This document shows positions 1-64,000 of a DNA stretch of 64,000 nt, one piece after another. The position numbers and the translations under genes were made by a program. The notes beneath the pieces are model-generated. The model saw only the letters and a program-made list of their open reading frames with translations. It made no database searches and had not been told where the DNA came from. Positions within the stretch are counted from its first letter, which is position 1. Each line of letters opens with the position of its first letter. Location: positions 1,688 through 65,687 of the forward strand of contig JABIEQ010000010.1 in NCBI GenBank assembly GCA_018651085.1, given 5' to 3'. Source of the DNA: Candidatus Magasanikiibacteriota bacterium (GTDB lineage Bacteria > Patescibacteriota > Patescibacteriia > Magasanikbacterales > UBA922).

Positions 1-577
1 CAAATAATAATACATCGCTTGGTGTAATTTCTTCATTGTTTTTAAATGCAATGAGCTGATCAATAAGCGTGTTTAATCTCCAAGTGTCAGATCCTAAATG
101 ACGCGATAAGTCTTGAGCTGCGCTCCTTGCAATCTGTCCGCCCCTTCTTTTTACTGTGTCGATAATCCAAGCATCAAGTTTTGTTCCTGAAAGTTCTTCA
201 AATCCTTGGGCAAATTTTTCTTTTCCTAAACGAGCAAACAATTCTTTTGCGACTTTTGTTCTAAACTTATCATTTCCTTCCCAGAAAACAAGAATTGTGT
301 CATCTGGAAATGATTGTGCTTCAATTCTATCAAGAATTATTTGCGCAAGTTCTTTTTGTTTTGATATTAAAAGATTCTCAATAACAACCATTCGCTTTTC
401 CGCAAGAAAGGGGATTGCTAGCATTTGCTCTTGCACCTTTGCCGGAGTTTCAGTTACACAATCTACCATAACGGTATTATACCCTTGCGGATCTCTATCT
501 TCTTTAAACTTCGTAATCATCTTTTTTAATTGTGCTCGACTGCGGAAAGTATCTTTCCCGTATAGAAATAAAATCAT
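1..577 (-). CDS. holA: DNA polymerase III delta subunit (HolA), 3'-truncated by the window edge
   Basis: Reverse-strand translation from the ATG at 577 gives MILFLYGKDTFRSRAQLKKMI...LAIPFLAEKRMVVIEN... with HolA-like N-terminal motifs. The frame stays open to position 1. The listed + ORF 156..584 is its antisense artefact. Confidence 0.65.
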   Translation of the reverse strand, partial: MILFLYGKDTFRSRAQLKKMITKFKEDRDPQGYNTVMVDCVTETPAKVQEQMLAIPFLAEKRMVVIENLLISKQKELAQIILDRIEAQSFPDDTILVFWEGNDKFRTKVAKELFARLGKEKFAQGFEELSGTKLDAWIIDTVKRRGGQIARSAAQDLSRHLGSDTWRLNTLIDQLIAFKNNEEITPSDVLLF

Positions 578-625
578 ATCCTGATACTTAGTATTGATAG
601 ATTCATTTTAGTACGTGTATCGTAC

Positions 626-1762
626 TTACGCAAGTCGCCGTTTATGTTGCTCCCATAAAAGCTCAAAATGAACCCTAAACGTTTGTGCCATGTCTTCGTC
701 ATTAATCTGTACAAATATTTTTTTACTTGGCAAACTAATCAATGTTTTATTTCCATATATAAGAAATGCGGCAAGAGTTACCGTCCCTGGCTCCATCCAT
801 TGTATTTGCGTATGATCTAAATTTTCTAAACGTGGCCCTACTTCTCGTGCTTTATTATTTAAAAGAATTCTTGTGTGTATGTTCTTCTTTGCACGCTTTT
901 CATGAAACTCAACTAACATATCTGCGAAATCCTTTCCGAAATTAGGAATACCCATAACAACAAGTTCTTCGCCCTCTTTAAGTGTTAGTAATATGTCTCC
1001 AAACGCGGCATAAAAACCTTCATTCCCATGTAAGGTATTTGTTTTTTGATTCCAAAGATGTTTAAAATATGTTTTAAACCCATCTACTACCTCTATACTT
1101 TTCAAACTAAAGGTTAGCGGGTTGTCACTTAAAATACTCAAATCTAGTTGGTCTCCAAAAAATGCCATGAGCATAGGAGTCCTAATATTTGAAGGTAAAT
1201 ATTTTGCCTCAATGTTATCAAGGCCATTTCTCCATTGAACCTCTTCTTGGTCTGCTGATCTATCAAATAAAAATTTAATATTTACCCCTTTCTCGCTTAA
1301 TTTTTTATTCCATTTTTTCCAATACGAAGAAAGAACTGGCATCGTACTTAATTTTGATCCACCAAGAATATAGACGGTTTCACCTTTATCAAGTGCGTAT
1401 GCTTTTGCTCGAAGTTGTTTTAGGCTTTCAATACCTTCATGAATACTTACTTCTCTTGGAGCTTCAATTTGCTTTTGCTTAAGTTTTTCAATAACATCAG
1501 CGGCAGTTTGCTTTCTTTTTTCTATTTCTTCCATAAGCACTTCCGGTGCGTTAGCACTAAACTCAGCAACACCTTTTTTCATAGTCTTACTCACGAGCCC
1601 ACGAAAAATAAGATCTTCAAGTGACGTATACACAAGATTTCTATGCAAACCCGTTATATCTATAATTTCACCTGCTCGTGCTTTTCCTAAATCAAAAAGT
1701 GTTAAATAGACATGGCCCTCATTTTTACTAAATCCTAATTCTTCAAGTTTATCTTTTATCAT
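626..1762 (-). CDS. TrmB-family transcriptional regulator (N-terminal wHTH plus C-terminal sensor-like domain)
   Basis: N-terminus LEELGFSKNEGHVYLTLFDLGKARAGEIIDITGLHRNLVYTSLEDLIFRGLV is a typical TrmB HTH. A paralog lies at 24133..24897. Confidence 0.6.
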   Translation of the reverse strand: MIKDKLEELGFSKNEGHVYLTLFDLGKARAGEIIDITGLHRNLVYTSLEDLIFRGLVSKTMKKGVAEFSANAPEVLMEEIEKRKQTAADVIEKLKQKQIEAPREVSIHEGIESLKQLRAKAYALDKGETVYILGGSKLSTMPVLSSYWKKWNKKLSEKGVNIKFLFDRSADQEEVQWRNGLDNIEAKYLPSNIRTPMLMAFFGDQLDLSILSDNPLTFSLKSIEVVDGFKTYFKHLWNQKTNTLHGNEGFYAAFGDILLTLKEGEELVVMGIPNFGKDFADMLVEFHEKRAKKNIHTRILLNNKAREVGPRLENLDHTQIQWMEPGTVTLAAFLIYGNKTLISLPSKKIFVQINDEDMAQTFRVHFELLWEQHKRRLA

Positions 1763-1879
1763 ATTATCATTATTAATGTGACAATACTACTATACTGTAT
1801 TAAGCCTTTTTTGTACATTTCTATCTTTTTGGTCAATATTTTTATGACTGAATTTTACCTAAGTTAAGCTTAAAATACT

Positions 1880-1908
1880 TGACTAGTCTCTTTTTTTATG
1901 ATATTATG
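1880..1908 (+). promoter_or_regulatory. sigma70-like promoter TTGACT-N17-TATTAT feeding islet A gene
   Basis: ttgactagtctctttttttatgatattat lies about 55 nt upstream of the GTG start at 1962. The GC-rich sequence begins right after it. Confidence 0.35.
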
Positions 1909-1961
1909 AGCTCGTCAAGCTTGATAACCGGCCAAACCCGGCCAGAACTGCAGGAACTATT

Positions 1962-2441
1962 GTGAAGACCTTTACCCCTGTCCTTATCATCATCTCAGCT
2001 CTTTTTATCAACACTACGACAGAGGCTCAGATCGTTCAGACCTACATTACGACTGTTACCCCCATTTCCTACGATGGGACGTGGTCTAAAACGACCATCA
2101 GCACAGGGGGAGCCGCCATTCTTGTTCCCCTCGGGGAGGAAGGATGGTTCTTTCGTGGTTTACTAGGGGGAGGTGCGTTCTTGCAAGGCAACTCCAAACC
2201 CAGCGTGCCCGTAGCCCAAGGCTTTGGACTCCTTGGCTATAAACTCACTAAGGAATTTGTTTTCCTTGGTGGAGGTGGCATGAACGCCTTATTTCTTCCT
2301 ACTGGAGACACCAAAATTGTCATGACAGGGGTTAGTGGGGTAGGATGGGCTGTGAATAGACGTCTCCTCCTTGCAGGAGTGATGGCATTTACGCCAGATG
2401 GTTTTGCCCCTGGAGTACAACTTACGATCAATCTATTTTAG
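1962..2441 (+). CDS. small secreted Gly-rich protein, putative 8-strand OMP-like beta-barrel (GC-rich islet A)
   Basis: GTG start. Signal peptide MKTFTPVLIIISALFINTTTEA. Alternating amphipathic strands and a C-terminal ...GVQLTINLF with terminal Phe. Local GC is much higher than the flanks. Confidence 0.5.
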   Translation: MKTFTPVLIIISALFINTTTEAQIVQTYITTVTPISYDGTWSKTTISTGGAAILVPLGEEGWFFRGLLGGGAFLQGNSKPSVPVAQGFGLLGYKLTKEFVFLGGGGMNALFLPTGDTKIVMTGVSGVGWAVNRRLLLAGVMAFTPDGFAPGVQLTINLF

Positions 2442-2526
2442 GAGGTCTGGTTATCTTTGGAACTGACCACCCCCGCTACCGGCGGCGCACACCGGAACCC
2501 TCTTGTTAGGCCTAAGAAGAGAATAA

Positions 2527-2556
2527 AAGATCACCTCGATGAGGTGATCTTTTATT
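2527..2556. terminator. bidirectional intrinsic terminator (gatcacctc-gat-gaggtgatc followed by T-run) between islet A gene and polA
   Basis: Perfect 9-bp stem 2529-2549 flanked by A-run and T-run. Confidence 0.6.
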
Positions 2557-2567
2557 CTCTAAATTTT

Positions 2568-5264
2568 TTATTTTAAGTTCCCCCAACTTTTTCCGATTTC
2601 GTATTCTACAACAACGGGCACTTTGAGTTCAACAACGGCTACCATGATGTCATGCAACTCTTTTGCTACGGATTCTTCTAATCCTTTTTTCACTTCAAGA
2701 ACGAGTTCGTCATGAACTTGCAAAAGAATTTTCACATCCTCTTTTTTATATGTCTTTTTAATATGCTTATGCATATTAATCATGGCAATTTTTGTAATGT
2801 CTGCTAACGTTCCTTGAATTGGCATGTTAATCGCCATACGCTCTCCTGACGCACGTACCTGAAAATTTCCTGCTTGTAGCTCAGGGACATACCGACGCCT
2901 TCCAAAGAGCGTCTCAACGTATCCAGTCTCTTTTGCTTTTTCTAATGTGTCATCAAGAAACTTTTTAACTCGAGAAAATGATTCAAAATATTTTTTAATG
3001 AATTCTCGAGCAACAGCTTGAGAAAGTTTTGTTCTTTGCGCAAGACCAAACGCTCCCATACCATAAAGTACGCCAAAGTTTACTTCTTTTGCCGAACGAC
3101 GCTGATCTTTTGTTACGTCTTCAAGTTTTACTCCATGAATAAATGCTGCGGTAGCTTTATGAATGTCTTCACCGTTTTGAAAAATGGCCATCATGTTTTT
3201 ATCTTCAGCCATTGATGCCACGATACGTAATTCCATTTGTGAATAATCAGCAGCAATGAGTATGTATCCTTCTTCTGCAACAAAAGCATCGCGAACTTTT
3301 TTTCCTTGTGTTGTTCTAATTGGAATATTTTGTAAGTTTGGATCTGAACTTGATAGACGACCAGTTGAAGCAACGGTTTGATTAAACGTTGTGTGAATGC
3401 GCCCTGTTTTTTTATTAATCAATGTTGGCAATACATCAACATACGTATTTTGTAGTTTTGAAAGTTCACGAAATGATTCAATCATTGCAATGATCTCGTG
3501 TTGATCACGAAGTTTTTCTAATTCACTCGCTGCAGTTGAATATCCCGTCTTCCCTTTTTTAATTCCTTCTGTTGGTAACTCCATTTTTTCAAATAGCACT
3601 TCTCGTAATTGCATGGAAGACGCTACATTAAACTCTTCTCCAGATTCCTTCCAAATCTTTTGAGTAATGTCCTTAAGGTCTTTTGCTATTTGGGTTGACT
3701 GCTCTTTTAATGCCTTTGTATCGAGTGCAATCCCATGTAATTCTGCTTGGGCAAGTGCTGGAATAAGCGCCATTTCCATATCTTCAAATAACTTGAGGTT
3801 CTCAGCTTCTTTTAATGATTTTTCTTGCTTTTTCTTTATCTCAAGTACTCGTTGTAGTTCACCGGCAATGAGTGTTGGGTCTACTCCAAACAAACTTGTT
3901 TGATCACCTCCGTCTACCATTGTTTCACCTAATTCTCGAAGCACGATGTCTTTTAAATTATGTGCACGTGTACTTGCATCAATAATGTATGAAGCAACCA
4001 TGACATCAAAAATTTTTGCTGCTATGTTTTTATTGTTCCACAACAATGCCCGCACAAGTTGTTTTAAGTTATGTCCAACAATGGTTTTCTTTTCATTCGT
4101 AAATAAACTGAACAATGTATCATTATCTTTTTTACTTATCTTTTTTACCTCAACATAATACGAATTCTTGTACGTTACAAAAACAAACCCTAAAAGGTCG
4201 CTTTCAAATACACTTGTACCACTAAGTACTTCTTTACACCCCCATTCTTTTTCAGCATTAAGTTCCTGAAAAAAAACAGCACTGTTTTTCTCGTTTACAA
4301 TAGTTATTTTTTTACTTCGTGCTTTTGTTTTTTTATTTCCGCTATGTTCGCTTTGTTCAACTCCAGGTATTCTTTTTACTAACGAATAAAAACCAAATGA
4401 TCGAAATAGATCTGTGACTTTTTTCACATCAAACTCATGCGCCACACATTTTGCTAATGTAAACTTCAGTTCTTTTACCTCGGTATGAATCGTTGCAAGC
4501 TCTTGGCTCATAAATGCATTGTCTTCACTTGCTTCAAGTTTTTCAATGATCCCTTTTTTAAATTCAGTATGTAAACGAGAGTCTTTGTCTTTTAGTTGTT
4601 TATAAATTTCTTCAAGACCACCAATCTCATTAATAAGTTTTGTCGCTCCTTTATCACCAATACCTTTAACTCCAGGAATGTTATCTGAACTATCTCCTTT
4701 TATTGATTTGTAGGTTACCACCATGTTTGGCCCAAAGGTAAACTTTTCGATAACTTTTTGTTCATCATATAATTCAAACTCAGATACCCCTCTTTTTAAA
4801 AGATATACATGTGTGTCTTCATCAACTAATTGTAAGAGATCTTTATCTCCAGTTACAATGACAAATTCAATATCTTCTTTGTTCTTTTTTACTTTTTTTG
4901 CAAGCGTACCAATAACATCATCAGCTTCAAACCCTTTTTGTTCGTAAATGGGAATATTAAACGCTTCAACAAGGTCGTGAGCAAGTGGAATTTGATCATA
5001 AAGATCCTGATCTGATTTTACCCGTGTTGCTTTATAGTCTTCATAAATTTCATCTCGAAAAGTTCCTCCAGGCATATCAAATGTCACTGCAAGGTATGTG
5101 GGTTTAATATCACTCAATATTTTCAATAGCATTAAGGCAAATCCGTACACGGCATTTACCACTGTTCCGTCTTTTGCGGTAAGTGGTGGCAGTGCGTGAT
5201 ACGCCCTATGAACAATAGCGTTCCCGTCAATAATGACAAATCGTGGTTTTTCTGATGTAGACAT
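2568..5264 (-). CDS. polA: DNA polymerase I (5'-3' exo, 3'-5' exo-like and polymerase domains)
   Basis: 898 aa. N-terminus FVIIDGNAIVHRAYHALPPLT matches the 5' nuclease. C-terminal palm motifs RRSAKEVNFGVLYG and LLQVHDELVLE are present. Confidence 0.95.
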   Translation of the reverse strand: MSTSEKPRFVIIDGNAIVHRAYHALPPLTAKDGTVVNAVYGFALMLLKILSDIKPTYLAVTFDMPGGTFRDEIYEDYKATRVKSDQDLYDQIPLAHDLVEAFNIPIYEQKGFEADDVIGTLAKKVKKNKEDIEFVIVTGDKDLLQLVDEDTHVYLLKRGVSEFELYDEQKVIEKFTFGPNMVVTYKSIKGDSSDNIPGVKGIGDKGATKLINEIGGLEEIYKQLKDKDSRLHTEFKKGIIEKLEASEDNAFMSQELATIHTEVKELKFTLAKCVAHEFDVKKVTDLFRSFGFYSLVKRIPGVEQSEHSGNKKTKARSKKITIVNEKNSAVFFQELNAEKEWGCKEVLSGTSVFESDLLGFVFVTYKNSYYVEVKKISKKDNDTLFSLFTNEKKTIVGHNLKQLVRALLWNNKNIAAKIFDVMVASYIIDASTRAHNLKDIVLRELGETMVDGGDQTSLFGVDPTLIAGELQRVLEIKKKQEKSLKEAENLKLFEDMEMALIPALAQAELHGIALDTKALKEQSTQIAKDLKDITQKIWKESGEEFNVASSMQLREVLFEKMELPTEGIKKGKTGYSTAASELEKLRDQHEIIAMIESFRELSKLQNTYVDVLPTLINKKTGRIHTTFNQTVASTGRLSSSDPNLQNIPIRTTQGKKVRDAFVAEEGYILIAADYSQMELRIVASMAEDKNMMAIFQNGEDIHKATAAFIHGVKLEDVTKDQRRSAKEVNFGVLYGMGAFGLAQRTKLSQAVAREFIKKYFESFSRVKKFLDDTLEKAKETGYVETLFGRRRYVPELQAGNFQVRASGERMAINMPIQGTLADITKIAMINMHKHIKKTYKKEDVKILLQVHDELVLEVKKGLEESVAKELHDIMVAVVELKVPVVVEYEIGKSWGNLK

Positions 5265-5366
5265 AGATATAGGGAAAATATTTTTTCACCATATCCATGG
5301 TCACCTCGTCTCCTCCAAACGACGAGGTGGTCCATGCACAGTGCACAGGAGATGAACAAAGACTCC

Positions 5367-5753
5367 CTACGTGAGCTTCTTTTCTCTCTCCATGATGTCT
5401 TCTAACAAAGAGACCGCCTGATCAGCGGCATATCTGCCGATCTCCCCGAATAGCCCTCCTCTTGAGTGTTCCTTTCGCAGGCGCCGAGCTTGGCGCCACC
5501 TGCTAAACCAGATCCACCCGATCCCGGGTGTTGCGGCGCACAGGGCACCGCCGATGGCGAGGGGCAGGATCATGGGGCCGTTGAAGACTCCGGAAAGCCC
5601 GAAGACCGTCACCGCAATCTGCATTGCGATGAGCATGACGCCGATCACTGGTGCGAGCACCAGTAACACCTGCCATCTTCTTGCTCGTGCTTCTGCCTTT
5701 TTCAGCTCCGCTCTGTCCTCGTTGGTTACCGTCGTCGCCAATGCCGTACTCAT
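5367..5753 (-). CDS. hypothetical 2-TM membrane protein (GC-rich islet B)
   Basis: ATG at 5753 is preceded by caggagg SD. Product MSTALATTVTNEDRAELKK...VLLVLAPVIGVMLIAMQIAVTVF... The region is GC-rich and ends in hairpin cacctcgtc/gacgaggtg at 5296-5330. Confidence 0.5.
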   Translation of the reverse strand: MSTALATTVTNEDRAELKKAEARARRWQVLLVLAPVIGVMLIAMQIAVTVFGLSGVFNGPMILPLAIGGALCAATPGIGWIWFSRWRQARRLRKEHSRGGLFGEIGRYAADQAVSLLEDIMEREKKLT

Positions 5754-5889
5754 AGGGTCCTCCTGTGTGTTGTGCATCTCCCTAGTTTGTACGTTCTATG
5801 GTACATGGAAGTCACAGGTACGTAAATAGGGAGAGATCTTGAGTAATTCTCTCTATTATGGTACATTGGACACGCTTGATTTTGCATTT

Positions 5890-5964
<75 letters not shown>

Positions 5965-5965
5965 A

Positions 5966-5999
5966 AGTAAAAAGCTCCCTCAATTGAGGGAGCTTTTTA
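5966..5999. terminator. intrinsic terminator aaagctccctc-aatt-gagggagcttt
   Basis: Perfect 11-bp stem 5971-5996 with A/T flanks. Serves tRNA-Cys (+) and the convergent 6013 gene (-). Confidence 0.6.
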
Positions 6000-6012
6000 G
6001 TATATATTTATT

Positions 6013-6594
6013 TTAGAAAATTTCCATTACTAACCTTTGTGCACCAAAGGTTACAGCTTCTGCACGAGACTTATCAGCATCAATTTTTCCGTTTTCTCCA
6101 AGTTCTGCCTTATAAAAGTCTACACGGTATTGTCCGTTATACTTTTTGTTCATCTTATCTCGTACGGTAAACACTTTATCTCCATAGATATCAGGAAATC
6201 GTACTTTTGTTCCGATAGCAAGCATGTTTGTTGCAATGGTATCTTCTAACCCATTTTCTTCAAACTGTTCACAAAGGTTAAATGACTCAAAGTACGGGAG
6301 ACATGGGTTTCCCCAGTTTTGCCAAGTATCAGAAGAATACGCTGTTGAAATAACTGTCACAATTCTTCGTGGTTCCCTTGTTCCTGCTTCGGGAAAGGCA
6401 ATGTCTTCAACCTGATAGACTCCTTTAAGAGAATCTACTTTGTTTGAAATTTCTGCGTGTACTACGGTATACGTCCCTGAGGCAACGAGAATAGCAATAA
6501 GTGTTGCTATTGTAATCACTGACTTAGAGAGGTTTCGGTAAATTTTGCTAAATAAAGCCTTTTTTAGGCGTTTCGAGGGTAAATCATCAATCAT
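6013..6594 (-). CDS. 3D-domain (MltA-like) cell-wall protein with N-terminal signal anchor
   Basis: C-terminal block LAIGTKVRFPDIYGDKVFTVRDKMNKKYNGQYRVDFY resembles a 3D domain. Start chosen at the Met preceding the signal anchor (MIDDLPSKRL...). The ORF track extends to a TTG at 6723. Confidence 0.5.
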   Translation of the reverse strand: MIDDLPSKRLKKALFSKIYRNLSKSVITIATLIAILVASGTYTVVHAEISNKVDSLKGVYQVEDIAFPEAGTREPRRIVTVISTAYSSDTWQNWGNPCLPYFESFNLCEQFEENGLEDTIATNMLAIGTKVRFPDIYGDKVFTVRDKMNKKYNGQYRVDFYKAELGENGKIDADKSRAEAVTFGAQRLVMEIF

Positions 6595-6998
6595 AGAATG
6601 AATATAATTGTACATGATTACCATTTTCTTTTGAAGTGTAGCTGTTGATATCTTCATAAACAGATATTGATTACCTTGTGTTTTATAACAAAATACTATA
6701 CCATAAATAGGACCTTTTGTCAATAGTTTTAACCCCTTTTTTAGCTTAACAAAGCCAAAATTTTATGCCTCGATCACCCCGTGGTGGACGCTCATATGGG
6801 TATGTTAATACCCCGCCTGATCACTCCCCTAAAAAGCGAAAAAAAATACAGAAAAATCAATCAACACCTTTAAAGAAAAAAAGAAATACTTCTTCTCGTT
6901 CTTTTGTTCCTCTATTACTCCTTCCTCTTCGTCTACTTGGGTGGCTATTAGTCCGTTTTTTTGGATTTTTTGCTCAGGTGCTCCGTAAAAAAGGAGGA

Positions 6999-9476
6999 AT
7001 GAAACAACTTTTTAAATATGGAGTGTTGAGCATGGTACTCCTTTTTGTACTAGCAGTAGTCTCAACCATTTGGATTGGGCGCAATCTCCCAGACCCTGAT
7101 AGGTTATCTGATAGACCAGTTGCTCAAAGTACAAAAATATATGACCGAACAGGCGACCATTTGTTATACGAAATTTTTGCTGATGAGAAACGAACGCTGG
7201 TGTCTTTAGAAGAAATACCTCAAGAACTTATTGATGCCGTCATTTCGACAGAAGACACTGCTTTTTATGAACATCGTGGTGTACGACCACTTAGTATTGC
7301 TCGATCTATTGTGTATGGCCTTGTAGGGAAAGGGCGTATTGGTGGAGGAGCATCAACACTTACACAACAACTTGTAAAAAATGCCATTCTTACAAATGAA
7401 CGAAAAATAACAAGAAAGGTAAAAGAAATACTGTTATCTGTTCGACTAGAACAAAAATATACAAAAGATCAGATTTTACAAATTTACTTTAATGAAATTC
7501 CATACGGATCAACAAACTATGGTGTGCAATCTGCTGCTCAAAGTTATTTTGGAAAAGATGTATCTAAACTCACCCTTCAAGAATCAGCGACACTTGCAGG
7601 CCTTCCAAGAGCTCCGTCAACATATCTTGGTAATCCTGAAGCATTAAAAAAACGACGAGACTTTGTCTTGTTTCGTATGGCGGCTGAAGGAAAAATAACA
7701 GAAGCCCAAAAAGTCGCTGCCCAAGCTGAACCACTAACGCTCTCTCGTTCGTTTAGTAATATCAAAGCGCCTCATTTTGTTTTGTATGTAAAAAAACAAT
7801 TAGCTAAACTTTATGGTGAGCAACTTGTTGAAACCGGTGGACTGAAAGTTATCACATCACTTGATTGGGACAAACAACAAATTGCTGAGCAAACCATTGA
7901 AGACTTAACAGAATCAACACTCACTACAGCAGGAGCAGATAATGCAGCCTTACTTGCCCTTGATCCAAGAAACGGACATATTTTGAGTCTGGTTGGTTCT
8001 CGAGATTTTTATGACGATGAGATTGATGGGCAGTTTAATGTGATTACTCTTGGATTACGCCAACCAGGATCAAGCATCAAACCAATTATTTATGCCGCAG
8101 CATTTGAAAAAGGGTATACCCCTGAGACAGTATTGTTTGATACTCGAACAAACTTTGCACCAAATGCGCGCGCGTATACACCTGAAAATTATGATCTTCA
8201 GGAACGTGGTCCAGTAACTATGAGACAAGCGCTTCAAGGATCATTAAATATTCCGGCAGTAAAAACACAATACCTTGTTGGGAACAATGCTGTCGGAGAC
8301 TTTTTGTCTCGTTTAAATTACACCACTCTTGATACAGATAGACTAGGACTTTCTCTTGTCCTTGGTGGAGGAGAAGTAAAACCCATGGAACATATTTCTT
8401 CGTTTGCCATTCTTGCAAACAATGGAAAAAATGTTACGCCAGTAAGTATTTTAAAAGTTGAAGATAACCAAGGCGCTATTCTTCAAGAATGGAAAGCAAC
8501 ACGAGCACAACAAGTAATTGATAACGATATTATCGCAACAATTACAAATGTGCTTCAAGACGATGAGGCTCGTGCATATTTATTTGGTGCAGGCGGTGTG
8601 CTGACACTCCCAGGAAGACCCGTTGCGGCAAAGACAGGAACAACAAATAATTATAAAGACGCTTGGACTGTTGGATACACTCCAAGTCTGGTTACAGGTG
8701 TGTGGGCAGGAAACACAAATAATAAATCAATGACGGTTGGATTTGGGGGAAGTCGAGTAGCGGCACCTATTTGGCAAAAATTCATGACAGAGGCGCTAAA
8801 AGATACCAAGGTTGAATCTTTCCCAACACCACCAGCTAATGACGCTGAGAAGCCCGTTTTACGCGGCTCACAAGGTGGTGGCATTACATTGAAGATCGAT
8901 AAAGTTACTAATAAACTTGCAACGACTTCAACGCCACCACAATATATTGTTGAGCGAACATATATTCCACCTCATTCTATTTTGCATTACGTTAAAAAAG
9001 ATGATCCTCGTGGAAGCGTTCCAAAAGATCCTAATGATGATTTTCAATATCACATTTGGGAAGCGTCTATTCAAGACTGGATAAAAAGAAAACAAGAAGA
9101 AGACGAAACATGGGAAGTAAGCTTTGACGAACCTCCAACAGAATATGATGATGTCCACTCTCTTGAACTTATACCAACTCTTAAAGTGGTGTTCCCTGCA
9201 CCAAGCAGTACCGTATCAGGAGACATTCTTAACACCGATATTCGAGTGAGTGCCCCTCGTGGTATTACTCGAGTTATTTATAGGGTTGATCAAAAGTATG
9301 TTGGTGTTGTGCGCGAACATCCGTTTAACCTTGTGTATGAGACCGGTGGCTTATCTGACGGAGAACATATACTGACCATTATTGTTGAAGACGATATTGG
9401 AAATAGCATTCGAGAAACAGTTCCTTTCACTTTTCTTAAACAAAAAGATCCTGAACAGAAAAAAGAAGACCTATAA
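6999..9476 (+). CDS. class A penicillin-binding protein (glycosyltransferase GT51 plus transpeptidase) with about 200-aa C-terminal extension
   Basis: ATG 6999 is preceded by perfect SD aaaaaaggagga. GT51 motifs EDTAFYEHRGV, GGGASTLTQQLVKN, RKVKEILL. Transpeptidase motifs PGSSIKP, KTGTT. The in-frame upstream extension back to 6765 is noted separately. Confidence 0.9.
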   Translation: MKQLFKYGVLSMVLLFVLAVVSTIWIGRNLPDPDRLSDRPVAQSTKIYDRTGDHLLYEIFADEKRTLVSLEEIPQELIDAVISTEDTAFYEHRGVRPLSIARSIVYGLVGKGRIGGGASTLTQQLVKNAILTNERKITRKVKEILLSVRLEQKYTKDQILQIYFNEIPYGSTNYGVQSAAQSYFGKDVSKLTLQESATLAGLPRAPSTYLGNPEALKKRRDFVLFRMAAEGKITEAQKVAAQAEPLTLSRSFSNIKAPHFVLYVKKQLAKLYGEQLVETGGLKVITSLDWDKQQIAEQTIEDLTESTLTTAGADNAALLALDPRNGHILSLVGSRDFYDDEIDGQFNVITLGLRQPGSSIKPIIYAAAFEKGYTPETVLFDTRTNFAPNARAYTPENYDLQERGPVTMRQALQGSLNIPAVKTQYLVGNNAVGDFLSRLNYTTLDTDRLGLSLVLGGGEVKPMEHISSFAILANNGKNVTPVSILKVEDNQGAILQEWKATRAQQVIDNDIIATITNVLQDDEARAYLFGAGGVLTLPGRPVAAKTGTTNNYKDAWTVGYTPSLVTGVWAGNTNNKSMTVGFGGSRVAAPIWQKFMTEALKDTKVESFPTPPANDAEKPVLRGSQGGGITLKIDKVTNKLATTSTPPQYIVERTYIPPHSILHYVKKDDPRGSVPKDPNDDFQYHIWEASIQDWIKRKQEEDETWEVSFDEPPTEYDDVHSLELIPTLKVVFPAPSSTVSGDILNTDIRVSAPRGITRVIYRVDQKYVGVVREHPFNLVYETGGLSDGEHILTIIVEDDIGNSIRETVPFTFLKQKDPEQKKEDL

Positions 9477-9512
9477 AAAAAGACCTCCGATATACGGAGG
9501 TCTTTTTTTGTA
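9477..9512. terminator. bidirectional intrinsic terminator agacctccg-atata-cggaggtct
   Basis: 9-bp stem 9481-9503 flanked by A7 and T7. Lies between the convergent PBP and dnaN. Confidence 0.6.
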
Positions 9513-9518
9513 TCATCA

Positions 9519-10646
9519 TTACTGACGAATAGGCATGACTATGTATAAGTAATCTTCACGATTGTGTGGACGAAGCATACAGGGAGCATCACTACTATTC
9601 AAAAGAAAATCTCCTTTTTCTTCAAACTGAGATAATCCATCAAGGACATACCGATGATTCAATAAAATGGAATTTTCTTCTCCAGTTATTTCTACATCTA
9701 CTTCTGAGGCATGTTCACCTGTTTGTGTACTTGTTGACGAGACACCAATTGAACTGTTTTCCACGTTTAAATCAAACGACACGGCGTTTACCCCCATGGT
9801 TGTAAACAAACTTGCTGCTTTGATTTTTTTCTTTACGATGTCAACGGGAAATGTTGCTGTTGTTTTAAAGCTTTCAGGAATAATTTGAACATAATCTGGG
9901 TAGGTTCCATCAATAATGCGTGATGTCATCTGTATTCCCTGAAAAAGCATCGCAATTTGATTATCACTAATATGTAATTCAACAGTCATGTCTCCCTCCA
10001 TACCTTTTTGTGAAGAAATCAGTCTTGCCATTTCATACACGGTTTTAGCAGGGATAATACAAGTTACCGTATCAACTCCTCCAGCAAGGGACACTTTCTT
10101 TTCTGCGAGACGGTATGAATCCGTAGCAGCTAAAATTAAACCACTGTATCGTTCTGTTTTAAATCCCATGTACACACCAGAAAGTTCTGGTCGTATTTCA
10201 TTTTTAGCGGCAGCAAAGACCACACTAGAAAGCGCATCTCTAAATGGTGCTGCACTGAGGGTAAATGTTTGAGCTTCTTGGATTGCAGGGATAACAGGAT
10301 ATTCGTCAGCGGGGATGCCTTTTATTTTTGTACTTGAGCTTCCGCTTTTTACAAGGAGTTCATTTCCTTTAAGTGTTACGTCGACTTGTTCACTACCAAG
10401 AAGGTTTACATAATCTGTAAGCGTTTTTGCTGGAACAGTAAACGATCCTGTTTGTTCTATTTTTCCTCTGAGTGTTGTTTGTACGGCTATCTCTAGATTT
10501 GTACTAATAACTTCAATATGCGCTTCGTGCGCTTTTATTAAAATATTAGTGAGTATAGGGAGGTTCACTTGTTTCCCTGCAATACCACTTACTACGGTAA
10601 GTGCATGTGCTAAGTTTTCTTTGGTACACGTAAATTTCATATACAC
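9519..10646 (-). CDS. dnaN: DNA polymerase III beta sliding clamp
   Basis: 375 aa. MKFTCTKENLAHALTVVSGIAGKQVNLPILTNILIKA... has the three-domain clamp architecture. Sits immediately downstream of dnaA. Confidence 0.9.
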   Translation of the reverse strand: MYMKFTCTKENLAHALTVVSGIAGKQVNLPILTNILIKAHEAHIEVISTNLEIAVQTTLRGKIEQTGSFTVPAKTLTDYVNLLGSEQVDVTLKGNELLVKSGSSSTKIKGIPADEYPVIPAIQEAQTFTLSAAPFRDALSSVVFAAAKNEIRPELSGVYMGFKTERYSGLILAATDSYRLAEKKVSLAGGVDTVTCIIPAKTVYEMARLISSQKGMEGDMTVELHISDNQIAMLFQGIQMTSRIIDGTYPDYVQIIPESFKTTATFPVDIVKKKIKAASLFTTMGVNAVSFDLNVENSSIGVSSTSTQTGEHASEVDVEITGEENSILLNHRYVLDGLSQFEEKGDFLLNSSDAPCMLRPHNREDYLYIVMPIRQ

Positions 10647-10922
10647 AGGTTGCTTAAAGGTCTTTTCCTTTTCTTTTTATATATTAAATAGTAGTAGTAG
10701 TAAGGGAGTGGAAAAGTAGGATAACTGTTTTTTTCTTTCCTTCACCCAGCCAATAAATGAACTTATCCCCTTGTTTGCTGACTGTTATATGATTGGCATT
10801 TGTCTGTGGGTATGTTTTTTTCTTATTTTTTTGTGTGTGTATAAGTCGATGTTTTTCCACATGTGATGTCTTTGTTTATTGATGTTGCCCACATAGTTAT
10901 ACGTAGGATTATCCGCGAAAGA

Positions 10923-12338
10923 TTACACAGTGCGCGCTCTTTGCTTTATAAGTTCTAGCTCTTCACGCATTTTTGCACTCTCTTTTATAGCATTTTGAAT
11001 CTTTGTGTGTGCATGCATTGCTGTTGTATGATCTCTTCCTCCGAGTTCTTGTCCAATTGCAGGATACGACATCTTCAGTTCGTCTCGAAGAAGGAACATC
11101 GCGATTTGTCTTGGAAGTGATAATCTTTTTTCTCTACTTTTTCCTCTAATGTCTTCAAGGGTAATGTCGTAAAACTTTACAATAAGTGCTATAAGTTCTT
11201 TTGGTGTAAGGATCTTTTTAAGACTTGTACTTTCAAAGCTTGCAAGTATAGAGTTTACCGTCTCTTTGCTTGGTGATATATTTTTTAGTTCATGATATGC
11301 AATCACCTTGTTTAGTGCGCCTTCAAGTTCTCTAATATTACTTTTTACTTTTTCTGCAATGATTTGAATAATATTTTCTGTTAAACCATAATTTTTTTCT
11401 TGGCATTTTGATTGGAGAATGGCAGCTCTTGTTTCTAGGTCAGGTGCTGAAATGTCTGCAATCATACCCCATTCAAATCTGCTTCGTAGACGATCTTCAA
11501 GTGCAGGGATAGCTTTTGGTGGTCGATCACTTGTAAGGACGACTTGTCTTCCGTGTTGGTGAAGTTCGTTAAAGGTGTGAAAAAATTCTTCTTGAGTTTG
11601 TTCTTTTCCTCCTATAAATTGAATGTCATCAATTAAGAGCAGATCAACATTTCTATATCGTTCTTTAAATTCTTTTGCACGCCCTTCTTTTACAGAAGAC
11701 ACAAATTCATTGGTGAACTTTTCTGAACTCACGTAGAGAATTTTTGTGTTTGGGTTTTCTGTAAGCATTTGGTCAGCAATGGCTTGAAGCAAATGCGTTT
11801 TTCCAAGTCCTACCCCACCGTATATAAATAATGGGTTATAAGCGTCTCCTGGGCGATTTGCAACGGCTTTTGCAGCTGCGTGTGCTAATTCATTTTGTTT
11901 CCCTACAATAAAGGTTGCAAAAGTATACTTTTTATTTAACCCAAACTGTGATGCTGATAACGTTGAGCGTTGATTTCCTGGATTTCGTTGGTATTGATAT
12001 CCTTGTGGTTGTTGTGCTGCTGGTTGTGTTGGGGCTGATGTTGCTCGAATAGGGGCACTTATAACAGCTTCTTGTTCTTCGACGTGTTTGATGTTTCCTA
12101 CGTTGTACTCTACCTTCTTAATAGGTTTTGATGTTACTCGTTCAAGAGATTTTACAACGTCAGAGTGGTATTTCTTTTGGAGCCAGCTTTGTGTAAAGGT
12201 ATTTGGTACAATTATGATAACGTTTCCTTCAGTATATTCACTAATACCGGTGTGTTTAAACCAGGTGGTGAAGTTTGCTTTAGAAATAGAGAGTTCAAAC
12301 TCGGCGAGAACAGCTTGCCAGATTTCATGATTGGTCAT
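10923..12338 (-). CDS. dnaA: chromosomal replication initiator DnaA
   Basis: 471 aa. AAA+ Walker A GGVGLGKTHLL. C-terminal DNA-binding signature LGGRDHTTAMHAHTKI. Confidence 0.95.
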   Translation of the reverse strand: MTNHEIWQAVLAEFELSISKANFTTWFKHTGISEYTEGNVIIIVPNTFTQSWLQKKYHSDVVKSLERVTSKPIKKVEYNVGNIKHVEEQEAVISAPIRATSAPTQPAAQQPQGYQYQRNPGNQRSTLSASQFGLNKKYTFATFIVGKQNELAHAAAKAVANRPGDAYNPLFIYGGVGLGKTHLLQAIADQMLTENPNTKILYVSSEKFTNEFVSSVKEGRAKEFKERYRNVDLLLIDDIQFIGGKEQTQEEFFHTFNELHQHGRQVVLTSDRPPKAIPALEDRLRSRFEWGMIADISAPDLETRAAILQSKCQEKNYGLTENIIQIIAEKVKSNIRELEGALNKVIAYHELKNISPSKETVNSILASFESTSLKKILTPKELIALIVKFYDITLEDIRGKSREKRLSLPRQIAMFLLRDELKMSYPAIGQELGGRDHTTAMHAHTKIQNAIKESAKMREELELIKQRARTV

Positions 12339-12718
12339 AGATATGTGGAAAAAAGGAAGAAATTAGAGGTGAAATATGTGTGTAACCTCATTTTAGCACA
12401 AAACCTTTTTCTAAAAAATTGCTTTACTTAGCCAAAAGTTAGTAATATGGGGATAAGTTGTGCACAGTGTGGATAAGTGTCTCTTCGTTTGTGGTCATTC
12501 TTGTTTATGTGTAGGGCTTTTTTATTTTTTCGGAAAGGTTTGTCTGTCTTTTTGTTTTTTTTATTTTTTCCTTTGTTAAGAGAAAACCTTGACATATTTC
12601 CTCTTTTTCGTTATAGTGATATCGCTTTACAAGTGAGGTCGTGTCGCAAGAGTTATTTGTGATAAAGATCTCCATTTTTTAATATAAAGCGTTGCCGACT
12701 ATTCTATTTTTGTAATAT
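12339..12718. promoter_or_regulatory. divergent rpmH/dnaA intergenic region with DnaA boxes and AT-rich tract; candidate oriC or dnaA promoter
   Basis: Perfect TGTGGATAA at 12468-12476 and GGGGATAAG at 12449. T-rich tract at 12520-12580. Classic rpmH<->dnaA arrangement. Confidence 0.45.
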
Positions 12719-12988
12719 ATGCCTAAAAGAACATTTCAACCAAATCAACGTCGTCGTCGTAAAAAACACGGATTTCGTAAACGAATGGGTACGAAACAAG
12801 GGAAAGTGATATTAAAAAGACGTCGTGTTCGTGGACGTGATACGTTAACCGCTTCATGTGGACTTAGCCTAAAGCAACGTCGAAAGACTGGGCGCAAAAA
12901 AGGGCGAGTAAAGATTACCAAAAAATTTCATTCAAAACGACGAGTGAAAAAAGCGGTAAAGATGGCTGCAAAAGCAAAGAAATCATAA
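12719..12988 (+). CDS. rpmH: ribosomal protein L34 with unusual 44-aa Lys/Arg-rich C-terminal extension
   Basis: First 45 aa [46 protein letters not shown] form canonical L34. The ORF continues in frame to 89 aa. Confidence 0.8.
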
Positions 12989-13042
12989 TCAACGTAAAGA
13001 GCCTCGAAAAAACGGGGCTCTTTTGTTATACTTTTTACTAGT

Positions 13043-13423
13043 ATGGTACCAAGACAATATCGACTTAAACATAAAAAGGATTTTGATGCACTGTTTTCAG
13101 TGGGTCGTTTTGTTGGTGGTGATTGTGTACAGTTGAAAATATGGAAAATTAATTCGGAGACATTTCCAAAACGGAAGTACACGACAGATGATTTGAAAAT
13201 TGGTTTTGTTGTCAGTGTTAAGGTACATAAACGAGCGGTTATCCGTAATCGTATGAAACGTCGTATGCGAGAGGTTGTGCGCCTTATGTTAAAAGAACAG
13301 GCTCTGTTACCTGGATATTTAATTGCCGTTATGGCAAAGCCACAGATTGTTGATGCAACGTATGACGAAATTTCTGAATCAATTACTGCGGTGTTTCAAA
13401 AAGCTGGAATCGTAGTGTTATAA
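13043..13423 (+). CDS. rnpA: RNase P protein component
   Basis: 126 aa basic protein ...VSVKVHKRAVIRNRMKRRMRE... Lies in the conserved position after rpmH. Confidence 0.85.
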   Translation: MVPRQYRLKHKKDFDALFSVGRFVGGDCVQLKIWKINSETFPKRKYTTDDLKIGFVVSVKVHKRAVIRNRMKRRMREVVRLMLKEQALLPGYLIAVMAKPQIVDATYDEISESITAVFQKAGIVVL

Positions 13424-13427
13424 ATAT

Positions 13428-13691
13428 ATGCGTGTATTTCAACGGCTTCTTTTTTTTCCACGATATGTTTTTATGATATCTGTGAGGTTATATCAATTAT
13501 TGTTTTCTCCTGACCATAGTTTTTGGGCAAAAGATGCGTTTCCTGAAGGGTATTGTAAATTTTATCCGACGTGCAGTGAGTATGGTCATCAGGTATTTTT
13601 TAAATACGGTGTATTTCGTGGCGGTATAAAAACCGTGTGGCGAATTTTACGGTGTAATCCATGGTCAGCGGGTGGTATTGATAAACCGTAA
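13428..13691 (+). CDS. yidD: membrane protein insertion efficiency factor YidD
   Basis: YQLLFSP...CKFYPTCSEY...LRCNPWSAGGIDKP matches the YidD signature. Confidence 0.85.
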   Translation: MRVFQRLLFFPRYVFMISVRLYQLLFSPDHSFWAKDAFPEGYCKFYPTCSEYGHQVFFKYGVFRGGIKTVWRILRCNPWSAGGIDKP

Positions 13692-13695
13692 GTGT

Positions 13696-13923
13696 ATGAA
13701 AAACATTTTCGTACGGGTTCTTCCAAGATCTTCTAAAGAGGAAGTTGTTGGGTTTATGGCTAACGGTGTATTAAAAGTGAAGTTGACGACTCCACCAGTT
13801 GATGGGAAAGCGAATGAAAAACTTATTGATCTTCTTTCCTCATATTATAGTGTACATCGTTCTGCTGTCAGTATTGTCTCTGGTCATACGAGTAAAAATA
13901 AACACGTTTCTATAGAAGAGTAA
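13696..13923 (+). CDS. YggU/DUF167 family protein
   Basis: MKNIFVRVLPRSSKEEVVG...LKVKLTTPPVDGKANEKLIDLLS...VSIVSGHTSKNKHVSI fits DUF167. The ATG at 13696 follows the yidD stop. Confidence 0.7.
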   Translation: MKNIFVRVLPRSSKEEVVGFMANGVLKVKLTTPPVDGKANEKLIDLLSSYYSVHRSAVSIVSGHTSKNKHVSIEE

Positions 13924-13957
13924 TAAAAAAGCCTCGTAAGAACGAGGCTTTTTTTAT

Positions 13958-15274
13958 TTACTTTTTTGGTGGCGCATCACATGTGTGATCGGCGCTTCCT
14001 AAAATTTGTTCTTTTAGGTACTTCATGACTGCTTTGTTTTGAAGTTGTGTTGCTATGGTTTCACGAACCTCTTTTCTTTTAAGATTTTCAAGATATCCAG
14101 CATTGTCTTTGTATGTTTCTTCAAGCATGCTAATTTCTTTATCTATCGCATCTTTGGTTGCTGTGATTTCTTGTTCTTTTGCAATGTGGCGAGAAAGAAG
14201 TGCTGCTTTTGCTCTTTTTTCTGCTTGTGTTGTAAAGTCTTCAAGAAGATCTTTTTCAGTCTTTTTAATGTCTTGAAGATATTGTTCAAGTGTTACCCCG
14301 TTTTTTTCGAGATCGCGAGTAAGCTCGTAAAACATTTTTTGTTTTTCATGATCACTCAGAACTTTCGGTATGTCGTCAAAGCTAGATTTTTCTACCAGTG
14401 TTTCGAGTATTTCGATCTCTGCTTTTTCTTCTGCTTTATGAAGCGCTTCGTGCTCCATGTTTGAACGAATGATTTTTTTAAGTGCATCAACATTGTCTTG
14501 TCCAATTTCTTTTGCAAAGGCATCATTAAGTTCTGGGAGTGTTCTTTCAAATACTTCTTTTATTTGTACTGAAAATCCAACTGATTTTCCAGCAAGCATT
14601 TTTTGATAATGATCTTTTGGAAAATCAAGAGAAAATATTTTTTCTTCTCCCTTTTTTGCTCCAAGTAATTGATCATTAAATCCTGGAATGTAATGTTTTT
14701 CACCAAGGTATACTTGGTAGTCTTTTGCTTGTCCGCCTTCAACAGGAACGTTATCAATTGACATCAACATGTCGATAATCAATTTATCTTCTTTTGTTGC
14801 TGCTTTGTCTGTTACTACTTCTGATGCACGCATACCACGAAGGGCATCAATAGTTTCAATAACTTTTTCGTCTTCAACAGGTTTTGGTTTCTTTTCTACT
14901 TTTATCTTTGTAAGATCTGCAATCTTTACCTTTGGTAATAGTGCAACAATTGCTTTATAGACAATGTCATTACCTGGTACAAGTGTTTCTACATCAACTT
15001 GTGGCATACCAATAACGTCGAGGTTTTCTTTTTTCAATGCCTCTGGGTATGTTTTTTGGATAAGTGTTTCTAGTGCTTCTTGATAAATGCGCATTTCTCC
15101 AACTTCTTTTTCTACCTTTTCGTAGGGCGCTTTTCCTTTTCTAAAACCTTTAATATCTACCTTGTCTGCAATTCTTTTTGCTGCTTCTTGTAGGTAGGGT
15201 TCGTATTCTTCTTTTGTAATTACGATAGTAAGTTCAACTTGTGACTTTTCTTGTTTTTTGAGTGTGTGTTTCAT
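13958..15274 (-). CDS. tig: trigger factor
   Basis: GFRKGKAPYEKVEKEVG signature. N-terminal ribosome-binding, PPIase and C-terminal domains. Start set at MKHTLKK (ATG 15274). The ORF track extends to 15337. Confidence 0.9.
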   Translation of the reverse strand: MKHTLKKQEKSQVELTIVITKEEYEPYLQEAAKRIADKVDIKGFRKGKAPYEKVEKEVGEMRIYQEALETLIQKTYPEALKKENLDVIGMPQVDVETLVPGNDIVYKAIVALLPKVKIADLTKIKVEKKPKPVEDEKVIETIDALRGMRASEVVTDKAATKEDKLIIDMLMSIDNVPVEGGQAKDYQVYLGEKHYIPGFNDQLLGAKKGEEKIFSLDFPKDHYQKMLAGKSVGFSVQIKEVFERTLPELNDAFAKEIGQDNVDALKKIIRSNMEHEALHKAEEKAEIEILETLVEKSSFDDIPKVLSDHEKQKMFYELTRDLEKNGVTLEQYLQDIKKTEKDLLEDFTTQAEKRAKAALLSRHIAKEQEITATKDAIDKEISMLEETYKDNAGYLENLKRKEVRETIATQLQNKAVMKYLKEQILGSADHTCDAPPKK

Positions 15275-15452
15275 AAAGTATGTTACGGTTATACATTTCC
15301 TCAGGATAGCGGATATGTTGGCATTTGTCAATGGCACTTTAGGGAAGGTGTGCTTATTTTTTTTGGCTTAAATAAGTCTTTTTTTCTCTTTTTACTCTGT
15401 TTAATCTGCATTGTATGTGCTACTATGATCATATTGACAGGACCTCATTATT

Positions 15453-16853
15453 ATGAGATTCTGTTTTATTACCTCACATATTATGAAGCACGTCGGCTAT
15501 CAATTTATCTTACGTCTTGTTCGAGGATGTATCTATATAAAACGAAGTATTGTATATGCTTTTGGGTTTTTGGTTGCTCGATTAGGTTGGGTAGGAAAAC
15601 TGTATAGAGAAACCCTTGGTGTCCGATTGTATAGAGTCCATTTTAGTATAAAGAGACTCTGGCAGCGTATTCGTGTTCCTTGGGCTCATCAAACTGTGGG
15701 ATGGTTAGGACGAAGAAGCACATTACAAATTGTGCTTTTTGGAGTGCTTCTCGTTGTGGTGTACCCACATAGTACACTGTATACCTATAATGATACTGCT
15801 GTTCCTGGACGAGATACAGTTCTTTATGCGTTAGTTGGTCCTGGGGACTTTGATGATGTTACGGTTGACGAAATTATTGCAGAAGGTATTGCAGCAAATA
15901 CTGAAATTCCTGTGTATAGGCAAGGGGCTGTCGTGTCTGAAATACCTTTTTCTGGAAATGATCAGGGACGTATTGTCGGTATACAAGAAATTGCTGGGGT
16001 GAGTGCTGGTGGTGGCGCTGTGATAAAGCCGAGTATTTTACCTGGGTCAACACTGCCAACGCCAACAGCGTCAGGATCTTCAATTCGTAAGCGATCAGAC
16101 ATTGTTGAATATGTTGTTCGGCCTGGAGATGTTATTGGTGCGATTGCAGAGGCGTATGGTATTAGTGTGCAAACAATATTAGTATCAAATAATTTAACTC
16201 CTCGATCATACATTCGTCCGGGACAAGCATTGTCTATTTTACCGTTTGATGGGGTGTTACATACAGTGAAATCTGGTGACACGGTTGGGAAGATTGCGAA
16301 GATTTATGATGCAGAACAAGATCGTATTATTAGTGCAAATAAATTAAAAAATGACGGATCAGATATTGTTGTTAATGAAGATTTGCTTATTCCTGGTGGT
16401 GTGAAACCACAGCCTCGTCAAGTGTATAGTCGTTCAACAGCAATTAGAAATATTGCTGCGCCTCCTCCATCTGTGAGTGCACCGGCTGGATCAGGGTATA
16501 TTTGGCCTTCAGCAGCGCGTATTGTAACGCAGTATTCTCATTGGCGTCATGTGGGAGCAGACATTGGTGGACCAATAGGCACGGCTATTTACGCTGCTCG
16601 GGCAGGGGTTGTCTCTAAATCACAGTGTGGGTGGAATTATGGATATGGATGTCATATTATTGTTGATCATGGTGGTGGTGTGCAAACGCTCTACGCTCAT
16701 GCAAGTCAACTTAATGTAAATGTTGGTGAACCGGTGTCTCAAGGGCAGGTAATTATGCTTATGGGGTCAACGGGTAATTCAACTGGATCGCATTTACACT
16801 TTGAGGTACGTATTAATGGGCAACGACAAAATCCATTTAGGTTTATTCGGTAA
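15453..16853 (+). CDS. M23 family metallopeptidase with two LysM domains and N-terminal TM
   Basis: LysM repeats YVVRPGDVIGAIAEAYGISVQTIL and HTVKSGDTVGKIAKIYD. M23 motifs HWRHVGADIGGPIGTAIYAARAG and GSTGNSTGSHLHFEV. Start codon uncertain. Confidence 0.8.
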   Translation: MRFCFITSHIMKHVGYQFILRLVRGCIYIKRSIVYAFGFLVARLGWVGKLYRETLGVRLYRVHFSIKRLWQRIRVPWAHQTVGWLGRRSTLQIVLFGVLLVVVYPHSTLYTYNDTAVPGRDTVLYALVGPGDFDDVTVDEIIAEGIAANTEIPVYRQGAVVSEIPFSGNDQGRIVGIQEIAGVSAGGGAVIKPSILPGSTLPTPTASGSSIRKRSDIVEYVVRPGDVIGAIAEAYGISVQTILVSNNLTPRSYIRPGQALSILPFDGVLHTVKSGDTVGKIAKIYDAEQDRIISANKLKNDGSDIVVNEDLLIPGGVKPQPRQVYSRSTAIRNIAAPPPSVSAPAGSGYIWPSAARIVTQYSHWRHVGADIGGPIGTAIYAARAGVVSKSQCGWNYGYGCHIIVDHGGGVQTLYAHASQLNVNVGEPVSQGQVIMLMGSTGNSTGSHLHFEVRINGQRQNPFRFIR

Positions 16854-16911
16854 TAGTTACATGGGGATAAAAAAACTACGGATATATCCGTAGTTTTCTG
16901 TTGTTTTTTAT

Positions 16912-17469
16912 TTAAGAACCTTCTTCTGGATTGATACCTTGTTTTTCATAAAAGAGTAGGGCTGCACGGGAGTGTCGGAGCTGTGCTTCATCAAGACCTA
17001 CTTTTAAACCGTCAGTAGTGTCATATTGGATACAGGCAAATACGGTTCCAATATATATGATGATTAAGGCTGGCCAGAAATGCCAAGGGGTTACAAAGAT
17101 TAACGTGGTTATCATAAGAGATAGTGCGATGGAAAATGCTGAGAATATCCAGAAGGTTATGGTCATGGCAAGAGTAAGTAGATTTTTTGGTATTCCGCCG
17201 AAGGAAACAGCAAACCATGCTCCTCCAAGGAACATCACTGGTGCTGCAAGTCCGATTGCAACAGTATTGAGGTCATTAATTTGGCCACTTATAAATCCTA
17301 AGATTGCCAGACTTAATGTAATTACATTAATCCATAGTATCTGACGATGTTTCATGATGTTTTCAAGGACGAAGTTTGTTTGGTGCTTTTTGATGTTTGT
17401 GGAAAAGAATTTTTTTAAGATTATATAGCGTAGTAGGTAATAGAATGGGTCTATTTTTTGAAGTTGCAT
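16912..17469 (-). CDS. hypothetical polytopic membrane protein
   Basis: 4-5 predicted TM helices. No recognisable family. Forms an apparent operon with lspA and the dksA-like gene. Confidence 0.4.
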   Translation of the reverse strand: MQLQKIDPFYYLLRYIILKKFFSTNIKKHQTNFVLENIMKHRQILWINVITLSLAILGFISGQINDLNTVAIGLAAPVMFLGGAWFAVSFGGIPKNLLTLAMTITFWIFSAFSIALSLMITTLIFVTPWHFWPALIIIYIGTVFACIQYDTTDGLKVGLDEAQLRHSRAALLFYEKQGINPEEGS

Positions 17470-17483
17470 AAACCAGTCTTTTA

Positions 17484-17945
17484 TTAATTTCTTTTTTCAT
17501 TTATGAGAATAAGGATTGCCCCTACAACAATGAGTATATCAGCTATATTTATAACAGACGTTATAATACGGAGGTAATCAATAGTAATACTAAATAAAAA
17601 TCGATCAATAAGGTTTGATACTGCCCCTGCAATAACAAGACATGTTCCGAGTAAAAGAAGTGGTGTGTTTTTTTTCTTATGGAGTATGAATGTTATACCT
17701 CCTAAAAGGATTATTGGGGTAATGATAATAAGTAGTGCGTTTGGTACAGGAATTTCAAAGGCAATACCGGGGTTTGGGAGGTATTCCCAGCCAAGCCATG
17801 GTTCTATAAGGTACCAAGATCCTTTTGGGTTTGCTCTTGCTAGTGATTTTAGTGTTTGATCAAGAAATAATAAAAACCCGCTTGTGATGATGTACCAGAT
17901 TAAGCGGGTTTTTGTTGATGTTATTGTGTGAAGTTTATGATTCAT
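17484..17945 (-). CDS. lspA: lipoprotein signal peptidase (signal peptidase II)
   Basis: PNPGIAFEI...GAVSNLIDRF...VINIADILIVVG matches conserved LspA blocks. Confidence 0.8.
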   Translation of the reverse strand: MNHKLHTITSTKTRLIWYIITSGFLLFLDQTLKSLARANPKGSWYLIEPWLGWEYLPNPGIAFEIPVPNALLIIITPIILLGGITFILHKKKNTPLLLLGTCLVIAGAVSNLIDRFLFSITIDYLRIITSVINIADILIVVGAILILINEKRN

Positions 17946-18321
17946 CCGTAAGGGTTTTTTTGCAACTTACGCAAGACCCTGATGTTGCACGAGCGCGTAG
18001 GCGTTCTTTTGAGATTGGCTGATCACAATACTTACAAATACCATAGGTACCCTCTTTTAATCGATCTAGAGCCTTTTTCACGTCTCGTAGAGACTTCTCT
18101 AATGTCATCTCAAGTGGTTTGTTTACAGTGTATTGTTCTACTTCTTGAATATTGTCGTCTTCTTTATCTCCGTATTCTGGGAATGTTGCATTAAAGTCCC
18201 CTGCAACGTGAGGGTTTTTCTTTGTAAATTGTCCCAATTCTTTTTCTAGACGGCTTTTGTCTTCTGTGAGTGTGTCTGTCATCTCTTTGAGGAAAGTCTT
18301 TTCAAAAGGATTCTTAGTCAT
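17935..18321 (-). CDS. DksA/TraR-family C4 zinc-finger protein
   Basis: C-terminal CKYCDQPISKERLRARATSGSCVSCKK is a CxxC-x17-CxxC motif. Coiled N-terminus. Confidence 0.7.
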   Translation of the reverse strand: MTKNPFEKTFLKEMTDTLTEDKSRLEKELGQFTKKNPHVAGDFNATFPEYGDKEDDNIQEVEQYTVNKPLEMTLEKSLRDVKKALDRLKEGTYGICKYCDQPISKERLRARATSGSCVSCKKTLTDES

Positions 18322-18409
18322 ACAGATATAGGGTTACAATATGGCTAGTAGTATATATAATTCTTTTTTTCTTTTCAAGTTGTGTGAGGGTTTACAGTTT
18401 TTTGTATAT

Positions 18410-18800
18410 AAAAAAGAGACGCCTATGGCGTCTCTCGAAGACTCTTTGGGAGTACTAGACTCCTATCTATCTACCTCAATCATTATTTGGGGCAAATACA
18501 TAGGAGCATAGCAACTTGCTACCAAAGACTCGTAAGCTCCTCTACCGCTTGCAATGGTGTAAAATCCCGACAGCACATATAAACATACTGTATAAGTGGG
18601 AAGGCACCTAAGTTTTGGGCTTTCCTCTTTAATCCACTCGTGTTTAACGTTTTATGTTTGTTTTATTTGTAGTGGAGTGGGATCAGTAAAAGGGGGGGCC
18701 CAAAAGAGAAGCAGTAGATGAGTCTACACGCTCATTACACTAGGTGTAAGAGTGTGGCTACATCCAGGTTGTTGAATGATCTGTATATATAATAACACTT
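18410..18800 (-). ncRNA. candidate structured ncRNA (identity unresolved) ending in an intrinsic terminator
   Basis: About 400 bp of GC-elevated sequence with no ORF above 60 aa. On the minus strand, hairpin agagacgcc-ata-ggcgtctct plus T6 at 18415-18445 terminates a right-to-left transcript. Conserved RNase P, tmRNA and SRP blocks could not be matched by eye. Confidence 0.25.
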
Positions 18801-18839
18801 TTTTGCTAGGTTGTCAATGGTGTGAGTTGCTTTTTGCCT

Positions 18840-19140
18840 ATGTGTAGCCTTTTTTTTCTTTATTTTTGGCATTTAAAAAAAGTATAGACTAGTCTATACT
18901 TTCATTTATTTGGTTGATTTATCCCCATTTTAGGGGAGTTTTACACAGAGTTATCCACAATGTATAGATTAGTCTATACAAATAGCCGATATATACTGTG
19001 AATATATCGTGTATAGCTTCTTTTGTTCCTGTTTATTTCTTGGGGATAGCTCTTTTTTCTCTTGTTTTCCACAGTCTTAGGTGGTTTTACACAGATTTAT
19101 CCCCTTTTGTAGAGAGTAGTGTATACAAACAGAGTTTTGC
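18840..19140. promoter_or_regulatory. cluster of DnaA-box-like 9-mers and 16-bp palindromes; candidate oriC or DnaA-regulated/titration locus
   Basis: TTATCCACA perfect at 18951-59. TTATCCCCA at 18919-27. TTATCCCCT at 19097-105. TTTTCCACA at 19065-73. gttttacacag appears twice, each adjacent to a box. Palindromes TATAGACTAGTCTATA (18883) and TATAGATTAGTCTATA (18963). AT tract at 18850-18880. Confidence 0.4.
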
Positions 19141-19189
19141 TCTTTTTTTATTGGAGGTATTTTTGTATACTATTGATATCTATTTTTAT

Positions 19190-19606
19190 ATGTCTATTCG
19201 ATTTTTTTTGGCGACAAAGGCTTTTATCTCTTATCAAGGGCAAATTCTGGTTCTTCGTGAATCCCCCTCTTATGAAGATACGAGCAATACTGGTTTTTAT
19301 GATGTGGTCGGCGGTCGGTTAGATCCCGGAGAACACTTCGGTGATGCCCTTACTAGAGAGGTATACGAGGAAACTGGATTAAAAGTAACGATGGGTCGTC
19401 CCTTTTTTGTGAATGAGTGGAGACCTGTGGTTCGAGGAGAACAATGGCACATCGTAGGTATATTTTTTGCCTGTGAGGCTGATAATCAGACTGTTGTGCT
19501 AAGTAAGGACCACGATGATTATAAATGGATTGATCCTAAAGAGTATAAACAAGAACACATTATAGAAAATTTGTCCTTTGCCTTTGATGCATATCTTACT
19601 CGTTAG
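19190..19606 (+). CDS. NUDIX hydrolase
   Basis: Nudix box GGRLDPGEHFGDALTREVYEETGL. Start set at ATG 19190. The ORF track 5' extension 18998-19189 is non-protein-like. Confidence 0.8.
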   Translation: MSIRFFLATKAFISYQGQILVLRESPSYEDTSNTGFYDVVGGRLDPGEHFGDALTREVYEETGLKVTMGRPFFVNEWRPVVRGEQWHIVGIFFACEADNQTVVLSKDHDDYKWIDPKEYKQEHIIENLSFAFDAYLTR

Positions 19607-19614
19607 CCTGTCTT

Positions 19615-20622
19615 ATGTCTGAATCCCCTTTGTATGAGCCTGTCCATACACAGCACCCTGTTCGAACAGGAGTGCTTTTTGTTGTGGTTAGCATTTTTGT
19701 TGTAGCTATTGTGATAGCTTTTTGGTGGTGGCAGTCTTATGGATTTACCTTTTCTCGTGCTACAGATCTACGACAAGATATTTTGTTACAAGAGGAAGAT
19801 GATACATTCGCTCGTTTACTTGATGGTAAATCAGTGGAATCTCCACAGATTCAAGATGTGCTTGAGGGGATTCCCGATATATCTGACATGCAATATGTGT
19901 TAACTCCAAACAGTGGATGGGAAACATATTTTCCATCTAATGCTCCGACACTGTTGTTAGGAAAAACTCGTTCAGAGGTTCGACAAACATTAGGAGAGCC
20001 TCCTGTATTGCTACGTCAACATACAAATGAATCAATTGAAGAAGATTGGGTGTATTTTCCATACCTGAATGATCCTACTGGGCTTTATATAGATTTTTCT
20101 TCTGGTATTGTTATAAGTAGTAAACTTGATGAGTATAGTGGTTTAAGTAGTCTTGGTGTGGTAGATACATCAGAAGTTGCAGCTGATTACCCTTCGTCTT
20201 TTGATGCTGTGCTTGATTTTGGAGCTGAAAGAACCGTTAGCTCAACATTTTTTAGTCTTTCACCTTCTAGTATTACTGATGTGAAAAAATTTGTGGGTGA
20301 TGGAACTCGCATTCATGAGTTTACTGTTATACAAACGAGAGAAGTTGATTTAAATCGTAGTGTTGGTGGGAGTATTGAACGACTGTATGTCTCTGTGTCC
20401 TTTTACGAAGTTGAAGGAGATGTAGTTTATGAAACAGTATTGTTTGATCCGCAAATTGCTGCATTACAAATTGAAAATGTATCAGTAAACAATGGGAAAA
20501 TGGTTGTGTCTGTGTCTGATTATGAAGACTATGATGATGTTAGTAACAGCACTGTGTTTCGATATACATATGTCCTTTCTTTTTTGGAACAAGAAGTATT
20601 ATTTATAGAAAAAAAAGGATAA
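19615..20622 (+). CDS. hypothetical membrane-anchored extracytoplasmic protein
   Basis: N-terminal TM VLFVVVSIFVVAIVIAFWWW followed by 290 aa of Ser/Asp/Val-rich sequence. No family recognised. Confidence 0.6.
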   Translation: MSESPLYEPVHTQHPVRTGVLFVVVSIFVVAIVIAFWWWQSYGFTFSRATDLRQDILLQEEDDTFARLLDGKSVESPQIQDVLEGIPDISDMQYVLTPNSGWETYFPSNAPTLLLGKTRSEVRQTLGEPPVLLRQHTNESIEEDWVYFPYLNDPTGLYIDFSSGIVISSKLDEYSGLSSLGVVDTSEVAADYPSSFDAVLDFGAERTVSSTFFSLSPSSITDVKKFVGDGTRIHEFTVIQTREVDLNRSVGGSIERLYVSVSFYEVEGDVVYETVLFDPQIAALQIENVSVNNGKMVVSVSDYEDYDDVSNSTVFRYTYVLSFLEQEVLFIEKKG

Positions 20623-20637
20623 TGTTTCTTTTTTCTA

Positions 20638-20666
20638 TTGACAAACGGTGATTTTTTTGCTATACT
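20638..20666 (+). promoter_or_regulatory. sigma70-like promoter TTGACA-N17-TATACT upstream of the 864-aa charged protein gene
   Basis: ttgacaaacggtgatttttttgctatact. ATG at 20734. Confidence 0.4.
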
Positions 20667-20733
20667 GTGTGTAGAGTTGTACAAAAACCGTTGCAACTTT
20701 CAAAAATAAATACACACATAAAAAACAATTCAT

Positions 20734-23328
20734 ATGATCTCATGCTTGGAGGGTTCTCACACCCAAACATCTCATTTTTCTTTTATTTATCGTTGTCTGT
20801 TTGCAGGAATTGTATTTTCAATTGCTGTTTTTTTATTTTTACCTGGTATTTCTTTCGCTGCTGAAGAAGATTTTTCTGATGCTGTTATAGAAGATGCTAT
20901 TATTGATCATGAAGACTTGGGGGTTGAAGCGCCAACAGTTCTCCCTGATCAAAAAGTACGATATGGATTTAAACGATTTGGCCGATTTTTTCAAAAAACA
21001 CTCGCTACTGGCGAAAAGAAACAAGAACTTATTGAACAATTCGCTAATCAAGAACTTGCAGATGCCTCTTTGCTTCTTGAACAAAAAAATACTGAAGGGC
21101 GTGCTGTTAATGCTGCTGTAAAGGCTATTAAACGGGCACAAAAACAATTAGAGAACGTTGAAGTGAAAAATCCAGAGGCTGCAGGAAAGTTTCTTGGACA
21201 TGAAGTAGTTCGTCAAAAAGTATATGATCGTGTTCAAAGACAGTTACTTGATCATGCTCCTGCTGATGTAATTGATGATGCCTTTGAAAGCATTGTTAAT
21301 GCTAAAAAAGAAGCTGCAGAGTACGCAGCTCAAACACTTGGTTCAATTGAAGATCAAGAAGGACTACTTGAAGAAGTAGGACTTGTACTTGAAGATGCAA
21401 AAGGAAGTTCACTTAATGCATTTAAACAAGCTGAAGCGTTACAGTTTTTTGAAGATCATGCCTCTAAAAATAGGCGTGATTTTTTTGATAAAGCAAAAAA
21501 ACGTACTCTTGAACGGTTTGCTGAAAATATTCATGATGAGTTTGTAGGGGGAAATCGTGATATCGTTGATAGGTTTGAGCAGTATGCAAAAGAAATTCCA
21601 GGAGACGAGACAATCCATCTTGAAATTTTTGATACGTTGAAAACTGGTCTTGAAGAATATGATTTTCCAGAAGAAGTGCGAGGGAAAATTGAACAATGGA
21701 AAGATATTTCTGCAAGACGTCATGAACAGGATGCTGAACGTGCGGAAGACCGGTTTGGTGATGATATTGCACATAAAATTTATGAGCGTCGTTTAGAACG
21801 TTTCTCTGACTTAGGTAAAGAAGAAGTAGATGTGTCACGATTTCGTGTGCTTGAAGAACTTCGAACGAGAACTTCTGGAGAAGAAGGAAGAGTACATGCT
21901 GTGGTGCAAGCAGAGCATAAAAAAATGGCAGCAAAATTTAAAGCACAATTTACAGATGAAGGATCACAAAAACTTGCCGATAAGTTTCTTGAACTTTCTA
22001 AAAATCCTGATCCAACATCATTTGCTATTATTAAAGAGCTTGAAAAACAGTTAACTCCAGAACAACGAAAATTTGTTGATGCACTTGACCAACAATTAAA
22101 GCATGAACTTGTGCAACAACGAGCAGAACATGGGGCTTTGTTTGAAGATAAGTTTTTTTCTAATCTTCCTGAACATCAAGATATTTTGCAAGGGTTAGAA
22201 CGAGATTTTCGTGATCATCGTGAAGACTTTTTAGGACCAGCTGACTTATTTGCTTCTTTTGATGGACAAGAACCTCTTCCATTTGTTCAACGACCAGGGC
22301 AACTTGATCAATTTTTTCAAAAAGCATCTTTTGATCAGCAAGTTCGTATTCGACGTGAGCTTGAATCAATTGATGATCCTGAAGCATTTGATCATTTTCA
22401 AGGAAAGTTTGAAGGATTTGAAAATATTCCACCTGAATTTCAATTTTTACAAGGTACTTTTGATGTGAAACGTCGTCAAATTGAAGAACGTCGTCTTCAA
22501 GATAAAGAGGAAGAACATTCAAGAGATACTGAACAAGCTTTTGAAGTTCTTGAAGAAGAATATCGTCAAAAAATTGAGGGTGTTTTAGAAAAAGATCGTG
22601 AAGCTTTTGAACGTCAATTTAATGAAAAACGTAATAACTTGAAGGAACGAGAATTAAAGAATAGACAAGAGTTGTTTGAAGAACGAATTGGAGATAGATC
22701 ATCATTTGATCCATTTTGTGATGAACGTTGTCAAAAAGAGGAAGAACTTTTTATTAGACAACGGTTTGAACAAAATATTGATAATGATAGACGTCGTTTT
22801 GAAGAGGATCAAGATTTTTTTAGACTAGAAAGAGAGAGCCTTGGAGATTTTAATCGGTTATCTGATCAAGATAATGCTTTATTTGAAACACGAAAACGTG
22901 ATGGTACTGAAGGTCCAATTGTTGATCGTCATCAGATTATTAATATCCGAAAATCACCGTCGTCCTCTAGAGGTAGATTAGATCAAAGAGATTCAGATCG
23001 ACATCTCAACTCAGAGTTTGAGCCACCTCGTGATTTTTCAAATCTTCCTTCTAAATCGGAGCTTGAAAGACGGGGTGAATTTAAACAACCAACAGTTGAA
23101 GATCGCCGTGATGAATTTAAACAACCGAGGTTTGAAGATCGTCGCGATGAATTTAAACCAAAAGAACCATTAAGTAATGGTGATACTCGTTCAAAGGTAG
23201 ATTTTAATTTACCTGTGAACCCTCCAAAATTTGAACATAATACCACTGAAAACAAAGATCTTTTTGAAAGAGAGAAGCTAGAAGACGTTAATAGGCCCGA
23301 CTTTGGAGATTCGTTTAAAGGATTTTAA
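20734..23328 (+). CDS. large secreted, extremely charged (E/R/D/K/F/Q-rich) low-complexity protein with C-terminal tandem repeats
   Basis: 864 aa. N-terminal signal-like FAGIVFSIAVFLFLPGISFAAEE. Long runs such as EERRLQDKEEEHSRDTEQAFEVLEEEYRQKIEG. Three tandem EDRRDEFKQP repeats near the C-terminus. Confidence 0.7.
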   Translation: MISCLEGSHTQTSHFSFIYRCLFAGIVFSIAVFLFLPGISFAAEEDFSDAVIEDAIIDHEDLGVEAPTVLPDQKVRYGFKRFGRFFQKTLATGEKKQELIEQFANQELADASLLLEQKNTEGRAVNAAVKAIKRAQKQLENVEVKNPEAAGKFLGHEVVRQKVYDRVQRQLLDHAPADVIDDAFESIVNAKKEAAEYAAQTLGSIEDQEGLLEEVGLVLEDAKGSSLNAFKQAEALQFFEDHASKNRRDFFDKAKKRTLERFAENIHDEFVGGNRDIVDRFEQYAKEIPGDETIHLEIFDTLKTGLEEYDFPEEVRGKIEQWKDISARRHEQDAERAEDRFGDDIAHKIYERRLERFSDLGKEEVDVSRFRVLEELRTRTSGEEGRVHAVVQAEHKKMAAKFKAQFTDEGSQKLADKFLELSKNPDPTSFAIIKELEKQLTPEQRKFVDALDQQLKHELVQQRAEHGALFEDKFFSNLPEHQDILQGLERDFRDHREDFLGPADLFASFDGQEPLPFVQRPGQLDQFFQKASFDQQVRIRRELESIDDPEAFDHFQGKFEGFENIPPEFQFLQGTFDVKRRQIEERRLQDKEEEHSRDTEQAFEVLEEEYRQKIEGVLEKDREAFERQFNEKRNNLKERELKNRQELFEERIGDRSSFDPFCDERCQKEEELFIRQRFEQNIDNDRRRFEEDQDFFRLERESLGDFNRLSDQDNALFETRKRDGTEGPIVDRHQIINIRKSPSSSRGRLDQRDSDRHLNSEFEPPRDFSNLPSKSELERRGEFKQPTVEDRRDEFKQPRFEDRRDEFKPKEPLSNGDTRSKVDFNLPVNPPKFEHNTTENKDLFEREKLEDVNRPDFGDSFKGF
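23060..23170 (+). repeat. three imperfect tandem ~33-nt repeats (EDRRDEFKQP units) inside the charged protein gene
   Basis: cggggtgaatttaaacaacc.. / cgccgtgatgaatttaaacaaccg.. / cgtcgcgatgaatttaaacca. Confidence 0.6.
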
Positions 23329-23335
23329 TTATCTT

Positions 23336-23370
23336 TTGCTACGTTCATTATAATGAACGTAGCTTTTTTT
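23336..23370 (+). terminator. intrinsic terminator: 26-bp perfect palindrome GCTACGTTCATTATAATGAACGTAGC plus T7
   Basis: Immediately after the stop at 23328 and ending at the VIT-family gene ATG 23371. Confidence 0.6.
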
Positions 23371-24096
23371 ATGTCAGTCGAACATAACCCTAAATACATT
23401 CATCATGCTGATCCTGTTGATACTTCTTTAATACGTGAAGGGGTGTTTGGTTTGGAAGATGGTATGGTTTCAACACTTGGGGCTGTTACTGGTATTGCAA
23501 CAGCCACGCAAGATTATTTTACGGTTATTTTAGCCGGGTGCGTTGTTATTTCAGTTGAATCCATTGCTATGGCCGTTGGTTCATACCTTTCAAGTAAGTC
23601 TGAAAAAGAGATTGATGAGCGCATGCTTTTTGAAGAGAAACAAGAGATTGCAAAATTTCCTCAGGAAGAACGAGAAGAGTTATATGAAATGTATGTTCAA
23701 GAAGAATGGCCAAAAGAACTTGCTCATAATATGGCTGATGCTGCGTCAGCTAATCCAAAAATAATGCTTCAAGAAATGGCATATAGAGAACTTCAGATTA
23801 TTCCGGATAACTTAGAGCGTCCACTCCATAATGCTGTTATTATGGGAATTTCATATGTTATAGGTGGATCTATTCCTCTTATCCCGTATCTATTTTCCAG
23901 GGATATTTCATTTATTCTCCCTATTTCTATTGGGTTTACTCTTGTTGCTTTATTTGGTCTTGGTGCGCTTACCACAAAATTCTCTAAACGATCTTGGTGG
24001 AAAGCTGGTCTTGAAATGTTTGCTCTTGCGAGTGCTGCCGCTTTTATTGGATATGCTGTGGGGCAAGGTATTGATAAAGTATTTGGGCTTGGGTAA
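23371..24096 (+). CDS. VIT1/CCC1-family (iron/manganese transporter-like) membrane protein
   Basis: REGVFGLEDGMVSTLGAVTGIA is the hallmark VIT-family N-terminal helix. Three further C-terminal TMs. Start set at MSVEHNPKY. Confidence 0.75.
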   Translation: MSVEHNPKYIHHADPVDTSLIREGVFGLEDGMVSTLGAVTGIATATQDYFTVILAGCVVISVESIAMAVGSYLSSKSEKEIDERMLFEEKQEIAKFPQEEREELYEMYVQEEWPKELAHNMADAASANPKIMLQEMAYRELQIIPDNLERPLHNAVIMGISYVIGGSIPLIPYLFSRDISFILPISIGFTLVALFGLGALTTKFSKRSWWKAGLEMFALASAAAFIGYAVGQGIDKVFGLG

Positions 24097-24109
24097 TAGT
24101 TTTAATGTA

Positions 24110-24150
24110 TATAAAAAAGAGACTAGTATATACTAGTCTCTTTTATTAAA
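24110..24150. terminator. bidirectional terminator aagagactagtatatactagtctctt
   Basis: Perfect stem between the convergent VIT gene and TrmB paralog. Confidence 0.55.
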
Positions 24151-24897
24151 TAAATGGTCAAAAATGGCATGTTGTTGGTCAGCGATATCTTTGTGTTTTA
24201 TATACACTCCACCAGGAAGTTCTCCTACACTTAAAAATATGACAACATCTTCGTAGATGTATGAAGCGGTATTTGTTTTAAAATCTTTTAGGGTTTTTCT
24301 TTCTCGGAGGTGCTCTGTTTTTTGTAGTGTGTTTGTCGGTTCTTTTTTTAAAGAACTTGGGCAGTCTTCTCCTCTAATAAGTTTTACAGTAATATTTTTT
24401 TTTGCTCTTTTTTCTAGATGTGCATGAAATATGGTACTAATTTCTTCGTTTTCCATGTACACGGAGTATGATTTTAATTCTTTTGGTTCATCAAGGATTA
24501 TTTTTTCTAGAACTTGTCTGATTCCTTGTATGCCTGGATAATTTTTAAAAAATGGGTCATTATTAATTTTACTGTAAGCTGCTTCAAGTGTTCCAAAGTG
24601 TTCTTCGAGTTTTTTTTCTGTCTCTATTAATGCTTTTCTTTTTTTGTAGAGAAATTCTTTGAGATTTTCAGGATGGGTAATAGTGTAGTGGAGCACTTTT
24701 TTTTGTGGATTTTTATAGATGAGCGTATGCTCTTCTAGCCAATCACAAATATTATAGATAGTCCCTTTTTTAAGGGATGTTTTTTTTACGATGTTTGCAA
24801 CCGTTAATTCTTTGTGTTCAAAAATAGTCGTGTACACACGTATTTGTTCTTGTTGCAATCCAAGAGTTTGTAATGTTTCAATAATTTCTTTTTTCAT
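24133..24897 (-). CDS. TrmB-family transcriptional regulator (paralog)
   Basis: N-terminal LGLQQEQIRVYTTIFEHKELTVANIVKKTSLKKGTIYNICDWLEE is a TrmB-type wHTH. Confidence 0.6.
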   Translation of the reverse strand: MKKEIIETLQTLGLQQEQIRVYTTIFEHKELTVANIVKKTSLKKGTIYNICDWLEEHTLIYKNPQKKVLHYTITHPENLKEFLYKKRKALIETEKKLEEHFGTLEAAYSKINNDPFFKNYPGIQGIRQVLEKIILDEPKELKSYSVYMENEEISTIFHAHLEKRAKKNITVKLIRGEDCPSSLKKEPTNTLQKTEHLRERKTLKDFKTNTASYIYEDVVIFLSVGELPGGVYIKHKDIADQQHAIFDHLFNKRD

Positions 24898-25147
24898 GTC
24901 TTTTTGACAAAAAATAGATGATACTGCTTCTAGTTTATCATTTTGTCAGTGTTTTTTGAAATATTTTGTGGATAACCCACTGTTTTGTCTGTTTATATTT
25001 GACTAAAATTAACCTATGTATAGCTAATTTTATTAATATTTCAAATCTATTTGACAAAAAGACAGTTCTTTTTCATACTAAAGAGGCGCTATTTTGGTAG
25101 AGCACTATACTTTATGAAGGGTTTTTGTTGAATATTGTCGTCGATAT

Positions 25148-25396
25148 ATGAAAGGACTGTATGTCTCACAACAAGATGTGTTAGGGCTTTTTCTTCAAAA
25201 GCCCCTTCATGAGGTTGATGTTCGTGAACTTGAGCGCACGCTGGCAACACTTCGTGGTCATGTTGCTCACATAAAAAAACATTGTTGTGAATTTTGGTGT
25301 GCAGAGTGTCATGCAAAGGGGTGGTGGGAAGAGGATCTTTTTATTCTTCAAGATGCTAAAAGACGTGTTCTTCAAGAATTACTTTCTCGTTTTTAA
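25148..25396 (+). CDS. hypothetical small Cys/His-rich protein (82 aa)
   Basis: Putative promoter TTGACA-N17-CATACT at 25050-25078. CCEFWCAECH cluster. Convergent with the methyltransferase gene, with 4-nt overlap. Coding status uncertain. Confidence 0.3.
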   Translation: MKGLYVSQQDVLGLFLQKPLHEVDVRELERTLATLRGHVAHIKKHCCEFWCAECHAKGWWEEDLFILQDAKRRVLQELLSRF

Positions 25397-26523
25397 TTTT
25401 TTTCCCATTTCCAAATACTTCTTCCAATATGTTGTCCAGCTCTTCTATATAAAAGGCTTTCACTATCTTTTGTTAAGGGTATGTTGGTAAAACCAAGTTG
25501 TTCAATGTCATTTTTACAATTAATAGTGATCCATTCGTTGTGAAAGTGAAACTGTGGCACTATAAAAATAATTATTCCTCCTGGTTTTACGATGCGGTGA
25601 AATTGTTTGAATGTTTTTACAAATAATTGGCGAAGTTCTTTAGCTTGTTTTGTGAGGAGTTGTTTTCCTTCTTTTCCCGTCAGGGGCTTTCCCATATATG
25701 GTTCTGAAACGATTGCATCAATAGTATTTTCTGCAATTTTTTTTGTTTTTGTGGTTGCGTCATGTTGAAATATAGTAACTGTTGCATTCGTATCTACCTG
25801 CTCTTCTAACCATGACATGTTTGCTTCTGAATCCCTTACCGCTCTTATAGAGATATCTGTTCCTATAATATGTTGTATACCAGAAGACAATGCTTCCATG
25901 AGGACTGTCCCTGATCCACAAAAAGCATCAAGGAGTGTTTCATTGGGTTGTATCTCTGATAGGTTGATAAGGATTTTTGCAAGTTTGGGTGGAAGCATGC
26001 CGCTTTTATCGTCACTTCGTGGTCGTCCATAGTCTCTTTTTGCAAAATCTTCAAACGGTTGAATTGCGCGTGTAACAAAAAGCGTGTCTTTTATGTTTAA
26101 CAAGTCTCCTTGTTTTCTAATAAGACTATTATTTTTAATCGTAGCTGTATTTTTAGCTTCAATAAAACGGACAGATCGGCCGAGTGCTTTTAGTTCTTTT
26201 TTGACTTGAAGGGCAAAAGGTTTTGCTCCTTCTCCTGATAAAGAAAAGTGAATTTTCCCTTCAGGAGTTGTTTGTTGTAGATATTCTATGATCCGATCTT
26301 GTATAGATCCCTCTGTTTTTGGAATGGCTTCTGAAATTTTTTTTGTTCCACCAAGCTTTGCCATTATTTGAGGGGTATCAAGTATTCTTTTTGTTGAAAC
26401 AATAATATATTGCTTGGTTTCTTTTTCTATTGTCGCGTCGTATTCTTCTTTTGAAAGGGTAAAGAGAATTTCCGCTATAGAGATATGTGGTTGATGTCCA
26501 AGTTCGAAGTAGTAAGTGGGCAT
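25393..26523 (-). CDS. putative RNA (guanine-N2)-methyltransferase, UPF0020/Trm11-like, with N-terminal THUMP-like region
   Basis: SAM motif I LLDAFCGSGTVLMEA. Motif IV VSEPYMG. YGRPRSDDKSGMLPPKLAKILINLS block typical of COG1041-type methylases. Confidence 0.65.
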   Translation of the reverse strand: MPTYYFELGHQPHISIAEILFTLSKEEYDATIEKETKQYIIVSTKRILDTPQIMAKLGGTKKISEAIPKTEGSIQDRIIEYLQQTTPEGKIHFSLSGEGAKPFALQVKKELKALGRSVRFIEAKNTATIKNNSLIRKQGDLLNIKDTLFVTRAIQPFEDFAKRDYGRPRSDDKSGMLPPKLAKILINLSEIQPNETLLDAFCGSGTVLMEALSSGIQHIIGTDISIRAVRDSEANMSWLEEQVDTNATVTIFQHDATTKTKKIAENTIDAIVSEPYMGKPLTGKEGKQLLTKQAKELRQLFVKTFKQFHRIVKPGGIIIFIVPQFHFHNEWITINCKNDIEQLGFTNIPLTKDSESLLYRRAGQHIGRSIWKWEKN

Positions 26524-26526
26524 ATG

Positions 26527-27558
26527 TTAATCGTTTGGGACCTGTTTATTAAGGTGGGTATAAGCAAGAAGGGTCGCTTTTCTCCCTCGAGGTGTTCTTT
26601 CAAGCATTCCTGTCTGAAGAAGGTATGGTTCATATATTGTTTCAAGTGTATCCATATCTTCTGCCACAGCTGCCGCAATAGTGCTTAGTCCTACAGGTCC
26701 TCCTTGAAACTTTTCAATAATCGTCTCCAGGATGAGATAATCTACCGCATCAAGCCCCTCTGTGTCAACCTGAAGAGTCGTAAGAGCTTCATGTGCGATG
26801 TCTTTGGTAATTGTTCCATTGTGGCGTACGTCAGCATGGTCTCGTACGCGTCGTAAGAGCCTATTAGCGACTCTTGGCGTCTTTCTTGACCTATGAGCAA
26901 TGGTTTCCTCAGCACCGCCTTCAAGCGGCGTATTAAGGATAAGAGCGTTTGTCTTTATGATTGTCTCAATATGACTGTTTTCGTAGAATTTGAAGTGGAA
27001 AACATGGCCAAAACGGTCTCGAAGTGGTCCTGAGATTAGATTCATCTTAGTTGTGGCCCCAATAAGGGTAAATGGTTCAAGGGACATACGTAATGTTCGT
27101 GCTGTAGGTCCTTTTCCAACAATGATATCAAGAGCAAAGTCTTCCATTGCACTATAGAGTACTTCTTCAATAGTTTTGTTCATTCGATGGATTTCATCGA
27201 TGAATAGGACATCTCCGTACTCAAGGTTCGAAAGGATAGCCGCAAGATCTCCAACACGTTCTAGTGCTGGTCCTGCTGTTATTCTAATGTGTGCATCCAT
27301 TTCTTTTGCAATAATGTGTGCGAGTGTTGTTTTCCCAAGGCCGGGATTTCCATATAATAGTACATGCTCAATTGGTTCTTTTCTTTTTTCTGCTGCTTGC
27401 ATGGCGATATCAAGAGGCTCTTTGATGTGTTGTTGCCCAATAAACCCCTCAAGTGTCTTTGGGCGAAGGGTTCGTTCAATCTTTTTTTCTTCTTCTTTCT
27501 CTTCTTGATCGGGATTTACGATTCTTTCTGTGTGTTGTGAGGTATTTATTGGATTCAT
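26527..27558 (-). CDS. ruvB: Holliday junction branch migration helicase RuvB
   Basis: Walker [22 protein letters not shown]. Sensor and arginine-finger regions. C-terminal winged helix. No ruvA adjacent. Confidence 0.9.
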
Positions 27559-27667
27559 AGTGGTCGGTAGTATACATGTCGATTTATCTTATCTCAAGAA
27601 ATATATTGTTTTTTTTGCGTGGGTTTCTTTTTTGTGTATACGAGTGGGGATGGTGATTGGGAACGAA

Positions 27668-27829
27668 TGTGGATAACTTATTGGTTTGTATATTTTATGG
27701 CTCTTTTAAGAGAAAAATGCATTTGTGGTCCGTATGAAACTTGTGTGGTATAATAATACTCGTTCGATCATTACCTTACTAAACACAATATATAGTGGTT
27801 TAAATATATTTGAACCACAATATATTGTG
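27668..27829 (+). promoter_or_regulatory. nrdAB control region: DnaA box, extended -10 and tandem NrdR boxes
   Basis: TGTGGATAA at 27668-76. tgtggTATAAT near 27748. NrdR-box-like palindromes acacaatatatagtgg (27782-97) and ccacaatatattgtgt (27814-29) with 32-bp spacing. nrdA ATG at 27910. Confidence 0.5.
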
Positions 27830-27909
27830 TTCAACATATTTCTGTTGAATGCGGTTGCGCTGGGTTTTGGCGTTTTTTTTATCCTTTTATTTATTTTCTG
27901 CCTTGTCAT

Positions 27910-30681
27910 ATGTCACCAACTACGTTTTTACAAAAAATTCGTAAACGAAACGGAGCGATTGTCGATTTTTCTTCTGAGAAGGTCATGAAAGCCATGAAAA
28001 AAGCATTTTTAGAAGTGCGTGGTGGCGTTGATGAATTAAAAATGGCGAGCATGTCTGAACATGTTATTCGTCATCTTGAAAAATCTTTTGGTGAGGATGC
28101 TGTGCCTTCAGTTGAACATGTACAAAACACTGTTGAGAGTGTATTGATGGAAGAAGGGTACTATGATGTTGCAAAAGCGTACATCATTTATCGGTATCAA
28201 CATGAAAAAGAACGAGCACAAAAGAAACAAGAGGTGATAGAGAAAATTGAACAAGATGGATTGTTCGTTACGAAACGTAATGGACAACGAGAACGATTTT
28301 CTGATGAAAAATTAAGAGAGTATCTTACGCGATTTATTGGTGGATTTGAAAATGTTATTGATGTTGAAATGCTTGTAAAGCAATGTCGAGTAGAATTATT
28401 TGAACATATTACAACAAAGGAAATTTCTCAGGCACTAGCTCTTGTTACTCGCGCATGTATTGAACAAGATCCTGCGTATTCAAAGGTAGCCGCTCGTATT
28501 GTGCTTGATATGCTCTATAAAGATGCTATTAGTGGTGAATTAGAGTATGAACGCTTTGAAGAACAATACAGAGCAGCATTTAAAACATATATTTATAAAG
28601 GTGTTGAGCTTGGTCGTCTTGATCCACGGATGCTTGTGTTTCCACTTGACGAGTTAGCTGCTCGCATGGATATTGCTCGGGATGATTTATTTGATTACAT
28701 TGGTATTCAGACGTTGTGTGATCGATATTTTGTTCGAGACCCAAATACAGGTCAACTGTTTGAAACACCGCAATTTTTCTTTATGCGTATTGCGATGGGG
28801 CACGCAATTTTAGAAAAAGATAAACTTGAAACGACGACAAAATTTTATGAAATCATGTCTACTCTTCGATACATGAGTTCAACACCAACATTGTTTCATG
28901 CTGGTCTTACGAATCCACAGCTTAGTTCATGTTATTTAACGACAGTAGAAGATGATTTACAGCATATCTTTAAATGTCTTGGAGATAATGCTCAAATGTC
29001 TAAATGGTCAGGTGGACTTGGAAATGATTGGACTAACCTTCGTGGAACTGGTGCACAAATTAAAACAACGGCTGTTGAGTCTCAAGGTGTTATTCCATTT
29101 TTAAAGATTGCGAACGATGTGACTGTTGCTATTAACAGAAGTGGAAAACGCCGTGGGGCAACGTGTGCGTATCTTGAAACATGGCACATTGATATTGAAG
29201 ATTTTATTGAGCTTCGTCGAAACACTGGAGATGAACGGAGAAGAACTCATGACATGAATACATCAAATTGGATTCCTGATTTGTTTATGAAGCGTGTGAG
29301 AGAAGATGGTCAATGGACATTATTTTCTCCCGATGAAACTCCTGATTTACATCATATTTATGGTTCAGCTTTTGAAGAACAATATATTCGGTACGAACAA
29401 ATGGCAAAAGAGGGACGAATTCGTTTGTTTAAGACGATAAAGGCAAAAGATTTGTGGCGGAAAATGATTTCAATGTTATATGAAACAGGACATCCATGGA
29501 TTACTTTTAAAGATCCGTGTAATGTTCGTTCACCACAAGATCATGCTGGTGTTATTCATAGTTCAAATTTGTGTACAGAAATTACGCTTAACACTTCTTC
29601 TGAAGAAACTGCGGTATGTAATTTAGGATCGTTAAACCTTGATCGACTAGTAGTAAACGGTGTGCTTGACGAAGGACTTGTTAAAGACACCGTGAAGACT
29701 GCAATGCGGATGCTTGATAATGTTATTGATATTAACTTTTATCCGACAAAAGAAGGGAAGAAATCAAATATGCGACATCGTCCAGTTGGGCTTGGTGTTC
29801 GTGGGTTTCAAGATGCTTTGTATTTACAAGGAATTAATTTTACGTCAGACGAGTGTGTTGAATTCGCTGATTCGAGTATGGAAATGATTTCGTACTATAC
29901 GATTCTTGCTTCAAGTGATCTTGCTCGTCAACGAGGGGCATATAGATCATTTAGAGGATCAAAATGGGATCGTGGTATTTTGCCACTTGATACATTAGAT
30001 TTGTTAGAAAAAGAGCGTGGAGAGAAGATTCACGTGTCTCGTACGAGTCGATATGATTGGAATGAAGTGCGATCATCGATTAAAAAGCATGGTATGCGTA
30101 ATTCAAACTGTATTGCCGTTGCGCCAAGTGCTTCTACTGCAACATTGTGTGGATGTTTCCCAACGATTGAACCTATCTATAAAAATTTATACGTTAAATC
30201 AAATATGAGTGGGGAATTCACGGTTATTAATAAGTATCTTGTTGAAGATTTGAAGAAATTGAATTTGTGGAATGCTGAAATGGTTTCTCAACTTAAACAA
30301 CATGATGGAAGTGTGGAACACATTACTGTTATCCCACAAAATTTACGAGAGAAATATAAAGAAGTATTTGAAGTTGGTCCACAATGGCTTATCAAAGCAG
30401 CCGCTCATCGTGGTAAATGGGTTGATCAGAGTCAATCATTGAATGTCTTTTATAAAGGAAGTTCAGGGAAAGAATTATCTGACATTTATTTTTACGCATG
30501 GTCTATGGGACTTAAAACCACCTATTACCTTCGGACTATGGCTGCGTCACATGTAGAAAAAAGTACTGTGAATCTTAATGTTGCTGGTGAAAGTAATGCT
30601 TCTAGTAGATTGATGGCAACGACTGGACCTGTGAAAGCTTGTGCTATTGATGATCCTACGTGTGAAGCATGTGAATCATAA
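27910..30681 (+). CDS. nrdA: class Ia ribonucleotide reductase alpha subunit with N-terminal ATP-cone
   Basis: 923 aa. ATP-cone KRNGAIVDFSSEKV. Catalytic NLCTEI and PSASTA-like blocks. C-terminal CEACES redox Cys pair. Confidence 0.9.
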   Translation: MSPTTFLQKIRKRNGAIVDFSSEKVMKAMKKAFLEVRGGVDELKMASMSEHVIRHLEKSFGEDAVPSVEHVQNTVESVLMEEGYYDVAKAYIIYRYQHEKERAQKKQEVIEKIEQDGLFVTKRNGQRERFSDEKLREYLTRFIGGFENVIDVEMLVKQCRVELFEHITTKEISQALALVTRACIEQDPAYSKVAARIVLDMLYKDAISGELEYERFEEQYRAAFKTYIYKGVELGRLDPRMLVFPLDELAARMDIARDDLFDYIGIQTLCDRYFVRDPNTGQLFETPQFFFMRIAMGHAILEKDKLETTTKFYEIMSTLRYMSSTPTLFHAGLTNPQLSSCYLTTVEDDLQHIFKCLGDNAQMSKWSGGLGNDWTNLRGTGAQIKTTAVESQGVIPFLKIANDVTVAINRSGKRRGATCAYLETWHIDIEDFIELRRNTGDERRRTHDMNTSNWIPDLFMKRVREDGQWTLFSPDETPDLHHIYGSAFEEQYIRYEQMAKEGRIRLFKTIKAKDLWRKMISMLYETGHPWITFKDPCNVRSPQDHAGVIHSSNLCTEITLNTSSEETAVCNLGSLNLDRLVVNGVLDEGLVKDTVKTAMRMLDNVIDINFYPTKEGKKSNMRHRPVGLGVRGFQDALYLQGINFTSDECVEFADSSMEMISYYTILASSDLARQRGAYRSFRGSKWDRGILPLDTLDLLEKERGEKIHVSRTSRYDWNEVRSSIKKHGMRNSNCIAVAPSASTATLCGCFPTIEPIYKNLYVKSNMSGEFTVINKYLVEDLKKLNLWNAEMVSQLKQHDGSVEHITVIPQNLREKYKEVFEVGPQWLIKAAAHRGKWVDQSQSLNVFYKGSSGKELSDIYFYAWSMGLKTTYYLRTMAASHVEKSTVNLNVAGESNASSRLMATTGPVKACAIDDPTCEACES

Positions 30682-30708
30682 TTTGTTTTGATAATATATT
30701 TTATAGAT

Positions 30709-31719
30709 ATGAATAAGGCTGGTATTTTGAACAATTCAACTATTGATCCAAATAAAATTCTCCCGATGCGATATCCCTGGGCGAGAGAATATTATAAAAC
30801 AGGAGTGAATAATAACTGGGTACCTGAAGAAGTTCCAATGATGGATGATATTGAATTATGGAAAAAATCTCCAGAACGAGGGGGATTGACACCAGAAGAA
30901 CGACGAATGATCCTCTGGAATTTAGGATTTTTCTCTACTGCTGAAAGTCTGACGGCAAATAATATTGTCTTAGCAGTGTATCGTCATGTGACAAACCCTG
31001 AATGTCGTCAATATTTGCTTCGTCAGGCGTTTGAAGAAGCAATTCATACGGACATGTTTATCTATTGTAGTGATTCCTTGGGGCTTGATCCTGATGAAAT
31101 TTACTCAATGTATGAAAGTGTTCCATCAATTAAAGCAAAGGATGATTTTGTCATTGGTATGACTTCATCAATCATGGATCCAAACTTTAAAACAGATACA
31201 ACAGAAAATATTCAGAAATTTATCCATGATTTATTTGGGTATTACGTGATTATGGAAGGAGTGTTTTTTTATGCTGGGTTTGCGATGATGTTGCAACTTT
31301 TGCGTCAGCAAAAAATGGTTGGTATTGGAGAACAGTTTCAATACACCCTTCGTGACGAATCAGTGCATTTAGCATTTGGGTCTGATCTTATTAATACTAT
31401 TGTACAAGAAAATTCTGAAGTGTGGACTGATTCATTTAAACAAGATTTAGCTGATAAAATGAAAGTAGCTGTTGATTTAGAAGATGCGTATGCACAAGAT
31501 TGTTTGCCTCGTGGAATTATGGGAATGAATGCAGAAATTATTAGGCAATATCTCGAGCACATTGCTGACAGACGACTTGAACGTATTGGCTTAGAAAAGA
31601 TTTATGGTGCTACAAATCCATTTCCTTGGATGAGTGAAATTATGGATCTTAAAAAAGAAAAGAATTTCTTTGAGACGCGTGTCACAGAATACCAAACTGC
31701 AGGAAATTTGGACTGGTAA
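30709..31719 (+). CDS. nrdB: class Ia ribonucleotide reductase beta subunit
   Basis: Ferritin-like diiron ligands FEEAIHTD and RDESVHLAF. Radical-site FYAGFAMM. ATG 30709 chosen; the ORF track starts at TTG 30688. Confidence 0.85.
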   Translation: MNKAGILNNSTIDPNKILPMRYPWAREYYKTGVNNNWVPEEVPMMDDIELWKKSPERGGLTPEERRMILWNLGFFSTAESLTANNIVLAVYRHVTNPECRQYLLRQAFEEAIHTDMFIYCSDSLGLDPDEIYSMYESVPSIKAKDDFVIGMTSSIMDPNFKTDTTENIQKFIHDLFGYYVIMEGVFFYAGFAMMLQLLRQQKMVGIGEQFQYTLRDESVHLAFGSDLINTIVQENSEVWTDSFKQDLADKMKVAVDLEDAYAQDCLPRGIMGMNAEIIRQYLEHIADRRLERIGLEKIYGATNPFPWMSEIMDLKKEKNFFETRVTEYQTAGNLDW

Positions 31720-31740
31720 CACCTTCTACTTGTCGTGGTT

Positions 31741-31775
31741 AACAATACCCACCGATTTGGTGGGTATTGTTAATT
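31741..31775 (+). terminator. intrinsic terminator aacaatacccacc-gattt-ggtgggtattgtt after nrdB
   Basis: 13-bp perfect stem followed by T-rich tract. Confidence 0.55.
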
Positions 31776-31830
31776 TATCTAGATCTTGATTTTCTTTGTG
31801 TCTCGTGCTAAAGTGACATCACTTTTTCAC

Positions 31831-31913
31831 GGGTCAGTGGTGGAATTGGTATACACGCGAGACTTAAAATCTCGTCCGGTTTCCGGATGCGGGTTCGATT
31901 CCCGCCTGACCCA
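31831..31913 (+). tRNA. tRNA-Leu (anticodon TAA), type II with long variable arm, CCA not encoded
   Basis: Acceptor GGGTCAG/CTGACCC. Anticodon loop cuTAAaa. Variable hairpin ccggtttccgg. T-arm GCGGGTTCGATTCCCGC. Followed by terminator aaaagccccatacggggctttttt. Confidence 0.85.
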
Positions 31914-31942
31914 CAGTAAAAAAGCCCCATACGGGGCTTTTT

Positions 31943-33049
31943 TTAGTTTCGTTGTAAATCTTTTTTATAATGTTCTGAGTAGATCGATAGAACAGAAAGG
32001 AATAATGCGGCGATAATTGGTCCAATAACAAAGCCTGAGACCCCGAAGACGATGATTCCCCCTAAGGTTGAAAAGAGAATAATTACAGGGTGCATTTGGG
32101 TGTCTTTTCCAATTAATGGTGGACGAAGGAGGTTATCTATCATACTTATGACTATGCCTCCAAATAGTAGTATAAGGATACCTTCCCAAGTGTTTCCAAG
32201 AGCAAGCATAATGACTCCTGCTGGAAACCAAACAAGAAAAGCACCAATTGCCGGAATGATTGATAAAATAACCATGATTATTGCCCAAACAAAGGCTCCT
32301 TCAATACCAGTGATCCAGAAGATGATTCCTCCAAGAGCCCCTTGAATTCCCCCGACAATGAGTGTACTTTTTAGTGTTGCTTTTGTTGTTGATGTAAATT
32401 TTTCAAAGAGTTTATGTTCATATTTATCACCAAGAGGGGATAGATATGAGGCTTTTTCAAGTATTGATTTCCCGTCTTTAAGAAAGTAATACAAACAGTA
32501 AAACATGATAAAGACCATTGCAATGAATTTGAGTGCCGTTGTTGTGAGATTTTTTATGTTTTCTAAGAGTGTAAAAAATTCTTTTGTATTTTCAAAAATA
32601 AAAAGACTTGTTTTTTCTGCAGCTTGATTTGCGTATTCTACCCAGGTTCCTCTGATATTTAAAAGAAGTGGTTCAAGAAAACTTCCCTCAAACCTTGTGG
32701 ATATAGTATTTACATCTAAAAATGTTTCTGGGTTTGTGGTTACTGTTTGATAGAGGTTAATTGATTGTGTTGTAGTAAGAAATGTAATCAAGGAGAGTGG
32801 AATAAAGAGAGTTACGATAATAAGAAGAATAGTTATCATCGTATTTAGGCTTGGAATAGTTATGTATTTTCCTAAAAATTTATACAATGGATAGAACATG
32901 ACGGCAATTACTGCAGCCCAAAAGATTGGATAAAAGAATGGACGAAATAAATATAGGAGTCCTACTCCGAGTAATCCTAAAATGCTAAAAAAGAAAATTC
33001 GTCGCATGGAGTCAAACTTGTTTGATGGTTTTTTTCTTGATGGTGGCAT
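31943..33049 (-). CDS. AI-2E (PerM/YhhT) family transporter-like membrane protein
   Basis: 368 aa with 7-8 TMs. The C-terminal half ...LILLFGGIVISMIDNLLRPPLIGKDTQMHPVIILFSTLGG matches the AI-2E conserved region. Confidence 0.6.
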   Translation of the reverse strand: MPPSRKKPSNKFDSMRRIFFFSILGLLGVGLLYLFRPFFYPIFWAAVIAVMFYPLYKFLGKYITIPSLNTMITILLIIVTLFIPLSLITFLTTTQSINLYQTVTTNPETFLDVNTISTRFEGSFLEPLLLNIRGTWVEYANQAAEKTSLFIFENTKEFFTLLENIKNLTTTALKFIAMVFIMFYCLYYFLKDGKSILEKASYLSPLGDKYEHKLFEKFTSTTKATLKSTLIVGGIQGALGGIIFWITGIEGAFVWAIIMVILSIIPAIGAFLVWFPAGVIMLALGNTWEGILILLFGGIVISMIDNLLRPPLIGKDTQMHPVIILFSTLGGIIVFGVSGFVIGPIIAALFLSVLSIYSEHYKKDLQRN

Positions 33050-33113
33050 AAAATGAAATTAAAACTTTTTTTCAGTATACCATTTTTATATCAGTAATCG
33101 AAGGATGCTCTTT

Positions 33114-33845
33114 TTACACAATGTTTTCTTTTTTTACAAAGCGCCATCTTCCTGGGGGAAGTGTTCCAATAGTAAGTTTGGCCATTTGTATTCTTTTTAG
33201 TCCTGTGATGCTATATCCAAGTCGTCCAAACATTTTACGGACTTGTCTGTTTTTTCCTTCATGAAGAACAACGGTGACAACTGTTCGTTTTCCTCTTATA
33301 CTTTCATTTGTAATTTTAATTCCTTTTACGCGTTTGTCTCCTAACGTCATTCCTTTTGTTAATATGTCTTTTGCGTCTCTTGTTAGAGGTTTGTCAATTG
33401 TCACCTCATATAGCTTTGTATGTTCATACCGTGGATGGGTGAGTTTGTTTGTAAGTTCTCCATCATTTGTAAGAAGTACTAATCCTTCTGAATCTTTGTC
33501 GAGGCGTCCTACTGGATATACTCTTTCTTTTACGTCTACACCAAATTTTGGTTTAATGTTATTTTCTTTTACCAGTAGATCTATCACAGAAGCTCCTTGT
33601 GCGCTTGTGGTGGTTGTAATGTAATCTACGGGCTTATTAAGAGCAATGTATATGTTTTTCCCTTTCTTAAGGGGTTTTTCTCCAAGTATGTCTACTTCAT
33701 CTTTTTTGGGGTTTACCTTTGTCCCAAATTTTGTTATTACTTTTCCATTTACTTTTACGCGCCCTGCTTCAATGAGTATCTCTGCTTTTCTTCTTGAACA
33801 AATACCGAGGTCTGCAATATGTTTTTGTAGTCGGATAAGGGTCAT
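33114..33845 (-). CDS. rluB: 23S rRNA pseudouridine synthase (RsuA/RluB family) with S4 domain
   Basis: S4 domain LQKHIADLGICSRRKAEILIEAGRVKVNGKV. Catalytic VGRLDKDSEGLVLLTNDG. Confidence 0.8.
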   Translation of the reverse strand: MTLIRLQKHIADLGICSRRKAEILIEAGRVKVNGKVITKFGTKVNPKKDEVDILGEKPLKKGKNIYIALNKPVDYITTTTSAQGASVIDLLVKENNIKPKFGVDVKERVYPVGRLDKDSEGLVLLTNDGELTNKLTHPRYEHTKLYEVTIDKPLTRDAKDILTKGMTLGDKRVKGIKITNESIRGKRTVVTVVLHEGKNRQVRKMFGRLGYSITGLKRIQMAKLTIGTLPPGRWRFVKKENIV

Positions 33846-33913
33846 AGGGGTTGATTAAGTTAGGGTTTTATGGTACATATGGGGTTGGACGCACATTGTT
33901 GTGCGAAGGAGAT

Positions 33914-34204
33914 AACATGGACGATAGATTGTCTGGTCTCAACTTTTTTTATGTGAGGGCGCAATTGTCTTCTTGGGGCTTGATCCCTGACGAAGACAGG
34001 GAGCGTATCCTTCAAGAAGTGGACGCAGCTCGTCAGGATCCACCTAACCTCGAGGAAGAAGATCCTCAGGGTACGAAGGCTTCTATTTCTGATGGGGATC
34101 TCAAGAGGATCCTTGGAGAGCTTCAGGGCCCCTTCAATCAGATGTGGGATGATTGGATACGAGCAACCGCTGAGATGGGAGGGTATGATCTTGACTCCTT
34201 GTAG
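33914..34204 (+). CDS. hypothetical small acidic protein (GC-rich islet C)
   Basis: aaggag SD lies 7 nt before ATG 33914. Product MDDRLSGLNFFYVRAQLSSWGLIPDEDRERILQEVDAARQD.. The TATGGTACAT motif lies about 40 nt upstream. Confidence 0.45.
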   Translation, partial: NMDDRLSGLNFFYVRAQLSSWGLIPDEDRERILQEVDAARQDPPNLEEEDPQGTKASISDGDLKRILGELQGPFNQMWDDWIRATAEMGGYDLDSL

Positions 34205-34536
34205 CCTGTGAAGGGAGCACGGGCTTCGGGTACGACGGTAAGGCGACATGCTTTGCCGTCGTCACCTTGCCTATTTTTGTATAGTAATTATTTTTCTCTT
34301 TTTTAAGTATTTTTCAATAGTGTTATGAAGCGCGATGTAATGCATCGTGTTTTTATATATCTTTAGTTAACCGTATTTAGTCTTTTTTAGCAATGGGGGT
34401 ATATATTGACAGTCGTCTTTATCTATGATAATTATTTTTTTAAGGTCCTGTGTGCATGTATGGGGCTTTGTTATTTGTATTTTTTTGTTTGGGTTGATAT
34501 AGTCTGGGTAGTTTGGGACTTTCATAGGAGGTTCAT

Positions 34537-34852
34537 TGTGGTTAGGAAAAATGGTGTGAAAAGGAAGGGGTTCAAACAAAAAGGGTATGTCGATATTCTT
34601 CGCGAAGGTCCGCGAATGTCTGTTGATGGAACCTTTCTTAGAGAAGGAGATAGGAGGAGACTGGGTGTCCGTTGGTTTACTCGCTTTGAGAAGCGAAGTA
34701 AGGGGGCTCGAGAAATCTTCGTGATTGAAGAACACCGTGGTAGCAGGGAGAAAAGAGTTCTGCACCAGCTGCTGGTTCATCACGATGGACTCTATCGGGT
34801 CTCACGAAGAGGGATCATACTTCTCGAAGAAAGTAACCGCGCTACAGGGTGA
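34537..34852 (+). CDS. hypothetical small basic protein (GC-rich islet D)
   Basis: aggagg SD then GTG 34537. Arg/Lys-rich product ..GVKRKGFKQKGYVDILREGPRMSVDGTFLREGDRRRLGVRWF.. Promoter TTGACA..TGATAAT at 34395-34421. Terminator hairpin at 34921-34950. Confidence 0.4.
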
Positions 34853-34949
34853 GATCTGGGGCGTTAGCGAGGGCTCAGTCTTCGCGTTAGTTATAATAAG
34901 TGTATTGTTCTTACTAACGAAAACACCACCCTTATTGGGTGGTGTTTGG

Positions 34950-35903
34950 TTATGCACGGATGATAGCAAAAGCGATATAGGTAATATATAACAGGACGAA
35001 AAGCCACCCTTGCCATCGTTTGAGTTGGTGCTTGGGTCCAATAAACATGAAGGCAAAAAGAAGAAATGTAATAAAACAGGTAAATAATACGTCAGTATTT
35101 ATTGCAACATTAAATGGAAGTGGTTTGATGAGTGCTGTAATTCCTAATATCCAAAAGACATTGAAAATGTTTGATCCAATAGCATTTCCAATAGCAAGAT
35201 CAGTGTGTCCTTGGCGTATTGCTGATACTGTGGTTGCAAGTTCTGGTAGCGATGTTCCAATTGCTACAATGGTAAGACCAATAATTCTTTCACTTAACCC
35301 GGCCTGTGTCGCTAGAATTATTGCATTATCTACAATCCATTTTCCTCCAAGGACAAGACCAACAATTCCTATAGCAAACATGAATAGTGATGTTGACCAG
35401 TTGTATGTTTCTACTTCTTCTTTTTCTGTCTCTACCTTAGAGATGCCATAGACATGGTAAAGAAATATGATGAAAAATAAGAGGAATATCATTCCGTCAG
35501 CACGGCTTAATACGTTTACTGATGTGTGATTTAAAAATCCATCGTTTCCCATGATAGCTACAACAAAAATTGCGAGTAGGGCAAAGGGTATTTCTTTGTA
35601 AGTAGTGCCCCTTTTTATTTTTAAGGTTTTAATTATCGCTCCAATTCCTAGAATAAGAAGGATGTTTGCCATGTTACTTCCGATAATGTTGGCAATTGCT
35701 AAATCAGTAGTTCCTTTAGTAGCTGAAAGAAGGTTTACAACAAGTTCTGGTGCAGATGTACCAAAGGCAACAACAGTAAATCCAATTGCAATTGCTGAAA
35801 TACCAAATCGTTTTGCGATAGATGCTGATCCACGGACAAGCATTTCTGCTCCACCAATTAAAATGGCGAGACCAAGAATAAGAAAGAGAATAGGGATAAT
35901 CAT
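34950..35903 (-). CDS. CaCA-family Na+/Ca2+ exchanger (YrbG-like)
   Basis: Two alpha-repeats GTSAPELVVNL and GTSLPELATTV. 10 TMs. Confidence 0.8.
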   Translation of the reverse strand: MIIPILFLILGLAILIGGAEMLVRGSASIAKRFGISAIAIGFTVVAFGTSAPELVVNLLSATKGTTDLAIANIIGSNMANILLILGIGAIIKTLKIKRGTTYKEIPFALLAIFVVAIMGNDGFLNHTSVNVLSRADGMIFLLFFIIFLYHVYGISKVETEKEEVETYNWSTSLFMFAIGIVGLVLGGKWIVDNAIILATQAGLSERIIGLTIVAIGTSLPELATTVSAIRQGHTDLAIGNAIGSNIFNVFWILGITALIKPLPFNVAINTDVLFTCFITFLLFAFMFIGPKHQLKRWQGWLFVLLYITYIAFAIIRA

Positions 35904-36030
35904 AATGATTTTAATATTGCGATAAGTATATCGTTCTTTGTTGTTTCTCTCAACTTTTTGCGGTTTTTTGTATTTTTTGGTAGGGTGTAAGTAACTTTCA
36001 AATCAACCAGCTTTTGTGGGAGGGGCTTAC

Positions 36031-36282
36031 ATGACGACTTTGGATAGAGGCCATTATTCATACGGAACTGTGGTTCAGGTTGAGAAGGATGGAGCGCTGA
36101 CTTTGTATTTTCAGTACCACCCTGTTCCCGGTCGTGAACATTGGATTGTCGTTGTGCCCGAAGAAAAAAGAGGATACCTTCGGGTGGGTTCGAGTTTCTA
36201 TCAGCGGCGTCCCTTTAAGAGTGAGGGAATCACCATCGTCGAGAGGTATTTCACACAGTTGGTTCAGGTTCACGGAGGGTAG
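36031..36282 (+). CDS. hypothetical small protein (GC-rich islet E)
   Basis: MTTLDRGHYSYGTVVQVEKDGALTLYFQYHPVPGREHWIVVVPEEKRGYLRV.. Composition is distinct from the flanks. Confidence 0.4.
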   Translation: MTTLDRGHYSYGTVVQVEKDGALTLYFQYHPVPGREHWIVVVPEEKRGYLRVGSSFYQRRPFKSEGITIVERYFTQLVQVHGG

Positions 36283-36322
36283 GATTCTGTTTGAAAGTGT
36301 TAGCGGCGTATATTACTCCGCT

Positions 36323-37279
36323 TCACTGTTTTATAATGATATATAGGATTGCTCGGAAAGTGGATCTGACAATAAACCAGTGGGCTTTTATACTAAACAA
36401 TATGGTTTGCCACTTGGAAAGGTGTATTTCTCCCCATTTTATATTGATAGCTTTTTTAAATAATAAAAAATCTTTTGGGGTAAGTGACCCTTTTGTGTGG
36501 TCAAGTTGTATATGGAAAAGGGCACTAAGGGACATTGTAAATTCTTCAAGGAGTATTTTTTTGTTTTTTTCTATTTTTTCGTCTCTATTCATTTTTTTGT
36601 ATTGATCAATGGTTCCTAGGAGTCCGTCTATATGATATAGGAGCGCTTTTGTGGTGTAGCTCACAGACTTCTTTGTCGAAATTGGGCTTAAAAGTATCCC
36701 AAATTTACTTAAAAATAATGGTGCGAGGCTAATACGAAGTCGATCGAGTTTTGTAATAGTAATATCTATCTCTTGTCTAATGTCTCGTCCATAAAGGACT
36801 TCTCCTTCTTGCTTAAATTTTAAAAAGACAGATCGTTGAGGAATAAGAAGATGTTTTCCAATATTTATAAGAGGATTGTCGCTTTTTATATTTCCTTTTT
36901 TCCAATCAATGTCCCCTTTTACAAATACAAACACTGGGACGTAAAGAAAACTTGCCGCTTCAAGTGTTTGGAGGGTTTTTTCTAGTATTTTTTCTTCCTT
37001 AGAACTTGTTGAAAGTGATTCGTGGAATCCTAAATCTTTATATTGATTCGTAATGCGCCAAAAAATGTCCGTTGCCGTTTTTTCTATAAATGCTTTGTCT
37101 TCTTTATTATAAATTTGGATAATAATATCAACATCACTTTTATTTGGGACGAATTCTTTTCGAACGGCTGAGCCGTAGATGATAATAAAATCTATTTTGT
37201 CTGCGCACGTTGCAACAACATTATTTCTAAATGCTCTAATAAATTGCCAGACTCGTTCTTGTGCGTGTTTTTTGTTCAT
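36323..37279 (-). CDS. Pol-beta superfamily nucleotidyltransferase with about 200-aa C-terminal helical domain (ANT/KNTase- or CD-NTase-like architecture)
   Basis: hG[GS]x10DhDh motif IIYGSAVRKEFVPNKSDVDIII. Third acidic strand FVFVKGDID. No HEPN Rx4-6H motif found. Confidence 0.7.
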   Translation of the reverse strand: MNKKHAQERVWQFIRAFRNNVVATCADKIDFIIIYGSAVRKEFVPNKSDVDIIIQIYNKEDKAFIEKTATDIFWRITNQYKDLGFHESLSTSSKEEKILEKTLQTLEAASFLYVPVFVFVKGDIDWKKGNIKSDNPLINIGKHLLIPQRSVFLKFKQEGEVLYGRDIRQEIDITITKLDRLRISLAPLFLSKFGILLSPISTKKSVSYTTKALLYHIDGLLGTIDQYKKMNRDEKIEKNKKILLEEFTMSLSALFHIQLDHTKGSLTPKDFLLFKKAINIKWGEIHLSKWQTILFSIKAHWFIVRSTFRAILYIIIKQ

Positions 37280-37294
37280 ACAATGCTGTTTGTG

Positions 37295-37624
37295 TTATCT
37301 ATTGTCTCCGTTTCCTTGTAGTTTATTTCTTTTTTGGCGAGATGCAAGCTTTTCGAGATTTTCTTTTGCAATGGTTTCTAAAGGAATACCTAATTCAATT
37401 GAAACCTGACTTAGGTACCATAATACATCGCCTAGTTCTTTACCAATGTCTTGTCTTCTTTCTTCACTCATGACACCGTTATTGTCTCTGATTATTTTTT
37501 TTACTTTTCCTGCCACTTCTCCTGCTTCATTTACTAATCCAAGTGTCGGATAGATGATATTTTCTCCTTTATTGGGATAAATAGCCGTTGTTTTTGCTTG
37601 GCTTTGGTATGTAGTAAAATCCAT
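37295..37624 (-). CDS. MazG-like all-alpha NTP pyrophosphohydrolase
   Basis: LGLVNEAGEVAGKVKKIIRD...IGKELGDVLWYLSQVSIELGIPLE matches the EExxE/D MazG core. Lies 15 nt upstream of the NTase gene. Confidence 0.75.
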   Translation of the reverse strand: MDFTTYQSQAKTTAIYPNKGENIIYPTLGLVNEAGEVAGKVKKIIRDNNGVMSEERRQDIGKELGDVLWYLSQVSIELGIPLETIAKENLEKLASRQKRNKLQGNGDNR

Positions 37625-37647
37625 AGTGTTTTATTACGTATTGTCTA

Positions 37648-38940
37648 TTATTTTTTTCTCTCAAGGATGCATAATCCTTCTATATGTGGTGTTCGTGGAA
37701 AGTAATTATACAGTGTTATTGATTTTAGGGTATATAGTTCATGAAGATGCTCTATATCTCTTGCTTGGGTTGTGAGATTACACGATAGATATATAATCTT
37801 TTTTGGAGGTGTGTCTAGTATTTTAGCAATAACATCCTTATGAAGACCTGCCCTTGGTGGGTCTATAATAAGAACATGGTTTTCTGTAATAATTTCTGTG
37901 ATTTTTTCGGCCTCTACACAATGTGCTTCACAGTTTTTGATATTATTACTTTCAATATTTTTCATGGCGTATTCAATGGCTTGTTTGCTACTGTCTATAA
38001 GTGTACATGTTTTATATTTTGTATGTAGTGGTAGACCAATTGATCCTACACCACTATAAAAATCTAATAGATGCGTTTCTGGAGTAAGTTCTTTTTCAAT
38101 ATTTTCAATTGTTTTTGTAAATACAGGAGTGTTTACTTGAAAAAAACTTAGTAATCCGTATGTAAGAGGGGTGTCTTTGATGGGTTCTTTGAGATATTCC
38201 TGTCCTGCCTCATATAAAAGTGCATCAGGTCTTGATGCTGGGCTTTTATGTGTTGAATAGTATATCTTAAATCCTTGTAAACTTTCTTTTATTTCTGGAT
38301 ATTCATCAAAGGCAAGTTTGTCTTTTATAAATAATGCAGCAATGGTATCTCCTTTTTCATTACTTCGTATCACAAGAGATTTTAAACTTCTATGTGGAAT
38401 GGCCATATCATTAATCCATTCAAGAAGGGTTGATGCTGTGTTATTAATAGTTTCGTTCGCAAGTTTACATGGAGAAATAGCAATTCTATTATTTTTTCCT
38501 CTTTCAAAAAAAGCGAATGATACTGTTTGGTCATCTTTTTCTGAAAAACTATATTCAATTTTATTTCTATAGCCGTATTCTTTGTCACTTTTTATTAAAA
38601 TAATGTCTGCAGGAATGTTGTAGCTTGTGAACTTTTCGTATACTTCTTTTGCAATATTTTTCTTCCATGCTTCTTCTTCCTCTATGGTCATTATTTGCCA
38701 AGGGCTACATGATAGATAATGATCTGATATAGGATCTTGTCTTTTGTCTGAGGCTTCTATGATTTTGAGAATTTTTGCTTCAAAGTAGTTTCCTTTTTTC
38801 TTTTTTTTAAGGAGTTCTATTTCTACTTTTTCTCCTGGAAGAGCACCCCAAATAAAAACGACTTGTCCGTCGTTAAGTTTAGCAAGCGCTTGGCCTCCAA
38901 ATATAAGTTTTTCTATTGTTACAATGTGAATATTTTCCAT
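37648..38940 (-). CDS. 23S rRNA (uracil-5)-methyltransferase RlmD/RumA-like (TRAM plus SAM methyltransferase)
   Basis: N-terminal TRAM-like beta domain. FFQVN. LLDFYSGVGSIGLPL. VLIIDPPRAGL. C-terminal CILERKK-like end. Confidence 0.8.
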   Translation of the reverse strand: MENIHIVTIEKLIFGGQALAKLNDGQVVFIWGALPGEKVEIELLKKKKKGNYFEAKILKIIEASDKRQDPISDHYLSCSPWQIMTIEEEEAWKKNIAKEVYEKFTSYNIPADIILIKSDKEYGYRNKIEYSFSEKDDQTVSFAFFERGKNNRIAISPCKLANETINNTASTLLEWINDMAIPHRSLKSLVIRSNEKGDTIAALFIKDKLAFDEYPEIKESLQGFKIYYSTHKSPASRPDALLYEAGQEYLKEPIKDTPLTYGLLSFFQVNTPVFTKTIENIEKELTPETHLLDFYSGVGSIGLPLHTKYKTCTLIDSSKQAIEYAMKNIESNNIKNCEAHCVEAEKITEIITENHVLIIDPPRAGLHKDVIAKILDTPPKKIIYLSCNLTTQARDIEHLHELYTLKSITLYNYFPRTPHIEGLCILERKK

Positions 38941-38995
38941 ATGGTATTGATTGTGTTATGTCTTGATAAAAATCTTAAATAGATATGAGATTTTT

Positions 38996-39460
38996 TTATA
39001 CTAGTGTCTTTATTTTTTCTTTTATTATGATAAGTAGTTCTTGAGGATTTTGTACAAGGGTAGCATTACTTTTTTTTAACATTTCTATGTTTCCTAAGCC
39101 CCAAGACACTGCTAATGTTGATATGTTTGCTTCTTTTGCAAGATGCACATCACGTGCAGTGTCTGTCACCATAAGACACGTTTTGGGGGCTACATTGTAT
39201 TCATAACAAACCTCAAGCATTTGGTCGGTTTTGTTTTTGTTTGGTTCTCCCCCTATAACATGAGTAAATACCGTATTAAGTTTCCATAGGTTGATTTGTT
39301 CTTCTATAGTGCTTTTTGAAAGGGAAGAAACAATTACAAGAATATGGTTTTTGGTAAGTTCTTTTACTATCGTATCCATATATTCTACTAGGCCATTTTT
39401 TGTTTTGAATTTTCCGGTTGAAAGAAGTACTCCTACAACATCAAAAAAAATAATTTGCAT
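38996..39460 (-). CDS. HAD-superfamily hydrolase-like protein (motif I degenerate: DVVG)
   Basis: IIFFDVVGVLL has motif I with the second Asp replaced. Motif II and III-like VIVSS and KTD are present. Confidence 0.6.
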   Translation of the reverse strand: MQIIFFDVVGVLLSTGKFKTKNGLVEYMDTIVKELTKNHILVIVSSLSKSTIEEQINLWKLNTVFTHVIGGEPNKNKTDQMLEVCYEYNVAPKTCLMVTDTARDVHLAKEANISTLAVSWGLGNIEMLKKSNATLVQNPQELLIIIKEKIKTLV

Positions 39461-39550
39461 ATGGAGTATTATTTCACATTTTTTTGTAAAAAGAAAACGA
39501 CCAATTTTGTCGTTTTCTTTAGATCTTTACTATCAATATTATTTCATAGC

Positions 39551-39600
39551 ATAGATCTCCTCGGTCAGCGCGTAGGGAGCTACGCGCTGACCTGGTTGAG
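39551..39600. terminator. two GC-rich hairpins (ggtcagcgcgta-gggagc-tacgcgctgacc; gaggaggc..gcctcctc) downstream of islet F gene
   Basis: 12-bp perfect stem plus a second 8-bp stem. Confidence 0.5.
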
Positions 39601-39609
39601 GAGGCCTGT

Positions 39610-40272
39610 TCATGGTTGAGCCTCCTCCTTCCCCTTGTTGGTGTCGATTTTTTTTGTGCCTACGACGACTTTTCCTCTTTTGAAGATGATATCGAATCGG
39701 GTTGCCCCTCGTCTCATCTTCTGGATGTCGGGCTTCAATAAGGTAAGCCTCACGCTTTTTCCCAGTCCGTCGGGGTTAAAGGTGAAACGTCGTTTCATCT
39801 CAGCTCCATGCAGTCCCTCAGGTGCTTCGAAGCGAATAAACACTTGGAGAGGTTCGTGCATACCGCCGCCTGCGAGTAGCATGGTGCGTCCTCCTTGAGA
39901 AGTCACGCTGTATATGAAGACGGTGTGCCCTTTGGCTACTGCATCTTCGAGTACAAACATTCTTTCTTCAGTTTGAACAGCCCTCTTCTGGAGTCCTTCC
40001 ATCATGTTCTCGAGTTGTCCGATCTTCTCGAGAAGGGTGATCGCTTCAGAAGACAGCTCTTCAGGCTCTTCCTCTGGTACGACCTCCATGATGCTTGCCA
40101 GAGCATCTTGTTGGGCTTTCAGGATGGTCTTGATGACTTCTCCTTTTTTGCCCTTTGGAGACACTCCTAAACTTTCGGCGATTTGCCTTACATAGGTGGC
40201 GTCTTCGTTTCCCTTGGCCTTGCTTTGGCCTAAGGTGAGTCCTTTGAGCTCTTGCTCGGTCCACTCTTTCAT
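39610..40272 (-). CDS. hypothetical protein with Rho_N/SAP-like N-terminal motif (GC-rich islet F)
   Basis: ATYVRQIAESLGVSPKGKKGEVIKTILKAQQ resembles the Rho N-terminal helix-hairpin. A beta-rich C-terminal half follows. About 50 % GC versus AT-rich flanks. Confidence 0.5.
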   Translation of the reverse strand: MKEWTEQELKGLTLGQSKAKGNEDATYVRQIAESLGVSPKGKKGEVIKTILKAQQDALASIMEVVPEEEPEELSSEAITLLEKIGQLENMMEGLQKRAVQTEERMFVLEDAVAKGHTVFIYSVTSQGGRTMLLAGGGMHEPLQVFIRFEAPEGLHGAEMKRRFTFNPDGLGKSVRLTLLKPDIQKMRRGATRFDIIFKRGKVVVGTKKIDTNKGKEEAQP

Positions 40273-40461
40273 GGCTTAACCTCCTTGTGGTTAGCCGGTT
40301 GATCTAAGGGGAAAGCAGTATATATATATGTATCTATATACAACATCCACCTTAGCTTTGGCCGACAGATCAAATTAACATGATATTGGTGTTTTTGTCA
40401 ATATCTTTTACTTCTTGTTTGAGGTATACTTTTTGTATAGTTTTTTAATATATAAGGAGAT

Positions 40462-41496
40462 ATGCGCATATTAATATATATAGGGCTTGTTGCTTCTTTT
40501 TGTCTTTGTGGTTTTTCAGTTCAAGCAGTAACGGGGACTGTATCATCTCATGCTAAACTGCGGGTGGCTGCCTTAGAAGGGGCTTCAATTACAAGATTAG
40601 TCATTAAAGGATCTTCTGTTGATGTGTTAGAAGAAGTGGGAGATTGGGTGAAAATTCGAACATCAAGTGGGGGAGTAGGATGGATTCCTAGTAGGTCTAT
40701 TATCTTTTCTTCTGTTTTACAAAAGAATGTAGAAAGTGTTCCAATTTTTTCTTTATCAGAATCATCTGGAGTGTTTTTGTATAATTCGCGTATTCGAGAG
40801 GGTGGTTCTTTAGATCATCGGATTATTCGTATTGTTGGAAAAGGAAAAAAAGTAACTATTCTTCAAGAAAAGAGTGGTTGGTATGAAGTATCTTCAGAAG
40901 GGTTACGAGGATGGGCCGCTTCTTGGTTGTTGCAAAAAGAAGACGGTGTGGATGTACCCTCACAGGTGTTAGGCGTTAAGATTGGAGATATTCCAAGTAC
41001 TGCTCCTACAGGCATTAATGAAGATGCGCTTAATCGTTATTGGTTAAATCAAATTAATATACTTCGGAAACAACGAGGCCTTCGTTTGTTATTTTTAGAT
41101 GATCGTTGGCGGGTGACTGCTCATGAGTATGCACAAATTATGACTCAATATGGATATCGAGCTCACCAAAGACCTGATGGAAAGAGTATGCATAAATGGA
41201 TTGATACAAAAGGGCTTGATTTTACGGTGCGAAATAGCTCTGGTGGTTGGGTAGGCAATTATTTTACAGAAAATCTTACTTGGGGGCGTGTGTCTCAATC
41301 AACAGACAGTGTGAAACGGAAGCTTGATAGTACGTTGGCATTCTTTTTAGGGGAAGCGTCATATAATGGTGCGCATTATCGTACTATTTATCACGAAGAT
41401 TGGAATAGTGTTGGTTTAGGGTTTGATTATGTTGATAAAGGAAATGGTATGTATGATATAAGTGTTGTGATGCATTATGGAAGTTTACAATTGTAG
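40462..41496 (+). CDS. secreted protein with two SH3b domains and a C-terminal CAP/SCP (PR-1-like) domain
   Basis: Signal peptide. SH3b repeats ..VDVLEEVGDWVKIRTSSGGVGWIP and ..VTILQEKSGWYEVSSEGLRGWAASWLL. CAP motifs HYRTIYHEDWNSVGLGF. aaggaga SD. Confidence 0.75.
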   Translation: MRILIYIGLVASFCLCGFSVQAVTGTVSSHAKLRVAALEGASITRLVIKGSSVDVLEEVGDWVKIRTSSGGVGWIPSRSIIFSSVLQKNVESVPIFSLSESSGVFLYNSRIREGGSLDHRIIRIVGKGKKVTILQEKSGWYEVSSEGLRGWAASWLLQKEDGVDVPSQVLGVKIGDIPSTAPTGINEDALNRYWLNQINILRKQRGLRLLFLDDRWRVTAHEYAQIMTQYGYRAHQRPDGKSMHKWIDTKGLDFTVRNSSGGWVGNYFTENLTWGRVSQSTDSVKRKLDSTLAFFLGEASYNGAHYRTIYHEDWNSVGLGFDYVDKGNGMYDISVVMHYGSLQL

Positions 41497-41540
41497 TGTT
41501 AACAGATAAAAAAACACCAGCAGATTGCTGGTGTTTTTAA

Positions 41541-41945
41541 TTATTCTGTTTTTGGTTTGAAATCTAGTGCAATGGAGTTAATACAAAATCTATTTCCACT
41601 TTTTCCTGGTCCGTCAGGAAAGACATGACCAAGATGAGAATTGCAATGTTTGCATCGTACCTCTGTTCGTACCATGCCGTGGGTAGAATCTTCTTCTAAA
41701 ATAATATGTTCTTTATTTATTGGATCAGTGAAGCTTGGCCATCCAGATCCAGATTCGAATTTTGTGTTTGAAGAAAAAAGTTCGTTGTTACATGCACCAC
41801 ATACATACATGCCATCTTCTTTATGTTTGTAGTATTTTCCAGTAAAAGGAGATTCTGTACCGGATTGCCGTAATACTTGATATTGTTCTTGCGAAAGTTT
41901 TTCTTTCCAATCTTCTTCACTATGGTGAGGTGTTTGTGTATCCAT
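41541..41945 (-). CDS. msrB: peptide-methionine (R)-S-oxide reductase
   Basis: Zn-binding CxxC pairs CGACNN / CKHCNSH. Catalytic RCKHCNSHLGHVFPDG. Confidence 0.9.
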   Translation of the reverse strand: MDTQTPHHSEEDWKEKLSQEQYQVLRQSGTESPFTGKYYKHKEDGMYVCGACNNELFSSNTKFESGSGWPSFTDPINKEHIILEEDSTHGMVRTEVRCKHCNSHLGHVFPDGPGKSGNRFCINSIALDFKPKTE

Positions 41946-41978
41946 ATGTTATGTGTAGAGATGATTTATTTGGGTAGT

Positions 41979-43439
41979 TTACGCGATTATTTTCCCAAGA
42001 TCAAGTTCATTTGTAAACGTAATTTTTTCTACAAATTCTGGCATATGGCTCACCATAATCATAGCCCCTTCGTATGCATCAAGAGCTTTTGCAATAACAG
42101 GAAGATGTCTGAAATTTACGTGATTTGTTGGTTCATCAAAGATGAGGAGTCCTGGTCCTTGTAAGGCAAAGCGAGCAAATGAAAGGAGTGCTTTTTGTCC
42201 TTCGGAATAGGTTCCAACTTCGTTATGGAGAATATTTCCTGGAATAAGAAATTGTGCTGCAGTTCTGAAAATAGTTTCTTTATCACCTATTTCCATTACT
42301 CGTTCGAGTGAATTATATCCTGTTTCAGAAAAATCTAGACCAGAAAAATCTTGGCGATAATAACCAACTTTCACTGTTTCTTCTAAGACGGCTCCTTTTT
42401 CTTTGTTGTTTGCAAGCCTTTCTAAAAGTGTACTTTTCCCTACACCGTTTGGTCCTTTAATTAATAGTTTCTGTCCTTTTCGTAATTCGATATTTACTTC
42501 TTTTTCTATTGTTTCATGATTTTTCATTGCGGTCACTGAAGTAATTGTTACGATAGGTTTTGTCATGTGTTGTGCTGGGATGGTGAAAGGAACAATAGTA
42601 CGATCTTCCTGACGGACACCGACCATGTTTTCTTCAGCATCTCCAATTTCCTCTTTTAATTTACTTGCAAGCTTTCTCATTTTTCCTCCTTTATATGAGA
42701 AGAAGTTTACTTTGTCTTTTTTATCTTGAATTTCTTTTTTGAGTTGTGCATTTTTTCTTTGTTCTTTTTCAATGCGGGATTTCACTTGTTCTAATACATC
42801 AGAATAGTTTCCTTTATACTGTTCTATTTTTTTACTAAAGACATCAAGATACAAAACACCATCTGTAAATGCATTTAAAAAGTTTTCGTCATGAGAAACT
42901 ACGATTACAGTTTTTTCATACATCATTAAGAAAGCAGTAAGGTATCCAATTCCTTCATCATCAAGATTATTTGTGGGCTCATCAAGAAGGAGAATATCAG
43001 GTTTTTGTATGAGTGCGTGTCCAAGTAATAGTCTTGCTTGTTGTCCTCCTGAAAGATCTTTAATTTTCTTTTCATGAGGTACAGAAAAGTTCACAATCTG
43101 TAGGGCATCATCAATCAGCTTTGGTAGGTTGTGTTTTTTTTCTTCAAATGCTGATTCAAAAAATTCAATTACAGTTTTTTCCATGTGTACTTCTTCCATT
43201 ACTTGTTTTGCTATAGCAACTGTCGCACCATCAGTAACATGAAGAGAACCTTTTGTTGGGGTAACTTCTTTTGTGATTAACTTAAATAGGGTACTTTTCC
43301 CTGCACCATTTTGTCCCATGATGGTGATTTTATTGTTTTCTCGTATAGAAAAATTAACCTCATCTAGAACGGTCTTTTTGTCTGAGTATCCAAATGTGAG
43401 ATTCTCAAAGCGAAGGATAACGGTTTCTTGTGTGTTCAT
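41979..43439 (-). CDS. ABC-F family ATPase (tandem NBDs, no TMD)
   Basis: Walker A GQNGAGKSTLFKLI and GPNGVGKSTLLERL. Two LSGG signatures. Inter-domain linker present. Start may be upstream at 43520. Confidence 0.8.
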   Translation of the reverse strand: MNTQETVILRFENLTFGYSDKKTVLDEVNFSIRENNKITIMGQNGAGKSTLFKLITKEVTPTKGSLHVTDGATVAIAKQVMEEVHMEKTVIEFFESAFEEKKHNLPKLIDDALQIVNFSVPHEKKIKDLSGGQQARLLLGHALIQKPDILLLDEPTNNLDDEGIGYLTAFLMMYEKTVIVVSHDENFLNAFTDGVLYLDVFSKKIEQYKGNYSDVLEQVKSRIEKEQRKNAQLKKEIQDKKDKVNFFSYKGGKMRKLASKLKEEIGDAEENMVGVRQEDRTIVPFTIPAQHMTKPIVTITSVTAMKNHETIEKEVNIELRKGQKLLIKGPNGVGKSTLLERLANNKEKGAVLEETVKVGYYRQDFSGLDFSETGYNSLERVMEIGDKETIFRTAAQFLIPGNILHNEVGTYSEGQKALLSFARFALQGPGLLIFDEPTNHVNFRHLPVIAKALDAYEGAMIMVSHMPEFVEKITFTNELDLGKIIA

Positions 43440-43483
43440 AGGTATATTATTTTTGCTAATTTTAGCTTTACCTAGCACTTTTG

Positions 43484-43933
43484 TCAAGTGTTTTCTATGT
43501 GTTTTTTTAAAATGTTCCAATATTTCTCCATATCTTCTTTTACACCTGGATGCATAGGTGTTGGTAGATTATTAAGAGAAAACCAGCCAATTTCGTCGAC
43601 ATTTTGAGGCTCTCCTATCTTTTCTTCTCCTTTTTGTATGCGTACAATAAAAGGAATAATAAGCCAATGTCTTTTTTTTCCATTTGTTTTACCGAAAAAT
43701 GAGTTTGTTGGAAGTTGTTTTTCTATTATCCCTTCACAACCATATTCTTCTTTTAGTTCACGAAGGAGTCCTTCCTCTACCGTTTCTCCGAATTCGAGTT
43801 GGCCACCGCCACAGTCCCATGTGTTATGTTCATCTCTACAATTTTGGCTTCTTTTGTGAAATAGAAAGTTTCCTTCTCCATCATGACAGAAAAATGCGGT
43901 GGAGATCCCAATATAATTAATTCCTGGTTGCAT
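43484..43933 (-). CDS. NUDIX hydrolase
   Basis: Nudix box GGGQLEFGETVEEGLLRELKEEYG. Confidence 0.75.
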   Translation of the reverse strand: MQPGINYIGISTAFFCHDGEGNFLFHKRSQNCRDEHNTWDCGGGQLEFGETVEEGLLRELKEEYGCEGIIEKQLPTNSFFGKTNGKKRHWLIIPFIVRIQKGEEKIGEPQNVDEIGWFSLNNLPTPMHPGVKEDMEKYWNILKKHIENT

Positions 43934-43942
43934 ATATACGTA

Positions 43943-45214
43943 TTATTTTGAAATGAAGTAGTGTTTTGTTTGGGTGTAAATAAGTGCTGGAAATAACCAG
44001 AAAAGAATACTTAAATCATTTTTGATGTATGGGGAATCAACGAGACCCATGATCAATATAACAATGAAAGAAGCACATAGATATGCGGCTTCTTTTTTTT
44101 GTACGTATAAGAGTGTTGAAATAATAATACACAAAAAACCAATGAACCCAATGATTCCAACATTAACCCATATGGTTAAAAATAGATTGTGTGGATGGTG
44201 AAATATTTCTATACCTTCTCCATGTACAAGTGTGTGGTAGGGCTTAATTTGTGTGGTGTATGATGCTAGCCCGGCACCCGTTATAGGGTAGTCTTGAAGT
44301 AAATGAAGAGTGTCCTCCCACATAGATATTCTAATTTGTCCTGACCTATCTTGCGCTAAAACTTCTTGTTTTATTGTGTGTTCTGTTGGTAAAAGTATGA
44401 AAATTGTGATACCAATTATTCCTATAACTATAGCGAAGAGTCTTGTTTTTTTGTGAACAAAAAGTAATAGACCGCAAGCACCAATGATACCAATAATCGC
44501 TCCTGTTGATTTTGCATATATGATTGCAAGAATCATTAATGGTATCGCTACACTAGATATAATTACTCTTATGTAATCAGTTGTTGTTTTTTTTGTTTTA
44601 TTCCATCCTGTTTTTACGAGAAACATAGCCATGATGACGAGAGGTCCCAGAAATAATCCAACACCATTTGGAAACCCATACCAGGCTGTTACACGAAAAG
44701 TTTCTCTGTTTTCCCAAAAAGCATACGGGACCATCCATCCTGTAAAATGTTGGTATATGGCAAGAATACTTGTGATTATTCCAATGCTTACAAGACTAAA
44801 AAGGATGTTGTGTAGATTTTTTTTTGTTTGTATTGTTGTTATTGTAATGAAGAAAACTAGTATAGGTTCAATATAGAATGCTCGCCACTCACCAAGAGCC
44901 GCAAGGATATCAATTGCTATAAATATATTTATGCTTGCCCCTAGAAAAAATAAGAGTATTCCTAAAGAGAGAAGTTTTTTTGTTTGTATTCCATGAAGAA
45001 TAGTTTTTTGTATGTTTTTTTTGTCTTTTATTAGCCAAATAATGGCTAGTATAAGTATTGTTATTTCAAGAAGTGTCGTTGGTATTATGCCAATGCTAAA
45101 ACGGATTAAGTATGTTGGTAGAAGAAAGCAAAGTACAATAAGCCCGTGCATGCGGTTACGCCAACTGAGTATTCCAAAAAAAATACTGTAGATACTGATT
45201 AAGAAAATACCCAT
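43943..45214 (-). CDS. O-antigen ligase/polymerase (Wzy_C)-like polytopic membrane protein
   Basis: 423 aa with about 10 TMs and a large periplasmic loop. Composition is typical of the WaaL/Wzy family. Confidence 0.5.
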   Translation of the reverse strand: MGIFLISIYSIFFGILSWRNRMHGLIVLCFLLPTYLIRFSIGIIPTTLLEITILILAIIWLIKDKKNIQKTILHGIQTKKLLSLGILLFFLGASINIFIAIDILAALGEWRAFYIEPILVFFITITTIQTKKNLHNILFSLVSIGIITSILAIYQHFTGWMVPYAFWENRETFRVTAWYGFPNGVGLFLGPLVIMAMFLVKTGWNKTKKTTTDYIRVIISSVAIPLMILAIIYAKSTGAIIGIIGACGLLLFVHKKTRLFAIVIGIIGITIFILLPTEHTIKQEVLAQDRSGQIRISMWEDTLHLLQDYPITGAGLASYTTQIKPYHTLVHGEGIEIFHHPHNLFLTIWVNVGIIGFIGFLCIIISTLLYVQKKEAAYLCASFIVILIMGLVDSPYIKNDLSILFWLFPALIYTQTKHYFISK

Positions 45215-45216
45215 AT

Positions 45217-46656
45217 TTATTGTTGCTTTTTAATAGACAACATTTGTTTAATGGTTGTTTTATTGATTCCTCCAATTGCATAAAGTACACCACCGTAAAC
45301 ACCTGTTCCAATAATAATAAGGGCTACAATGTTTAAGGATGTACAAAAGGTAAGTGTAATTCCCATTACTGCTGTTGCAATTATTGCTTTTAAGAAGGTT
45401 ATAAAGTTTAGGCGTGTTTTACTGTAGTACCAAATTGCAAGAAAAAGAAGAATGCCGGCGTATAATTCAGAGAAGACTGTCATCCATGCGGCTCCTTTCA
45501 TACCAAACGGAGGAATGAAAATAAGGTATCCAATAAGTGTAATAATGGCATTACTTGCATAAATCCAAAGTGTTGCTCGTTGTTTATTTATAGCAACTGC
45601 TGTGTGACCAAATACGGCACCAAGATAAATACCAAATAGTCCAATTGCTAAAATACGAAGTGGTGTAGCTGAGGCAATAAACTCTTCATTACCAAAAAAA
45701 GCTACAATATCATCCGCAATGACTATGATACCTACTATTGCTGGCAAAATGAATATCATTAACGCATCAAATGCTTGTTGGAGGTATTTTTTGAAGAAGT
45801 CTTTGTTGTTTCGTGTCCAGTGAAATGCAAGAAGAGGTAAGAAAATACCAACAATCATCATGGCAAGTTGTGTGAGAATATCAAGTACACGATATGCTGC
45901 ACCATAAATTCCAACATCTGTTTGTGTGTGAAATTTTGCCAGAAGGAGAATGTCTCCTTTTAAATAAATAACATTACATAAAATTGCTATGGCAATTGGC
46001 CACATTTTTGTAAAAATGGCTTTCATTATTGGGGCGTCAAATCGAAACCGTACGTTTGTTTGTGTTCTTGTCACGCCGTAACTAATAAGGGTATATACAA
46101 TACTTGCTCCGGCGACGACCCACATGAATGGTAAAAATGTTGCATTACCAAGAATAAGTAAAAATACTCCAACCATAAGAAATAATCGACCAATAACTTC
46201 TCCAATCGCCTGAATGTGCATTTGAAGTTTTGTCTGGTGATATCCGACAAATATTTGATTCATGGTGATTGCAAAGAAGGAAATGCTTGTAAAAAGGATG
46301 GCTGTCTTTACTTCTTGTGGGTAGTTACCAAAAAATGGGACAAAAAGAGGTATGGTTGGAATAATAAGAAAAAAGAGTAAGGCACTTACAAATCGAAAGC
46401 CGAGTAAATTTTGAAAGAGATGTTCTTTATTAAATTTTGTTTCATTTAGCATGCTTGCAGTAACGGGAATCATACCAAAATCAATAATGATTCCTGCAAA
46501 GCCAAGATAAGAAATGACCGTGGTATACCATCCAAACTGTTCAGCACCAAGGTACCTTGTCATCATTAATAAGGCTGCAAGGCCAAAGATTGTTGCAATG
46601 ACTTTTCCTATTATTTGAACGAGGGTATTTTGTGCAAGTTTTTGTGTTGTTGACAT
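45217..46656 (-). CDS. MOP-superfamily polysaccharide/lipid-linked oligosaccharide flippase (Wzx-like)
   Basis: 479 aa with 12-14 TMs. N-terminus LAQNTLVQIIGKVIATIFGLAALLMMTRYLGAEQFG is typical of PST-family flippases. Confidence 0.7.
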   Translation of the reverse strand: MSTTQKLAQNTLVQIIGKVIATIFGLAALLMMTRYLGAEQFGWYTTVISYLGFAGIIIDFGMIPVTASMLNETKFNKEHLFQNLLGFRFVSALLFFLIIPTIPLFVPFFGNYPQEVKTAILFTSISFFAITMNQIFVGYHQTKLQMHIQAIGEVIGRLFLMVGVFLLILGNATFLPFMWVVAGASIVYTLISYGVTRTQTNVRFRFDAPIMKAIFTKMWPIAIAILCNVIYLKGDILLLAKFHTQTDVGIYGAAYRVLDILTQLAMMIVGIFLPLLAFHWTRNNKDFFKKYLQQAFDALMIFILPAIVGIIVIADDIVAFFGNEEFIASATPLRILAIGLFGIYLGAVFGHTAVAINKQRATLWIYASNAIITLIGYLIFIPPFGMKGAAWMTVFSELYAGILLFLAIWYYSKTRLNFITFLKAIIATAVMGITLTFCTSLNIVALIIIGTGVYGGVLYAIGGINKTTIKQMLSIKKQQ

Positions 46657-46753
46657 AGTGCTACGACTATATCATGTGTAATGGGAAAAATCAATAAAAA
46701 TTGCTTTGTATAGCTATTTTTTGTCTAATTTTGTTGAGTGAAATATCACACTC

Positions 46754-48661
46754 ATGGTATACTATTGTTCTATAAATTTGTTTTTTATGTTTTCATTTTT
46801 TTCTTACCGATATTCACTATTTATTTTTTTCATTAGTCTGTTTGGGCTTCTTTTTTTCGGTTTTGTAGGCACCAGTTTTGCTGAAGATCCTGATCATACT
46901 ATTCGTGATACGTCATATGCTGTGCGGTATGTTGATCAGAGTGCTTTAGATCCTGTGACAATTCATGCTGGGGAAACAAAAACTATTAATTTTCGATTTA
47001 AAAATGTAGGATCTTCAACATTAGTTGCTTCTGGTGCTCGATATATTTCTGCTCACACTATTCAACCGAGGTATCATGCATCTTTATGGAAAGGGGCTAA
47101 TTGGGTTGATCAAACTGAAACAGCTTCAATTACTTCTAACGTTTTGCCTGGAGGGATTGCTACACTTCCACTTAGTATTCATGTGCCCGTTGATACTATT
47201 TCGGGGGATTATACCGAAGAATTTTATTTAGCAGCTCAGAGCTATTCTTGGGTAAAGGGAGGATATTTTTATATTAAAATTCGTGTTGTGCCTGCTGTTG
47301 TTGAAGAAATTATTCCTGAAACTCCGATTGAATCTGAAAAAGAAGACATTGTTTCTTCTTTGCGTGTAAAAAAATTTATTGTTAGTCGTAAAGAGGTGAC
47401 TGCTAAAGGTGGTGAACTCGTTAAAGTTGTTGTTGCATACAAGAATATTGGAGAGACAGCCTGGGATAATTTTTCATTAGTGGCAAATCGGCCAGTATCT
47501 GTTGCGAGTAGTGATGTTAAAGATCTTTCTTTTGCTGACGAGAGTTGGAAAAGTCATACTGTTGTATTTTCTCATACGGATAATGTTGAAATGGATGGGG
47601 TTCTTCGTAAAACAATTACATTTCGTGTTCCAGAGCATAAAGGAAATTATGTTTTAAGTTTTCAACCACAGGTTGACGAGGAACTTATTGTTGGTGCTTC
47701 TGCTGAAGTGCAGATTCATGTAACTGAGAATGCAAAATTGTATACTCCTATTTTATTTAGTAATACGAGTGATATCATTATTGATCAACCTCGATTATCA
47801 GAAGAAGCTCGTGTACGTGTTGGTATTTATCATAAAGATACTACCCTTGAATTTGTTGCTAATGACGATGAGTATAGAATATCAAATGAAACAAAGATTT
47901 TTGGGGTGCTTCCAAAAGGTGAAAAAGCGAGTATTACTTTTAGTAATGGAACATATACACTGACCATTCAAGACGACGTATATAAAACAAGTCGTTATTT
48001 TCGTTTTGTTCCAATAAATAATCCTCATAGTATTTCATCTTTTACAACATTGAGTAGGCCACTTCGAAATCAACCAAGAAATTATAATACGTATAGAGGA
48101 GCCATTGAATTTCGTCAAGGAGAAAATGATGGAAAAATGTATATTGTGAATGATGTATTGATGGAAGATTATTTATCGGGTATTGCTGAAACGTCTGATT
48201 TTGCCCCAATTGAATATATAAAGTCTCTTTTAACTGCTGCGAGAACATATGCTTATCTTTCTAAAGATAAATACCCCTTCTTTGATGTTTTAGGAAGTAC
48301 ACATGATCAATTGTATTTAGGGTATGAGAGTGAAAAGATTCGTCCTCACGTTGTTGAAGCGTCTAAAGCAACACGAGGGTATATTGTGACATATGATGAT
48401 AATCCTGCTATTACGCCATACCATGGAAATACGGACGGTATGACTAAAAATGCAAGAGATGTTTGGGGATGGCGACATACCCCTTGGTTGGTTCCAGTTG
48501 AAGCAACTTATGATAGGCGAGATGGAAAACGACTGTTTGGTCATGGCATTGGAATGAGCCAACGAGATGCGGCTATCCGTGCTGACGAGGGTGGTGCTAG
48601 TTGGACAGATCTTTTAACTTACTATTATACTGGGGTCGAAGTGGAGCGATTTTATTTCTAG
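46754..48661 (+). CDS. SpoIID/LytB-domain protein with N-terminal TM and Ig-like repeats
   Basis: C-terminal SpoIID blocks YLSGIAETSDFAPIEYIKSLLTAARTYA and NPAITPYHGNTDGMTKNA. Confidence 0.7.
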   Translation: MVYYCSINLFFMFSFFSYRYSLFIFFISLFGLLFFGFVGTSFAEDPDHTIRDTSYAVRYVDQSALDPVTIHAGETKTINFRFKNVGSSTLVASGARYISAHTIQPRYHASLWKGANWVDQTETASITSNVLPGGIATLPLSIHVPVDTISGDYTEEFYLAAQSYSWVKGGYFYIKIRVVPAVVEEIIPETPIESEKEDIVSSLRVKKFIVSRKEVTAKGGELVKVVVAYKNIGETAWDNFSLVANRPVSVASSDVKDLSFADESWKSHTVVFSHTDNVEMDGVLRKTITFRVPEHKGNYVLSFQPQVDEELIVGASAEVQIHVTENAKLYTPILFSNTSDIIIDQPRLSEEARVRVGIYHKDTTLEFVANDDEYRISNETKIFGVLPKGEKASITFSNGTYTLTIQDDVYKTSRYFRFVPINNPHSISSFTTLSRPLRNQPRNYNTYRGAIEFRQGENDGKMYIVNDVLMEDYLSGIAETSDFAPIEYIKSLLTAARTYAYLSKDKYPFFDVLGSTHDQLYLGYESEKIRPHVVEASKATRGYIVTYDDNPAITPYHGNTDGMTKNARDVWGWRHTPWLVPVEATYDRRDGKRLFGHGIGMSQRDAAIRADEGGASWTDLLTYYYTGVEVERFYF

Positions 48662-48670
48662 ACTTATTGT

Positions 48671-49225
48671 ATGATGGTGCCTAAGCAAGCGAAGAAGGTG
48701 TTCTCTGGAAAGATTTTTGATATTTATCAATGGGAGCAAGAACAGTTTGATGGAACGTTTGCTACATTTGAAATGCTAAAGCGTCCTAATACGCTTCAGG
48801 TTATCCCTGTTATGGGGGATACAATTTTATTGTCTGATGAAGAACAACCTTTAAAAGATCCGTTTATTAGTTTTTTTGGGGGACGACAAGAACCGAATGA
48901 AACTCCTCTTGAAGGGATTAAACGAGAATTTTTAGAAGAGACGGGTATGGTGGCTGACGAGTGGGAGTTATATAAAACGTATATGCCTATTTCAAAGATG
49001 GAATGGGAAGTATATATTTATATCGCTCGAGGATGTCGGAAGGTACAAGACACCGCACTTGAGTCTGGAGAACGGATTACTATTAAGCCTGTGTCGTTTG
49101 AAGAATTTGTATCTTTTGTAAGTTCAGGTGACTTTTGGGGAAAAGAACTTATGATTGATGTTATGCAGATGCAACAACATTCGGGTGACATTGAAAAGTT
49201 TCGTAATACTATATTTGGTACGTAG
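48671..49225 (+). CDS. NUDIX hydrolase (ADP-ribose pyrophosphatase-like)
   Basis: Nudix box GGRQEPNETPLEGIKREFLEETG. Confidence 0.7.
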   Translation: MMVPKQAKKVFSGKIFDIYQWEQEQFDGTFATFEMLKRPNTLQVIPVMGDTILLSDEEQPLKDPFISFFGGRQEPNETPLEGIKREFLEETGMVADEWELYKTYMPISKMEWEVYIYIARGCRKVQDTALESGERITIKPVSFEEFVSFVSSGDFWGKELMIDVMQMQQHSGDIEKFRNTIFGT

Positions 49226-49227
49226 GT

Positions 49228-49743
49228 ATGGCTATTTTTTTTGGAATTATTTTATTTTTTCTTATTACAATTGCTATTGGTGCTGTTACCTTTGCACCGT
49301 GGGTGCCTGCGTATAAGGAAGATATTTCTCGCATATCAGATCTTGCTAAATTAAAAGATGGAGATGTTTTTTATGATTTAGGGTGTGGAAATGGACGTGT
49401 TGTTTTTGCCGTGGCAAAGAATTGTGATGTACAAGCAATTGGTATTGAAATAGCCTTTCCTTTATATTTGTTTTGTGTTTTTCGTCGGTGGTTTTTTCCA
49501 TATAAACATCGAGTTAAGTATAGATGGCGTAATCTTTTTTTTATAGATGTATCTTCTGCTGATGTTGTATACGTGTATGGATTACCTGAAACACTCTCAG
49601 GTAAAGTTGCTAAGAAGTTAAGACAAGAACTTAGGCCTGGTACATGCGTATTATCTTATGCATTTCCTATTGCTGTTTGGAAACCTATTCATGTTGATAA
49701 ACCTCAAAAAGAGAATACTGCTATTTATGTATATGAGATATAA
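49228..49743 (+). CDS. class I SAM-dependent methyltransferase with N-terminal TM helix
   Basis: Motif I VFYDLGCGNGRVVFAVA. Motif post-I-like D/E. Confidence 0.6.
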   Translation: MAIFFGIILFFLITIAIGAVTFAPWVPAYKEDISRISDLAKLKDGDVFYDLGCGNGRVVFAVAKNCDVQAIGIEIAFPLYLFCVFRRWFFPYKHRVKYRWRNLFFIDVSSADVVYVYGLPETLSGKVAKKLRQELRPGTCVLSYAFPIAVWKPIHVDKPQKENTAIYVYEI

Positions 49744-49772
49744 AAAAGAGGCCATATGTATGGCCTCTTTTT
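49742..49772. terminator. bidirectional terminator aagaggccat-atgt-atggcctctt
   Basis: Perfect stem with T-run. Lies between the convergent methyltransferase gene and recA. Confidence 0.55.
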
Positions 49773-50837
49773 TTATTTTGTTATGATTTCTTTTTTACCA
49801 GGTTCTTTTTGTTCTTCTTCAGGTGCCGCACCTCTTTCTATTGCTTCCCATACTTTTGCTTTGATTACTTTCATCATTTTTGGATTGTCTTTTAAAAATT
49901 GTTTTGCTTTTTCTCGCCCAACACCTAGTCGTTCTTCTTTAAAAGAATAAGTGTTTCCGTTTTTGTGTACAATTTTGTGTTCAATCCCTGTATCAATGAG
50001 ATCTCCTGCAACGGAAATTCCTTCATTATACATAATATCAAATTGAGTGGTTCTAAATGGTGCTGCCACTTTATTCTTTACTACTTTTATTTTTACACGA
50101 TTTCCGATTACTTTGTCTCCTTGTTTAATTTGTGCTGCTCGTCGTATTTCAATACGAACAGAAGAATAGAATTTCAAAGCTTTTCCTCCAGACGTTGTCT
50201 CGGGGTTACCAAAAAATACACCGATTTTTTGTCTTGTTTGATTAATGAAAATAACAATTGTTTTACTTTTACTTACTACCCCTGTAAGTTTTCTCAGTGC
50301 TTGGCTCATGAGTCTTGCCTGAAGACCCATGTGTGCGTCTCCCATATTTCCTTCTATTTCTGCCTTTGGTACAAGTGCTGCCACTGAATCAATTACGACA
50401 ACATCAACGGCATTTGATCGTACAAGTGTTTCAAGAATTTCTAATGCTTGTTCTCCTGTGTCTGGTTGAGAAATAAGGAGATTATCTACATCTACTCCTA
50501 TTTTTCTTGCATAGTCTGGATCAAGTGCGTGTTCAGCATCAATAAAAGCTGCGATTCCTCCTTTTTTTTGTACTTCAGCAATAATGTGTTGCGCGAGTGT
50601 TGTTTTTCCGCTTGATTCTGGCCCAAAAATTTCGATTACACGGCCGCGAGGTACTCCTTTTACCCCAAGAGCGATATCAAGAGAAATAGATCCTGTAGGG
50701 ACCGTTTCAACCTCCATAGAACGTGCCTCACCAAACTTCATGATGGCTCCTTCTCCATATCGTTGTTTAATTTGTTCAATTGCAGACTGAGCGGCCTTTA
50801 GTTTCCCTGAATTGTCTTCGTTTGATTTTTTACTCAT
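49773..50837 (-). CDS. recA: recombinase RecA
   Basis: Walker [17 protein letters not shown]1/L2 loops. 354 aa. Confidence 0.95.
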
Positions 50838-50992
50838 ATATAGATTAGTTATAATACCTTATATTATACGGTAAGAGGTATGAATACGTAACAAAATAAA
50901 AAAAGAAGATACACTTCTTTTGGGAGGATACTGCATTTTTTATAGACCCGTCAAATAAAATCTTGTTTTTATGAGTGTATTCCTATTTTTGT

Positions 50993-51679
50993 TTAATTTG
51001 GACTGTTTGGGCGTTCTCTAAAAATAACATATCGTGCTTCTTGCGTTTGTTTTCCGTGTTTATTTTTTGCAGTCACAATAAGTGTGTTTACTCCAGGTGT
51101 AAGAGTAAGCTCTTCTTCAAATTGTCCCGTTTTATTATGTTTAATATTTGTTCCATTAATGGCTACTTCTATATTTTTTTCTGTTTGTCCGTTTATAATT
51201 ACGGTATTTTGACTGGTAATAAGTCCGTCTTGTGGAGTATTTATTGTAAGTAATGGTGGTGTCAAAATATTGTGGACTTGAAGTCCTACGTAAAGCACAA
51301 AAATAAAAATTACTCCAAGTATTGTGCTGTAGCGAAGTAGTGTTGGTAATTGATGAAGATGATTAGTTCGTACTTCTTTTACTCCTTGTGGTTCAAGCGT
51401 ATGCTTTGGTTTTTGTTCTTCTTCTTCAAATTGAGCCACGTATGGTGTTGGATCAGCACCAATTGCTTCTATGTATGATTTTATAAAGTTTCGTTGGTAT
51501 ATTTTTGCGTAGGGAATATCATCAAAACGACATTCTTCTAATGCGAGAAGATGGCGTTTACTTATTTTTGTTCTTCTTGCTATAGTCTCAAGAGATAAAT
51601 GCTCTTTTTGTCGCATTTCCTTTAATCGCAAACAAACCCGTTTTGTTTTGTGTAATTGTTTTTTTTGAAATTCCGACAT
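50993..51679 (-). CDS. RodZ-like protein (XRE-HTH, TM, C-terminal periplasmic domain)
   Basis: HTH LSLETIARRTKISKRHLLALEE. Single TM ILGVIFIFVLYVGL. C-terminal beta-rich domain. Confidence 0.55.
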   Translation of the reverse strand: MSEFQKKQLHKTKRVCLRLKEMRQKEHLSLETIARRTKISKRHLLALEECRFDDIPYAKIYQRNFIKSYIEAIGADPTPYVAQFEEEEQKPKHTLEPQGVKEVRTNHLHQLPTLLRYSTILGVIFIFVLYVGLQVHNILTPPLLTINTPQDGLITSQNTVIINGQTEKNIEVAINGTNIKHNKTGQFEEELTLTPGVNTLIVTAKNKHGKQTQEARYVIFRERPNSPN

Positions 51680-51698
51680 ACCCCCTTTTTAGTAGCAC

Positions 51699-53921
51699 TT
51701 ATTCTTCGTCGTACGCATCTTCTTCTAGTACGATTGCTGGTGTATTTATTGTAACAGACTCTTCTAAACCTGTCACAAGAATGTCTCGAGGTTTTGCACC
51801 ATTCGCTTCGCTAATAATGCCAGCCTCTTCCAGTTCATCCATAATACGGGCTGCTCTTGCGTACCCTACTCTAAGGCGTCTTTGTAGAAATGAGGCACTG
51901 GCTTTTCCAGCTTCTATAACAACTTTTTTTGCATCATGAAAGAGACTGTCTTGGTCAGTATTGGTATTTCCAAATTTCCCTGTATTTTTTCCTTCTTCTC
52001 CAAAGAGTGTTTCGTCATACTCAACAGGGCCACTTCCTTTAAGGTACTTAACAACACGTTTTACTTCTTCTTCTGTTACAAATGCCCCTTGAATACGGAC
52101 GGGTTTTGATAACTCTGCTGTGAGATGAAGCATGTCTCCTCTTCCAAGTAGTTTTTCTGCACCAGAACAATCAAGAATTGTTCTTGAATCTATCAGTGAT
52201 GCAACAGAAAAAGCAATACGGGCAGGAATATTTGCTTTCATGAGTCCGGTAATAACATCAACACTTGGCCGTTGCGTTGCAACGATAAGATGAATTCCTA
52301 CAGCTCTTGCTAGTTGTGCAATACGAATAATGCCTGCTTCTACATCGTTTGCTGCTGTTGCCATGAGGTCAGCTAACTCATCAATAAAGAAAACAATGTG
52401 TGGGAGTTTTGTATCTGGGTTTTTTGTGTTGTATGAAGTAATGTCTCTACACTTTGCTTTTGCAAGGACATCAAACCGTCGTTCCATTTCACCTATTGTC
52501 CATTTTAAGGCATTGATTGTTTTATTGGTATTTGTAATAACAGGTGCAATAAGATGTGGAATGCCGTTATATACACTTAGTTCTACTCGTTTTGGATCAA
52601 CCATGATCATACGAAGCGTTTCTGCTGTGTTTTGGTAGAGCAAACTAATGATGATGCTATGCATGCACACTGTTTTTCCTGATCCTGTTGCTCCTGCAAT
52701 AAGAAGATGTGGCATGCGTGGTAAATCTCCAAACCATGAGGTTCCTGAGACATCTTTTCCAAGACCAACCATAAGATTGTGTGATCTTTTTTCATGATTT
52801 TCACTTTGTAATAATTCTCGAAGTGATACGAGTGCATTTTTTTCATTTGGCACTTCAATTCCTACTAAAGATTTTCCTGGAATTGGAGCTTCTATTCTAA
52901 TTGGATGTGCTGCAAGAGCTAATGCAAGATCATTTGTAAGTGCTGTAATCTTTGATATTTTCACTCCTTTTGCTGGTTTAATTGCGTATTGTGTCACTGT
53001 TGGTCCAACGCGAACATCTTCAACAACAATATCAATGCGGAATTCTTTAAAAGTATCTTTAATAATTTTTGCATTTACTTTTATGTCTCCACTTGTTGGT
53101 TTCCCTTTTTTATTTGATAGTAATGTGAGTTTTGGAATTTCTTTTATAACAGGTTTTTTTGTCCAAGGGTCTTGTGCTGTATTGTCTTTGTTTTGTCTTA
53201 CTTGTACAGGAGTTGGTTGTGTTTGCTCTTCTTCGTGATCCTCTTCGTCTTCGTCATATTTATCATCCTCTTCTTCCCCAATATTACGAGAAGAAAATCG
53301 TTCTTCGTCATCTTCATCCTCGTATTCTTCTTCGTCTTCATTTTTTACAAATAATACGTTTGTGCCTTTTGTTATACCTTTTCCTACAATGCCAAGTTTT
53401 TCGAAAAGTTTTTTGTGAAATAAAATGAAATGGGTAACGCTGGTATTAAAAATCAAAAAGATAGATACAAGAAGTAGACCAATAAGGATAACAAAACTTC
53501 CTATTGTTCCTACATATGTTTTTAAAGGCCATGCGAGCATACCACTAAATCCACCACCATTACCGTTTAATGCTTGTTTCCACATGTCATCAACTGGAAA
53601 AGAAAGATGAAAGAAGCTCGCAACAGAAAAGAAAAATAGAATGGCTCCTAATATATGTGTTGATCGATAATCGTATTCGTTATCTTTTATCTGGAACCAG
53701 GCAAGGATTAAAATAATAGGAGGAACCGTATAGCGGATGTGTCCAAATAGTGAGCTTAATATCCACTCATTGATGATTTGTCCGAGTGTTCCTGCGGCAT
53801 TAAAGAAACTTAATGTAATGATAATTGCTGTAATGACAAGAATCACGGCTATGATGCCGCGAGAAAGGGGAGGGTCAATGTATTCTTCTTGTTTTTTTCG
53901 TCCCATAGATATAATAGGCAT
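51699..53921 (-). CDS. ftsK: DNA translocase FtsK/SpoIIIE
   Basis: N-terminal 4-TM region. Acidic linker EDEEEYEDEDDEE... Motor GATGSGKTV. C-terminal gamma wHTH LQRRLRVGYARAARIMDELEEAGII. Confidence 0.9.
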   Translation of the reverse strand: MPIISMGRKKQEEYIDPPLSRGIIAVILVITAIIITLSFFNAAGTLGQIINEWILSSLFGHIRYTVPPIILILAWFQIKDNEYDYRSTHILGAILFFFSVASFFHLSFPVDDMWKQALNGNGGGFSGMLAWPLKTYVGTIGSFVILIGLLLVSIFLIFNTSVTHFILFHKKLFEKLGIVGKGITKGTNVLFVKNEDEEEYEDEDDEERFSSRNIGEEEDDKYDEDEEDHEEEQTQPTPVQVRQNKDNTAQDPWTKKPVIKEIPKLTLLSNKKGKPTSGDIKVNAKIIKDTFKEFRIDIVVEDVRVGPTVTQYAIKPAKGVKISKITALTNDLALALAAHPIRIEAPIPGKSLVGIEVPNEKNALVSLRELLQSENHEKRSHNLMVGLGKDVSGTSWFGDLPRMPHLLIAGATGSGKTVCMHSIIISLLYQNTAETLRMIMVDPKRVELSVYNGIPHLIAPVITNTNKTINALKWTIGEMERRFDVLAKAKCRDITSYNTKNPDTKLPHIVFFIDELADLMATAANDVEAGIIRIAQLARAVGIHLIVATQRPSVDVITGLMKANIPARIAFSVASLIDSRTILDCSGAEKLLGRGDMLHLTAELSKPVRIQGAFVTEEEVKRVVKYLKGSGPVEYDETLFGEEGKNTGKFGNTNTDQDSLFHDAKKVVIEAGKASASFLQRRLRVGYARAARIMDELEEAGIISEANGAKPRDILVTGLEESVTINTPAIVLEEDAYDEE

Positions 53922-54109
53922 ATTTTACCATATATATAGGTATAAAGGGAATTCGGGATGGGTTCCCTCTATATATAGGTGTATATATCTCTTTATAAGT
54001 GGACATTTTGTGGATAATTTTATAAATCGTCAGGCATAAATGCCATTTTTTGCTTAATGTAGCTTAAATTGACATTTTTTCTTGACAAAGTTCTATCCAC
54101 CTGATCTAT

Positions 54110-54138
54110 TTGACATTTTTTTCGTTTTCCCCTATAAT
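54110..54138 (+). promoter_or_regulatory. perfect consensus sigma70 promoter TTGACA-N17-TATAAT about 360 nt upstream of rpoB
   Basis: ttgacatttttttcgttttcccctataat. Two more TTGACA hexamers at 54069 and 54082. TGTGGATAA at 54009-17. Confidence 0.5.
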
Positions 54139-54491
54139 AAGCCCATTCAAAAGTAGTCCCTCTTTTCGTTACTTCTATTAAAGATAGTGAGAAGAGTAAC
54201 TATTTGCACCGTTTATTTTATTGTGCGCCTTTTTCTTCTGTTCCGGCTACGTGTCTGTAATGGCAACTGCTTTACTATATATAGTGTATAGTGTCGTAGT
54301 GAGTGACTCCTTGGTGCGCGTTTGGCATTATATTCCATGCGCCTTTTATTGAGTCAGTACAACTAGTTTCTCATACAAACGGCTATTAAGCTGGATTTTT
54401 TGCTGTCTGTAGTTCTTTTTAACAAGAGATGCACGAGATGATGTCTTTACATAGATACGTCGTTTCTTTTTTCTTTTGTTCTTAATTCCTT

Positions 54492-57400
54492 GTGTTTTAC
54501 CCTATGTCACGATATACCCGTCAACCGTTGACCACTAAGGAGCGTAAGTTTTTTACTGACATTCGTGGGGATGTTGCAGATCCTGATTTGATTGAGTTAC
54601 AAAAAACCTCATATCGTTGGTTTTTTGAACGTGGTATACGAGAACTCTTTGATGAGATTTCTCCTATCACTGATTTTACTGGTCGTGATCTAGAATTATA
54701 TTTTGATGATTACTTTATTGATGAAGCAAAATTTGATGAAGTGGCTTGTCGAGAAAAGAATATTTCGTATGAGGCAGCACTTCGTGCAAAAGTACGATTA
54801 GTAAATAAACGTACAAACGAAGAAACTACACAAGAAATTTATCTCGGAGACATTCCACTTATGACGGAACGTGGAACGTTTATTGTTAATGGAATTGAAC
54901 GAGTTGTGGTTTCTCAGCTTATTCGTAGTGCTGGTGCATTTTTTACTGCATCAATGACACGAGGACGACGATATTATGGTGCAAAAATTATTCCAAATAG
55001 AGGAGCGTGGATTGAAATTGAAACTGATGCAAATAATGTCCTTTGGGTGAAGGTTGATCGAAAACGAAAAGTTGCGGCAACATCACTTCTTCGTGCATTT
55101 GGATTTGGAGAAAATGAAGAGATTATAAAACTATTTGGTGATGTTAATACTCATTCAAATATTGACTATATTGAAAATACGATTAAAAAGGATGTTGCGA
55201 CAAGTGAAGATGAAGGATTTATTGAAGTATATAAACGTATCCGACCAGGTGATCTTGCAACGGCTGATAATGCGAAAGGATTAATCCATTCAATGTTTTT
55301 CAATTTTGATCGGTATGATCTTGATCGTGTTGGAGTATATAAGTTTAGTACGAAATTTAATCTTAATCTTTCTGAAGAAGAATTTGAAAAAAAGGAACAA
55401 CGGGTGTTGTCTCCAGAAAAGTTATTGCTTGTACTAAAAGAAGTTGTTCGATTGAATGTATCACAAGAACCACCTGATGATATTGATCATCTTGGAAATC
55501 GACGTGTGCGTGCTGTTGGAGAGCTTGTACAGAATCGATTCCGTATTGGTTTAGCGCGAATGGAACGAATTGTAAAAGATAGAATGAGTACATATGAGCT
55601 TGAGGGCATTAGCCCAAACAAGCTTATTAATGCACGACCAGTGATTGGATCAATTCGAGAATTTTTCATGAGTTCACAGCTTTCTCAGTTCATGGACCAA
55701 GTAAACCCATTAGCTGAACTTGAGCATAAGCGTCGTATTAGTGCGTTAGGGCCAGGTGGACTTTCACGTGATAGAGCTGGGTTTGAAGTTCGTGATGTAC
55801 ATACGACTCATTACGGTCGTATTTGTCCGATTGCAACGCCAGAAGGACCAAATATTGGTCTTGTTGGTCATCTTGCAAGTTACGCTCGTATTAATCATTT
55901 TGGATTTTTAGAAACACCGTATAGACGTGTTATTCATGATGTACCAAATGAAGCACGGTTTACTGAAGGTGAAGTTGCAAGAGAAGATATTAAAGGTGTT
56001 GTAAAAGCAGGTGAAGAAATTACGGCTGCTATTGCAAAAAAACTTGCAACAAAAAAAGATGTTACTACCGTTGCTGTAAAAGCTCGGGTAACAAATGAGA
56101 TTGTATACATAAACTCTTTTCAAGAAGAAAAAGTAATTACAGCAAGTGCAAAAACACCGGTTGATGAAAAAGGGTTTTTAAAAGAAGGGCGAGTACCTGC
56201 GCGATTGTTTGGAAAACCAGGTGCTGTTGATGTTGATAAGATTGATTACCTTGATGTTGTTACGAATCAAATTTTAAGTATTGCAACGAGTCTTATTCCA
56301 TTTTTGGAGCATGATGATGCGACGCGTGCATTGATGGGAACGAACATGCAACGCCAAGCTGTACCTTGTATTAAACCAGATTCACCGATTGTTGGAACTG
56401 GTGTTGAAAAGATTGCTGCAGAAAACAGTGGGCATGTGATTTTAGCACAAGCTGATGGAGAAATTACTGCTGTTGATGCGACGATGATTGAGCTTACACC
56501 GAAAAAAGGACAGCCAATTGTACATTCACTCAATAAGTTTGTTCGGTCAAATGCTTCAAGTAGCATTAACCAACGTCCAATGGTGAATTTGGGAGATAAA
56601 GTGAAAAAAGGACAACCACTTTGTGATGGACCGGCAACAGAACAAGGTGAACTTGCTTTGGGGCAAAATGTGTTAGTTGCATACATGATTTGGAATGGAT
56701 TTAACTATGAAGATGCGATTATTGTCTCTGAACGACTTGTTCAATCTGATAAGTTTACTTCAGTGCATATTGAAAACTATGCAAACGATGTTCGTGATAC
56801 AAAACTTGGACCGGAAGTTGTGACGAGTGATATTCCAAACGTTAGTGAAGAAAAATTAAAAAATCTTGATTCAGAAGGAGTTGTTCGTATTGGAGCTGAA
56901 GTACAATCAGGAGATATCTTGGTTGGAAAAATTACTCCTAAAGGAGAAACTGAATTGAGTGCTGAAGAACGACTCTTGCGAGCTATCTTTGGAGAAAAAG
57001 CACGAGATGTTCGTGATTCATCACTATACTTAGAACATGGTGAACATGGGAAAGTAACTGATGTTCGTGTATTTTCTGCTGAAGAAGGTGACCGATTGCA
57101 ACCGGGTGTTGTGAAAAAAGTACAAGTGACTGTTGCTGACATGAGAAAACTTCAAGTGGGAGATAAAATGGCTGGTCGGCATGGAAATAAAGGAGTTATT
57201 TCTCGGATTGTGCCAGCAGAAGATATGCCATTTTTAGAAGATGGAACACCTGTTGATATTATTTTGACGCCGGTTGGTGTTATTTCTCGTATGAACCTTG
57301 GGCAGCTTTTGGAAACCCATTTGGGTCTTGCCGCAAATGCCCTTGGGTATAAAGCAGCGTCTCCAATTCTTAACGGAATTACTGAAGAACAAATTCATGG

Positions 57401-57926
57401 TGAACTTGAAAAAGCAGGATATCCGGTTGATGGGCAACTTCAACTGTACGATGGAAAAACTGGAGAAGCGTTTGATCATAGAACAACGGTTGGATACAAC
57501 TACATGTTGAAACTTAACCACATGATTGAAGATAAGATGCACCAACGGTCAATTGGGCCGTACAGTTTGATTACCCAACAACCACTCGGAGGAAAAGCAC
57601 AGTTTGGTGGACAACGGTTCGGAGAGATGGAAGTTTGGGCACTTGAAGCTTATGGTGCAGCGTACTCACTTCAAGAAATGCTTACGATTAAATCTGATGA
57701 TGTGCCAGGACGATCAAAAGCATATGAATCTATTATTAAAGGAGATCCAATTACGAAGGTTAACCTTCCTGAGTCATTTAATGTGCTTGTTCGTGAGATG
57801 AAAGGACTTGGGCTTGATGTTGAACTTCTTAAGGAAATGGAAAATGAAGAATACGTGCCGCTCGATCAAGTGCGGTCTCGTCAGCGGTCGACTGATGACG
57901 AAAAGACGAAAGCAGCGAAAGCATAA
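54492..57926 (+). CDS. rpoB: DNA-directed RNA polymerase beta subunit
   Basis: 1144 aa with conserved beta blocks throughout. Start may be the ATG at 54504 (MSRYTRQPL). Confidence 0.95.
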   Translation: MFYPMSRYTRQPLTTKERKFFTDIRGDVADPDLIELQKTSYRWFFERGIRELFDEISPITDFTGRDLELYFDDYFIDEAKFDEVACREKNISYEAALRAKVRLVNKRTNEETTQEIYLGDIPLMTERGTFIVNGIERVVVSQLIRSAGAFFTASMTRGRRYYGAKIIPNRGAWIEIETDANNVLWVKVDRKRKVAATSLLRAFGFGENEEIIKLFGDVNTHSNIDYIENTIKKDVATSEDEGFIEVYKRIRPGDLATADNAKGLIHSMFFNFDRYDLDRVGVYKFSTKFNLNLSEEEFEKKEQRVLSPEKLLLVLKEVVRLNVSQEPPDDIDHLGNRRVRAVGELVQNRFRIGLARMERIVKDRMSTYELEGISPNKLINARPVIGSIREFFMSSQLSQFMDQVNPLAELEHKRRISALGPGGLSRDRAGFEVRDVHTTHYGRICPIATPEGPNIGLVGHLASYARINHFGFLETPYRRVIHDVPNEARFTEGEVAREDIKGVVKAGEEITAAIAKKLATKKDVTTVAVKARVTNEIVYINSFQEEKVITASAKTPVDEKGFLKEGRVPARLFGKPGAVDVDKIDYLDVVTNQILSIATSLIPFLEHDDATRALMGTNMQRQAVPCIKPDSPIVGTGVEKIAAENSGHVILAQADGEITAVDATMIELTPKKGQPIVHSLNKFVRSNASSSINQRPMVNLGDKVKKGQPLCDGPATEQGELALGQNVLVAYMIWNGFNYEDAIIVSERLVQSDKFTSVHIENYANDVRDTKLGPEVVTSDIPNVSEEKLKNLDSEGVVRIGAEVQSGDILVGKITPKGETELSAEERLLRAIFGEKARDVRDSSLYLEHGEHGKVTDVRVFSAEEGDRLQPGVVKKVQVTVADMRKLQVGDKMAGRHGNKGVISRIVPAEDMPFLEDGTPVDIILTPVGVISRMNLGQLLETHLGLAANALGYKAASPILNGITEEQIHGELEKAGYPVDGQLQLYDGKTGEAFDHRTTVGYNYMLKLNHMIEDKMHQRSIGPYSLITQQPLGGKAQFGGQRFGEMEVWALEAYGAAYSLQEMLTIKSDDVPGRSKAYESIIKGDPITKVNLPESFNVLVREMKGLGLDVELLKEMENEEYVPLDQVRSRQRSTDDEKTKAAKA

Positions 57927-57955
57927 TACTTCACTCAACGAATAATATTATTTGT

Positions 57956-60900
57956 ATGTCACGAGACACCCTTCATTCAATTGCCTTTGACGCGTTACGT
58001 ATCCGTCTTGCTTCGCCTGAAAAGATTCGTGCATGGTCACATGGAGAAATTAGAAAACCAGAAACGATTAATTATCGAACACAAAAACCAGAAAAGACTG
58101 GATTGTTTGCGGAAGAAATTTTTGGACCGACAAAAGATTGGGAATGTTATTGTGGAAAGTATAAGAAAATTCGATATAAAGGTATTGTGTGTGATAAATG
58201 TGGAGTAGAGGTAACACACTCACTTGTTCGACGTGAACGTATGGGACACATTGAGCTTGCGTCACCTGTAACACATATTTGGTTTTTGCGATCAATTCCT
58301 TCAAAAATGGGACTTGTGCTTGATATGTCTGTCCAAAATATGGAAAAGGTGGTTTACTTTGCATCGTTTATTATTACGAAAGTTGATGTAGATACTGTTG
58401 AGCAAACGAAAGTTATGCTTAAGCAAGAATATACCTCAAAGAAAAAACAACTTGAAAATCAATATAAGCAAAAGATTGCTGCGGCAAAAGAAAGTGGACA
58501 AACAAAGAGTGTTATTGAAGAAATTTCTGTTGATCGGGATGCGTCACTTGAATCGCTTGATGAAGATTTTTCAACGGCAGAACAAGAACTTAAAGACATT
58601 TCACTTTTTTCTATTATCTCTGAAAACAGATATCAAGAATTATCTTTACGATACGGTCATTTGTTTGAAGCAAGTATTGGAGCTGAAGCGATTCGATTTT
58701 TGCTTGATAAGCTTGATCTTACAAAGACCATTGAACGTATTCAAACAGATATTTTAAAAACAAAAGGTGCACGGCGTGATAAGCTTGTGAATCGTGCAAA
58801 ATTATTAAAGAATTTACAAAACAATGACATTGATCCAGCGTGGATGGTCATGAAAAATATTCCTGTCATCCCACCAGACCTTCGACCAATGGTAGCGCTT
58901 GATGGTGGACGATTTGCAACGAGTGATTTAAATGATTTGTATCGTCGTGTCATCAACAGAAATAATCGGTTAAAACGATTAATTGAATTGAACGCGCCAG
59001 AAGTTATTTGTCGAAATGAAAAGAGAATGCTTCAAGAAGCTTGTGATGCATTGTTTGATAATAATGCTAGAGCCGCGAAAACAGTCCGTTCTTCAACTGG
59101 ACAAAAACGACAACTTCGATCACTTGCTGATATTTTGAAAGGAAAACAAGGACGGTTCCGACAAAACTTGCTTGGAAAACGTGTTGATTACTCTGCTCGA
59201 TCAGTTATTGTTGTTGGGCCTGGTCTTAAAATTCATGAATGTGGTCTTCCAAAGAAGATGGCTCTTGAAATCTTTAAGCCGTTTGTGATGGCGCAAATTA
59301 TTAAACGAGAGTTAGCACATAATGTCCGAAGTGCGTCACGATTTATTGAAAGTAACGCGTCAGAAGTGTGGGATATTTTAGAATACGTGATTAAAGACAC
59401 TCGTGTATTATTGAATCGTGCACCAACACTTCATAGACTTGGTATTCAAGCGTATCGTCCTGTACTTGTTGAAGGAAAAGCGATTCAGTTGCATCCATTA
59501 TCTTGTTCTGGTTTTAATGCCGATTTTGATGGAGATCAAATGGCAGTTCACGTACCACTTTCTGAACAAGCAAAATGGGAAGCTGAAAATTTGATTGCTG
59601 CTGAAAAGAATTTGTTAAAACCTGCTACTGGAGCACCTGTAAAAACACCACAACAAGATATTGTACTTGGGTGTTATTATATGACGCAATATGCTGAAGC
59701 TGATACTAAAGAAGTAACAAGAATATTTTCTAACGTAACAGAAGCACAATTTGCGTATAAGAGTCGTAACATTAGTCTTCGTGAGCGTATAAAAGTACGA
59801 TTTTCTGATCTATCTAAATTTGAAGAAGGTGTTGGACCAATTATTGAAACATCAGTTGGAAGAATTCTCTTTAATGACATTTTACCTGATTCGATTGTTT
59901 ACTATAATAAAGCCATCACGAAAAAAGATCTTGGGGCTATTATTCAATTGTTACTTGAATTTTGTGGAGTAGAAGTTGCTGCTGGTGTACTTGATGTGAT
60001 GAAGAACTTAGGATATAAGTATGCAACAAAATCAGGATACTCATTAAGTATGTCTGATTATCCACATATTCCAGAAAAGAAAGCTATTTTGGCTGATGGA
60101 GATGAACAAGCAACTCGTATTCAAGATCAATATGATCAAGGATTGCTTACCGATTCAGAGCGACATGCCAAAGTCATTGAAACGTGGACAAATATTAAAG
60201 ATCAAGTCATGGACCAAATGACGGGGGCACTTGAACAAGATGGAGCAGTGTTTGCCATGATTGACTCAGGTGCTCGTGGTAGTAGAGGACAACTTGGTCA
60301 GGCGATTGCCATGAAAGGACTGGTAGCCAATCCGAGTGGAGACATTATTGAGTTGCCGGTAAAAGGAAGTTTTAAAGAAGGGTTTGATGTACTTGAATTT
60401 TTCATTTCAAGTCATGGAACACGTAAAGGATTAGCTGATACAGCGCTTCGTACTGCGAATGCGGGGTATCTTACTCGTCGACTTGTTGATGTTGCACAAG
60501 ATGTGGTTGTTATTACTAAAGAATGTGGAGATAAAGAAGGTGAAATATTTACTAAGGAGCAATCACAAGAAATGGGACAAACATTAGTTGAACGTGTACT
60601 TGGTCGGTTTGTTCTTGAAGAGATTAAAGTTGGAAATAAGGTATACCTTAAGGCTGGAGAAGTGGTTACTGAAGAGATCGTTCGTCAGCTTGATGGTGTT
60701 GAACTTGATGCTGTCCATGTGCGAAGCGTGCTTCAGTGTAAACTTCCTAAGGGAGTATGTGTAAAATGTTATGGATATGACTTAAGTCATAATAAGGTTT
60801 CAAAAACAGGTGTTGCTGCGGGAATTATTGCCGCACAATCTATTGGAGAACCTGGAACACAGCTTACGATGAGAACCTTCCATACTGGAGGAGTTGCGGG

Positions 60901-61834
60901 GGCTGATATTACACAAGGTCTTCCTCGTGTTGAAGAATTGTTTGAGGCACGTAATCCAAAACGAAAGGCAATTTTGTCTGAAGTTGCTGGAACAATTGAA
61001 ATTGAAGACGCTGACGGAAAGATTATTACGAGTCCGAGTGGAAGAAAGGTGTTTGAAGGACGGCGTGGTCAAAAGATTGTAAAAGTTCATTTTGAAGGGA
61101 TTGATGAAGAAGAATTTAAGATTCGAAAGGTTGATGATGTTCAAGTTGAAGAAGGACAAACTGTGAAAAAAGGTCAGATCTTGCTTGTACGTGGATCTTC
61201 TGGAGAAGAAATTACTGCACCATATAAAGGAGCTATCCGTATTGATGGAAAGAAACTTATTCTTTCGTATGAAGGAAAACATAACAAAGAATATATTTCG
61301 CCAATTGGTTATAAGCTTTGGGTGAAAAATGGAGACATGGTAGAAAAAGGAGCACAGCTCACAGAAGGAAGCCTTCATCTACAAGAACTCTTTACTCTTC
61401 GTGGACGAGATGCTGTACAACGATATATTTTGCGAGAAATTCAAGCAATTTATGCTGGACAAGGACAGCGCTTAAATGATAAGCATATTGAAATTATCAT
61501 TAAGCAAATGTTTAGTAGAATGTATGTAGAAGATCCAGGAGATACTGATCTATTACCTGGTGAAACAGTAGAAAAAGCACAATTTTTAATAGCGAATGCA
61601 CAAGCGAAAAAAGAAAAGAAGAAAGTTGCACAAGCAAGAGAATTGTTCTTAGGAATTAGTAAAGTATCTCTTTCAACACAAAGTTTGTTGTCTGCTGCAT
61701 CATTTCAAGAAACAGCACGTGTACTTATTAATGCTGCTGTTACTGGAAAAATTGATTATCTTGAAGGACTTAAAGAAAATGTTATTATTGGACGACTTAT
61801 CCCTGTTGGAACTGGGTTTAAGGAAGAAAAATAA
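57956..61834 (+). CDS. rpoC: DNA-directed RNA polymerase beta' subunit
   Basis: 1292 aa. Zn-binding [20 protein letters not shown]. Catalytic NADFDGDQM. Confidence 0.95.
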
Positions 61835-61854
61835 TCCTTTTTGTTTCGTCGATA

Positions 61855-61882
61855 AAACCCCCGTTATGGGGGTTTTATTATT
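61855..61882 (+). terminator. intrinsic terminator aaaacccccg-ttat-gggggtttt after rpoC
   Basis: Perfect GC stem followed by a T-run. Confidence 0.6.
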
Positions 61883-61940
61883 GCAGAAATGTAAAAAACA
61901 CGTTACAGTAGTTTTGCTAATAGTTATTGATATTTATTTT

Positions 61941-62672
61941 ATGAGTGGACACAGCAAATGGTCTAAAATTCAACATAAAAAAGGAAAAAATGATAAGGCA
62001 AGGGGAAATTTATTTACGAAATTGTCTCGTGCCATTACTTTAGCTGCTCAGCAAGGAGGAGGAGACATTGATATGAATTTTTCTTTGCGACTTGCTGTAC
62101 AAAAAGGAAAAGTGGGTAATTTGCCAAAAGATAATATTACTCGTGCGATTAAACGAGGAACTGGTGAGTTAAAAGATGGGGCGATGTTAACAGAAGCACT
62201 CTATGAAGGGTTTGGCCCTAGTGGTGTTGCCTTTTTGGTTGAAACGGTGAGTGATAATAAGAATCGGACTGTTTCTGAAGTAAAACATGCTTTTTCAAAG
62301 TACGGTGGTTCTCTTGGTGCAAATGGGAGTGTGCAATGGCAATTTGATCGATTAGGTGTTATTCGTGTAAGAAAAGAACTTATCGATGGGCTTAGTAGTT
62401 GGGATGATGTTGAACTTGCATTTATTGACGCTGGAGCGAAGGATATTAAGATGGGTCCGTTTGGTGTTGAAGTATATGTAGAGACTTCTCAGTTTCAGAC
62501 TGTGCTTGGTGTGCTTAAGACTGTCTTTATTGAACCTGACGAAAGTGGTATGGAATGGATAGCAAAAGAGACTGTTTCTTGTGATGAAGCTACTTCTGCT
62601 AAGGTAGAATCTCTTTATGATGCACTTGACGTACTTGATGATGTAAAAGCGGTGCATACTAATGAAGCTTAA
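61941..62672 (+). CDS. yebC: YebC/PmpR-family transcriptional regulator
   Basis: MSGHSKWSKIQHKKGKNDKARGNLFTKLSRAITLAAQQGGGD. Start set at ATG 61941. The ORF track 5' extension is non-protein-like. Confidence 0.85.
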   Translation: MSGHSKWSKIQHKKGKNDKARGNLFTKLSRAITLAAQQGGGDIDMNFSLRLAVQKGKVGNLPKDNITRAIKRGTGELKDGAMLTEALYEGFGPSGVAFLVETVSDNKNRTVSEVKHAFSKYGGSLGANGSVQWQFDRLGVIRVRKELIDGLSSWDDVELAFIDAGAKDIKMGPFGVEVYVETSQFQTVLGVLKTVFIEPDESGMEWIAKETVSCDEATSAKVESLYDALDVLDDVKAVHTNEA

Positions 62673-62679
62673 TATGGCA

Positions 62680-63165
62680 ATGCCATTACGTATTTTAGGG
62701 GTTGATCCTGGGTATGGACGAGTAGGGTGGGGCATTGTTGAAAAATTTCGAGGAGATATTACTTACATTGCTCACGGATGTATTGAAACATCACCAAAGG
62801 TGTCTTTTTCTCAAAGACTATCTGATATTTTTGTGGCGCTTGAAGGGCTTATCTCTACATATTCACCAGAAGTTGCAGCAATTGAAGAATTATTTTTTGC
62901 AAAAAATGTTACGACAGGTATTCAAGTGGCTCATGCACGTGGGGTCATATTACTTGCCCTTCATCAAGCAAATATACCTTCTAAAACCGTTACACCTTCT
63001 CAGGTGAAACAATCAATGACTGGATATGGTCGTGCATCAAAAAGACAGGTGCAAGAGATGGTGAAACATTGTTTACATTTGAAAGTAATTCCTTCACCTG
63101 ACGATGCGGCTGACGCTCTTGCCGTTGCATTTACAGCGAGTCCTTTATTTTTTGTGGAAAAGTAG
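62680..63165 (+). CDS. ruvC: Holliday junction resolvase RuvC
   Basis: MPLRILGVDPGYGRVGWGIV with catalytic Asp. C-terminal PSPDDAADALAVA. Upstream in-frame ATGs at 62662 and 62674 are possible. Confidence 0.8.
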   Translation: MPLRILGVDPGYGRVGWGIVEKFRGDITYIAHGCIETSPKVSFSQRLSDIFVALEGLISTYSPEVAAIEELFFAKNVTTGIQVAHARGVILLALHQANIPSKTVTPSQVKQSMTGYGRASKRQVQEMVKHCLHLKVIPSPDDAADALAVAFTASPLFFVEK

Positions 63166-63421
63166 TACATTGTACTGCTTTTTTTGTTGGTGTTGTGTTA
63201 TACTGTAGTTGTCTATTTATTTTGTTGTTTCACTTTTATTTTTTGTGAATACGCAATGTTTTTGTACAACACACTGTTTGTCGTGTGTGGTTTTTCTAAA
63301 CGACTGTTTTTAATTGTCGTTTTTTTTATTTATATTTGGTGTATATAGTGCGCCCTCATGTGTGAACATGGTTCGGTCGGTACGTAGTTAGACATCAAAT
63401 TTCTACTAAATATATATTTTT

Positions 63422-64000
63422 ATGCCAGAACGAATTAAACAACATTTTGTTCAACAAAAGTTTATTTATACTTCTCTTCTTTGTATTGTAGCTATCCTTG
63501 TCGGAGGATATCTTTCTTTATTTTCTCATAGCTTTGTAAGTGCAAACGTAAGTGGTGTTACTGCCTCTGATAGTGATACTACGGGTTTTGGTCTTGATGG
63601 GCGAGATATTAGCATGAGTTGGACTCCAGGAGCTGAACCTGCTGGTTTTGAATCTCTTCATTTTTTCCTTACGCCTGATGATCAAGTACCTGTTTTGAGT
63701 ACAAGCACCATTTTTGTAGATGGTTGTATGCTTTTTACTTGTTTTGATGTAGGTTTTACTCACCAATATTCTCAATCTTCTTTTACATTACCCGATTTTG
63801 CTGATGTTGATAGCACGTTATTCCCTTTTACAACTACGTCATTTTACACTGCTTGGGTATACACGTCTTCAACTGAGCCAACTCTTGCATCTTCTTCTCC
63901 ATTTTTATTAACTTCTGATGCTCCTTCTGATACGGATGCTCCTTTTATTGAACATTTGAGTGTACATACCGCATTTGCAAATACTACCGGGACTTTATAT
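63422..64000 (+). CDS. hypothetical signal-anchored secreted protein, 3'-truncated by the window edge
   Basis: ATG 63422 opens a 193-codon frame with no stop to the window end. Product MPERIKQHFVQQKFIYTSLLCIVAILVGGYLS.. then Ser/Thr/Asp-rich sequence. Confidence 0.45.
   Translation, partial: MPERIKQHFVQQKFIYTSLLCIVAILVGGYLSLFSHSFVSANVSGVTASDSDTTGFGLDGRDISMSWTPGAEPAGFESLHFFLTPDDQVPVLSTSTIFVDGCMLFTCFDVGFTHQYSQSSFTLPDFADVDSTLFPFTTTSFYTAWVYTSSTEPTLASSSPFLLTSDAPSDTDAPFIEHLSVHTAFANTTGTLY

Follow-up and report, generated by a model that had tools for sequence, protein, structure and literature searches.

The DNA analysed here, referred to throughout as the window, is a stretch of 64,000 nucleotides from contig JABIEQ010000010.1 of assembly GCA_018651085.1, attributed to a Candidatus Magasanikiibacteriota bacterium. 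Close to its left end, in the company of TrmB, holA, rpsT and polA, lies a short gene of anomalous base composition whose product is predicted to be an exported beta-barrel. The features of the locus are as follows, in window coordinates:

1879..1907, + strand: sigma-70-type promoter-like site (TTGACT, 17-nt spacer, TATTAT, extended -10 TG)
1915..2517, no strand assigned: GC-rich islet of ~0.50 GC in a 0.36-GC genome, made up of a 5' leader, the open reading frame and a 76-nt GC-rich 3' UTR
1952..1955, + strand: Shine-Dalgarno-like AGGA, 6 nt 5' of the GTG start, from direct reading of the sequence
1962..2441, + strand: protein-coding gene of 159 aa, GTG start, stop codon at 2439-2441
1962..2027, + strand: predicted Sec signal peptide, residues 1-22, with a signal peptidase I site between T-E-A and Q and no lipobox Cys
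2031..2432, + strand: predicted 8-stranded antiparallel beta-barrel, residues 24-157 (AlphaFold2, Foldseek)
2518..2560, no strand assigned: terminator-like element formed by a perfect 20-bp hairpin and a subsequent T-run, situated where the barrel gene and polA converge

The 159-aa reading frame is a real gene: it recurs on 22 contigs, has distant homologues that share invariant residues, and is equipped with a promoter-like site, a Shine-Dalgarno sequence and a terminator. The 22 contigs were assembled independently (NCBI, ENA and Logan), and on every one of them the gene is intact and flanked by TrmB and polA, an identity of context that rules out an assembly chimera. The same 159-aa product is present in five NCBI metagenome-assembled genomes, where it is annotated as a hypothetical protein (MBT3418985.1 and others). 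The carrier population is nearly clonal, with at most one substitution within the gene, so that purifying selection is not measurable. The promoter-like site, identified by consensus match alone, agrees with the consensus at 10 of 12 positions and is the best such site within 1600-2800; it sits in AT-rich native sequence immediately upstream of the GC-rich islet. At the other end, the arms of the terminator hairpin are 20 nt long, 100% complementary and joined by a 3-nt loop, and the region 2442-2570, which spans the hairpin, gives z = -6.0. The polA gene converges on the barrel gene, its stop codon lying at 2568-2570.

The composition of the islet sets it apart from its surroundings. GC content is 0.49-0.53 over 1951-2550 and about 0.35 on either side, and the GC3 of the gene is 0.48 against 0.25±0.04 in 44 other genes, a deviation of more than 5 SD. 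The synteny of polA, the 3D-protein gene, PBP1 and dnaN is maintained in six related genomes, all of which lack the barrel gene at the syntenic site; in one relative, L007, polA is followed by ~180 bp and then by a TrmB-like gene, the islet being missing. The GC3 anomaly supports the horizontal origin that a sequence-only reading of this DNA had named as one possibility for the islet, as does the fact that six relatives have no such gene at the syntenic site, and the gene is most likely a horizontally acquired accessory gene of this Ca. Magasanikbacteria population. Neither direct repeats nor terminal inverted repeats were found flanking the islet, and the insertion of a mobile element was rejected. 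GC-rich islets are frequent in the genomes of the lineage and are unrelated to one another: three occur in relatives at the same polA-proximal position, and those of the window and the relatives have no common sequence, the sole similar pair being that of relatives L008 and L012. A search of the GC-rich UTRs for remnants of a donor gene disclosed no similarity to the homologue loci, and PADLOC and PHROG yielded no match for the barrel reading frame or the other islet reading frames. The best-documented homologue apparently resides on another Patescibacteria-like contig and not in a recognised diderm, which does not point to a diderm donor.

The identity of the host bears directly on how an outer-membrane type of protein is to be understood. 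NCBI assigns identical RecA, RuvB, MsrB, RnpA, PolA, TrmB and barrel proteins to Candidatus Magasanikbacteria, a member of the Patescibacteria. RpoC is closer to the enzymes of Firmicutes and actinobacteria, with those of C. difficile and B. subtilis scoring above that of E. coli, and against E. coli RpoC it matches in two pieces, divided at about residue 949 of the latter, presumably the SI3 insertion. RecA shows no gammaproteobacterial affinity and RpoB is short, at 1144 aa. A gammaproteobacterial host, as the record titles of the relatives would have it, was ruled out by the affinities of RpoC and RecA together with the NCBI protein names. The Pfam families among 43 open reading frames scanned in the window include TrmB, PBP1a, LysM-M23, SpoIID, Wzy_C, LspA, dnaA and dnaN; Bam, Lpt, Tol/TolC and OmpA families are absent from these 43 frames, in a 64-kb window of a genome that has a contig of at least 863 kb. 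The earlier description of the neighbourhood as monoderm-like, with wall enzymes and no Bam or Lpt genes, holds for the reading frames scanned, and the host is a Patescibacterium, a group in which an outer membrane is reported to be missing (PMC12102498; PMC8871954). For most lineages of the CPR, the envelope has never been imaged (PMC8871954).

The protein opens with a putative signal peptide, recognised by inspection of the translation, which comprises an n-region MK, an h-region TFTPVLIIISALFI and a c-region NTTTEA with the cut placed before the following Q; the hydrophobic core is 14 residues long. An N-terminal hydrophobic segment of the same kind, ending in A-x-A/Q-like sites, is present in all four homologues, and AlphaFold assigns residues 1-20 a pLDDT below 50. 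The cleavable signal peptide proposed from the sequence alone is therefore upheld as a prediction by its counterparts in 4/4 homologues. The mature part contains 17.6% Gly, 11.8% aromatic and 10.3% charged residues, and the family as a whole has a similar make-up (10% charged, 13-18% Gly). The C-terminus is less straightforward. The beta-signal recognised by BAM has the form polar-x-G-x-x-aromatic-x-aromatic, the last residue being F, W or Y. When the ending of the window protein, ...VQLTINLF, is set against this consensus, the terminal F alone fits. Three homologues end in G-Y-x-W and do possess the aromatic-x-aromatic pair, with the Gly displaced; the C-terminus of the fourth, P0005, is unrelated to that of the other members, and no frameshift that would rescue it was found. 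The terminal Phe, taken beforehand for an OMP C-terminal sorting signature, is present, in an ending that reads I-N-L-F and not the G-Y-x-W of the three homologues.

Relatives of the protein are exceedingly scarce. A phmmer search of 1.84 billion representatives retrieved four homologues with E values from 6e-8 to 4e-7, which are 29-36% identical to the window protein and 38-48% to one another, making the former the most divergent member. Across the 5/5 sequences 18 columns are invariant, including P56, L57, F63, R65, P83, Q86, G104-G106, L110 and F111, and Q153 and G103 are invariant among the four full-length members; residues 102-111 form the family motif LGGGG..LF. The window protein departs from its kin in the C-terminal I-N-L-F that replaces G-Y-x-W and in having R-G for R-P. 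Further surveys added nothing to this set: a word-indexed search returned a single 99% copy, a profile search no additional member, a scan of GTDB genomes with the LGGGG motif 53 pattern matches of which none is homologous, a metagenome scan one contig that again encodes homologue P0003, and a scan of 2.9 million viral contigs no relative. The window protein has no Pfam match at E up to 1. With all five members as queries, PF13505 OMP_b-brl, PF01389 OmpA_membrane, PF06316 Ail_Lom and PF03922 OmpW remain unmatched at E up to 10, and the one match in NCBIfam, to FadL at E 0.029 for a single member, is sub-threshold; nothing relevant came from a PDB sequence profile search. In sequence the protein does not belong to OmpX, OmpW, OmpA or PF13505, and homology to a soluble secreted family appeared in none of the Pfam, NCBIfam or PDB-sequence searches. 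The five proteins constitute a small, unannotated orphan family, its membership drawn from about 15 billion sequences. The Patescibacteria-like character of the contig carrying the best-documented homologue is hinted at by its AsnB neighbour; two AsnB relatives, L025 and L026, are without the gene, which is hence sporadic in the lineage of the homologue as well. In two of the homologue loci the gene lies next to one for a protein of periplasmic or extracellular type, these neighbours being a binding protein resembling NMT1 and a protein resembling multicopper oxidases.

Structure prediction provides the main indication of what these sequences encode. AlphaFold2, supplied with the 5-sequence alignment, produced an 8-stranded meander (best model pLDDT 76.9, pTM 0.69) with strands at residues 24-32, 45-56, 62-74, 82-94, 99-111, 117-131, 135-144 and 147-157. 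The alignment is shallow, at five sequences, and the five models range in pLDDT from 35 to 77, the other four lying at 35-65; for these two reasons confidence in the fold is moderate. Prediction from the single sequence was all-beta, but at pLDDT 36 it is uninformative. When the model was compared with the PDB by Foldseek, the top 15 matches were all transmembrane beta-barrels, nearly all of them 8-stranded, with modest E values of about 1e-4 to 1e-2. The transmembrane domain of OmpA (1qjp) was matched with E 2.6e-4 and a target-normalised TM of 0.66, and a designed transmembrane barrel (6x9z) with a target-normalised TM of 0.82 and an rmsd of 3.1 A over 120 residues; the corresponding TM values are 0.57 for Ail, 0.55 for OmpX, 0.54 for NspA and 0.43-0.48 for OmpW. 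Soluble lipocalins, represented by nitrophorins, enter at rank 20 among the matches of probability >0.9, with TM 0.30-0.33. In BFVD the matches are phage entries named 'outer membrane protein beta-barrel', which score level with those from the PDB. The small OMP-like beta-barrel of the sequence-only reading is in this way reinforced by the modelling, and the window protein is predicted to resemble the OmpA/OmpX class of 8-stranded barrels in fold.

The distribution of residues over the predicted strands is in part that of a membrane barrel. Charged residues fall almost entirely in predicted turns, the exception being the invariant R65. In the sequence pattern of strands 1, 2, 7 and 8, one face has a mean hydropathy of 2.4-2.7 and the other is lined by small or polar, uncharged residues. 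Gly runs and a Pro/Gly bulge obscure the in/out alternation of strands 3-6, in which hydrophobic residues occupy both faces. The alternating amphipathic segments noted beforehand are clean, then, in one half of the predicted barrel and indistinct in the other.

On balance, these observations are best explained by a minimal membrane beta-barrel, acquired horizontally, exported through Sec and expressed from its own promoter, which would have to insert without BAM, an interpretation that we regard as probable. The gene would be transcribed from its own promoter up to the hairpin that it shares with the convergent polA. Sec would export the product, whose 22-residue signal peptide would be cut off by signal peptidase I. 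The mature protein of ~137 aa, which contains no hydrophobic helix, is then predicted to fold as a minimal 8-stranded barrel, antiparallel and all-next-neighbour, with one hydrophobic strand face, a lumen of Gly, Ser, Thr, Gln and Arg, charges predicted at the turns and very short loops. Since the host lineage is reported to be without an outer membrane and BAM, the barrel would need to enter a bilayer unaided, whether that of the cell's own membrane, at its outer face, or that of the membrane at the surface of a partner cell. Small 8-stranded barrels, both natural and designed, can insert unaided in vitro; native PE/PG bilayers normally resist the insertion of barrels without assistance. As the loops comprise only 2-12 residues, a surface element embedded in the membrane, a small channel or an anchor for adhesion would be a more plausible role than that of enzyme or receptor. 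Location and function are deduced from these features. The complete proposition, that some Patescibacteria devoid of outer membrane and BAM export a Gly-rich minimal 8-stranded barrel that self-inserts into their own or a partner's membrane as anchor or conduit, is put forward tentatively and is open to considerable doubt.

Other accounts of the locus deserve consideration. The predicted fold may be correct and the gene nonetheless an inert passenger, foreign DNA recently integrated downstream of polA that has had no time to decay and whose product has no role, being perhaps lost after synthesis or not even made. A GC3 that is still unameliorated would agree with recent arrival, as would the abundance in this lineage of GC-rich islets without relation to one another, three of which occupy the corresponding position near polA in relatives; in the lineage of its homologue, too, the gene occurs sporadically, L025 and L026 doing without it, and no member of the family diverges further than the window protein, which has lost the G-Y-x-W ending and displays no measurable signal of selection. 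A passenger would not, however, be expected to come with a near-consensus promoter-like site, a Shine-Dalgarno sequence and a terminator, nor to be intact and fixed in all assemblies of the population (22 contigs), and the retention of all family-invariant core residues at 29-36% identity suggests long constraint somewhere in the history of the gene. This alternative is judged unlikely. At the far end of the scale, the islet might be non-coding, a GC-rich structured RNA or the remnant of a mobile element on which the reading frame is fortuitous: GC-rich islets of AT-rich genomes are frequently RNA genes, and long reading frames exist on the opposite strand also. Rfam searches over 1750-2650, at the gathering threshold and at E up to 10, returned only terminator-like noise, and there are no terminal repeats; moreover, homologues are recognisable at the protein level in unrelated DNA contexts that lack DNA similarity, and the signal peptide is conserved among them. 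The protein-level homologues effectively rule out a non-coding islet.

The remaining two alternatives concern the destination of the protein. It could be secreted without entering a membrane, as a soluble or wall-associated beta-barrel or beta-sandwich that binds a hydrophobic ligand in the manner of lipocalins or avidin. Such a protein would suit a host lineage reported to have no outer membrane in which to receive an OMP, and the hydrophobic residues on both faces of strands 3-6 recall a barrel with a hydrophobic core; lipocalin-type nitrophorins figure among the weaker structural matches (ranks 20-30), and NMT1-like and multicopper-oxidase-like neighbours occur in two homologue loci. But a soluble barrel requires a polar exterior, which is difficult to reconcile with 10% charged residues confined to turns, and soluble barrels reach TM values of ~0.3 compared with 0.55-0.82 for membrane barrels; no soluble family is matched in sequence. 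We consider this reading still less likely than the passenger. Conversely, the protein could be a conventional BAM-assembled OMP, if the carrier had an outer membrane, being either an atypical member of the Magasanikbacteria or a diderm from which the contig derives. The combination of signal peptide, predicted 8-stranded barrel and C-terminal aromatic is the classical OMP set, the six closest GTDB genomes are titled 'uncultured Gammaproteobacteria' and most CPR envelopes have never been imaged (PMC8871954). Against a gammaproteobacterial host speak RpoC, RecA, the short RpoB (1144 aa) and the NCBI names; the gene content is typical of Patescibacteria, without an outer-membrane gene among the 43 reading frames, and the foreign GC3 places the gene outside a core envelope set. 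This possibility is very improbable.

Monomeric beta-barrels of the OMP type count as a hallmark of outer membranes and of assembly machines such as BAM and SAM. A secreted barrel in a lineage reported to lack both the outer membrane and BAM raises the question of whether a natural minimal barrel can insert uncatalysed, and that of whether epibiotic Patescibacteria place barrels in the membrane of their partner. If the tentative reading of a self-inserting barrel proves correct, the protein would provide the first case of a natural monomeric barrel of OMP type at work outside an outer membrane and a natural counterpart of designed self-inserting barrels; at 137 aa, the mature protein is a small and easily synthesised object for the question of uncatalysed insertion. 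The finding also defines a new orphan family. More broadly, GC-rich islets of no mutual relationship, with orphan genes for membrane and secreted proteins, build up in this lineage of Magasanikbacteria, which bears on how these reduced genomes gain new surface functions.

Among known systems, the organization of the gene is reminiscent of phage morons of the Lom/Ail type, as it forms a transcription unit of its own, deviant in GC content, between housekeeping genes. It differs from these morons in having no adjoining phage genes, no relative among 2.9 million viral contigs and no PHROG match. At the level of the protein, the OmpA transmembrane domain (1QJP/1BXW) and OmpX/Ail/NspA share with it the signal peptide, the 8-strand antiparallel meander and the C-terminal aromatic residue. 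OmpX is also close in size (148 aa against ~137 aa for the mature window protein), and, as in the OmpA/OmpX group, the predicted connections on the loop side (12, 7, 5, 2) tend to be longer than those on the turn side (5, 4, 3). In contrast to that group, the window protein has far shorter loops and an unusually Gly-rich lumen (GGGG, GGG), and belongs to a family of five sequences in a host lineage reported to be without outer membrane and BAM; no sequence relation is detected (PF01389, PF06316, PF13505, E up to 10). OmpW/OprG (2F1V, 8QXP, 2X27) is another 8-stranded barrel among the structural matches. The lumen of OmpW is hydrophobic, a trait that could parallel the small or apolar residues on both faces of strands 3-6, but OmpW is larger, at ~190 aa, has longer loops, reaches a TM of only 0.43-0.48 and is represented by a family, PF03922, that is not matched. 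The closest structural parallel, by target-normalised score, is provided by the designed barrels 6X9Z and 6X1K. These are synthetic and have no evolutionary relation to the window protein (17% identity), whose self-insertion is inferred only. They are nevertheless alike in architecture: both are minimal 8-stranded barrels with glycine kinks and connections of 2-5 residues, the predicted loops of the window protein spanning 2-12 residues overall, and designed transmembrane barrels reportedly fold into bilayers without BAM.

Islet A, the GC-rich segment at 1915-2517, has a GC content of ~0.50 versus ~0.36 for the genome and harbours an intact 159-aa open reading frame, the barrel gene; translation and the GC profile agree here with the sequence-only reading. 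The GC3 of this gene is 0.48, as against 0.25±0.04 in the 44 other window genes, a gap of more than five standard deviations, so that its GC excess does not merely reflect a protein rich in Gly, Ala and Pro. Plausible expression signals surround it:

1879-1907, promoter-like site, near-consensus TTGACT-17-TATTAT with an extended -10 TG, in AT-rich sequence directly upstream of islet A
6 nt upstream of the barrel gene GTG, the motif AGGA
1962-2441, + strand, barrel gene, 159 aa, GTG start
2518-2560, perfect 20-bp hairpin and T-run, between the barrel gene and the convergent polA

The product is devoid of Cys and ends in Phe, and opens with MK, a 14-residue hydrophobic core and NTTTEA|Q. Both the terminal Phe and the signal peptide had been proposed earlier, and a signal-peptide-like N-terminal segment is conserved in all four homologues.

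Five NCBI MAGs carry an annotation of the identical 159-aa product, and the gene is found on 22 contigs (NCBI, ENA and Logan assemblies), every copy being flanked by a TrmB-family gene and polA; this constancy rules out an assembly artefact. The carrier population is almost clonal, with at most one substitution in the barrel gene and 0-13 in ~4 kb of flank, and selection on the gene is therefore not measurable. A word-indexed search of 5.8 billion proteins returned a 99% copy of the window protein as sole match. Exhaustive phmmer searching of 1.84 billion cluster representatives recovered four homologues of 153-187 aa (E 6e-8 to 4e-7), which are 38-48% identical among themselves and 29-36% identical to the window protein. 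The family alignment is co-linear and has a conserved core of 18 invariant columns, including P56, L57, F63, R65, P83, Q86, G104-G106, L110 and F111; a C-terminal G-Y-x-W is present in three of the four homologues. The homologue loci show no DNA similarity to islet A and their contexts are unrelated. Since homology at the protein level extends across unrelated DNA, the ORF is, on comparative grounds, a member of a real, very small protein family; on scanning GTDB genomes, JGI metagenomes and IMG/VR, nothing further could be assigned to it.

Homology to a soluble secreted family had been named as evidence against a barrel; the family members matched nothing in Pfam, NCBIfam, PHROG or PADLOC and no sequence in the PDB, permissive thresholds included. 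AlphaFold2 gave an all-beta but poor single-sequence model (pLDDT 36). With the five-sequence alignment, the best model (pLDDT 76.9, pTM 0.69) contains eight strands, at residues 24-32, 45-56, 62-74, 82-94, 99-111, 117-131, 135-144 and 147-157, linked by connections of 2-12 residues; the remaining four models have pLDDT values of 65, 62, 43 and 35. Foldseek ranks 1-15 against the PDB are all transmembrane beta-barrels, nearly all eight-stranded. Matches include the OmpA transmembrane domain 1qjp (E 2.6e-4, target-normalised TM 0.66) and the designed transmembrane barrel 6x9z (TM 0.82, rmsd 3.1 Å), with Ail, NspA, OmpW, OmpX and the OprF N-domain lower in rank. A viral structure library returned phage 'outer membrane protein beta-barrel' entries with similar scores. 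The suspected OMP-like barrel thus emerges as an eight-stranded fold predicted with moderate confidence from five aligned sequences.

The composition of the mature family appears membrane-like, with 10-19% charged residues, 13-18% Gly and 9-12% aromatics; the window protein and two of the other three full-length members have 10-11% charged residues. Charges sit in predicted turns, with the exception of the invariant R65. The alternating amphipathic pattern claimed previously, as judged from sequence, is clear in strands 1, 2, 7 and 8, where one face has a mean hydropathy of 2.4-2.7 and the opposite face consists of Gly, Ser, Thr and Gln; in strands 3-6 Gly runs and a Pro/Gly bulge make it less regular. 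The window protein sequence would fit a membrane barrel.

Six related GTDB genomes (L007-L012) preserve the gene order 3D-protein/tRNA/polA as well as the 3D-protein/PBP1 pair, L007 also dnaN, and in L007 a TrmB-like gene directly follows polA. Neither the barrel gene nor the second islet ORF has a homologue in any of the six. Taken jointly, absence from syntenic relatives and the anomalous GC3 indicate that the barrel gene was acquired horizontally and recently, a horizontal origin having been raised before. The gene for P0003, the family-centre homologue, lies on contigs of 50% GC between asparagine synthase and NMT1-like binding protein genes, and its locus adjoins a Wzy_C-TPR protein and glycosyltransferases. 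Patescibacteria (Azambacteria, Portnoybacteria, Komeilibacteria, Parcubacteria and 'Patescibacteria group') account for 14 of the 16 classifiable named matches of this asparagine synthase; the contigs carrying the closest synthases (66-69% identical) have no barrel gene. The GC3 of the P0003 gene, 0.68, is mildly above the 0.50-0.61 of its neighbours. These matches and the mild offset suggest that P0003, the best-documented homologue, is probably Patescibacterial too, a taxonomic hint from this locus only, since the three other homologues lie on contigs of insufficient length for classification. In its distribution the family resembles a mobile accessory gene of sporadic occurrence, and its donor may or may not have been a diderm. 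At two homologue loci translational coupling is apparent: on L002 (2166-4129) the barrel gene overlaps a 501-aa NMT1-like binding protein gene by 4 nt, and on L023 (432-1904) it begins right at the stop codon of the gene for a 324-aa multicopper-oxidase-like protein. As the partners differ, a conserved operon is not apparent.

Other GC-rich segments populate the window:

5367-5777, - strand, ORF of the second islet, 136 aa, between polA (2568-5264) and tRNA-Cys (5890-5964)
33851-34204, + strand, acidic 117-aa ORF, GC3 0.49 versus 0.25±0.04
39610-40272, - strand, 220-aa ORF, GC3 0.54 versus 0.25±0.04

The second islet reaches 0.63 GC (GC3 0.69); its protein, 128 aa in the NCBI version, contains some three hydrophobic helices, and its Pfam matches (holin-like, SLATT) all fall below threshold. 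The islet is absent from the tRNA/polA interval of L007 and L010, and that of L011 holds a different 1.3-kb islet of 0.62-0.68 GC. The two other ORFs have no Pfam or PADLOC match and are hypothetical proteins in the annotation of the same Magasanikbacteria MAGs. Some 700 bp at 34250-34950 (GC up to 0.51), between a GC-rich ORF pair and a Na/Ca-exchanger gene, contain only overlapping ORFs on both strands without family matches; Rfam gave nothing there at E ≤0.01. The related genomes of this lineage are likewise dotted with GC-rich islets of 0.4-1.8 kb, whose GC reaches 0.69 against a genomic 0.38-0.44 (for example L008 8751-9650; L009 8701-9250 and 11451-12300; L010 8851-9500; L011 4701-6000; L012 4401-6250). 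These are mutually unrelated in sequence, one pair excepted, and three lie directly downstream of polA, the position of islet A, which suggests that foreign DNA has repeatedly integrated at a few intergenic sites.

By exact-sequence matches, NCBI assigns RecA, RuvB, MsrB, RnpA, RuvC, PolA, TrmB and the barrel protein of the window to Candidatus Magasanikbacteria bacterium (Patescibacteria group, Parcubacteria group); the longest contig measures 863 kb. The gene content fits: two TrmB regulators, PBP1a, LysM-M23, SpoIID, a 3D-type protein, Wzy_C, LspA, a DksA-type zinc finger, several NUDIX proteins and the dnaA-dnaN origin region. As dnaN, dnaA and rnpA lie at 9519-13423, the replication origin region probably falls within the window, with islets A and B (the second islet) within ~10 kb of it. 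The window RpoC scores best with C. difficile, B. subtilis and actinobacterial enzymes, and aligns to E. coli RpoC in two pieces, divided at residue ~949 of the latter, presumably at the SI3 insertion; no proteobacterial affinity was found for RecA. A gammaproteobacterial affinity is thus not seen in either protein. The six closest GTDB genomes, one a 1.23-Mb chromosome, have PolA 51-60% identical to that of the window; their records (CAZTEU010000004.1, OZ246405.1, CAZFTR010000003.1, CAYFPM010000002.1, CAZKMQ010000004.1 and CAYFPJ010000028.1) are titled 'uncultured Gammaproteobacteria bacterium' yet share synteny with a genome that NCBI names Candidatus Magasanikbacteria, and the label is probably wrong. 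An outer membrane is reportedly missing from Patescibacteria (PMC12102498). The few described CPR organisms are monoderm, and most lineages have never been imaged (PMC8871954).

We consider it reasonably probable that the gene encodes a real, horizontally acquired, exported OMP-like membrane barrel. That it is an inert passenger is unlikely, even though the many unrelated GC-rich islets of the lineage and the divergent C-terminus of the window protein speak for this. A soluble secreted barrel is slightly more doubtful still: the charge distribution is unfavourable, and among Foldseek matches with probability >0.9 the first soluble, lipocalin-type barrel comes at rank 20 (TM ~0.3). An ordinary OMP in a carrier possessing an outer membrane is very improbable; none of the 43 ORFs of the 64-kb window scanned against Pfam belongs to an outer-membrane biogenesis family, in keeping with the earlier remark that no Bam or Lpt genes were in view. 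A non-coding element, for which an Rfam search of islet A gave no match, is scarcely credible.

For an exported membrane barrel, the following course may be envisaged. After export by Sec, cleavage by SPase I would leave a 137-aa polypeptide without a helical anchor which, if the cell has neither outer membrane nor BAM, would fold unaided into a bilayer, either that of its own membrane, at the outer face, or one at a partner cell's surface; otherwise the protein would be lost. Native PE/PG membranes resist catalyst-free barrel insertion. Minimal loops, Gly-richness and the designed barrel as nearest size-normalised match would be compatible with such insertion. Loops so short point to a small channel or to a surface anchor or adhesive beta-sheet edge, the latter a role proposed for OmpX and Ail. 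The exported barrel itself is far more probable than any one location or role.

In its predicted fold the window protein groups with OmpA-TM, OmpX, Ail, NspA and OmpW, whereas by sequence it belongs to none of them; after normalisation for size its nearest structural counterpart is the designed barrel 6x9z. The OMP C-terminal sorting signature inferred earlier holds for the terminal Phe, but the beta-signal is only partly present. No description of an orphan family with an OMP-type fold in a host lineage reported to lack an outer membrane was found in the literature.

Follow-up and report, generated by a model that had tools for sequence, protein, structure and literature searches.

Promoters of the extended -10 class that carry a TRTG motif, the '-16 region', are of the Gram-positive type, are read by the housekeeping sigma factor and have been studied in E. 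coli and Bacillus subtilis; extended -10 promoters are able to dispense with a -35 box. The propagation of promoters in prokaryotes, in the form of putative mobile promoters, was reportedly described by Matus-Garcia, Nijveen and van Passel in Nucleic Acids Res in 2012. To our knowledge, no promoters have been mapped in the Candidatus Magasanikbacteria lineage. In the case of bidirectional bacterial promoters (Warman et al. 2021, as cited in PMC10268837 and PMC12825309), a symmetric -10 principle and divergent pairs of transcription start sites (TSSs) 7-25 bp apart have been described (PMC10268837), with reciprocal -11A/-7T pairing in those TSS pairs that are 18 bp apart (PMC10268837).

The DNA analysed here (the window) is a 64-kb stretch of a metagenome-assembled genome of ~37% GC labelled Candidatus Magasanikbacteria, which carries dnaA, dnaN, polA and rpoBC and is interspersed with segments of ~50-58% GC (islets A to E). 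It contains the decamer TATGGTACAT exactly three times, always on the plus strand and in non-coding DNA (sites 1 to 3, Table 1), and this decamer is probably the core of TRTGn extended -10 promoters of the housekeeping sigma factor (sigma-70 type) and not an islet-specific element. Like members of the extended -10 class, it consists of TATG, one base and TAnnn(T), accompanied by TTGAnT at a spacing of 17 nt at sites 2 and 3; additionally, T(R/T)TGnTAnnnT occupies the same slot in four relatives, and the TRTGn class is enriched in non-coding DNA. It departs from the class in that C and T take up positions 3 and 5 of the hexamer (TACATn, compared with TATACT in the lineage consensus), in that T at -7 is seen at site 2 only, and in that the letter identity of three copies over 10 nt exceeds what the class requires. 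With promoter propagation the locus shares the occurrence of a similar short upstream sequence before non-homologous genes (tRNA-Cys and the islet C ORFan) near horizontally acquired DNA, but the shared sequence is far shorter here, at 10 nt exact or ~38 nt at ~74% (sites 2 and 3), and has no mobile-element context.

Occurrence of the decamer in the window

The recurrence of TATGGTACAT and the positions of its copies had been put forward in a sequence-only reading of the same DNA, and both were borne out by exact matches, all three on the plus strand. The bases preceding site 2 are 'tat' and not 'tta' as given there, and the distances of about 30 and 40 nt to the downstream genes have been corrected to 23 nt between the end of site 2 and tRNA-Cys (5890) and to 38 nt between the end of site 3 and the ATG of islet C (33917). 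Against an expectation of 0.11 copies, none of 100 shuffles reached three. The earlier figure of 0.1 expected copies is correct for a single word specified in advance, but takes no account of the 1567 distinct 10-mers that have at least three copies in the window (~926 in first-order Markov simulations), and owing to this look-elsewhere effect the statistical weight of TATGGTACAT is much below what that figure implies. When the analysis is confined to non-coding DNA (6.8 kb, 10.7% of the window), 38 10-mers occur at least three times, compared with ~3 expected; most of these represent A/T runs from terminators, and the few complex words among them are DnaA boxes (TTATCCACA), -35 boxes (TTGACAAAAA, TATTGACAAA) and TATGGTACAT. 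Since all three copies are located in non-coding DNA, where complex recurrent words are few, TATGGTACAT is a credible cis element.

The reading that promoter function is confined to site 2, and perhaps site 3, and that the three-fold identity is a meaningless coincidence draws on the number of 10-mers that recur in the window and in random sequence, on the post hoc choice of the motif and on the fact that its first seven bases are common promoter consensus. We consider this very unlikely, as the three copies have the same orientation and all fall within the non-coding tenth of the window, where complex recurrent words are rare, and as an estimate based on a position weight matrix (PWM) also argues against it. 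Under a generic promoter PWM for this genome, which is small and derived from a TATAAT-biased scorer, the non-consensus 10-mer has P = 5.7e-5 and the triple identity is expected ~1e-4 times or less. A generic promoter model does not account for the shared non-consensus C-A-T (hexamer positions 3-5), which leaves a small chance of an overlapping operator or of promoter copying.

The flanking 18.6 kb of the contig contained no additional copy of TATGGTACAT, and no copy with one mismatch or fewer was detected in the other non-coding regions of the window. The one-mismatch copies, seven in number, are all inside coding regions, while copies with up to two mismatches total 80 in the window, compared with 64 expected. 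The shorter word TATGGTA has five of its ten copies in the non-coding 10.7% of the window, and all five are located in divergent spacers.

Table 1. Coordinates of the decamer copies and associated features (window positions).
Feature	Position	Strand	Remarks
Islet A	1962-2441	+	
Islet B ORF	5367-5753	-	128 aa, two predicted TM helices, 58% GC, GC3 0.69; ORFan
SD AGGAGG of islet B	5759-5764		
TATGGTACAT site 1	5797-5806	+	exact match; 60 nt upstream of site 2
Candidate -35 TTTACG	5821-5826	-	predicted; 17 nt upstream of minus-strand TACCAT
-35 box TTGAGT of tRNA-Cys promoter	5839-5844	+	17 nt upstream of TACATT; aligns with the relatives' conserved CTTGAAAAAAAG
TATGGTACAT site 2	5857-5866	+	exact match; hexamer TACATT 5862-5867
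tRNA-Cys (GCA)	5890-5964	+	ARAGORN; Rfam 65 bits; 22 nt after hexamer
Hairpin terminator, perfect 16+16	5968-5999		follows tRNA-Cys; terminator scan, inverted repeat
rluB-like pseudouridine synthase	33114-33845	-	divergent from islet C, 71-nt spacer
-35 box TTGATT	33851-33856	+	17 nt upstream of TACATA
TATGGTACAT site 3	33869-33878	+	exact match; hexamer TACATA 33874-33879
5'-UTR hairpin of islet C	33890-33905		CGCACA-TTGT-TGTGCG, 6 bp, z = -4.5, just before SD
SD AAGGAG of islet C	33906-33911	+	
Islet C ORF	33917-34204	+	95 aa, 50% GC; ORFan
Islet E	~36032-36282	+	
Islet D	39610-40272	-	

Probable promoter architecture of the motif

TATGGTACAT can be parsed as a TRTGn extended -10 element, in which TATG forms the -16 region and, after a single spacer base, the remaining five bases open the hexamer TACATn. 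At all three sites TG is found at -15/-14 (TRTG at -18 to -15), one base before the hexamer. The hexamer of site 2 (TACATT) has T at -12, A at -11 and T at -7; of these three bases, only T at -7 is missing from the hexamers of site 3 (TACATA) and site 1 (TACATG). A -35 box resembling TTGACA at 16-18 nt is present at sites 2 and 3, where TTGAnT lies exactly 17 nt upstream of TGgTACATn, confirming the earlier suggestion that the motif overlaps a promoter -10, while the corresponding slot on the plus strand of site 1 is occupied by TCCCTA, which does not resemble this box. The motif lies 22-37 nt upstream of the tRNA or start codon at sites 2 and 3, and each of these is followed by a complete transcription unit, i.e. 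the tRNA and its terminator (site 2) or a Shine-Dalgarno (SD) sequence and ORF (site 3). Judged from sequence, site 2 has all, and site 3 most, of the features of a housekeeping-sigma extended -10 promoter, and the motif largely qualifies as such. A sigma-54 promoter (-24/-12, TGGCAC-N5-TTGCW) was also considered, as TGGTACA resembles the -24 box, and was rejected since neither TTGC nor GC is found at the 10-nt spacing at any of the three sites.

In non-coding DNA, the pattern TRTGNTANNNT reaches five times its density in coding DNA (0.51 and 0.10 per kb, respectively), and it marks host promoters, including those of the AT-rich genes dnaA, ftsK and the gene at 6013-6657. The promoter of the last-named gene reads TTGACA-17-TATAGT and is preceded by TTATGG, which is found upstream of the -10 in AT-rich host genes. 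A weight matrix of 20 other predicted promoters yielded the consensus TATGGTATAC, and promoters read TTGACA-N12-TATGGTATACT in the relatives L013 and L035 and TTGACA-N-TATGGTAATTT in the relative L012. Together, this matrix and the promoters of the relatives indicate that the first seven bases of TATGGTACAT are lineage consensus. We propose that TATGGTACAT is a variant of the lineage-wide TTGACA-N12-TATGGTATACT, and that the islets are foreign ORFans placed behind host-type promoters. This data-based consensus, of the TRTGn extended -10 type, is a gain of modest value for an uncultured lineage of the Patescibacteria type. In viral contigs, counts of the extended promoter pattern were consistent with chance.

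Islets A, D and E do not carry the motif, and their promoters have other -10 regions: TTGACT-17-TATTAT with TATGa at islet A (-10 region TATGATATTAT), TTGACA-18-TAATTT with TGt at islet D (-10 region TCATGTTAATTT) and TTGCGG-17-TAGGGT with TGg at islet E (-10 region TTTGGTAGGGT). Furthermore, the orientation of the motif relative to the islet genes is opposite at islet B (gene on the minus strand) and islet C (gene on the plus strand), and thus it does not constitute a single oriented 'islet promoter'.

Site 2 and the tRNA-Cys gene

Relatives with PolA 51-60% identical were chosen for comparison, and the tRNA-Cys loci of L011, L012, L014 and L015 were compared with that of the window, the promoter in each case being the best-scoring upstream candidate. 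These candidates read TTGAGT-17-TATGgTACATT in the window, TTGAAA-17-TATGaTATGAT in L011, TTGAAA-17-TGTGtTACTCT in L012, TTGAAA-17-TATGaTAAGCT in L014 and TTGAAA-17-TTTGcTATCGT in L015. The architecture TTGAnn-17-T(R/T)TGnTAnnnT is common to all five genomes, and site 2 fills its -10 slot. In L011, L012 and L014, tRNA-Cys is divergent from polA at a distance of 75-175 nt and no islet is found between the two. Since the position of site 2 is shared with four relatives, three of which are islet-free, it belongs to a host promoter and is not islet-associated. Together with its TTGAGT box, site 2 would serve as the promoter of tRNA-Cys, with a predicted TSS near 5874. The claim that the motif occurs only upstream of islet genes does not hold, given that site 2 serves a conserved tRNA gene and that three islets are without the motif. 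TATGGTACAT is probably not a special switch for foreign GC-rich genes, since one of its copies drives this conserved tRNA gene.

Site 1 and islet B

Three relatives (L011, L012 and L014) have a tRNA-Cys/polA spacer without islet B. Site 1, which lies between islet B and site 2, is ambiguous as a promoter. On the plus strand, its hexamer TACATG has G at -7 and no -35 box; on the minus strand, a hexamer TACCAT (5803->5798) is located 44 nt before the ATG of islet B with a candidate -35 box of its own, and this minus-strand promoter is the best candidate for the ORF at 5367-5753 (score 8). Site 1 may be an upstream tandem promoter of tRNA-Cys or, more likely, the islet B promoter acting via TACCAT; either usage is predicted. 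It is also located in the loop of an 8-bp dyad, TCTCCCTA/TAGGGAGA (5777-5784/5827-5834), the DNA fold of which has z = -3.1.

Outside the 10-mer, sites 1 and 2 have no flank similarity (6 of 19 upstream bases match). Both are to one side of the islet B ORF, with no more than 50 nt between them, and the ancestral -35 box is part of that interval. A local or target-site duplication was rejected as their origin, because nothing is shared beyond the 10-mer and the repeats do not flank the islet.

In L015, the tRNA-Cys/polA spacer (L015:8350-10000, compared with 5265-5889 of the window) holds a different ORFan of 336 aa, with ~65% GC and very high third-position GC. This ORF has its own promoter, TTGACA-17-TAGAAT, which when written with its preceding bases, TTGACA-17-(catg)TAGAAT, is analogous to the site 1 minus-strand promoter of islet B. 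It seems that foreign genes have landed in this spacer repeatedly, and independently in two related genomes.

Imperfect inverted repeats bracket the islet B ORF at 5334-5359 and 5760-5781 (15/18 and 11/12 complementary), the right arm containing the SD; by a rough estimate ~0.3 such arrangements are expected by chance. They could represent pairing of 5' and 3' UTRs, a remnant of terminal repeats or chance.

Site 3 and islet C

Site 3, with TTGATT at 17 nt, would be the promoter of islet C, with a predicted TSS near 33886 followed by the 5' hairpin and the SD. On the opposite strand it reads TACCAT, facing rluB. In relatives with RluB 57-66% identical, rluB lies directly behind a co-oriented CorC/CBS gene; neither a divergent spacer nor an islet is present at rluB in these genomes, which thus contain no spacer orthologous to that of site 3. 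As the relatives lack a divergent spacer at rluB, the islet C/rluB spacer is lineage-specific.

Two further observations concern the surroundings of site 3. A metagenome contig of 1.5 kb (Ga0209662_1031313) agrees with the window at 100% identity across residues 59-243 of rluB, while its first 104 nt (L031:1-104) are unrelated and AT-rich; either the end of this assembly is chimeric or rluB contains a structural variant. Between islet C and a Na/Ca-exchanger gene, ~480 nt that include a GC-rich stretch (34597-34912) lie downstream of a promoter close to consensus (TTGACA at 34406, 18 nt, AATTAT); no convincing ORF was recognised in 34406-34950, nor an Rfam match even at E<=1, and the region could encode a non-coding RNA not described before or several small ORFs.

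Symmetry of the motif

The quasi-palindrome that had been noted earlier is present but weak, consisting of ATG/CAT (3+3 bp) around GTA. The genes flanking all three sites are divergent (islet B/tRNA-Cys and rluB/islet C), and TATGGTA provides a TAnnnTA core, TATGGT on the top and TACCAT on the bottom strand, with reciprocal -11A/-7T at each site. From the divergent flanks and this core we infer that the weak 3+3 palindrome reflects promoter symmetry and does not require a dimeric regulator; the symmetry inherent in -10 elements between divergent genes accounts for it more simply than the dimeric regulator that had been suggested. Both the TSSs and any bidirectionality are predictions made from the DNA sequence.

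The TAnnnTA core and the location in spacers between divergent genes at all three sites are features that the motif has in common with bidirectional promoters. It differs from them in that the plus-strand hexamer that fits the -35 box is TACATn and not TATGGT; the divergent starts predicted here are ~23 bp apart, which is inside the range of 7-25 bp but misses the modal 18 bp (PMC10268837). In addition, the opposite-strand TG abuts its hexamer, compared with the canonical TGn spacing. A constraint on both strands (ATGgTA on top, ATGTA on the bottom) was tried as the cause of the letter identity and rejected as unsupported in relatives: ATGnTACAT occurs there once in non-coding and four times in coding DNA, and as it is thus not enriched, the dual-strand constraint is without independent support.

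Regulator binding and promoter copying

A sequence-specific regulator with an operator overlapping the -10 could co-regulate tRNA-Cys and islets B and C, the copies at a distance of 60 bp allowing cooperativity. Three exact copies with unrelated flanks would be accounted for in this manner, as would the recurrence of a non-consensus -10 variant, which a generic promoter model does not lead one to expect; among the other complex 10-mers that recur in non-coding DNA are real protein-binding sites (DnaA boxes), a TrmB-family regulator gene (626-1762) lies 4 kb from sites 1 and 2, and site 1 is within the dyad TCTCCCTA/TAGGGAGA. We nevertheless regard such an operator as unlikely, since the dyad of 3+3 bp falls short of half-sites of ~4-6 bp, its symmetry is extended inconsistently by the flanks of the three sites, the first seven of the ten bases of the motif are general promoter consensus, islets A, D and E are without the motif, and no candidate regulator is linked to both loci. 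Regulon operators usually show degenerate copies elsewhere, but near-exact non-coding copies (one mismatch or fewer) are missing from the rest of the window, as are extra copies from the 18.6-kb flanks. A LexA-like or GntR-like palindrome (TGTAC-N8-GTACA) was recognised at site 1 and was rejected as the basis of the motif, being missing at sites 2 and 3.

Descent of the copies from one another, by copying or recombination of a segment of the tRNA-Cys promoter to positions before acquired genes, would be consistent with the similarity of sites 2 and 3, which share TTGAnTAAnT-N8-TTATGGTACAT and, 0 or 7 nt further on, TTGGAC(A/G)C, so that ~28 of 38 aligned positions match with one indel. As the similarity of these two sites extends beyond the 10-mer, it is conceivable that a promoter segment was copied; exactness without degenerate relatives fits a recent event, and islets B and C are lineage-specific insertions in need of promoters. 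However, sites 1 and 2 have nothing in common outside the 10-mer, sites 2 and 3 resemble each other to a large extent at consensus promoter positions, and neither flanking repeats nor recombinase signatures are present; moreover, the nearby copies 1 and 2 do not flank the islet and thus do not represent a target-site duplication or att core. Such descent is therefore, in our view, highly doubtful. Sites 2 and 3 were also considered as att cores of a 28-kb element, which was rejected since the interval holds the core genes dnaA, dnaN and rnpA, among others. A comparison of strains was uninformative on the motif, as the 20+ contigs of this population are at least 99.7% identical.

Nature of the islets

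The islet ORFs are preceded by strong SD sequences, and their GC3 of 0.5-0.7 (0.25 in host genes) and codon usage are foreign. Searches for homologues of islets B, C and D among 5.8e9 proteins returned self-matches only, as did a full HMMER search of islet D against 1.8e9 representatives, and the islet proteins gave nothing significant against Pfam and PHROGs. Rfam, at its gathering threshold, identified tRNAs only, and at E<=1 the regions 5250-6010 and 34250-35000 gave terminator-like noise only. The islets look like foreign genes inserted in promoter-containing divergent spacers and not like a co-regulated module.

A regulator or promoter class dedicated to the islet genes, as had been proposed, finds no support: site 2 is in the slot of the tRNA-Cys promoter of four relatives, three of them without an islet, TATGGTA is the general consensus of AT-rich host-gene promoters here and in relatives, islets A, D and E have -10 sequences of their own, the motif faces opposite ways with respect to the islet B and islet C genes, and the other non-coding regions hold no near-exact copies of the kind usually seen with a regulon operator. 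It is quite unlikely that TATGGTACAT is a specificity element, be it an operator or a copied promoter module, that wires islets B and C into the control of tRNA-Cys. If it were, it would represent a dedicated mechanism for domesticating foreign genes in a reduced-genome bacterium, and a small, concrete case of foreign genes wired into a minimal regulatory network. The probable reading, i.e. extended -10 promoters of the housekeeping sigma factor, bears on how the islets are to be read, with host-type promoters and not a private regulatory system before lineage-specific GC-rich ORFans. The islets themselves, as species-specific foreign ORFans, are the more interesting biology nearby.

Additional observations

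The islet A ORF encodes a protein of 159 aa without a Pfam or PHROG match; its N-terminus is like that of a signal peptide, and its last residues are ...INLF. The product resembles a small outer-membrane beta-barrel, which would be unexpected for a cell of the Patescibacteria type. Approximately 4 kb beyond the start of the window, near islet A and polA, a gene for an IS1595-family transposase and a second TrmB-family regulator gene are located (L028:14955-15803).

The tetranucleotide GTAC occurs six times within 150 nt (5746-5894) around sites 1 and 2, the densest such cluster in the window; its P of ~0.04 is marginal, and two of the copies are part of TATGGTACAT and one is part of the tRNA. 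DnaA-box-like 10-mers are located at 18950, 24966, 27668 and 54008 (TTATCCACA) and at 12447, 16861 and 18919 (TTATCCCCAT) of the window, being spread over several spacers and not only beside dnaA (10923-12338).

Follow-up and report, generated by a model that had tools for sequence, protein, structure and literature searches.

A conserved, origin-proximal cluster of DnaA boxes and phased palindromes upstream of a structured RNA gene in Candidatus Magasanikbacteria

The stretch of 64,000 nucleotides analysed in the present study (the window) originates from the genome of an uncultured member of Candidatus Magasanikbacteria (Patescibacteria/CPR) and harbours, at positions 18879-18982, a compact element composed of a palindrome (pal1), three co-oriented DnaA boxes (A, B and C) and a second palindrome (pal2). 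This element is conserved across an order of ultra-small (CPR) bacteria and is not a replication origin. Judged from its sequence and genomic setting, it is probably a DnaA-binding regulatory module of lineage-specific architecture which is located outside oriC, in the upstream region of the promoter of a structured RNA gene. To our knowledge, the replication control of CPR bacteria has remained almost uncharacterized, as these cannot be grown alone. From sequence, the analysis assigns the origin of Magasanikbacteria to a Bacillus-like module in the dnaA-dnaN gap. It further predicts a second, deeply conserved DnaA site, the rigid geometry and phasing of which predict a specific partner protein, and describes a large structured RNA with strong covariation and without Rfam family, whose promoter appears to be wired to the predicted DnaA site. 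For automated origin finding the case advises caution, since dense DnaA boxes and symmetric elements near dnaA do not necessarily mark an origin.

Pal1 (18879-18902) is a perfect 24-bp palindrome (AAAGTATAGACTAGTCTATACTTT, 100 % complementary) with the core GTATAGACTAGTCTATAC at 18882-18899 and is proposed as candidate operator for a dimeric DNA-binding protein; its counterparts in related loci are found 50-135 nt to the left of box C. The three boxes are located on the plus strand. Box A (18919-18927, TTATCCCCA) contains one mismatch and has the family consensus TTATCCACA. Box B (18939-18947, TTTTACACA; two mismatches, family consensus TTwTCCACA) serves as the weak upstream partner in a double DnaA box and is always positioned 3 bp before box C (18951-18959), which is the perfect box TTATCCACA already recognized in the initial annotation. 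Pal2 (18961-18980, TGTATAGATTAGTCTATACA; core GTATAGATTAGTCTATAC at 18962-18979) begins 2 nt past box C. The palindrome can be represented as TTTGTATAGACTAGTCTATACAAA, and the cores of pal1 and pal2, earlier described as near-identical and about 80 bp apart, are indeed spaced by 80 nt.

A degenerate second copy of the composite, 146-147 nt downstream of the first, extends over 19065-19126 (plus strand) and comprises box A' (19065-19073, TTTTCCACA, one mismatch), box B' (19085-19093, TTTTACACA), box C' (19097-19105, TTATCCCCT, two mismatches) and the degenerate palindrome pal3 (19109-19126, GTAGAGAGTAGTGTATAC), the latter having escaped the initial annotation. The region is hence made up of two copies of the series box A, box B, box C and palindrome. 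This agrees with the earlier noted repeated unit GTTTTACACAGA, which is present at 18938 and 19084 and is followed by a box each time. Three one-mismatch boxes had been claimed next to the perfect one; this holds for TTATCCCCA and TTTTCCACA, but TTATCCCCT deviates at two positions, reducing the total of boxes with at most one mismatch from four to three. The reported gatatat/atatatc inverted repeat (~18988-19009) exists and is not conserved in other species, and an AT-rich tract and the RNA gene adjoin the element as had been described.

Across the whole window DnaA boxes are not enriched (29 found versus 21 expected). Clusters of three boxes within 160 nt did not arise in any of 100 Markov simulations of the window, and the window itself contains only two of them, i.e. 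the present region and the dnaA-rpmH gap. The palindrome occurs in three copies in this region and nowhere else in the 64 kb (0.01 expected). The supposition that box density in the region exceeds that of the dnaA-proximal gaps could not be maintained: with up to one mismatch, three boxes each were counted in the region and the dnaA-rpmH gap and two in the dnaA-dnaN gap, and with up to two mismatches the respective numbers are eight, six and seven. That the feature is real follows from its conservation in other species.

The element resides in the right half of an 868-bp non-coding gap (18322-19189), which is bordered on its right by a Nudix gene (19190-19606, plus strand) and on its left by the minus-strand genes for a 185-aa protein, LspA and a DksA/YteA-like protein (16912-18321). 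Further to the left, the window encodes a PBP (6765-9476, plus), DnaN (9519-10646, minus), DnaA (10923-12338, minus) and rpmH-rnpA-yidD (12719-13923, plus), followed by a trigger factor gene (minus) between yidD and the gene for a LysM-M23 peptidase, the latter (plus) preceding the gene for the 185-aa protein. Gene-strand bias to the right of the origin is about 50/50 and therefore of no use as origin indicator. The canonical parS sequence TGTTTCACGTGAAACA was not detected with up to three mismatches anywhere in the origin-proximal 64 kb, ARAGORN found no tmRNA, and no integrase gene is present near the element.

The 80 closest DnaA loci (species representatives) all belong to Magasanikbacteria or Patescibacteria MAGs (57-73 % DnaA identity). 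An nhmmer search with the window stretch 18791-19189 as query matched the portion ~18870-19040 in further species, in each case past the DksA-like gene; the DnaA proteins of these species are only 57-73 % identical. The element was found in all 24 species loci with enough sequence upstream of the DksA-like gene. Nineteen loci could be anchored on box C; their order is lspA, DksA-like gene, an RNA region of ~450-600 nt, a TTGACA promoter, AT-rich DNA and then the element, which itself reads pal1, box A, 11 nt, box B, 3 nt, box C, 2-4 nt and pal2. Box C matches the consensus exactly in 16 of these 19 loci, which were found independently of any sequence pattern. Since the DksA-like gene is located within ~10 kb of dnaA in 28 of the 80 species loci, the same applies to the element.

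A scan of metagenomes with a pattern composed of box C and a generic palindrome yielded 123 matches, 76 of which also possess boxes A and B at the fixed spacing, neither box having been part of the search pattern; the chance of both occurring in register amounts by our arithmetic to ~5e-5 per match. In this set, the statistics of box C and pal2 are conditioned on the pattern and those of boxes A and B, pal1, promoter and neighbouring genes are not, and related contigs are phylogenetically non-independent. All but one of the matches with boxes A and B and enough left flank carry the DksA-like gene or lspA 560-1400 nt to the left. Over 79 non-identical contexts, the distance from A to B (start to start) is 20 nt in 77 and that from B to C is 12 nt, all boxes point in the same direction, and box A mostly reads TTATCCACA or TTATCCCCA; the spacer between box C and pal2 measures 2-4 nt in all 76 contexts with a located pal2. 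Over about 100 contigs, no non-coding letters of the region are better conserved than those of the DnaA boxes, whose spacing and orientation are fixed. The window and four other contigs (L128, L151, L165 and L180) share a second composite located 146-149 nt (~14 helical turns) downstream. The 60 nt to the left of the element have a mean A+T content of 74 % over related loci, and the gene on the far side changes from species to species, a convergent orientation being seen in 20 of 38 cases.

The cumulative GC skew of the window falls to 6.9 kb, stays flat to ~12 kb and then rises steadily; at 18.9 kb it exceeds the minimum by ~400 counts, and the rise continues even across the minus-strand genes at 16.9-18.8 kb. 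Among 23 related element-bearing loci, the skew minimum is mostly situated at or within ~0.6 kb of the dnaA-dnaN gap (locus position 11.4-11.9 kb) and never at the element, irrespective of the side of dnaA on which the latter is located. The basal unwinding system (BUS) of bacterial origins consists of at least three DnaA-trios (3'-NAN-5', typically 3'-GAT-5') no more than 16 bp downstream of a DnaA box (PMC8287927). In the window, the dnaA-dnaN gap (10689-10724, dnaA-sense strand) reads TTATCCTAC TTTTCCACT CCC TTA CTA CTA CTA CTA followed by tttaatatataaaaag, corresponding to tandem boxes, a GC spacer, five DnaA-trios (TAG/TAA, at 10689-10703) and an AT-rich tract. Read over 10660-10724, the gap displays the AT-rich tract, TAGTAGTAGTAGTAA (the five trios), a GGGAG spacer and the tandem DnaA boxes, the latter on the dnaA-sense strand. 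At least three consecutive YTA triplets after a GC spacer are contained in 51 of 74 related dnaA-dnaN gaps, as compared to a background of 0.08 per kb-strand. Thus, the origin of Magasanikbacteria appears to be Bacillus-like, with the predicted unwinding module between dnaA and dnaN. The dnaA-rpmH gap (12339-12718) contains three boxes with at most one mismatch (12344, 12448 and 12468), all on the dnaA-sense strand, and probably constitutes that half of a bipartite, Bacillus-like origin region which serves dnaA autoregulation.

In the left half of the gap that contains the element, no ORF was detected. This half encodes a structured non-coding RNA of ~375 nt (18406-18782, minus strand, predicted ends; intrinsic terminator at 18436..18414) with the promoter TTGACA-17-TATTAT (18817..18789, minus strand), which has a TG extension and 11 of 12 matches; the element is located directly upstream. 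Relatives possess the same promoter and terminator, 280-470 nt apart. An alignment of the RNA from ten representatives comprises 59 pairs, 30 of which are affected by compensatory changes, with 89 % of the cells paired as compared to 42-51 % upon sliding the partners; none of 500 shuffles reached the observed value. Rfam provided no family for the RNA (window and eleven related regions), the window and nine loci having been searched at gathering thresholds and three RNA regions at E<=10, with only tRNAs and noise returned. The RNA contains a conserved A-rich loop (AAAACAAAAACAAAAG in relatives), is invariably located between the DnaA-box module and the DksA/YteA-like gene (with lspA next), and is transcribed away from the element, of which its gene is the only conserved neighbour.

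Two assignments of this RNA were discarded or disfavoured. The segment GAGGAAAGCCC...GGUGCC resembles CR-I of RNase P RNA, but pairs with the upstream strand (alignment columns 103-115 with 211-223) and not with the 3' strand as P4 would, and it has no Rfam match. A role as leader of the DksA-like gene is unlikely in view of the strong terminator and of the TTGAC-17-TATAAT promoter which the DksA-like gene possesses in every species read; owing to this promoter, the RNA is regarded as a separate transcription unit. In all loci with flank, 80-260 nt separate the -35 motif TTGACA from box C, and the -10 element is likewise conserved. The distance between promoter and pal1 is weakly periodic (R = 0.32, unique values), which is only suggestive of a phasing between the two. 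A palindrome is found inside the promoter spacer in L061 and L070, and in most species none overlaps the promoter core. The RNA gene, the DksA-like gene and lspA are read toward the origin, i.e. head-on to replication, in 20 of 27 placeable loci including the window, a tally from locus coordinates in which many loci probably represent one clade; a gene driven by so strong a promoter is not usually oriented in this manner.

The distances between pal1 and pal2 fall into the classes 62, 71, 81, 92, 102, 114, 124 and 135 nt and are phased at a period of 10.4 bp (Rayleigh R 0.62-0.65; 0.62 on unique values), a degree reached by none of 5000 uniform nulls. Since such periodicity is a property of duplex DNA, proteins would bind the element as double-stranded DNA. 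Pal1 and pal2 differ by 2.80 mismatches per 18 nt within a locus and by 3.25 between loci (permutation p = 0.0002), and some genomes carry two identical copies, each of which is imperfect as a palindrome without compensating changes. This within-locus likeness of imperfect palindromes argues against RNA hairpins and fits a single putative protein, the specificity of which would have drifted along with both sites. A further inverted repeat of 14 bp, GCTAA-N4-TTAGC, often followed by CAAAAT, was found in 26 of 78 loci (background 0.055 per kb), where it is located between box A and the RNA promoter, 60-240 nt to the left of box A (e.g. L061, L015, L062 and L176), and is degenerate or absent in the element of the window.

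Palindrome copies were also noticed elsewhere. Composites of palindrome and DnaA boxes away from the RNA gene are located at L087:13009 and L074:8746 (two more distant genomes), both directly downstream of dnaN with boxes flanking the palindrome on both sides, and at L066:881, 9 kb upstream of dnaA. They suggest that the association of the putative palindrome-binding factor with DnaA is not confined to a single locus, and hint that this factor is a general companion of DnaA and does not serve the RNA alone. At L015:8410, L021:8530, L062:6558 and in the RNA of L103, a variable hairpin region of the transcribed RNA itself contains the palindrome (e.g. TTTGTATAAAGTAATCTATACAAA). At L034:4941 and L044:5458, the copy GTATAGAAYAYTGTATAC occupies the same place within a predicted ORF of ~250 aa, and no DnaA boxes are adjacent. 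Among the neighbouring genes, none coding for a candidate palindrome-binding protein is conserved: the unassigned 185-aa protein is matched in only 2 of 80 related loci, and elsewhere in them, no link to the element emerged for the 335-aa, 864-aa and TrmB-like proteins, and the DksA/YteA-like protein was dismissed, as its family binds RNA polymerase and not DNA.

From the observed conservation, geometry, helical phasing, linkage to the RNA promoter and non-origin status of the element, we infer DnaA binding, a palindrome-binding protein, looping and a regulatory output. The three co-oriented boxes would form a head-to-tail landing pad for DnaA, in which the presumably strong box A is followed by an 11-bp spacer, the weak box B, a 3-bp spacer and the consensus box C. 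Pal2, a palindrome of 20-24 bp, abuts box C, and pal1 is placed a whole number of helical turns upstream. A putative dimeric protein could bind both palindromes on the same face of the DNA and would most likely bridge them, with the DnaA array enclosed between the two palindrome sites or held against pal2. This assembly would be located directly upstream of the near-consensus promoter of a structured RNA of 280-470 nt, and its most likely output would be a coupling of RNA transcription to the amount or nucleotide state of DnaA; due to the proximity of the origin, the element would also soak up some DnaA. A transcription-linked role is considered at least as likely as pure titration, because the element constitutes the upstream region of the RNA gene promoter. 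Counting against a regulatory module at the RNA promoter, a near-consensus promoter should need no activator, and the position of the palindrome mostly off the promoter core renders a simple repressor or activator picture incomplete.

Three other explanations were weighed against a regulatory module at the RNA promoter. A role of the element as true origin, as an additional origin or as the distal part of a bipartite origin is highly improbable. The cluster of DnaA boxes next to AT-rich DNA (74 % A+T over 60 nt on the left), the divergent intergenic region near dnaA and a box density comparable to that of the dnaA gaps are what such an origin might offer, but, relative to the boxes, this DNA is situated on the wrong side and coincides with the upstream region of the promoter. 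Of the features of a basal unwinding system, the element has the box cluster and lacks trios (no run of at least three YTA triplets after box C in any of the 79 contexts), a turn of the GC skew and a fixed position relative to dnaA and dnaN: it is separated from dnaA by between 1.2 and 10 kb, on either side and in both orientations, and in the window it is located 8.2 kb from the unwinding site. The initial annotation had considered a true oriC displaced from dnaA, to be checked by the GC-skew minimum. Instead of a minimum at the element, minimum and plateau were found at 6.9-12 kb, and this skew turn at 7-12 kb, together with the missing trios and the complete unwinding module of the dnaA-dnaN gap (trios in 51 of 74 loci), speaks against the proposal. 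Scarcely any credit is likewise given to the repeats being hairpins of a plus-strand transcript or remnants of mobile elements or attachment sites. The palindromes can indeed fold as hairpins, the right-hand flank is variable between species, and box A overlaps a small hairpin (TCCCC-N6-GGGGA); the apparent compensation in the latter (CCCC/GGGG versus CCAC/GTGG) is out of register between copies and is attributed to chance. Opposed to these points are the duplex-type periodicity of 10.4 bp, the imperfect palindromes that lack compensation and yet are alike as direct copies within a locus, and conserved letters that spell the DnaA consensus. Moreover, the best plus-strand promoter reaches at most 9 of 12 matches and there is no Rfam match, and a link to mobile elements was rejected, because viral contigs lack the composite (of 10 matches to the pattern, none has boxes A and B) and no integrase is nearby.

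The third alternative is a locus for the control of DnaA activity in the manner of datA or DARS, at which the box triad and an accessory protein on the palindromes, comparable in its role to IHF and Fis of E. coli, would titrate DnaA or alter its nucleotide state, with the RNA promoter being incidental or modulating occupancy; it is regarded as possible, if rather unlikely. As in minimal datA, boxes are co-oriented at optimised spacing with accessory sites beside them (PMC5742627), and E. coli datA also adjoins a stable-RNA (tRNA) gene, the transcription of which affects datA (PMC10950094). The element is origin-proximal on either replichore despite rearrangements, composites of palindrome and box directly follow dnaN in L087 and L074, and pal2, taking the position of the GC spacer and trios, could cap a DnaA filament. 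Three boxes, on the other hand, offer a small titration capacity, the head-to-head box pair that defines DARS is absent, and no homology to datA or DARS can be claimed. Furthermore, the linkage to an RNA promoter in one orientation is invariant in about 100 contigs, and a free-standing titration site needs none. In its general form, a datA-like titration or regulatory site, as the initial annotation had put forward alongside an origin, is supported by the conservation and the fixed spacing and orientation of the boxes in these contigs.

The regulatory module at the RNA promoter, which is the preferred reading, may be extended to a more specific and speculative one. In an origin, GC spacer and trios occupy the place taken here by pal2, so that a DnaA array formed on boxes A, B and C would meet the occupant of pal2. 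Conceivably, if with low probability, the element could be a replication-control device peculiar to CPR bacteria and without described counterpart, in which the growing end of a DnaA filament is capped by the palindrome protein within a phased loop and is coupled to a large, so far unclassified structured RNA that reports on initiation or feeds back to it. The palindrome protein would then be a new DnaA cofactor, which would explain the composites of palindrome and box beside dnaN, and the RNA would be a new cell-cycle RNA. More generally, control of the RNA by DnaA would link the initiation status to an RNA-based function in organisms of minimal regulation.

Comparison with described systems reveals shared and distinct traits. 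The basal unwinding system and the element both possess a tandem pair of co-oriented boxes with a gap of at most 3 bp (PMC8287927). The element differs in having a palindrome in the position of GC spacer and trios, and neither trios nor an AT-rich unwinding region follow downstream (0 of 79). E. coli DnaA binds in vivo to double boxes at promoters of its regulon, in which 2-3 bp separate two boxes of the same orientation and one box may be weak (PMC11317965); boxes B (weak, TTwTCCACA) and C (consensus), 3 bp apart, constitute such a double box. The 'oriCII' of P. aeruginosa, located upstream of gidA, is a DnaA-regulated promoter region, and likewise exemplifies a box cluster upstream of a promoter that may be mistaken for a second origin (PMC13438810). 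From double boxes and from oriCII, the element is set apart by an additional third box, paired palindromes and a non-coding RNA as predicted target in an uncultured CPR lineage.

The datA locus of E. coli stimulates the hydrolysis of DnaA-bound ATP, and IHF and Fis serve as accessory proteins of DARS2. The essential boxes of datA share one direction at constrained spacing, and one IHF-binding site is needed (PMC5742627). Direction and spacing of the boxes are correspondingly uniform and constrained in the element, which has further in common with datA putative accessory-protein site(s), the vicinity of the origin and an adjoining stable-RNA gene (PMC5742627; PMC10950094). Its conserved candidate accessory sites are two long palindromes of 20-24 bp, joined in a third of loci by the repeat GCTAA-N4-TTAGC; it further differs from datA in number and spacing of boxes, and its RNA leads away from it. 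The DARS core is composed of three boxes, with box I opposite to boxes II and III (PMC5742627). DARS1 and DARS2 of E. coli resemble the element in combining a three-box core with accessory protein sites, whereas all three boxes of the element are co-oriented in every instance. Because its boxes are co-oriented next to an accessory site and a head-to-head pair is absent, the predicted architecture of the element is nearer to datA than to DARS.

The best-supported comparison suggests the DnaA-box clusters outside oriC of B. subtilis (DBCs) as the closest described systems. These clusters are proposed to control neighbouring genes and, in retaining DnaA, to restrain initiation (PMC3245932, Okumura et al. 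2012). The element has neither sequence nor gene-context homology to any of the six B. subtilis DBCs and differs from them in its only three boxes, rigid 20/12-nt register and two phased palindromes, and in having as neighbour a gene for a structured RNA rather than for a protein. Like the DBCs, which are intergenic, outside but mostly near the origin and at promoters of neighbouring genes, the element is an intergenic cluster of DnaA boxes near the origin and next to a promoter.

Follow-up and report, generated by a model that had tools for sequence, protein, structure and literature searches.

A long-form DUF5667 protein of Magasanikbacteria: an acidic, all-helical, probably exported candidate for an envelope scaffold

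The surface-coat and S-layer proteins of Gram-positive bacteria offer a functional analogy for the 864-aa protein described here. S-layer genes generally occur once per genome, with a strong promoter, a leader and a terminator, and classical S-layer proteins do not have a 38% charged, all-alpha composition. The 864-aa protein is likewise large, acidic, fast-evolving and, by prediction, exported, and its gene, like S-layer genes, occurs once per genome, has a very strong predicted promoter followed by a leader, and ends at a strong terminator-like element. However, it carries neither an SLH domain nor any other known anchor, and is all-alpha and 38% charged rather than beta-rich and hydrophobic/hydroxyl-rich.

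Short-form DUF5667 proteins (300–550 aa), widespread in Patescibacteria metagenomes, share with the 864-aa protein a signal peptide with an AQ cleavage motif and the first ~280 helical-repeat residues (query aa 45–320), and end in a globular effector domain: Kazal (21 of 45), DUF333 or cupredoxin. Absent from the short forms are the helical regions that make up the centre and C-terminal part of the long forms, together with the CxxxC motif and the tail. Whereas the long forms are always acidic, the charge of the short forms varies (pI 4.05–9.9). Kazal domains are extracellular protease-inhibitor modules, and no match to them (PF00050/PF07648) was found in the 864-aa protein or in 40 long forms. 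A search of 8.3 million papers found no mention of DUF5667, PF18915 or IPR043725, and searches combining Patescibacteria and Kazal returned nothing relevant.

Alpha-solenoid and helical-repeat proteins (designed DHR, 14-3-3 and TPR proteins), built of stacked helical hairpins, were the sole structural neighbours of the N-terminal model. With TM-scores of just 0.2–0.37, and none at E<1e-3, the resemblance is generic, and gives no evidence of homology. Foldseek searches with the full-length and N-terminal models against the PDB, and with the N-terminal model against BFVD, returned nothing at E<1e-3, and a PDB sequence search with the long-form and DUF5667 profiles retrieved just V-ATPase subunit G (E 0.19) and designed repeat proteins.

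The gene and its transcription signals

The window, the whole 64-kb stretch of DNA that was analysed, comes from a tiny-genome Magasanikbacteria (CPR) bacterium. Its forward strand contains an ATG-initiated open reading frame of 864 codons at 20734-23328, which encodes a probably exported, acidic helical protein, a long-form member of the DUF5667 family. The frame is a real gene, because it has homologues (251 clusters at E≤1e-3, 119 at ≤1e-10 and 37 at ≤1e-30 by phmmer, the best 37 spanning 1.6e-86 to 1e-30), matches 24 genomic loci (tblastn, E 4e-98 to 2e-39), and has coding-type base composition (GC1/2/3 of 0.617/0.321/0.148). Codon usage (96% TTT, GC3 0.148) is without a clear sign of translational selection. 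No paralogue was found in the 64-kb window, and no phage record was matched in a tblastn search.

A sigma-70-type promoter, TTGACA-17-TATACT, lies upstream at 20638-20666 on the same strand (11/12 match), with an extended -10 element (TGn, TG at 20658-20659) and a predicted 5′ leader of ~60 nt from a start near 20673. The consensus promoter described in the earlier note is thus present, but taken alone it is little beyond chance in the window, where seven sites of at least 11/12 were counted and shuffled sequence yielded 4.0 ± 2.0 (a rate of about 4 per 128 kb, without demanding the TG). Across loci the picture is clearer: at 11 of 25 loci, namely the window and 10 further ones, the long-form gene is preceded within 200 nt by a site of at least 11/12 with TG, and four of the 11 are 12/12 matches. 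This recurrence is far beyond chance. Downstream of the gene, an intrinsic-terminator-like hairpin followed by T7 occupies 23338-23370 (+), with an 11-bp stem, a 4-nt loop and a free energy of about -14.7 kcal/mol. The 26-bp palindrome noted earlier is borne out, as 23338-23363 form a perfect 26-nt palindrome ahead of the T-run, which itself adjoins the ATG at 23371 of a VIT1 gene. The hairpin between the two genes is probably a terminator or an attenuator. With its own strong predicted promoter and terminator-like hairpin, the 864-aa gene is, judged from sequence, independently transcribed.

Relatives and domain architecture

The 864-aa protein (predicted size ~97 kDa) contains 13.2% E, 9.0% R, 8.9% D and 8.8% F; D, E, K and R together make up 38%, the net charge is -53 and the pI is 4.95. 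Only four Cys are present, two of them within the mature part, whereas a Kazal domain has a six-Cys pattern. The highly charged, E/R/D/F-rich character reported earlier therefore stands, and the acidity is kept in orthologues: the median net charge of the long forms is -53.5, all 40 have a pI of 4.36–5.53, and their Phe content ranges from 5.9 to 11.5%. The description of the protein as low-complexity was, however, overstated. Its mean 40-aa entropy is 3.53 bits, against 3.6–3.8 in neighbouring ordinary genes, residues ~45–700 are conserved and are predicted to fold as helices, and only aa ~724–864 are disordered and variable. Most of the protein is not low-complexity but conserved, and able to fold into helices. 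The full-length AF2 model is all-alpha with a disordered tail, and the domain order is signal peptide, DUF5667 helical-repeat domain, second helical region, charged helices with CxxxC, and tail.

The putative signal peptide, identified from hydrophobicity and a conserved AxA|Q motif, covers aa 1–42 (20734-20859, +). A hydrophobic stretch at aa ~17–41, with an h-region of ~22–25 aa, leads into the c-region PGISFA|A (S at -3, A at -1), a predicted signal peptidase I site at which cleavage would occur. Small residues thus occupy -3 and -1 of an n-h-c peptide, a motif-based sign of Sec/SPase I secretion, and the signal-like N-terminus of the earlier note is upheld. In all 40 long forms the one N-terminal hydrophobic segment ends in AxA|Q; A42 and the following Q of the family are at least 90% conserved among 40 homologues. 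Neither a lipobox Cys nor a second hydrophobic segment was found.

Next comes a helical-repeat, alpha-solenoid-like domain at aa 43–345 (20860-21768, +), for which AF2 predicts 11 main and two short helices, and no other secondary structure, with high confidence (pLDDT 91.5, pTM 0.88). Within it, aa 76–148 (20959-21177, +) form a diverged DUF5667 module. When aa 48–189 were excised, PF18915 matched at 22.4 bits (E 1.7e-4, profile positions 8–77 of 99), below its gathering cut-off of 27 bits; the full-length protein gave no PF18915 match at E≤0.1, and Pfam, NCBIfam, PHROGs and PADLOC scans of it returned nothing above threshold. The same cut-off is passed by 36 of 40 long forms and 44 of 45 short forms, and a profile built from the 45 short forms matches the 864-aa protein at 224 bits. 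The family signature LPxxxxYxxKRxxR...KK...AN is located in the module, and the fuller form, DLG...LP....Y..K...R....F....KK....AN..L..A, follows the signal peptide. Residues D61, L62, G63, L70, Y77, K80, R84, K95, K96, A104, N105, A109 and A111 are invariant in one alignment (A1) and mostly conserved at 90% or more in another (A2). The window copy departs from the signature by a one-residue insertion (LPDQKVRY for LPDSPFY) and by the absence of F at position 92 (ATGE for TFNP). The 864-aa protein belongs by sequence to the uncharacterised DUF5667 (PF18915) family, because it is homologous over its full length to proteins that pass PF18915 and is aligned with them across the domain. Neither the absence of a recognisable domain nor the orphan-like status suggested at first reading survives the sub-cut-off match, the 36 passing homologues and the 251 clusters. 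Word-indexed profile searches gave few matches, among which Kazal and DUF333 partners recurred; their candidates were saturated by charged, low-information words.

A second conserved helical region, assigned from conservation and AF2, spans aa 346–560 (21769-22413, +). It contains the most conserved block, NPDPTSF...LE (aa 421–450), and shows conservation of 0.49–0.75 per 30-aa block, with a pLDDT of 50–70 in the full-length model. Weak internal similarity to the preceding repeats (hhalign probability of just 41–47% between four segments) is suggestive, though no proof, of ~65-aa helical repeats within the protein. Three long, highly charged helices follow at aa 567–722 (22432-22899, +), predicted by AF2 at 567–614, 619–653 and 664–722, with a pLDDT of about 70–87 across aa 571–690 and lower values at both ends of the segment. 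A PFCDERC (CxxxC) motif lies at aa 660–666 (22711-22731, +), just ahead of the last helix; the pattern P[FWY]C[DENQ]xxC occurs in 25 of 40 long forms. Most of the invariant residues are F, G, P, K, R or Y.

The charged, F- and P-rich tail (aa 724–864; 22903-23325, +) is predicted to be disordered (pLDDT ~31), and its alignment occupancy and conservation are low. Pooled orthologue tails contain 15.8% P, 9.5% E, 9.5% G, 8.8% Q and 7.8% F. The tail of the window copy includes a tandem repeat at 23076-23158 (+), a 36-nt (12-aa) unit in 2.3 copies (TRF score 124, 87% matches), which read GEFKQPTVEDRR / DEFKQPRFEDRR / DEFKPKEP. Three tandem EDRRDEFKQP repeats had been claimed; the tandem repeat is confirmed, but not the three copies. 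The first copy is degenerate (ERRGEFKQP). The repeats of orthologues differ and are lineage-specific. The protein is present on 13 contigs, one of 863 kb, and a comparison of repeat copy number across strains, as the earlier note proposed, found no variation: the three full-length near-identical variants are all of 864 aa.

Long homologues were aligned with residues ~45–700, and a long-form orthologous group was defined in this analysis. The 864-aa protein shows its NPDPTxF region, PFCDExC motif, acidic pI, disordered tail and occurrence at no more than one locus per assembly. One locus was matched in each of 24 Magasanikbacteria/Patescibacteria assemblies, and, as far as sampled, the group appears to be confined to Magasanikbacteria and close Patescibacteria. 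Other long forms, such as the best match P0005 (964 aa) and P0002 (1013 aa, named “DUF5667 domain-containing protein” by NCBI), have the same architecture from signal peptide to tail. They are 29–37% identical to the window protein over ~80–95% of its length, and share its YchF/VIT1/methyltransferase neighbourhood, acidity and promoter type. The window copy differs in being shorter, in a more diverged DUF5667 signature that falls below the Pfam cut-off, and in having a 12-aa tail repeat of its own. The long acidic/Pro-rich linker that follows the signal peptide in other long forms is absent from it, as is the hydrophobic C-terminal peptide found in 11 of 40. In place of YchF, a NUDIX gene and an ORFan lie upstream.

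Gene neighbourhood and competing readings

Genes around the long form are housekeeping genes (YchF, VIT1, a methyltransferase, pilus genes and RuvB). The VIT1-family (Fe2+/Mn2+ transporter) gene lies downstream at 23353-24096 (+; PF01988, E 2.9e-55), and its similarity to other VIT1 proteins starts at the ATG at 23371. As in the window, VIT1 is the same-strand downstream neighbour at 10 of the 24 other loci, where the gaps measure 3–174 nt. At one locus (L009), the long-form gene and VIT1 have stayed adjacent through an apparent inversion, with YchF and the methyltransferase swapped. No promoter-like site of its own was found ahead of VIT1 in the window. The 335-aa ORFan upstream (19615-20622) does have one N-terminal hydrophobic helix, as the earlier note stated in calling it membrane-anchored; the meaning attached to its location does not hold. 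No relative of it was found at any of 28 related loci, and the co-location is incidental, because none lies next to any homologue. Four distant DUF5667 genes turned out to have no functional neighbour in common. Two of the four are preceded by an uncharacterised protein of 523–534 aa, which is unrelated to the ORFan.

Several other explanations of the locus were weighed. A long open frame produced by composition in AT-rich DNA might be suspected from the biased composition and from the absence of a direct full-length Pfam match above threshold. This reading, which the earlier note had paired with a better-conserved overlapping gene as what would overturn its claim, is excluded by hundreds of homologues with protein-level conservation across ~650 residues and by the antisense ORFs of 20734-23328, which have zero family matches, the longest showing zero conservation. 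A sense-frame fragment matches 22 loci against 0 for the longest antisense ORF, the fold is predicted confidently, and orthologues are preceded by a conserved promoter; the note's genuine gene of a small-genome bacterium is what remains. Identity as a ZorF/DUF2894-like component of Zorya defence is effectively refuted. It was raised by matches of aa ~349–466 to DUF2894 (PF11445, 23.8 bits against a curated cut-off of 25) and to the PADLOC ZorF model (PDLC00652, E 6e-5, 21 bits), but the former is below cut-off, none of 40 homologues shares the match at E≤1e-3, ZorA/ZorB (MotA/B-like) genes were not found nearby in the window or related loci, and the protein has a signal peptide. An extracytoplasmic sensor or regulator held by an uncleaved signal-anchor, for example an anti-sigma-like protein or an inhibitor scaffold, is improbable. 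The h-region is long and conserved (AGIxLLIAVFLF), and in relatives Kazal protease-inhibitor domains are fused to the same N-terminal module; yet the AxA|Q cleavage motif is conserved, just ~16–20 residues precede the hydrophobic segment, leaving no cytoplasmic domain, neither zf-HC2, a sigma-binding region nor an adjacent sigma factor was found, and the 864-aa protein itself has no Kazal domain.

A marginally better, still quite unlikely, candidate is an apolipoprotein-like carrier, whose amphipathic Phe-rich helices would shuttle host-derived lipids that CPR bacteria cannot make. The protein is all-helical, Phe-rich and apparently exported, one short-form relative matches ApoLp-III (E 1.6e-5), one fragment combines PF01442 (Apolipoprotein) with DUF5667, and fatty-acid synthesis genes are absent in a CPR genome (PMC5220378). 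Such matches, however, occur in just 2 of more than 100 relatives and come from models to which charged helices are readily drawn; neither PF07464 nor PF01442 matches the window protein or any of its 39 closest relatives, the N-terminal domain is modelled as a well-packed solenoid (pTM 0.88), and Foldseek returns no apolipoprotein. The likeliest of the rivals, though itself unlikely, is an extracytoplasmic Fe2+/Mn2+/Ca2+ buffer, in which the polyanion would bind ions exported by VIT1, from an operon tuned by the hairpin. It draws on the recurrent same-strand VIT1 neighbour, the apparent joint inversion, the missing separate promoter-like site, the strong acidity of all long forms and the CxxxC motif in 25 of 40. 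Against it, VIT1 is not the neighbour at 14 of 24 loci, the linkage sits within a wider conserved housekeeping gene order that common descent mostly explains, and VIT1 is absent from the surroundings of more distant DUF5667 proteins. Most of the invariant residues, moreover, are not metal ligands, 15 of 40 long forms are without the Cys pair, and in the window the two genes have a strong terminator-like hairpin between them.

A possible envelope scaffold

The best overall explanation, with a probability of about one half, is that the 864-aa protein is an exported, acidic, all-alpha long-form DUF5667 protein serving as an abundant envelope scaffold. The identity part of this statement is very likely correct; the functional part, an abundant extracellular envelope scaffold, is the most likely mode of action and yet a tentative one, held at somewhat less than even odds. 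The proposed sequence of events begins with a ~97-kDa, strongly acidic all-alpha protein that would be made in abundance from the strong promoter and exported by Sec. The signal peptide would be cleaved after A42, giving a predicted mature N-terminus that starts AEEDFSDAVIEDAIIDHEDLGVEAPTVLPDQK, and the mature protein would be released into, or kept in, the cell-envelope zone of a monoderm-type cell. There, the folded DUF5667 helical-repeat module may act as a generic exported scaffold or attachment module, one that in shorter relatives would carry Kazal, DUF333 or cupredoxin domains, while the long acidic helical body and the sticky disordered tail may form a hydrated polyanionic coat on the envelope or surface.

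Export is favoured by the single N-terminal hydrophobic segment ending AxA|Q and by the Kazal domains in half of the short forms. Abundance is indicated, indirectly, by the near-consensus promoter that recurs ahead of orthologues, and the single locus per assembly among housekeeping genes and the conserved acidity also speak for the scaffold. The long form diverges fast, at ~30% identity to relatives compared with 56% for VIT1, 46% for the methyltransferase and 67–70% for RuvB, which is typical of envelope proteins. No Pfam match to wall-binding or S-layer modules (SLH, LysM, CWB, LPXTG) was found in the window protein or 40 long forms, and no LPXTG-type C-terminus was seen in the protein sequence. 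Several observations weigh against the scaffold: the h-region is long (~22–25 aa) and unusually conserved, so that an uncleaved membrane anchor is possible; translational selection is not clearly visible in the codon usage, and a strong promoter was found in just 11 of 25 loci; and the conserved VIT1 linkage, which the scaffold leaves unused, hints at a metal-related role.

The CPR cell envelope is acknowledged to be poorly understood, and together with the host interface is still largely undescribed in CPR/Patescibacteria (PMC5220378). As matters stand, the 864-aa protein adds an ordinary member to a family already catalogued and does not represent a new kind of system. It is nonetheless a reasonable candidate for a main envelope component of one CPR phylum, because it evolves fast, appears to be exported, is probably expressed at a high level and was matched at a single locus in each of 24 assemblies. 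A bolder and considerably less likely proposal is that the major protein of the Magasanikbacteria envelope or surface coat is the long-form DUF5667 protein, which would build an all-alpha, polyanionic helical-repeat layer with no solved relative. DUF5667 itself would then be an exported module specific to Patescibacteria, used for scaffolding or attachment and also for presenting Kazal inhibitors and other domains, and the coat might hold metal ions exported by VIT1. The module occurs widely across the radiation, no structural relative of it was found, and the locus offers a defined target: a confidently folding 303-residue domain, a predicted mature N-terminus and a linkage to VIT1.

The gene and its relatives

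The 864-codon open reading frame at 20734-23328 on the plus strand, which begins with ATG and whose coordinates had been read correctly from the sequence, is a real gene. An exhaustive phmmer search over 1.84 billion representative proteins returned 251 homologue clusters at E ≤ 1e-3; of these, 119 reach E ≤ 1e-10 and 37 reach E ≤ 1e-30, and the top match shares 37 % identity across residues 11-835. A tblastn scan of one genome per species found 24 loci (E-values 4e-98 to 2e-39). GC at codon positions 1, 2 and 3 was 0.617, 0.321 and 0.148. Five antisense frames (90-156 aa) matched no family, and tblastn with the longest of them found nothing in the related loci, of which 22 were matched by the sense fragment across that span. 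The homologues, the coding-type GC and the unconserved antisense frames exclude a composition-driven artefact, the possibility that the earlier note had named as fatal to its reading. The protein is rich in Glu (13.2 %), Arg (9.0 %), Asp (8.9 %), Phe (8.8 %), Leu (7.9 %) and Lys (6.9 %), with 38 % Asp, Glu, Lys and Arg together, a net charge of -53 and a pI of 4.95. Its supposed low complexity was not borne out: mean Shannon entropy in 40-residue windows was 3.53 bits, compared with 3.6-3.8 bits in five ordinary neighbouring genes, and conserved columns run through 40 homologues.

These 40 close homologues (the long forms, 700-1150 aa) align across residues ~45-700 and are uniformly acidic (40/40; net charge -16 to -113, pI 4.36-5.53), whereas the pI of the short forms ranges from 4.05 to 9.9. 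Many shorter proteins (300-550 aa) align across residues ~45-320 only and end in different domains (among 45 of them, Kazal in 21, DUF333 in two and cupredoxin in one); the first ~280 residues are thus a module common to exported proteins with varied C-terminal parts.

A full-length Pfam scan gave nothing over threshold, and residues 76-148 matched PF18915 (DUF5667) with 22.4 bits (E 1.7e-4), under the cut-off of 27. Most relatives pass the same model (36/40 long forms, 44/45 short ones), and in the window copy the signature residues (D61-L62-G63, L70, Y77, K80, R84, K95-K96, A104-N105) are kept; membership in DUF5667 is therefore best assigned through homology rather than by the direct Pfam score, and the earlier description of a protein with no recognisable domain does not hold. 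Homologues of the same architecture have already been deposited as 'DUF5667 domain-containing protein', so the protein adds a new, rather divergent sequence to a catalogued family of unassigned function, and is not a novel type of system. We hold these statements on identity with high confidence.

The cluster that includes the protein bears the name 'hypothetical protein [Candidatus Magasanikbacteria bacterium]'; 13 contigs, of up to 863 kb, carry exactly this sequence. The 24 loci, one per assembly, belong to Magasanikbacteria or unspecified Patescibacteria/Parcubacteria MAGs, and the window holds no paralogue. NCBI assigns the Magasanikbacteria phylum to the Parcubacteria group of the Patescibacteria. 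Thirteen MAG records bearing this Patescibacteria-specific gene are titled 'uncultured Gammaproteobacteria bacterium' (L006, L009-L011, L014, L016, L017, L019-L021, L024, L026, L027); one is a 1.23-Mb chromosome, and at least four (L009, L014, L024, L027) have the Magasanikbacteria gene order. The titles look like mislabels or placeholders.

Protein architecture and fold

Residues 1-42 resemble a signal peptide, with a short n-region, a hydrophobic stretch of 22-25 residues and the end PGISFA|A. A single N-terminal hydrophobic segment of this kind is present in each of the 40 long forms, A42 and the following Gln (AxA|Q) are at least 90 % conserved, and there is no lipobox. The signal-like N-terminus proposed earlier is thus upheld, and its pattern is that of a signal peptidase I substrate, with predicted cleavage after A42.

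Residues 43-345 were modelled by AlphaFold2, from a 25-sequence alignment, as a helical-repeat arrangement of 11 main helices and two short N-terminal ones (pLDDT 91.5, pTM 0.88). A second, conserved helical region follows at residues 346-560, modelled with lower confidence, for which profile-profile comparison of segments hinted at ~65-residue internal repeats with a probability of only 41-47 %. The NPDPTSFxxxxELE block within it (residues 421-450) has a conservation of 0.75 in the alignment of long forms, where occupancy stays at or above 0.84 to residue ~630 and 0.77 to ~690, and per-column conservation falls gradually beyond ~570. Three long charged helices (48, 35 and 59 residues) span residues 567-722 (pLDDT mostly about 70-87); just N-terminal of the last lies a PFCDERC motif (660-666), and P[FWY]C[DENQ]xxC occurs in 25 of the 40 long forms.

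The tail, residues 724-864, is predicted to be disordered (pLDDT ~31) and is poorly conserved. Pooled orthologous tails are rich in Pro (15.8 %), Glu and Gly (9.5 % each), Gln (8.8 %), Phe (7.8 %), Arg and Asp (7.6 % each), and bear differing lineage-specific short repeats, of which the 12-residue repeat in the window is one. A tandem repeat had been reported here as three copies of ten residues; it is present at 23076-23158 (+), as 2.3 copies of a 36-nt unit (TRF, 87 % matches) that read GEFKQPTVEDRR / DEFKQPRFEDRR / DEFKPKEP. Eleven of the 40 long forms (P0007, P0008, P0011, P0019, P0026 and others) end in a hydrophobic or amphipathic peptide of ~20 residues, such as ...ILSSFFGLANVFASVGF or ...LTSFFGLDDALASVGW, a candidate C-terminal anchor or sorting signal; the window protein has no such peptide.

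Foldseek comparison of the 43-345 model with 350,542 PDB chains gave no match at E < 1e-3. Helical-repeat proteins designed de novo came closest (TM 0.3-0.37), ahead of 14-3-3 and TPR proteins; searches with the full-length model and of a viral structure library gave nothing better, and sequence profiles against PDB recovered designed repeats and coiled coils only. NCBIfam, PHROGs and phage genomes gave no matches, and DUF5667, PF18915 and IPR043725 were mentioned in none of the papers searched.

Expression signals and genomic neighbourhood

Both flanking signals in the earlier note proved correct. The putative extended -10 promoter, TTGACA-17-TATACT at 20638-20666 (+), matches consensus at 11 of 12 positions, has TG two bases before the -10 hexamer and predicts a ~60-nt leader. 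Sites of at least 11/12 are only slightly in excess in the window (7, against 4.0 ± 2.0 expected by chance); other near-consensus sigma-70 promoters are at 54110-54138 (+, perfect 12/12), 18817-18789 (-, upstream of DksA-like and signal peptidase II genes) and 6723-6695 (-). At 11 of 25 loci the 200 nt upstream of the orthologue hold a site of at least 11/12 with the TG, in four cases a perfect TTGACA-17-TGnTATAAT; as ~0.006 sites per 200 nt are expected even before TG is required, chance cannot explain the recurrence. The gene thus possesses a conserved, near-consensus promoter of its own, which suggests high expression; codon usage is neutral on this point.

Ten bases past the stop codon, at 23338-23363 (+), lies the terminator-like element, a perfect 26-nt palindrome with a run of seven T after it; the hairpin has an 11-bp stem and a 4-nt loop (about -14.7 kcal/mol). 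The VIT1 frame (23353-24096, +) has its first ATG, at 23353, inside this hairpin. Since similarity to other VIT1 proteins begins at residue 7, translation probably starts at ATG 23371 instead, right behind the T-run; because no promoter-like site precedes VIT1 in the window, it may be expressed through read-through from the long-form gene.

The usual order in the lineage is YchF (+), long-form gene (+), VIT1 (+), UPF0020/N6_N4 methyltransferase (-) and pilN/pilM/pilC/pilB. VIT1 is the next gene on the same strand, in the window as at 10 of the 24 loci (gaps 3-174 nt); at locus L009 the flanking YchF and methyltransferase are swapped, as if the long-form gene and VIT1 had inverted in one piece. 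Neighbours at the remaining loci, by sequence inspection, are housekeeping genes (S6, SSB, RNase III, NusB, GyrA, EF-P, XerC/D-like). Identity to relatives is 53-60 % for VIT1, 40-47 % for the methyltransferase and 67-70 % for RuvB, against ~30 % for the long-form protein, which therefore evolves fast.

The window has a NUDIX gene and a 335-aa ORFan in the place of YchF. The NUDIX frame (18998-19606, +; PF00293 in residues 80-184), read from GTG 18998, has a hydrophobic N-terminal extension of ~75 residues; either its start is over-called or it encodes a membrane-anchored NUDIX hydrolase. The ORFan (19615-20622, +), with one N-terminal hydrophobic helix, matched nothing in Pfam, NCBIfam, PHROGs or PADLOC; 28 related loci contain no relative of it, and just five sequences, all from the same organism, form its 90 % cluster. 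Between VIT1 and the methyltransferase, which RuvB follows, stands a TrmB/MarR-like HTH regulator (24133-24897, -; PF01978, E 3e-8). None of the related loci has it at this position, which points to a lineage-specific insertion beside the metal transporter. The only RNA genes found by Rfam/ARAGORN across the 64 kb are tRNA-Cys(GCA) (5890-5964) and tRNA-Leu(TAA) (31831-31914).

The neighbourhoods of four distant DUF5667 genes had nothing informative in common. At two loci from distant lineages (L030, 3392-4963; L033, 3310-4914), the DUF5667 gene is immediately preceded by the gene for a conserved, Pfam-less protein of 523-534 aa (56 % identity between the loci), in the shared order ThrRS, unknown protein, DUF5667 protein, MiaB-like, MiaA.

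Proposed role

The long-form gene is conserved, single-copy and independently promoted, and its product is acidic and all-helical with a signal-peptide-like N-terminus; overall, the earlier observation and its interpretation were each supported in part. We tentatively favour a role as an envelope scaffold (probability about 0.35-0.4). The protein would be produced abundantly, leave the cytoplasm through Sec and lose its signal peptide by cleavage after A42; its folded N-terminal module would serve as a scaffold or attachment module, and a monoderm-type envelope would gain a hydrated, polyanionic coat or matrix from the acidic helical body and the Phe/Pro/charged tail.

The main rival, that the protein buffers cations for the VIT1 exporter, draws on the conserved pairing of the genes, on the acidity of the long forms and on VIT1 having no promoter of its own in the window. 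It is nevertheless unlikely, as VIT1 is missing at 14 of the 24 loci, synteny extends beyond the linked pair and the invariant residues are not metal ligands. A lipid carrier, suggested by two isolated apolipoprotein-model matches among relatives, is less probable again, and an uncleaved, membrane-anchored regulator marginally more doubtful than that. Residues ~349-466 gave a sub-threshold match to DUF2894/ZorF, but none of the 40 homologues does so (E ≤ 1e-3) and the Zorya gene context is absent; this identity was rejected, and a Zorya component, like an artefact frame, deserves hardly any weight.

The DUF5667 helical-repeat domain of the protein is one that other Patescibacteria reuse ahead of Kazal and other exported domains. 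Modest interest attaches to four features: the helical-repeat fold, which is confidently modelled and has no solved relative; the use of DUF5667 as a module in exported proteins; the strong promoter conserved across the lineage; and the link to VIT1.
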